A stretch of DNA of 5,921 nucleotides from a virus (Duplodnaviria; Heunggongvirae; Uroviricota; Caudoviricetes). A program made the translations under genes and the position numbers. The DNA is taken from the IMG/VR virus record IMGVR_UViG_2778261088_000007; one strand, written 5' to 3'. Under the pieces are notes generated by a model. It worked only from the letters and a program-made list of their open reading frames with translations, did no database searches and was not told the origin of the DNA. Below, piece after piece: positions 1 through 5,921 of the stretch (the first letter of the stretch is position 1; each line of letters starts with the position of its first letter).

Positions 1-148
1 AATCGATTTTGGGTCTCACCAAAATTACGGGGTTGCATACGCATTCGTTTATTTTCGAACGTGTACATACAAATATGCACAAAAATAATCAAAATTATTT
101 TCTGCGATGCATTATGATATGAACACCAATTTCGTATAGAGTCTCACT

Positions 149-739
149 ATGTCTCGAATTTTTGCTTACTGTCGGATATCAACGCTGGATCAGACCACCG
201 AAAATCAACGCCGGGAAATCGAAAGTGCAGGTTTTAAAATCAAACCTCAGCAAATAATCGAAGAACACATTAGCGGCTCAGCAGCAACCAGTGAGCGTCC
301 TAGTTTTAACCGGTTGCTTGCTCGCCTGAAATGTGGTGATCAATTGATTGTGACAAAACTGGATCGCCTTGGTTGTAATGCAATGGATATCAGGAAAACA
401 GTGGAACAACTGACCGAAACAGGTATCAGAGTGCATTGCTTAGCATTGGGGGGCATTGACTTGACCAGTCCAACAGGAAAAATGATGATGCAAGTAATTT
501 CAGCAGTTGCTGAATTTGAACGAGACCTTTTACTTGAACGCACTCATTCCGGGATAGTAAGAGCCCGCGGCGCAGGGAAACGTTTTGGTCGACCACCTGT
601 GTTAAATGAAGAACAGAAACAGGTGGTATTCGAACGAATTAAGTCAGGTGTAAGTATAAGTGCCATTGCCCGGGAATTCAAAACCTCGCGGCAAACCATT
701 TTAAGAGCCAAAGCAAAACTTCAGACACCTGACATATAA
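149..739 (+). CDS. pinR: Serine recombinase / site-specific DNA invertase, PinR/PinQ-like, 196 aa
   Basis: ATG at 149 and TAA at 737-739 give a clean 591-nt ORF. The N-terminus ([14 protein letters not shown]) carries the conserved serine-recombinase catalytic motif, with the Ser in RIST as the presumptive nucleophile, and the C-terminus has a helix-turn-helix-like segment ([20 protein letters not shown]). From memory the whole protein matches the 196-aa PinR/PinQ invertases of E. coli cryptic prophages; pinR versus pinQ cannot be distinguished here. A weak purine-rich stretch (agag, 137-140) is the only Shine-Dalgarno candidate. Visibly more AT-rich than the adjacent fiber gene. Confidence 0.9.
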
Positions 740-761
740 AAAATAATCTCGGTGTGAGATG
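738..761 (-). terminator. Weak candidate intrinsic terminator after tfa, in the convergent pin/tfa intergenic region
   Basis: A 5-bp stem atctc/gagat with loop ggtgt (plus 746-760) is followed on the minus strand by TATTTTTTA (plus 737-745), which overlaps the pin stop codon. The stem is short and not GC-rich, so predicted stability is low. Confidence 0.3.
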
Positions 762-836
762 CTTTACGTCTTCCAAGCCCCCTTCCTTGCCGTAAATGGA
801 AAGATACATCTAATTAAAGAATTTATATGTTTTACC

Positions 837-1412
837 CTACGGCAGTGCTGGCCATTCAATATCCTGTGCAGTTGACGTATCAACACGGTTCAGCAATACC
901 CGATACTTTTTCCATGCTTCCAGCAACGAGATTTCTTCCTCCGTTGCAATTTCCAGATCTGCAGCATCCTGAAGCGGCGCAATATGCTCACTGGCTACCT
1001 GCATCAGGTTGTTTTTTGTTTCTTCCGCCTCCCGGATCCGGAACAGTTTTTCTGCTTCCGTATCCTTCACCCAGGCTGTGCCGTTCCACTTCTGAAACTC
1101 CCCTTCCGGCGATAACCAGGTAACATTTTTCGGTAACGGACCGAGTTCAGAAATAAATAACGCGTCGCCGGAAGCCACGTCATAAACCGTTTTACCCCGA
1201 TGATCTTCAACGAGATGCCACGATGACTCATCACTGTTGAAAACAGCCACGAAGCCAGCCGGAATATCTGGCGGTGCAATATCGGTACTGTTTGCTGGCA
1301 GACCTGTATGAGGCGGAATATATGCATCACCTTCACCAATAAATTCATTAGTTCCGGCCAGCAGATTATAAATTGTTATGGTCCGTGGTTGTTCACTCAT
1401 TCTGAATGCCAT
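837..1412 (-). CDS. tfaR: Tail fiber assembly protein / chaperone (lambda Tfa-like), 191 aa
   Basis: Minus-strand ORF with ATG at 1410-1412 (plus-strand cat) and TAG at 837-839. The N-terminus [54 protein letters not shown] is recognisable as the lambda Tfa / Rac TfaR family. Its start overlaps the stf stop in a TAATG arrangement, and a GAGG-like Shine-Dalgarno sits inside the last stf codons (plus about 1421-1426), consistent with translational coupling. Confidence 0.9.
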
Positions 1413-4400
1413 TATGCAAGCCTCACAATATAGTTAAATGCGATGTTTTTGACGGTGTTTTCCGCGTTACCAGCAGCGTTAACGGTGATGGTGTGTCCAT
1501 GTGAGCCAATCGCAACGGAGTGCGTATGAGCACCAATACCGACAGTATGTGCGTGTGCACCTGCGCTTGCAGCAGTACCCGATACAGAGTGCGTATGAGC
1601 GCCTGCAGAAGAAGTGTTAACACTGTATTTAGAATAATCAGGTGATCCACTTCCCGGAGCACCACTGGAACCACCTGAAACAAATGTCATCGAATGGGTA
1701 TGTGCACCGGCTGAAGCAGCCGTACCGCTAACACTATGGGTATGTGCACCAGTGTTATTCGTGGATTTAGTGCCGTAATCAAACGATGATGTGGTTTTCG
1801 TCCCCAAATCCGTACTGGATGCGCTGGCGCTGTGGGTGTGCGATTTAATGCCGTCCTGTTCCTGAGACAATACGGCACGACCACTGGCGGGCTTGCCCTT
1901 AATCGTCCAGCCACGCATATCAGGAATAACGCCTGACGGATAAGCCACTGCAAGTTTCGGGTATGCAGATTTGTCAAAAGTCTGCCCCTGCATCAGGGCA
2001 TAGCCAGACGGAACGGTATCTGATGGCCACGGGATTGGTGCGCCGACTGGGTAGCTTTCTGGTGGAAGATTTTTCGAGGTATAAACTTCTGCCCAGTCAT
2101 CCTCAAAACCATAACCGTCTCTTGAAGAACGGTAGAACAGACCACCATTTCTGTAATGCGCCTTCATCTGCAGGGTCCGGCAACTTCCGACTCCGGTATA
2201 GAAGTTAACCAGAATATAGCTGTCGCCAGAGCGAGTGACATTGTAAGCGCCTGATTCGGCATTCCATGGAACGCCACCATCCGCATCGGCATATGTATCC
2301 GTTGCCCTTCTGGCAAAAGCAGCCACATGCGCGGCGGTTAAAGTAATATCTTTGGAACCATCAAACTCAACACCAGAAACCCGTCTTGGCGTTTGCAGCT
2401 TTGTTGCTGTTAATGCATTACCGTTCAGACTTGCGGACAGTTTGGTTCCAATAACCAGTTCGCCGGTTGCGTTATCAATAGCAAACGGTCTTAATGTATT
2501 CCAGCCACCATAAACATCACCTTGATTGGTAAGCAGCAGGTAAGTTTTAGCGCCATCATTACGCCATAATGCACCATACTCTCCACCTATCATTCGAATC
2601 TGATTACCACCACGCGCTACAATTTCGTCTGTGGCAAAAAGTTTTTTGCACGACAAGTTATCGTTAACGATTAACGAATGAGACTCATAAAAACCACGCC
2701 CACTCTTAAAATCAAGGATAACGTCCGCCGCGATACATTCAGTCGCTGGATTTGTTGCCCCAAACTTATAGGTCGTATCATTAACAACGAGATCAGCACC
2801 AGGTGCGGATATTGACAGGCCATCTTCGATAAACGCAAAAACAGGGAAAGCAGCGCCATCAACATAGAACACAGAGCGCAAATCATCGCCCTTATTACTC
2901 ATCATTATTGAGTGGATGGCTCGTTCATTGTTTTGATATTGCCAGAACATTCCATAAGCATAACGCCCCCTGTCAGTCCAGCCACCAGGCATAACAAATC
3001 CGTTAAACTCGCAGTTATTCATCGGATCGCCTGCGGTTCGCGTTGCCGTGGTGATAATGACCCTTGATGCCAGTTCGCTTACTGAGCCAGCAGAACGCAT
3101 AACAACAACAGGGTAATATTTTCCAGATGTTGCACCTGCAGGAGCGTTAACCCGCACATAACGCATACCACGCTTATCAGCAAAGTCTGTTTTACTGACC
3201 GCGTTAATGTTGTTCAGGAAGCGTCCCTTATCGGGTATATCAGTGCCGTTCTGGTCTTTCTGCAGACGTTTCTCTGCATTGTCATAGGCTGATTTTACTG
3301 CCTTTGGCGTTGCCGCCAGCGTTTCAGACGTACTGTTGGTCGCACTGCTGAGCTGTACTATCCCCTTTTTCGTCGTGCTCGCATCCTCAAGCGCCACGGC
3401 GGATGCAATATCCTCTGCCCGTTTTGCTGCTGTCTCGGCGCGCGTTGCCGCGGATTCCGCCGTACTTTTGCTCTGAGCTGCCGCCGTCGCACTGCCAGCT
3501 GCCTCTGTCGCCTTCGTGGATGCCGTCGTGGCGCTGCCCTTCGCTGCTGACGCCTGTCTGGTCGCCTCATCTTTTGAAGCAGACGCCGATGATGCCGATG
3601 ACGCCGCCGAACTGGCTGACGATGCGGCAGCCGTTTTTGAGGATTCTGCGCTGGTTTCCGACGCTTTCGCGTTCGTTTCGGATGTCTTCGCTGCGGAAGC
3701 TGACCTCGCTGCTACCGTGGCCTGTTCAGTGGCTTCGCCAGCCTTCGTTGTGGCTGTTGAAGCGGATGATGCGGCGCTTTCTGCCGACTTTCCGGCAGCG
3801 GTGGCACTGGCTGAGGCCTGCCCGGCATTTGTTGACGCGGCGCTGGCAGATGAGGCAGCCGCTGTTTTTGAGTCTGCTGCTGCGGAGGCACTCTGTCCCG
3901 CTGCCGTCTCAGAAGACTTTGCGTTCGTCTCGGACGTTTTTGCCGCCTTCGCGGAAGTTCCTGCCGCTGTTGCCGAGGAGGCTGCACGACTGGCGCTCGA
4001 GGCTGCGCTCGTTTCTGATGATTTTGCCGCCTCTTTTGAAGCCGACGCATCCCTGGCTGAGGTGGCAGCTTCTGACGCTTTCGTGGTCGCGGTGGATGCA
4101 GAAGTGGCGGCTGATTGTTGTGACGCTGCCGCATTCGTTTCTGACGTTTTCGCCGCACCGGCACTGGTAGCCGCCGCGCTTTTTGAGGACTCTGCAGCGG
4201 CAGCACTTTTTGAGGCTTCAGTGGCCTTTGTTGATGCCGTTCCTGCGCTGGAAGACGCTGACTGAGCCGACGACGCGGCCTGTCCGGCTGACGTGCTGGC
4301 TGCACGTGCTGAATCTGCAGCATCAGTCGCACGGGTTGCCGCCTCACTGGCAGATGTGCCGGCATCACTGGCTGACTTCTTTGCGGCTGCCGTGTTCTGT

Positions 4401-4762
4401 GCCACCACGGACGCGTTACGCGCCACCTCTTCCACCATCAGTTCAAAACGACGCAGTGCCTCCGGACGGGCATCATCCTCCGTCATGGCACCGAGAAAAT
4501 CATTCAGCGTACCGGGTTGAGAATCTTCATACACGGTGATGGTCCCGGCATGTGACGGCGGGAATCCCTCCACCAACAGAATAACGCTGTACTGACCGTA
4601 CTCAACGTCCATGCTGTAACGCCCGGCTTCATCCGGATTTTCTGAGGCCAGCGTGTTCACCACCACAGTGGTACTGTTACGTTTTGCTTTCAGCTGGATT
4701 GTGCAGTTCTGTACCGGTTTTCCTGTGCCGTCTTTCAGTACACCTGAAATCTTTACTGCCAT
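1412..4762 (-). CDS. stfR: Side tail fiber protein (lambda Stf-like, Rac StfR-like), about 1116 aa from ATG 4760-4762; the ORF track begins at an in-frame GTG at 4766-4768
   Basis: Single uninterrupted 3.35-kb minus-strand ORF ending TAA at 1412-1414. From the ATG the N-terminus reads [26 protein letters not shown], matching the lambda Stf N-terminus from memory; the track's MNM start uses the GTG two codons upstream, so the ATG is the more likely start. A GGGGTGA Shine-Dalgarno lies about 5 nt upstream of the ATG. The C-terminus [22 protein letters not shown] is the conserved Stf/gp37-type fiber tip. Size and domain order resemble StfR of prophage Rac. Confidence 0.9.
1490..1843 (-). repeat. 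His-x-His repeat region at the stf C-terminal tip (seven HxH motifs), putative metal-binding needle domain
   Basis: Residues about 976-1093 contain SHTHS, AHTHS (three times), AHAHT, AHTHS and SHGHT. The 20-aa block [20 protein letters not shown] / [20 protein letters not shown] is duplicated, with matching nucleotide repeats (gagtgcgtatgagc at about 1519 and 1587; gggtatgtgcacc at about 1697 and 1737). Confidence 0.6.
3419..4411 (-). repeat. Ala/Ser/Thr-rich low-complexity shaft region of stf with three imperfect tandem units, each containing AAKTSETNA
   Basis: Protein residues about 120-450 are almost entirely A/S/T/K/E. The nucleotide motif gcattcgtttctgacgttttcgccgc and close variants recur at plus 4131-4156, 3921-3947 and 3669-3696 (spacing about 210 and 252 bp), each encoding AAKTSETNA on the minus strand. 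This compositional bias also creates the long spurious ORFs in other frames across the region. Confidence 0.6.
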
Positions 4763-4772
4763 ATTCACCCCA

Positions 4773-4801
4773 CAAAAAAGCCCGCCTGAACCGGCGGGCT
4801 G
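4773..4801 (-). terminator. Rho-independent terminator on the minus strand, immediately upstream of the stf ribosome-binding site
   Basis: Minus-strand sequence gcccgcc-ggttca-ggcgggc forms a 7-bp GC-rich stem with a 6-nt loop (plus 4780-4799), followed directly by TTTTTT (plus A-run 4774-4779) and then GTGGGGTGAATATG (SD plus stf start). There is no T-run on the plus-strand side, so it is oriented with the tail-fiber transcription direction. Confidence 0.55.
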
Positions 4802-4824
4802 TCATAACACTGTGTTACCTGGCT

Positions 4825-5241
4825 ATCCGTGACCTGAGCCGTCTGCAGGTTCAGTGAGTCCCCCGGCATCAGGTGCGGCACTTTTGCGCCTCCCAGACGG
4901 ACCGGTGCTGCGGCGTAATACGCGGCAATTTCACCAATCCAGCCGGTCAGCTTGTCCCGCTGCTCCTTACTGTTCGCGCCCAGAATAAAATCCATCGCTG
5001 ACTGCGTATCCAGCTCACTCTCAATGGTGGCGGCATACATCGCCTTCACAATGGCGCTCTGCAGCTGCGTGTTCTGCAGCGTGTCGAGCATCTTCATCTG
5101 CTCCATCACGCTGTAAAACACATTTGCACCGCGGGTCTGCCCGTCCTCCACGGGTTCAAAAACGTGAATGAACGAGGCGCGCCCGCCGGGTAACTCACGG
5201 GGTATCCATGTCCATTTCTGCGGCATCCAGCCAGGATATCC
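4825..5241 (-). pseudogene. Internal fragment of a lambda gpB-like portal protein gene, lacking its N-terminal and C-terminal portions
   Basis: The 153-aa minus-strand ORF (4765-5226) reads MPQKWTWIPRELPGGRASFIHVFEPVEDGQTRGANVFYSVMEQMKMLDTLQNTQLQSAIVKAMYAATIESELDTQSAMDFILGANS...GWIGEIAAYYAAAPVRLGGAKVPHLMPGDSLNLQTAQ, which from memory is collinear with the middle of lambda portal gpB; its initiating Met is an internal Met of the portal. Portal-frame similarity starts at GYPGWM (plus about 5224-5241) and is lost after QTAQ-VTD (plus about 4825-4836). The ORF then runs 20-odd codons through the terminator hairpin and stops at TGA overlapping the stf start region. Confidence 0.7.
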
Positions 5242-5921
5242 GTACCGATTTCGGTAAGGTAAACCCCGTTTTTGTTTCGCTTACGAGGCATGCTGGCCAC
5301 CGGCTTACCGTAGACGGATGCCCCTTTAATGGGGATCACCCGGAACAGCCCATGCTTTTTCGAGCGTTCATACACAATGGTCGGGTCAATCCCGCCAGTA
5401 TCCCAGCAGATACGGGATATCGACATTTCTGCACCATTCCGGCGGGTATAGGTTTTATTGATGGCCTCATCCACACGCAGCAGCGTCTGTTCATCGTCGT
5501 GGCGGCCCATAATAATCTGCCGATCAATCAGCCAGCTTTCCTCACCCGGCCCCCATCCCCATACGCGCATTTCGTAGCGGTCCAGCTGGGAGTCGATACC
5601 GGCGGTCAGGTAAGCCACACGGTCAGGAACGGGCGCTGAATAATGCTCTTTCCGCTCTGCCATCACTTCAGCATCCGGACGTTCACCGATTTTCGCTTCC
5701 CACGTCTCACCGAGCGTGGTGTTCACGAAGGTTTTACGTTTTCCCGTATCCCCTTTCGTCTTCATCCAGTCTTTGACAATCTGCACCCAGGTGGTGAACG
5801 GACTGTACGCCGTCCAGATGTGAAAGGTCACACTGTCAGGCGGTTCAATCTCTTCACCGGATGACGAAAACCAGAGAATGCCATCACGGGTCCAGATCCC
5901 GGTCTTTTCGCAGATATAACG
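5238..5921 (-). pseudogene. Internal fragment of a lambda gpA-like terminase large subunit gene, 3'-truncated and extending beyond the window edge
   Basis: The minus-strand frame is open from the window edge (..RYICEKTGIWTRDGILWFSSSGEEIEPPDS-VTFHIWTAYSPFTTWVQIVKDWMKTKGDTGKRKTFVNTTLGETWEAKIGERPDAEVMAERKEHYSAPVPDRVAYLTAGIDSQLDRYEMRVWGWGPGEESWLIDRQIIMGRHDDEQTLLRVDEAINKTYTRRNGAEMSISRICWDTGGIDPTIVYERSKKHGLFRVIPIKGASVYGKPVASMPRKRNKNGVYLTEIGTD), matching lambda gpA from memory. After LTEIGTD (D codon at plus 5238-5240) the frame runs into portal-derived DNA out of frame and terminates at 5106 after a nonsense tail (ILAGCRRNGHGYPVSYPAG...). The track's 5831 start is only an internal GTG. Confidence 0.7.

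Follow-up and report, generated by a model that had tools for sequence, protein, structure and literature searches.

The stretch of DNA analysed here (the window) comprises 5,921 nucleotides and corresponds to the end of a lambdoid prophage of the Qin/Rac type; its recombinase gene is pinQ/pinR, referred to below as pin, and the encoded protein as PinQ. The features of the window are collected in Table 1. The pin gene faces tfa and stf, which lie on the opposite strand, and an intergenic gap of 97 bp (740–836) separates pin from tfa. The original prediction had described pin as converging on a lone tfa and a lone stf, with no second, oppositely oriented pair, and this description was confirmed by the open reading frames, by domain assignments and by tblastn. 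The same single tfa/single stf layout is seen in the window and in the homologous loci of 14–22 kb, and tblastn across the homologous 22-kb genomic locus detected one tfa and one stf.

Table 1. Genes, relics and motifs in the window (positions are those of the window; a dot indicates that no strand applies).
Feature	Position	Strand	Remarks
res subsite I relic (crossover site of the ancestral resolvase)	36–61	.	Dyad lost
res subsite II relic	76–107	.	32-bp length of the relatives kept; both half-sites mutated (TGCACAAAA ... TTTCTGCGA)
TATGAT	112–117	+	Aligned (A2 columns 91–96) with TATAAT of most relatives, between subsites II and III
res subsite III relic	119–138	.	Contains TTTCGTATA at 129/130–138, the sole half-site that is well preserved
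pinQ/pinR-type small serine recombinase gene, TnpR-lineage resolvase homologue	149–739	+	196 aa; Pfam Resolvase (PF00239) 1.1e-35, HTH_7 (PF02796) 3.7e-11
TGT codon, Cys76	374–376	+	Aligns with catalytic Arg71 of Tn3/gamma-delta resolvase; LDRLGR changed to LDRLGC
Right-end relic of a 38-bp Tn3-family terminal inverted repeat	748–782	.	Starts 9 nt after the pin stop
TTCCT, possible 5-bp target-site duplication	783–787	.	Also present directly beside the left-end repeat relic
tfaQ, sole tail-fibre assembly gene	837–1412	-	Caudo_TAP 6.9e-43; annotated as tfaQ or tfaR in matching genomes
Side tail fibre gene, stfQ/stfR type	1412–4768	-	1118 aa; phage_tail_N, Gp34_trimer, Collar, Phage_fiber (Pfam)

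In complete genomes, the sequence upstream of position 1 holds only ydfK and ynfT before the prophage/chromosome junction in ydfJ is reached, so that about 1.3 kb separates pin from the end of the prophage. Because nothing else lies there, no cassette is present upstream of the window, and the proposal that the recombination target is situated beyond position 1 is refuted. In 2,647 complete E. coli genomes, the pin–tfa junction is intact and colinear, with a single orientation throughout. A pin gene with 99% identity was also found in the records of the named E. coli phages mEp460, 2H10 and Tritos, and in mEp460 it stands in the same single-cassette tail-fibre layout as in the window. PinQ and PinR of K-12 (Qin and Rac; b1545 and b1374) are 99% identical to the window protein; the 839-nt module made up of the res relic, the gene and the spacer behind it differs from the window at 8 positions, and their neighbours are likewise ydfK or ynaE on one side, and tfa and stf on the other. 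The window copy is distinguished by a G52S change within the conserved ERPGF motif, and its prophage by other internal deletions and by terminase and portal fragments fused to stf. A promoter and terminator scan of the window gave nothing decisive.

The absence of a gix/hix-like site near pin, first noted by eye, was borne out by a systematic search. Neither the 16-mer of the e14 pix sites nor the Din-type crossover consensus TCNNAAACCNNGGTTTNNGA had any match in the window with up to three mismatches; as a positive control, the consensus search recovered both pix sites of e14. No pair of inverted crossover sites of about 26 bp with an AAACC-NN-GGTTT core flanks an adjacent segment in the window. 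The inverted-repeat search that had been proposed as a check was also run, and yielded no pair above chance: the longest exact inverted repeat between 1–900 and 1400–4800 is 10 nt (9–15, mostly 10–11, in simulated pairs), and the best mismatch-tolerant 26-mer inverted repeats in the window match at 17–18 of 26 positions, which is the null level. In stf, the position equivalent to the e14 crossover site (about 2057–2083, just N-terminal of the collar domain) shows neither a crossover dyad nor a Din consensus match, and the homology of the window stf to StfE of e14 begins exactly one residue past the pix position.

The premise that pin belongs to the Gin/Cin/Pin(e14) class proved wrong. PinQ shares with the Din family (Gin of Mu, Cin of P1, Hin of Salmonella, PinE of e14) its superfamily, its domain layout and a place beside phage tail-fibre genes, and the name pin is an annotation. 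However, PinQ is only 37% identical to PinE, and its bit score against Gin, 102 (102.6), is one third of that of PinE (312), so membership in the Din family was rejected; moreover, the 26-bp inverted sites, the alternative fibre cassette and the orientation polymorphism are all missing, whereas e14 shows the real arrangement. Gin is the top-scoring solved structure for PinQ, and gamma-delta resolvase scores just 80 bits. The protein has the domain layout of a Tn3-family TnpR, with an N-terminal resolvase domain followed by a C-terminal HTH_7 domain, and like the TnpR proteins of Tn3 and gamma-delta it is a small serine recombinase. Its relatives, 59–84% identical, are encoded on 1,858 plasmid records, in diverse proteobacteria and in Tn3-family transposons, and one of them, with 77% identity, is the TnpR encoded by an intact Tn3-family transposon of Shewanella; tfa or stf adjoins none of the plasmid and proteobacterial relatives sampled. 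A search of NCBIfam returned only sub-threshold matches (Mpi, XisF, CcrB) and no useful name, and a search of the literature for a link of pinR to tnpR or Tn3 turned up only plasmid gene lists. Judging from these comparisons, PinQ is a resolvase homologue of the TnpR lineage, outside the Din-family invertases, and a cassette was never needed.

In 13 relatives, an array of three subsites was found upstream of the recombinase gene at fixed offsets from its ATG, namely two dyads, of 26 and 32 bp, at -115 and -75 respectively, and a 20-bp site at -32, with spacers that vary among the 13; no further dyads were found elsewhere in the 8–20 kb of each locus. The res subsites of gamma-delta are 28, 34 and 25 bp long, compared with 26, 32 and 20 bp in the relatives of PinQ. 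In both cases, the three subsites lie upstream of the gene, site I is the farthest from it, and tnpA is divergent. Three subsites with crossover at site I constitute the defining layout of a Tn3-family res (PMC13367494).

The homologous array is present in the window at 36–138, but only one out of five canonical half-sites is preserved and there is no dyad, so that the array looks like a relic and not like a working res; the same loss of half-sites and of dyads was observed in E. coli 1303 (22 kb) and in the 14.5-kb record of phage mEp460, where, as in the window, the family half-site matrix revealed no second res or site-I dyad. The subsite I relic aligns column for column with the dyad TGTCCGAAA-N8-TTTCGKACA located at -115 in the 13 relatives. 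With the same matrix, its right half scores 8.0 bits (52–61) and its left half less than 6, against a training median of 15.3; the 10-nt scan found no half-site of at least 9 bits in this relic, and the 9-nt scan one isolated right-type match at 53. The subsite II relic, at a homologous offset (-73), agrees with the consensus of the family in 20 of its 32 positions; both half-sites are below 6 bits and there is no dyad. Subsite III is better preserved (15/20, offset -30), and its half-site at 129–138 scores 14.3 bits, the highest value in the entire window. The TATGAT motif of Table 1 was not called by the generic promoter scan; judging from the alignment with the TATAAT of the relatives, the pin promoter probably has its -10 element here.

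A possible explanation for these changes, that PinQ co-evolved with new half-sites, was rejected. The helix-turn-helix region of PinQ shows just two conservative changes with respect to its relatives, and because the recognition helix is nearly unchanged, the changes in the window sites are read as decay, a verdict that depends on a matrix trained on relatives from which the specificity of PinQ could differ. Two relatives that have truly diverged (Sphingobium L021 and Erwinia phage L005) have sites that are symmetric but composed of another half-site motif, unlike the window, where dyad symmetry is missing.

Further traces of a transposon were found at the borders of the module. In Shewanella, the gene of the relative lies inside an intact 9.4-kb Tn3-family transposon; its tnpA, res and tnpR show the divergent layout known from Tn3, and repeats of the type GGGG...ACGCTAAG flank them. 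Terminal repeats of this Tn3-family type, 38 bp long, are found in the relatives wherever the element is complete. In a copy on a Klebsiella plasmid, the tnpA at the same position is truncated; tnpA remnants are found in the Klebsiella and Photorhabdus copies, and no tnpA is present in the window. Plasmid pTB-nb2 carries an 852-bp unit (repeat, res, tnpR, repeat) that is colinear with the whole lambdoid pin module, and megablast homology of the window to this copy extends over 90–778. At the place equivalent to the right-end relic, pTB-nb2 has an intact terminal repeat, matching the repeats of the Shewanella transposon at 36 of 38 positions. The segment 748–778 matches the repeat at 23 of 31 positions, the best match in the window, while 100 simulated windows gave at most 21. 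The left-end relic lies outside the window, 15–52 nt to the left of its start. Individually the two relics are weak (23/31, and 24–25/38); the location and orientation of both are as expected, and each is bordered by TTCCT. In the locus that extends beyond the window (L001), this pentamer occupies 7944–7948, just before the left relic (7949–7986), and in the window it follows just after the right relic. As a target-site duplication, TTCCT is suggestive only and could be due to chance; an uninterrupted empty insertion site, with the two flanks joined, was found in none of 5,426 genomes.

The protein has also changed. When PinQ was aligned without gaps to Gin and gamma-delta resolvase (HMMER), and also in an alignment of 15 sequences, its Cys76 took the place of the catalytic Arg71. 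Of the catalytic set of Tn3 resolvase (Y6, R8, S10, D36, R68, R71), PinQ keeps Y7, R9, S11 and R73, and the set is incomplete owing to Cys76. The motif reads LDRLGR in 112 of 120 homologues and LDRLGC in five, all within the PinQ/PinR clade; Cys76 is also found in PinQ and PinR of K-12 and in phage mEp460. In Tn3 resolvase, the R71A and R71K mutants have lost recombination, and cleavage by R71 mutants is at least 1,000-fold slower (PMC2794168). By analogy, the change of arginine to cysteine is expected to impair catalysis by PinQ. The dN/dS ratio between two Cys76 lineages is 0.34, significantly below 1 (p = 6e-4), and selection therefore still acts on the protein, which is no dead pseudogene. 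Since, in addition, the helix-turn-helix is almost unchanged, PinQ probably still folds, dimerizes and binds DNA.

Taken together, these data suggest, with a probability of about two in three, that the segment 36–787 and the left-end relic outside the window are a decayed miniature element of the Tn3 family, and that pin is its TnpR-type resolvase homologue. The element would have consisted of terminal repeat, res, tnpR and terminal repeat, and its remnant would occupy, in lambdoid phages of the Qin/Rac type, the space from tfa to the ydfK/attachment end. The cognate target, as in intact relatives, would be the three-subsite res just upstream of the gene rather than inverted sites around a tail-fibre cassette; no cassette is visible beside pin because the target of the TnpR lineage is the upstream res, and a cassette would never have existed. 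In the lineage of the window, unlike Tn3 and gamma-delta, half-sites and dyad symmetry are gone from subsites I and II, the terminal repeats are degenerate, tnpA is absent and Cys stands in place of Arg71. PinQ is presumably incapable of recombining anything in cis, and may act in trans or without catalysis, for example by autoregulation at the surviving half-site or by an influence on e14-like recombination systems. Among the options originally considered, the sequence supports the orphan. We therefore regard pin as a known orphan without a local switch, to which the transposon origin adds a modest new detail.

Three other explanations focus on the locus itself. It should be noted that the cin gene of P1 faces the C segment; pin, which adjoins tfa and stf, faces tfa in the same way, and Gin gives the best solved-structure score, as if a Gin/Cin/Pin-class invertase had been stranded by deletion of an adjacent invertible cassette (Sv'-U'). 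This is hardly credible in view of the distance from PinE and Gin, of the res and Tn3-type terminal-repeat relics that flank pin, of close relatives that are transposon and plasmid genes and never lie beside tail fibres, of the missing dyad at the homologous stf position, and of the 99%-identical pin genes of mEp460, 2H10 and Tritos, the first of which is also single-cassette. Least probable of all is a cryptic local switch, in which PinQ would invert a segment in or near the window through overly degenerate sites. Short imperfect sites are conceivable in principle, but nothing supports them positively: inverted repeats stay at chance level even with mismatches, the orientation is identical across the 2,647 genomes, no family-type dyad occurs in the window or in its 22-kb surroundings, and a published BLAST survey saw inversions in e14 only and none in Qin or Rac (PMC12529663). 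The new shufflon-like switch envisaged earlier is thus unsupported, and with no hidden shufflon at the locus, the tail-fibre variation of Qin/Rac-type phages does not arise from local inversion. The retained length and register of the upstream array and a dN/dS below 1 would fit a working resolvase that uses the diverged array as its res, e.g. for phage or prophage dimers. We consider this very unlikely, because subsites I and II have no dyad symmetry although the recognition helix is unchanged, the catalytic arginine is absent, and the pattern of genuine co-evolution is the one shown by the Sphingobium and Erwinia phage relatives, which keep symmetric sites.

The remaining explanation places the target in another prophage. 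PinQ/PinR have recently been promoted as the first "recombinase-activated" anti-phage switch, in which PinQ is a fully active invertase that naturally works in trans, inverting the P segment of e14 or cassettes like it. When PinQ was expressed from a plasmid, inversion of the P segment rose from 30% to 88%, and PinQ was called an active recombinase; survivors of T2 carry the segment inverted, and deletion of stfP, stfE or e14 abolishes the effect of PinQ (Kirigo et al., 2025; PMC12529663). Furthermore, the family half-sites (TGTCCGAAAC) and the pix half-sites (TCTCCCAAAC) both fit a general T-TCC-AAAC pattern. Action in trans on another prophage, one of the possibilities raised at the outset, agrees with this published claim. 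Against a fully active invertase stands Table S4 of the same study, in which inversion is only 1.5% in a pinE deletion strain that retains pinQ and pinR, and falls just from 30% in the wild type to 22% in a pinQ deletion; the inversion attributed to PinQ was measured in hosts having pinE (PMC12529663). In addition, PinQ lacks the equivalent of Arg71, the two G positions that are most conserved in the family consensus are not matched by the pix half-sites, which remain below the 9-bit threshold, and the 88:12 ratio is unlike simple reversible inversion, hinting at selection or at an indirect effect. The P segment and pinE occur together (at least 80% coverage) in only 170 of 5,426 genomes, compared with about 2,650 for the pinQ/R module. 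We therefore consider a fully active trans invertase unlikely.

As a tentative alternative, also unlikely, PinQ/PinR might be a domesticated, catalytically crippled transposon resolvase, kept for an action that does not involve cutting DNA; the gene is kept in about half of E. coli genomes and in some phages. Such a protein could regulate by binding to DNA, or could bias PinE-type invertases as their partner, and in the latter case the effect of overexpression on the P segment, the missing arginine and the dependence on pinE would all be reconciled. A stranded Tn3-family resolvase with decayed sites and no catalytic arginine, together with published inversion that depends on pinE, sets limits on the anti-phage switch model. 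More generally, a small serine recombinase beside tail-fibre genes need not be an invertase.

The pTB-nb2 unit resembles Tn3-derived miniature elements (TIMEs, and IS101 with its functional res) in being short, bounded by Tn3-type repeats, res-bearing and devoid of tnpA, while the lambdoid copy is no longer intact. Unlike TIMEs, which have been described as gene-free (PMC13367494), the pTB-nb2-type unit also carries tnpR.

Thousands of E. coli genomes match the window, the closest being E. coli 1303 (99.8%), in which the genes are annotated as pinQ and tfaQ. Complete genomes run from a truncated ydfJ, which marks the prophage end, through ynfT, ydfK, pinQ, tfaQ, stf and lom to J. This arrangement is common to K-12 Qin and Rac, and eight positions separate the window from K-12 pinQ and pinR across the 839-nt pin module. 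In addition, Pin is 98.5-99.5% identical in eleven E. coli phage records, including mEp460, 2H10, Tritos and HannyBb; in mEp460, whose layout was inspected, pin and the only tfa-stf pair are convergent, and next come a ydfK-like gene, int and xis.

Features of the window, and sites of the array found upstream of the pin relatives
Feature	Position	Strand	Description
pin	149-739	+	ORF; Pfam Resolvase and HTH_7
pin-tfa gap	740-836		97 bp
tfa	837-1412	-	ORF; Pfam Caudo_TAP
stf	1412-4768	-	ORF; Pfam phage_tail_N, Gp34_trimer, Collar and Phage_fiber
Array site (relatives)	-115 from start codon		26-bp dyad, TGTCCGAAA-N8-TTTCGKACA
Array site (relatives)	-75 from start codon		32-bp dyad
Array site (relatives)	-32 from start codon		20-bp site

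The original prediction described an invertase gene lacking a visible cassette and crossover sites, and this description was confirmed. No second tfa or stf was detectable. The longest exact inverted repeat between 1-900 and 1400-4800 was 10 nt (9-15 nt in simulated pairs), and mismatch-tolerant 26-mers taken from either pin flank reached at best 17-18 of 26 matches, which is the null level. The 16-mer of pix, the e14 crossover site, had zero matches in the window, and neither did the window match the consensus of the Din-type crossover sites, while both pix sites were recovered in the e14 control. The stf equivalent of the e14 crossover site falls at about 2057-2083, immediately ahead of the collar domain, where homology to e14 StfE starts; a dyad is absent there. 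Because the inverted-repeat search stayed at chance level and the pin-tfa junction (query 600-1000) keeps one colinear arrangement across 2,647 genomes, a local invertible switch is unsupported. The option that pin is an orphan holds, with no cassette, crossover sites or hidden switch; the feature is real, yet already known as the orphan PinQ/PinR.

PinQ differs from the Din family both in sequence and in its surroundings. PinE, a genuine Din member, scores 312 bits against Gin and 112 against gamma-delta resolvase, whereas PinQ, 37% identical to PinE, scores 102 and 80, so that PinQ is about as distant from Gin as PinE is from the resolvase; moreover, e14 has two pix sites, whereas PinQ has no adjoining crossover sites. 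Close relatives of PinQ occur in 1,858 plasmid records, chiefly from Klebsiella, Escherichia and Enterobacter, surrounded by cargo genes, partition genes and IS elements, and relatives 58-78% identical are found on chromosomes or contigs of Shewanella, Erwinia, Photorhabdus, Budvicia, Mycoavidus, Sphingobium and others. No tfa or stf homologue was found near any of the plasmid or chromosomal relatives sampled. It should be noted that four contigs matching E. coli pinQ-tfa at 97-99% identity (L008, L011, L012 and L032), filed under Alistipes, Draconibacterium, Caldithrix and Nocardioides assemblies, are almost certainly E. coli contamination, and that the same artefact probably accounts for the published 'PinQ in trematodes'.

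Thirteen relatives share one array upstream of the gene, with its sites at constant offsets from the start codon and with unconserved spacers and flanks between them; a half-site matrix found dyads solely in this array and nowhere else within 8-20 kb per locus. The layout is that of Tn3-family res, in which TnpR dimers occupy three subsites and exchange strands at site I (PMC13367494), and the genomic surroundings bear this out. The Shewanella gene, 77% identical to PinQ, sits inside an intact 9.4-kb Tn3-family transposon (S. glacialipiscicola, L016 6824-16251), with tnpA divergent across the array and 38-bp GGGG...ACGCTAAG repeats at both ends; as cargo the transposon carries a GGDEF response regulator and a hybrid histidine kinase. 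A Klebsiella plasmid copy has a truncated tnpA in the same position as in Shewanella, and Photorhabdus has remnants. On the E. coli plasmid pTB-nb2 (L004 5847-6698), a minimal 852-bp unit is composed of a repeat, an intact res with three subsites, a tnpR homologue 83% identical to PinQ and a second repeat, with no tnpA; it resembles the TIME-like miniature elements, but carries its own resolvase. An unusual double-resolvase layout was seen in Erwinia oleae (L020 1280-2649), in which two divergent PinQ-like genes (72% and 78% identical to PinQ) share one central subsite I and have their own subsite II each, the separate subsite III being read by eye only.

The same element can be traced, in decayed form, around pin. 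Positions 36-138 align column for column with the relatives' array, and colinearity with pTB-nb2 extends over the entire 220-bp upstream stretch. The half-site at 129-138 is the sole one with a family-like score (14.3 bits; training median 15.3), that at 52-61 is weak (8.0 bits), and in subsites I and II both half-sites and symmetry are gone. These changes point to decay because the PinQ helix-turn-helix is nearly unchanged; a new site specificity was rejected, as only two conservative substitutions distinguish this motif from that of the relatives. Co-variation is pictured by more distant relatives, which have symmetric sites on a different half-site motif. No other position in the window matches the terminal repeat as well as 748-778 (23/31), 9 nt past the pin stop codon, and none of 100 simulations reached this level. 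The left-end relic, which agrees with the intact repeat at 24 of 38 positions, is located 15-52 nt to the left of window position 1; together with its TTCCT it occupies 7944-7986 (15-57 nt to the left) of L001, a homologous locus extending further left, and the window therefore cuts the mini-element. TTCCT adjoins both relics and may be a 5-bp target duplication, although no empty insertion site was found to prove this. A less common lambdoid variant, L038, combines a plasmid-type Arg76 gene with subsites II and III that are better preserved, a mixture which indicates that plasmid and prophage copies recombine. In this variant (L038 5689-8714, one E. coli genome), the tfa beside the Arg76 pin is split by an IS66-family insertion.

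Ungapped alignments place Cys76 of PinQ at the position of Arg71 of Tn3/gamma-delta resolvase, changing LDRLGR to LDRLGC. LDRLGR is present in 112 of the 120 best homologues and LDRLGC in five, all from the PinQ/PinR clade, the clusters of which comprise thousands of sequences; Cys76 is common to K-12 PinQ, K-12 PinR and phage mEp460. Tn3 resolvase carrying R71A or R71K no longer recombines, and its cleavage is slower by a factor of about 1,000 or more, but it still binds DNA (PMC2794168). The PinQ of the window has a second change at a conserved position, G52S (codon 52, 302-304), in the ERPGF motif, where K-12 PinQ and PinR have Gly; [E/D/K]RPGF occurs in 112 of the 120 homologues (ERPGF in 107) and ERPSF in four. 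Between two Cys76 lineages dN/dS is 0.34, below 1 (p = 6e-4), so that pin is not drifting freely, although this value is higher than the 0.13-0.19 among Arg76 genes (p ~0.02-0.04).

The best explanation is that pin survives from a miniature Tn3-family resolvase element, whose res and ends have decayed and whose enzyme lacks the catalytic arginine, the gene being presumably retained under moderate constraint for a function in trans or a non-catalytic one. A literature search gave no paper that connects PinQ or PinR with Tn3-family TnpR, and neither the ancestry in a transposon nor the change of the catalytic residue seems to have been reported before; they are worth a control experiment, but do not constitute a new kind of system.

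Action in trans on another prophage, also considered in the original prediction, matches a published claim. According to Kirigo et al. (2025; PMC12529663), PinQ inverts no DNA adjoining itself, but with PinQ supplied from a plasmid, inversion of the e14 P segment rises from 30% to 88%, and P inversion makes a chimeric StfE2 that blocks T2 adsorption. However, direct catalysis by PinQ is not established, because inversion is 22% in a pinQ deletion and 1.5% in a pinE deletion still carrying pinQ and pinR (Table S4; PMC12529663), the PinQ effect was measured in pinE-carrying hosts only (PMC12529663), the e14 P segment and pinE are found at at least 80% coverage in 170 of 5,426 genomes (the pinQ/R module in about 2,650), and the family matrix gives the pix half-sites poor scores. 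As far as can be judged from sequence, the evidence argues against direct catalysis; an indirect or residual activity of PinQ is possible. A preprint gives PinR a transcriptional role.

Right of stf, Pfam identified fragments of a lambda-type portal protein (about 4826-5236) and of terminase gpA (5237-5921), joined straight onto the stf start, which implies two internal deletion joints in the prophage, at about 4825/4826 and 5236/5237. The deletion differs in E. coli 1303, and K-12 Qin has yet another, with nohA fused to stfQ. The middle of stf (3400-4400) is Ala/Ser-rich, with degenerate repeats spaced by multiples of 21 nt (7 codons), and its C-terminus (1490-1760) contains several His-rich GAHTHS-type repeats, the Phage_fiber match being weak. 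The two genes overlap at 1412, where tfa starts on the final base of the stf stop codon.

Follow-up and report, generated by a model that had tools for sequence, protein, structure and literature searches.

Receptor-binding tips of the T4/lambda-based RBP family combine a conserved tip of 215 aa with a variable segment at residues 932-965 (PMC9659904). In phage T4, gp37 binds seven Fe atoms through His-x-His (HxH) motifs along its needle, H929 and H931 are essential, the tip subdomain 932-959 binds LPS and OmpC, and folding requires both gp38 and gp57A (PMC6957217). The ions in the T4 tip were assigned as iron (PMC6957217, PMC11705849). The side tail fiber Stf of phage lambda resembles gp37 and binds OmpC (PMC12617516; PMC7291167).

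The window analysed here, i.e., the whole 5,921-nt stretch of the viral record IMGVR_UViG_2778261088_000007, encodes a fiber of this type. As a whole, it is very probably best explained as a decayed prophage encoding a lambdoid Stf with a tip of the T4 gp37 type, in which a metal-pinned needle carries an old repeat and a cassette swapped between phages. By homology, the tip is a member of the T4 gp37/lambda Stf receptor-binding tip family, an already known kind.

A side tail fiber gene in a decayed prophage

The stf gene and its neighbour tfa are both found on the minus strand (Table 1). In the list of open reading frames, stf starts at a GTG at 4768 (1412-4768), 2 codons before the likely start; residue numbers used here count from this GTG, and numbering from the likely ATG is obtained by subtracting 2. 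The orthologue in E. coli 1303 is annotated in RefSeq with 3351 nt. Stf matches the Pfam families PF08400 phage_tail_N (E 1e-71), PF21446, PF07484 Collar and PF03335, and its N-terminus (MAVKISG...) matches residues 1-94 of PDB 9e7m (E 6.6e-52). With such a tail-attachment domain, the product is, as judged from its sequence, a lambdoid side tail fiber. An ORF on the plus strand (1520-1645) and those in other frames of the region were rejected as by-products of the minus-strand stf.

The tfa gene lies directly downstream and is translationally coupled to stf, its start codon overlapping the stf stop (TAATG). The encoded Tfa has 94% identity with lambda Tfa and 29% with T4 gp38 (E 2e-17), in agreement with the preliminary description of this DNA, which had called for a Tfa/gp38-type chaperone. 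The gene order is stf, then tfa, then the invertase gene pin, and the window is located at the Qin site (ydfK-pinQ-tfaQ-stf...nohA).

On the upstream side of stf, only fragments of the terminase gpA and portal genes are left; there are no tail genes and no J-lom, hence no intact tail cluster. The order J-lom-stf is present in the relatives 2H10, PhiR26_1 and lambda. The gene is nevertheless an stf, in a prophage that is deleted. The host element is a decayed, defective Qin-site E. coli prophage without head and tail genes and, therefore, the fiber cannot arm a virion of its own.

Despite the presence of the invertase, no Gin/Pin/Cin-type invertible tail-fiber switch was found. No crossover-like site with at most 3 mismatches was detected, using a consensus with which a divergent site could be missed, the inverted repeats were chance-level ones only, and the ORF list of the window contains neither a second tfa nor an stf' segment.

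Table 1. Features of the stf-tfa region of the window, with residues in the numbering from the GTG at 4768
Feature	Position (nt)	Strand	Residues	Remarks
stf, side tail fiber gene	1412..4762	minus		1116 aa from the likely real ATG at 4762; stop TAA 1412-1414
tfa, tail fiber assembly chaperone	837..1412	minus		191 aa; PF02413 Caudo_TAP, E 7e-43
gp37-type receptor-binding tip (collar, stem, head)	1415..2062	minus	903-1118	2xgf_A match; phrog_295 tail fiber protein, E 5e-136
Collar domain, first part	1844..2059	minus	904-975	T4 gp37 811-881; PF07484 at 909-956
Ascending stem strand, HxH motifs 1-3	1694..1843	minus	976-1025	T4 882-931
Head ("tip" subdomain), 26 residues	1616..1693	minus	1026-1051	T4 932-959; hypervariable, presumed receptor-contact surface
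Descending stem strand, HxH motifs 4-7	1466..1615	minus	1052-1101	T4 960-1009
Collar domain, second part	1415..1465	minus	1102-1118	T4 1010-1026
HxH motifs 1-3	1832-1840, 1736-1744, 1694-1702	minus		Translation of stf
HxH motifs 4-7	1589-1597, 1547-1555, 1520-1528, 1493-1501	minus		Translation of stf
His-box block 1, 17 residues	1700..1750	minus	1007-1023	Motif 2 to first His of motif 3
His-box block 2, 17 residues	1553..1603	minus	1056-1072	Motif 4 to first His of motif 5
Exchange cassette (block 1, head, block 2), 198 nt	1556..1753	minus	1006-1071	Differs from 2H10 stf

A tip in register with T4 gp37

The HxH motifs start at residues 977, 1009, 1023, 1058, 1072, 1081 and 1090 and contain 14 of the 19 His of Stf. 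Among 20,000 shuffles of the whole protein, the maximum was 4 HxH in any shuffle; when the last 150 residues were shuffled with their 14 His kept, 7 HxH were reached in none and 6 HxH in one. The seven motifs of the preliminary description are real, and its coordinates, 1490-1843, exactly frame the stretch S-HTH...HGH-T. The spacers, described there as Gly/Ser/Ala-rich, are indeed rich in Gly/Ser/Ala/Thr, while the placement within the C-terminal 120 residues is approximate, the motifs spanning 116 residues and ending 26 before the C-terminus.

The proposed relation to the gp37 tip was supported. The last 216 residues align with the 2XGF chain in phmmer with E=1.9e-88 (query 903-1118 versus chain 26-242), and the tip is about 70% identical to T4 gp37 and 68% identical to lambda Stf. 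In a check of the His register that had been set beforehand, all seven HxH motifs fell in register with T4 His 883/885, 915/917, 929/931, 966/968, 980/982, 989/991 and 998/1000. The alignment has only two small gaps, none of them at any HxH, and a five-way alignment agrees. The spacing of the motifs is 32,14,35,14,9,9 versus 32,14,37,14,9,9 in T4. As in the rest of the family, the sequences diverge only between motifs 3 and 4, and the flanks are conserved.

The domain boundaries in Table 1 were carried over from T4 (PMC6957217) through the alignment with the 2XGF chain. The collar match scored 42.8 bits (cut-off 24) and PF03335, the 14-aa GxHxH "Phage_fiber" repeat, 44 bits (cut-off 20) with six stretches in the tip. 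The second part of the collar is identical in lambda, 2H10 and PhiR26_1 and shows one conservative change region in T4. An AlphaFold2 monomer of the 216-residue tip, based on a 28-sequence alignment, gave a mean pLDDT of 52.5 and a pTM of 0.18; a single-chain model cannot capture a trimer with intertwined chains and bound metal.

Homology with the solved T4 tip suggests that three Stf chains would fold with the help of Tfa into a collar, from which a thin six-stranded antiparallel beta needle would extend, each chain running up and then back down. Both His of each HxH are predicted to point into the three-fold axis; with two axis-facing His on each of three chains, six imidazoles would therefore surround each metal ion (Fe in T4), and the seven motifs would line up seven ions that pin the needle together. 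The 26-30 residues between motifs 3 and 4 would form the head at the far end, touching the bacterial receptor. The two 17-residue blocks would then be a pair of repeats with a 14-residue period flanking the head, block 1 ascending and block 2 descending. They probably lie side by side with an offset of about 7 residues, their four HxH motifs alternating to form the four ion sites closest to the head. From residue spacing, and not from coordinates, the order of the ion sites along the axis, starting at the head, would be motifs 3,4,2,5,6,7,1.

This arrangement can be compared with a survey of 120 relatives, of which 108 have a complete tip and 102 a regular one. The spacing 32,14,X,14,9,9, with X=35-56, is found in 94 of the 108 complete tips. 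The 102 regular tips include an 8-motif form (42;9,9,9; n=6) and a 9-motif form (52;9,9,9,9; n=2), and in these 8- and 9-motif tips both arms are always altered together. Similarly, the relative P0109 has a single HxH instead of each block, on both arms together. Such co-variation of the arms would be expected from a hairpin that runs up and down. The needle would thus grow in coupled steps, with 10 more residues on the ascending strand and one more 9-residue HxH unit on the descending strand, and the survey yields a simple needle-length rule of 7, 8 or 9 ion sites with both arms in step.

An old repeat on both sides of the head

The preliminary description had reported an internal 20-aa duplication and attributed it to recombination or slippage within the tip. 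The repeat is present, but it is 17 exact residues long, or 18/19 including the following xH. At the DNA level, block 1 and block 2 share 34 of 51 nt and 5 of 17 codons, with three Ser switches between the AGY and TCN classes, while 37.0 +/- 2.6 nt and 5.3 +/- 1.9 codons are expected for two independent synonymous back-translations. The copies are hence at the DNA identity expected from synonymous chance, and the two-block layout is found in every relative, which argues against the proposed origin. The blocks are identical to each other at 8/17 positions in T4 versus 17/17 here, at 11-12/17 in lambda, and at 16-17/17 in tips with at least 4 different head types. The block repeat is an ancient structural repeat kept by purifying selection on the protein, and no recent event at the DNA level produced it; the data would agree with an ancient duplication dating back to when the family arose. 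The orthologous blocks of 2H10 are synonymously saturated relative to those of the window. For the blocks alone, only this saturated synonymous fraction and the single amino-acid difference were used, because Nei-Gojobori counts the Ser TCN/AGY switches as amino-acid steps and thereby inflates the nonsynonymous figure.

If replication slippage or unequal recombination had recently duplicated the block within the tip, two blocks identical at all 17 residues would readily follow. Precedents for rearrangement at these sites exist, as the Logan contig L006 (protein P0088) has lost 147 nt in frame, its two blocks being fused at an octamer common to both, GGTGCACA, a natural deletion which is rare, with one case, and T4 host-range mutants reportedly carry duplications bounded by His boxes (Tetart et al. 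1996). However, a DNA likeness equal to that of independent back-translations, the same layout in T4, lambda and all 102 regular tips, and the saturation relative to 2H10 make such an event almost certainly the wrong explanation. There is a small but real chance that the blocks became identical when, in one sub-lineage, an old intragenic gene conversion copied block 2 over block 1, with synonymous changes then building up over a long time, in place of purifying selection acting separately on two old copies. From one head type to another, block 2 hardly changes (G[AN]H[TS]HS[LV]SGTA[AV]SAGAH), block 1 varies (…SGSTNAAGNH, …SGTANSAGAH, …SGSTGSAGAH) and is block-2-like in some cassettes only, and AV116 combines the head type of the window with an unlike block 1, GAHTHSLSGSTNTTGAH. 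Nevertheless, a conversion has left no DNA trace and, with identical blocks next to four unrelated heads, conversion would have had to occur several times, or the cassette to recombine internally.

Within the preferred reading of an ancient repeat under purifying selection, it is conceivable, but very unlikely, that the blocks are kept identical as protein while their DNA is kept maximally different. The former would follow if the alternating ion sites by the head need matched strands, and the latter if DNA similarity invites deletion of the head, as in the L006 deletion. Synonymous-site selection on a structural repeat would then protect a receptor-binding module. Active avoidance of DNA likeness between the blocks was not detected, the observed identity not being below chance (P(<=observed)=0.17).

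Exchange of the block-head-block cassette

Recombination did contribute to this tip, although in another form than was first proposed: the whole block-head-block cassette was swapped between phages and the duplicated block is not its mark. Compared with the stf of 2H10 over 60-nt stretches, identity is 53-60/60 elsewhere and 31-48/60 in the cassette only, with breakpoints placed at the codon level. Outside the cassette, DNA identity is about 98%, with a dS of 0.071 and a dN of 0.012, while inside the cassette pS is 0.74 (saturated). In AV116, DNA identity to the window is 83-93% in the head and mostly 53-87% per 10 codons in the flanks, so that the head stands above most of the flanks. At least 12 head types occur among the 120 relatives, and specificity probably evolves through such swaps.

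The cassette is widespread. A database cluster of 259 sequences matches the tip at 100% identity, and a stretch of 233 nt that spans the cassette is present to at least 80% in about 14% of complete E. coli genomes. In K-12 (BW25113), the match to this 233-nt query covers 58% at 83% identity. The unit at nt 1556-1753 can thus be seen as a natural, exchangeable and putative specificity module with clean conserved flanks, common to cryptic prophages (about 1/7 of complete E. coli genomes) and to lytic Mosigvirus phages, which could be grafted onto lambda- or T4-based vectors.

Metal and present role of the fiber

By analogy with T4, the tip studied here may bind iron. The HxH ladder of lambdoid fibers could instead bind Zn, Ni or Co, or be partly occupied, as His6 octahedral sites can take several divalent ions. 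This alternative is unlikely, because the residues that form the sites, together with those next to them, share 70% identity with T4, where the ions were assigned as iron (PMC6957217, PMC11705849). Another alternative concerns the present role of the gene, and not its encoded product: stf could be a functionless, decaying relic that is intact by chance. The loss of the tail genes upstream, where terminase and portal fragments are all that is left, and the many truncations, fusions and in-frame deletions among relatives make this conceivable. On the other hand, the 3351-nt ORF is intact and coupled to tfa, the dN/dS is about 0.17 versus the free-living phage 2H10, and the cassette stretch persists in the proportion of E. 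coli genomes given above; on balance, a relic is possible but doubtful.

As a discovery, the locus carries little weight, since the T4/lambda tip family, the HxH iron ladder, the variable head and the Tfa/gp38 chaperones have all been described. Databases already contain this very tip hundreds of times, and its practical value is that of a catalogued cassette.

Comparison with known systems

The tip shares with T4 gp37 the collar-stem-head layout, the seven HxH motifs, a chaperone gene immediately downstream and the last 16 residues, which are identical. The head, however, is 2 residues shorter and mostly of other sequence, and only G938 and G942 are retained among the residues essential for receptor binding in T4. 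Outside the tip, the protein belongs with the lambdoid Stf fibers rather than with the T-even distal half fibers, its chaperone is of the lambda type, and no gp57A gene is in view.

Compared with lambda Stf, identity is about 94% for the N-terminal tail-attachment domain (residues 1-94 of PDB 9e7m, Ur-lambda), and the tip, the Tfa and the stf-tfa order are alike. As the preliminary description had stated, the spacing differs and the linker is shorter, motifs 3 and 4 being 35 residues apart versus 48 in lambda. Lambda has eight HxH motifs (42,14,48,14,9,9,9) versus seven here, an extra 10-residue SFDYGTKTTG unit that is absent here, and a head of 43 residues versus 30. The Ala/Ser-rich shaft is much longer in the present protein (1116 aa) than in lambda Stf, which has 774 aa at full length; the lambda imm21 record used in the alignment has an annotated product of 682 aa.

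The same architecture is shared by Escherichia phage 2H10 (Glaedevirus) and the StfQ/StfR-type fibers of the E. coli cryptic prophages Qin and Rac, with the same stf-tfa-invertase order and 1116/1117 aa; 2H10 differs in the cassette, its head being SVTGASAVSQWSQNGSVHKVVSAASVNTSAA. The gp37 proteins of the Mosigvirus phages AV116 and AV118 have the same head type as the window (24/30 aa) in a cassette with 84% DNA identity, but these lytic T-even-like phages have diverged flanks and an eight-motif frame, in which block 1 and block 2 agree at 11/17 residues.

A gp37-type tip on the side tail fiber

When the whole Stf protein was searched against all PDB chains, the T4 gp37 tip (2xgf_A) was matched at E=1.9e-88 over Stf aa 903-1118 (numbered from the listed GTG). 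Seven HxH motifs had been claimed for this region in a preliminary description, whose coordinates bracket exactly those found by minus-strand translation (Table). Of the 19 His in Stf, 14 belong to these motifs; chance gave at most four HxH in 20,000 whole-protein shuffles, and seven were never attained in shuffles restricted to the last 150 residues. The proposed His register was borne out by alignment to 2xgf_A, in which each of the seven lies opposite a T4 HxH. Their counterparts in full-length T4 gp37, taken from a five-way alignment, are residues 883, 915, 929, 966, 980, 989 and 998.

In T4 gp37, the collar (811-881 and 1010-1026) is followed by a needle stem (882-931 and 960-1009) and a tip subdomain contacting LPS and OmpC (932-959); the needle contains seven iron atoms bound by His, of which H929 and H931 are essential (PMC6957217). 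That HxH pairs hold the seven ions is restated elsewhere (PMC11705849). All window HxH lie within the stem equivalents. Besides a Collar domain, Pfam recognises PF03335, the 14-residue 'Phage tail fibre repeat', in six stretches, and the PHROGs class is tail fiber protein. The tip is 70% identical to T4 gp37 and 68% to lambda Stf. For the window Tfa, identity is 94% with lambda Tfa and 29% with T4 gp38. The tfa gene is directly downstream, its ATG overlapping the stf stop codon. Homology, HxH register and the adjoining tfa thus agree with the earlier suggestion of a gp37-type tip with a Tfa chaperone. The window tip belongs to the 'T4- and lambda-based RBP family' (PMC9659904), in which a conserved tip of ~215 residues has a variable region (T4 932-965) and its gene is followed immediately by that of a chaperone. 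The feature is already known and already annotated.

We infer the metal, trimer and receptor of the window tip; an AlphaFold2 model of the single chain had a pLDDT of 52.5, too low for use. Among the T4 residues essential for receptor recognition (I933, N937, G938, G940, G942, G943, S947 and Y949), only G938 and G942 are identical in the window in the 2xgf_A alignment, and the receptor is probably different from that of T4.

Features of the window and of its Stf protein
Feature	Window nt	Strand	Stf aa	Basis or content
Serine invertase gene	149-739	+		Resolvase + HTH_7
tfa	837-1412	-		Caudo_TAP
stf (long gene)	1412-4768 as listed (ATG at 4762)	-		ORF listing
Seven HxH motifs	1493-1840	-	977, 1009, 1023, 1058, 1072, 1081, 1090	Translation
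Stem equivalents			976-1025, 1052-1101	Alignment to T4 gp37
Exact repeat			1007-1023, 1056-1072	Blocks 1 and 2
Cassette	1556-1753	-	1006-1071	Block 1, head, block 2
Mosaic region	2042-3442
Mu tail fiber protein S-like stretches			443-523, 814-909	PDB 5yvq, 8ju3
T4 gp34 trimerization domain-like stretch			665-779	PF21446, PDB 4uxe
Low-complexity shaft	~3449-4417		~118-440	Rich in Ala/Ser/Thr
Spurious ORFs	3403-4170, 3516-4265	+
Spurious ORF	3712-4368	-
Terminator-like hairpin	4800-4779	-		AGCCCGCCGGTTCAGGCGGGCT + TTTTTT
Portal fragment	ORF 4765-5226, portal homology to ~4826	-		Domain search
Terminase gpA nuclease domain fragment	5237-5921	-		Domain search

Origin of the repeated block and length of the needle

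The internal duplication described earlier was recovered, as 17 exact residues rather than 20. Its attribution to slippage did not hold, as DNA identity between the blocks is at chance level and the layout recurs throughout the family. Between the blocks, 34 of 51 nt and 5 of 17 codons are the same, and each of the three Ser codons swaps between AGY and TCN; two independent back-translations with the gene's own codon usage are expected to share 37.0 ± 2.6 nt and 5.3 ± 1.9 codons. By this measure no DNA signature of duplication is left between the blocks. The blocks are 14-residue-period repeats beside the head, one on the up-strand and one on the down-strand. Their protein identity is 8/17 in T4 and 11-12/17 in lambda, and among the relatives they are 16-17/17 identical with at least four unrelated heads. 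The two-block layout is universal in the family, and the duplication is old rather than a slip.

Among the best 120 database relatives, 102 have regular tips: 94 with seven HxH (first spacing 32, trailing spacings 9,9), six with eight (42; 9,9,9) and two with nine (52; 9,9,9,9). None of the 102 mixes arm types, and in one relative (P0109) a single HxH replaces each block in both arms together. The head is the sole free length, with motifs 3 and 4 separated by 35-56 residues. Such strict coupling of arm lengths fits the requirement of an antiparallel up-and-down needle. Judging from spacings rather than coordinates, the ion sites from the head outward would be motifs 3, 4, 2, 5, 6, 7 and 1, 7-9 residues apart, an order in which blocks 1 and 2 would interdigitate.

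Cassette exchange

In 60-nt steps along stf-tfa of phage 2H10, 53-60 of 60 nt agree with the window, except at window nt ~1768-1536 (31-48/60). At the codon level, divergence begins one codon before block 1 and ends at the last Ala of block 2, and even shared amino acids have different codons there. Outside this cassette, dS is 0.071 and dN 0.012; inside, the synonymous fraction is 0.74 (saturated). The phage records nearest to the cassette DNA are Mosigvirus AV116 and AV118 (84% identity). In gp37 of AV116 (L007 1350-3224), a lytic T-even-like phage, and also in AV118, the window head type is found (24/30 residues) in an eight-motif frame. The AV116 head is 83-93% identical to the window DNA and most flanks less, which suggests that lytic phages and cryptic prophages have exchanged the cassette. 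Together with the 2H10 divergence being limited to the cassette, this indicates that lambdoid prophages and T-even-like phages pass the head and both blocks to and fro as one unit. The mosaic nature of these tail-fiber genes has long been known, and cassette transfer fits it.

In a heavily deleted prophage on a single contig (Logan ERR3061932, 988-1902; relative P0088), a 147-nt in-frame deletion joins blocks 1 and 2 at a shared octamer, GGTGCACA. With the head, motifs 3 and 4 are lost, so that the tip retains five motifs and no head; a tape-measure fragment is fused to the gene as well. Because it is known from one contig, the deletion may be an assembly artefact.

Many of the 120 relatives are likewise fusions with fragments (terminase, portal, tape-measure or other), showing that such prophages decayed repeatedly with the tip retained.

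Prophage setting and prevalence

Five genes or gene fragments are recognisable in the window by ORF listing and domain search. The terminase gpA fragment, which shares ~99% identity with mEp332 and Stx phages, adjoins the portal fragment, whose junction with the sequence upstream of stf is at ~nt 4825. Head and tail genes are absent between terminase gpA, the portal fragment and stf (4769-5921), and the prophage is heavily deleted. In E. coli 1303, the orthologous module occupies the Qin prophage site (ydfJ-ydfK-pinQ-tfaQ-stf ... nohA-ynfO-ydfO). Of 5426 complete E. coli genomes, 5239 contain parts of the window, and none contains the entire window in one piece (top coverage 88-89%). The tip is therefore carried by a decayed prophage of lambdoid type.

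The Pin-type serine invertase gene is intact and adjoins tfa across nt 740-836, as in phage 2H10. A second tfa is absent from the window, as is an stf' segment, and neither a Gin/Hin-like crossover site (up to 3 mismatches to the consensus allowed) nor a convincing inverted repeat was found in it; the invertase is without a visible substrate within the window.

For stf, the ATG is almost certainly the true start codon: translation from it gives an N-terminus, MAVKISG, resembling that of the lambda Stf N-terminal chain of PDB 9e7m, GGGGTGA precedes it, and the RefSeq length of the E. coli 1303 orthologue is 3351 nt. As the listed GTG falls within this Shine-Dalgarno sequence, the real Stf would be 1116 aa. 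A strong terminator-like hairpin lies just 5′ of the Shine-Dalgarno sequence and ATG. Stf is a mosaic between its lambda-type N-terminus and gp37-type tip, and the long ORFs that its long shaft produces in other frames are spurious.

A protein cluster of 259 member sequences (P0001) matches the tip at 100% identity. A 233-nt stretch across the cassette is matched over at least 80% of its length in 742 of the 5426 genomes, the best match being at least 95% identical in 651 records.

Comparison with lambda Stf

The gp37-like tip architecture of lambda Stf and its binding to OmpC are already described in reviews and in the 2025 Ur-lambda structure paper (PMC12617516, PMC7291167). The eight HxH of lambda Stf are spaced 42,14,48,14,9,9,9, whereas those of the window are spaced 32,14,35,14,9,9, in agreement with the preliminary description of a different spacing and a shorter linker between the HxH clusters (motifs 3-4). 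Lambda is longer in both arms, by an SFDYGTKTTG unit in the first and by a further 9-residue GAHxH unit in the second. Measured from the end of motif 3 to the residue preceding the Gly before motif 4, the lambda head has 43 residues and the window head 30. The main interpretation, an iron-ladder tip of gp37 type that has a Tfa chaperone and a spacing unlike that of lambda, is supported, and the window tip has the T4-like minimal seven-site form.

Follow-up and report, generated by a model that had tools for sequence, protein, structure and literature searches.

The window analysed here, 5,921 bp long, is the whole of draft-assembly contig NNXM01000107.1 of GCA_002486265.1 and ends inside gpA on one side and 148 nt past pinQ on the other. 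Read along the minus strand, it carries a fragment of the terminase gene gpA, a TA dinucleotide, a fragment of the portal gene gpB, a second TA, the lom-stf spacer, stf and tfaQ, followed by the pinQ locus on the plus strand (Table 1). To map its breakpoints, we aligned it by blastn with two references, phage mEp332 and the complete prophage at the Qin locus of E. coli HCP30S3_I2 (NZ_CM149861.1; locus L010), whose gene set is nohA, A, W, B, C, D, E, FI, FII, Z, U, V, G, T, H, M, L, K, I, J, lom, stf, tfa and pinQ. The three blocks of the window are collinear with both references, and identity to HCP30S3_I2 is 97.8% for the gpA block, 98.6% for the gpB block and 99.92% from the stf spacer to pinQ. 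The window thereby follows the order Nu1-A-W-B-...-J-lom-stf-tfa of lambda, mEp332 and HCP30S3_I2, at 97.8-99.9% over the three retained blocks, but differs from this lambda-type order in that stretches of 1,199 bp and 15,760 bp are absent. The original prediction, a prophage remnant with two deletion scars, could thus be confirmed to the base against both references, and the segments at 4825-5241 and 5238-5921 proved by blastn and Pfam to be internal fragments of portal and terminase genes. That the remnant has "kept only the fibre module" holds for the virion genes and can be judged no further, as the contig ends inside gpA.

Table 1. Features of the 5,921-bp window and related joint sites (window positions unless a locus is named).
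Feature	Position	Strand	Basis or remark
pinQ, intact small serine recombinase gene, 591 nt, 196 aa	149..739	+	Pfam Resolvase and HTH_7
tfaQ, intact tail fibre assembly gene, 576 nt, 191 aa	837..1412	-	Pfam Caudo_TAP; annotated in relatives
stf, intact side tail fibre gene, 3351 nt, 1116 aa	1412..4762	-	Pfam, blastn
Native lom-stf spacer	4769..4823	-	Palindrome, intrinsic terminator, stf ribosome-binding site
Junction 2, TA crossover, mid-portal to base 3 nt past lom stop	4824..4825		Alignment against mEp332 and L010
gpB (gene B) fragment, codons about 211-348 of 533	4826..5236	-	Pfam and blastn
A' read-through, out of frame in portal DNA (ILAGCRRNGH...CFTA, stop)	5106..5237	-	ORF 5106..5831, frame analysis
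Junction 1, gpA-gpB TA crossover	5237..5238		Three-way alignment; coordinates against L010
gpA (gene A) fragment, codons 292-519 of 641	5238..5921	-	Pfam and blastn
Shared lom-side TA	4824-4825; L003:9739; L011:7003; L132:4609; L133, L134 (reverse strand)
TA joint sites on L010 (examples)	26234-26237; 30830-30831; 42409-42410

The 4.8 kb of stf-tfaQ-pinQ are 98-99.9% identical to loci in which tfaQ and pinQ lie beside ydfK-ynfT-ydfJ', and the best E. coli matches have the Qin layout nohA-A'...stf-tfaQ-pinQ-ydfK-ynfT-ydfJ', with nohA, the lysis genes and the Q gene upstream in related Qin alleles. Judged by these sequence comparisons, the window very probably comes from the attR-proximal end of a cryptic lambdoid prophage of the Qin type in E. 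coli, situated at the ydfJ locus in related strains. This assignment draws mainly on the match of A' and B' to Qin alleles, since the pinR-tfaR-stfR block of Rac is 99% identical, and relatives supply its place in the chromosome and the remainder of the prophage because the window is an entire draft contig.

The genes stf, tfaQ and pinQ are all open and match in length the annotated genes of related strains, stf being equally long in strains 1303, HCP30S3_I2 and PSS-12 and 99.9% identical to that of HCP30S3_I2. Its product contains the Pfam domains phage_tail_N, Gp34_trimer, Collar and Phage_fiber, and its Ala/Ser-rich part (window 3500-4400) is encoded by degenerate repeats with a 21-nt period; because the low-complexity filter masks these repeats, BLAST coverage against E. 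coli matches is below 100%. The 3' half of tfaQ holds a full-length match (221 bits, 871-1069, minus strand) to Rfam IS009 (RF02111), a candidate small RNA family. Convergent with tfaQ lies pinQ, which is 100% identical to pinQ of HCP30S3_I2 and 1303 and whose product is about equally far from its PDB relatives Gin and gamma-delta resolvase. Upstream of stf, the spacer contains the palindrome TAACACAGTGTTA at 4817..4805 and an intrinsic terminator with its stem at 4800..4779 and a T run, and an identical spacer is found 3' of lom in 123 IMG/VR prophage loci. The terminator is followed, as had been predicted, by the start of stf (at 4762). With the lom terminator ahead of it and no promoter of its own within the window, stf would depend entirely on antiterminated late transcription reading in from upstream.

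The gpA block (5921..5237) corresponds to positions 20857-21541 of mEp332 gene A at 98.8% DNA identity (blastn), matches the A' of the Qin alleles in strains 1303 and GmM062 at 100% over the part in common, and on 5921..5238 matches the gpA endonuclease domain (Pfam GpA_nuclease, PF20454, E 7e-54, profile 2-210 of 294). Bounded 5' by the contig end and 3' by junction 1, the fragment loses homology at codon 519 of the 641-aa ORF. The predicted break at LTEIGTD with a frameshift into the portal sequence, placed at 5230-5245, was located precisely on the TA at 5238-5237, beyond which the A' frame continues through portal DNA in the wrong register for 43 codons until it meets a stop at 5106. The parental sequences are GGTACGGA-TA-ccgcg on the gpA side and gacggc-TA-TCCTGG on the portal side, flanked by the imperfect homology ACGG(A/C)TA, and relative to HCP30S3_I2 the deletion removed 1,199 bp comprising the C-terminus of A, W and the N-terminus of B.

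Exact matches to junction 1 were absent from the GTDB species representatives and the JGI metagenomes. The Qin alleles of three complete genomes, LD39-1, 30COLEC and NCTC9066, use the same portal-side TA together with a gpA-side TA that lies 23 nt upstream, and since this portal-side TA is common to the window and the LD39-1 group, we conclude that junction 1 or a close precursor of it was inherited. The LD39-1-type joint (L002:8640-8680) is in frame and yields a terminase-portal fusion ORF; it could be a second TA-to-TA deletion that began at the older joint. PGAP annotates this fusion ORF as a single 2.3-kb portal pseudogene.

In place of a full-length portal ORF (533 aa), the window holds an internal piece whose block (5243..4824) aligns by blastn with mEp332 22734-23153 and L010 26231-26650, and Pfam Phage_portal_2 (PF05136, E 5e-24, profile 183-304 of 354) is recognised on 5241..4765. 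No record of the fused portal ORF was found. The end of portal homology, predicted near SLNLQTAQ at 4815-4845, lies three codons beyond that peptide on the TA at 4825-4824, and from window position 4825 onward the third block follows mEp332 38913 onward, beginning 3 nt past the lom stop codon. The parents of junction 2 read CACGGA-TA-acgg on the portal side and ctgat-TA-GCCAGG at the end of lom. Gene list and coordinates of HCP30S3_I2 bear out the prediction that the block from mid-portal to lom is missing and stf, tfa and pin are intact: the deletion amounts to 15,760 bp and took away the C-terminus of B and C, D, E, FI, FII, Z, U, V, G, T, H, M, L, K, I, J and lom. Seven nt from junction 2, at 4832, the portal sequence carries an A-to-T change (Asp to Val) that occurs in no relative examined and is the sole private change seen in the window; it might have arisen as the ends were joined.

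The evidence for junction 2 is a single contig, and the joint was encountered in none of 5,426 complete E. coli genomes and, as an exact match, in none of the GTDB species representatives or JGI metagenomes. The window being a complete 5.9-kb contig and junction 2 occurring in no other collection, the joint might be taken for a mis-assembly in a short draft contig with prophage repeats at its ends, but this is extremely improbable: a graph-based mis-join requires a shared k-mer and the overlap at junction 2 is 2 nt, five other joints at the same base are alike in form, two of them in finished genomes, and the collection lists the contig in 2 samples.

Very probably, then, a prophage with a complete lambda-like virion block lost that block in two steps. 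One step, the 1,199-bp deletion, left gpA codon 519 joined to gpB codon 211 in a different frame; the other, the 15,760-bp deletion, joined gpB codon 348 to the spacer just past lom, each crossover falling on a TA dinucleotide with little other homology. The alignments establish that the deletions occurred, where they broke and at which locus they lie. The observation adds another deletion allele to those of a well-known cryptic prophage; apart from the breakpoints at re-used TA sites, the deletions are ordinary prophage decay.

Comparison of the locus across strains revealed that each Qin allele has its own deletion breakpoints. In GmM062, A is joined to the inside of stf; in strain 1303, A is joined to E' and Z' to the lom-stf spacer; in LD39-1, 30COLEC and NCTC9066, A is joined to B and then B to mid-stf; in NWU_4, the portal N-terminus is fused to stf; and in K-12, nohA is joined to a C-terminal stfQ piece. 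A truncated stf is found in GmM062, LD39-1, NWU_4 and K-12, and pinQ and tfaQ are 98-100% identical in the Qin alleles of other strains. The Qin (Kim) prophage of K-12 (b1544-b1548: ydfK, pinQ, tfaQ, stfQ, nohA) has the gene order and orientation of the window and, like it, has had its virion genes deleted and retains a packaging remnant, stf, tfaQ and pinQ. In contrast to K-12, where nohA leads directly to the stfQ fragment, the window keeps 228 gpA codons, 138 gpB codons and a full-length stf.

The contrast between broken packaging genes and an intact stf had been read as a sign that the fibre module was either recently acquired or retained by selection, a reading that our comparisons do not uphold: the gpA fragment is undecayed, none of the differences from the closest stf-to-pinQ block is private to the window, and stf is truncated elsewhere. 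Over the whole 4,825-bp stretch (stf spacer through pinQ) there are 4 differences from the HCP30S3_I2 prophage, 0/4 of them private, and all four (in stf/tfa) are non-synonymous. The proposed dN/dS comparison of stf with its flanks returned values of 0.09-0.17 for stf (against diverged alleles) and 0-0.08 for the gpA fragment (against intact gpA genes, from which it differs almost entirely by synonymous changes), the portal fragment giving noisy values based on 1-6 synonymous changes. With its dN/dS near 0.02 (values of 0-0.08) the dead gpA fragment is no more decayed than stf, and the packaging genes were broken by the deletions alone. These values record life inside functional phages, and what has happened since the deletions amounts to too few changes for dN/dS to be informative on selection, including selection on stf.

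Selection on stf-tfaQ-pinQ could act if the module served as a host-range reservoir for lambdoid phages, or if PinQ or fibre-derived proteins took part in phage defence. Published work puts recombination between lambda and Qin stf/tfa DNA at about 2e-6 per phage (PMC3945230) and reports that PinQ of K-12 Qin blocks T2 through inversion of the e14 P segment (PMC12529663); stf also has the low dN/dS against diverged alleles given above. Low dN/dS, however, reflects a history in functional phages and is lower still in the dead gpA fragment, the four recent stf/tfa differences are all non-synonymous and shared with other alleles, the truncated stf genes of GmM062, LD39-1, NWU_4 and K-12 speak against maintenance, and the reported function of PinQ depends on pinQ and not on stf. 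Neither capture by lambda nor defence by PinQ requires an intact stf at Qin, and we regard selection on the module as quite unlikely. Use by another phage, as had been suggested, is plausible only in the general published sense of lambda capturing Qin stf/tfa DNA, and a tailocin is excluded at this locus: no tail gene is left, all of Z to J lying within the 15,760-bp deletion, and the window holds no such ORF.

An origin of the fibre module in another Qin or lambdoid allele, from which homologous recombination would recently have placed it on an older A'-B' remnant, is likewise unlikely, albeit in keeping with a mosaic of similarities: the portal fragment has its nearest match in LD39-1 (2 differences in 412 nt), the identity of stf-pinQ is 99.9% with HCP30S3_I2 and GmM062 but 98.8% with LD39-1, and that of gpA with HCP30S3_I2 is 97.8%. 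The window may indeed owe its arrangement to recombination between Qin alleles, but its portal DNA is joined straight to the native lom-stf spacer with a 2-nt overlap, as in a deletion joint and not a homologous exchange, and recombination within stf changes the allele and cannot create junction 2. We infer that stf, tfaQ and pinQ are intact because the deletions are recent and ended short of them, without special selection on the module. Recency is supported by the 4 non-private differences in 4,825 bp, the low dN/dS of the gpA fragment and the lack of junction 2 in the 5,426 complete genomes.

The position at which the larger deletion ended recurs. The TA just past lom (TAGCCAGG) is the right end of six independent deletions with six different left partners, namely mid-portal in the window, Z' in strain 1303, a small-terminase fragment in the Rac prophage of LD39-1, 30COLEC and NCTC9066, tail gene I' in the IMG/VR locus L133, a ydfU-proximal site in L134 and a TerB-region site in L132; the right end of junction 2 is, to the base, the one before TAGCCAGGTAACACAG in the five other joints. 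A seventh joint lies at the next TA, 8 nt to the right (L148:9232), and joints at the four positions beside the lom-side TA (two on each side) were not found. Every other copy of the lom-stf spacer in IMG/VR sits after lom, and 3' of the TA come a Dcm site (CCAGG), the palindrome and the lom terminator. The portal site GACGGC-TA-TCCTGG was involved in four events, as the right end in the window and LD39-1 and, 2 nt away, as the left end in NWU_4 and L126; further partners of this site were sought in IMG/VR and none appeared, 12/12 matches being native portal variants. A TA site in gene Z was used twice: it is joined to mid-lom in SCZE5-type strains (L149:2516-2567) and to the lom-stf spacer in 1303 (L003:9709-9771), and strain 1303 looks like SCZE5 after a further loss of the 499 bp of lom left there, again from TA to TA.

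Among 23 distinct mapped joints, a sample that is small, only partly independent and partly hand-picked, 14 have a TA crossover (3.2% expected by simulation) and the remaining 9 show ordinary microhomologies of 2-6 nt. When 16 parental TA sites were compared with the 1,298 TAs of the region, C was enriched at +2 (12/16, p = 9e-5) and at -4 (10/16, p = 7e-4), as was G at -2 and -3, giving a roughly dyad-symmetric context. Even with a sample so small and partly hand-picked, it is clear that the joint positions are non-random. A comparison of K-12 Rac with phage Rac-SA53, meant for the TA rule, met structural modules that are not homologous, and our literature search found no description of a lom-stf deletion hot spot.

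We tentatively raise the possibility, on balance a doubtful one, that a large proportion of deletions in E. coli lambdoid prophages arise by a site-preferring enzymatic process acting at TA in a CGGnTAnCCG-like context with re-used sites, and not by random microhomology. As to agents we can only speculate, the candidates being the resident serine recombinase of the PinQ/PinR type acting on TA-core pseudo-sites, or a nuclease that leaves ligatable TA cohesive ends.

Several better-known mechanisms were considered for the locus. Like the G segment of Mu with Gin, the C segment of P1 with Cin and the P segment of e14 with PinE, the window has a small serine recombinase gene beside fibre and fibre-assembly genes; unlike these switches it has neither a pix-like site nor an alternative fibre C-terminus, and pinQ is convergent with tfaQ. 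An inverted repeat, GATA[A/G]CCAGGTAACA, at 1111-1125 (inside tfaQ) and 4813-4827 (at junction 2) brackets stf and the first half of tfaQ, probably by chance. An invertible fibre segment was rejected, given that a synthetic inverted-junction query detected the inverted configuration in 0/5,426 genomes and that the window has no e14-type pix site with up to 3 mismatches. A classical transposon was also dismissed, as there is no IS at any junction and the stf-upstream end has no extended terminal inverted repeat anywhere to its right. Cutting of the EcoRII type at the CCWGG by the two main hot sites was discarded too, since its cut position would lose bases that are actually retained. Int-promoted deletions of lambda and IS-promoted adjacent deletions likewise have one exact, fixed end and one varying end, but at the joints described here the fixed end has no mobile element or att core, TA alone is shared, and some hot sites serve as left ends and others as right ends.

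The window provides no reason to hold that its fibre genes enjoy special preservation. It offers a dated snapshot in the sense that, with a complete prophage known at the same locus, a remnant this young still allows both scars to be read base by base, and the re-used TA breakpoints may be the sole feature worth following up. If prophage genes were indeed removed at specific, re-used TA sites and not by random slippage, it would change how rates of prophage domestication, and modules described as "retained", are read.
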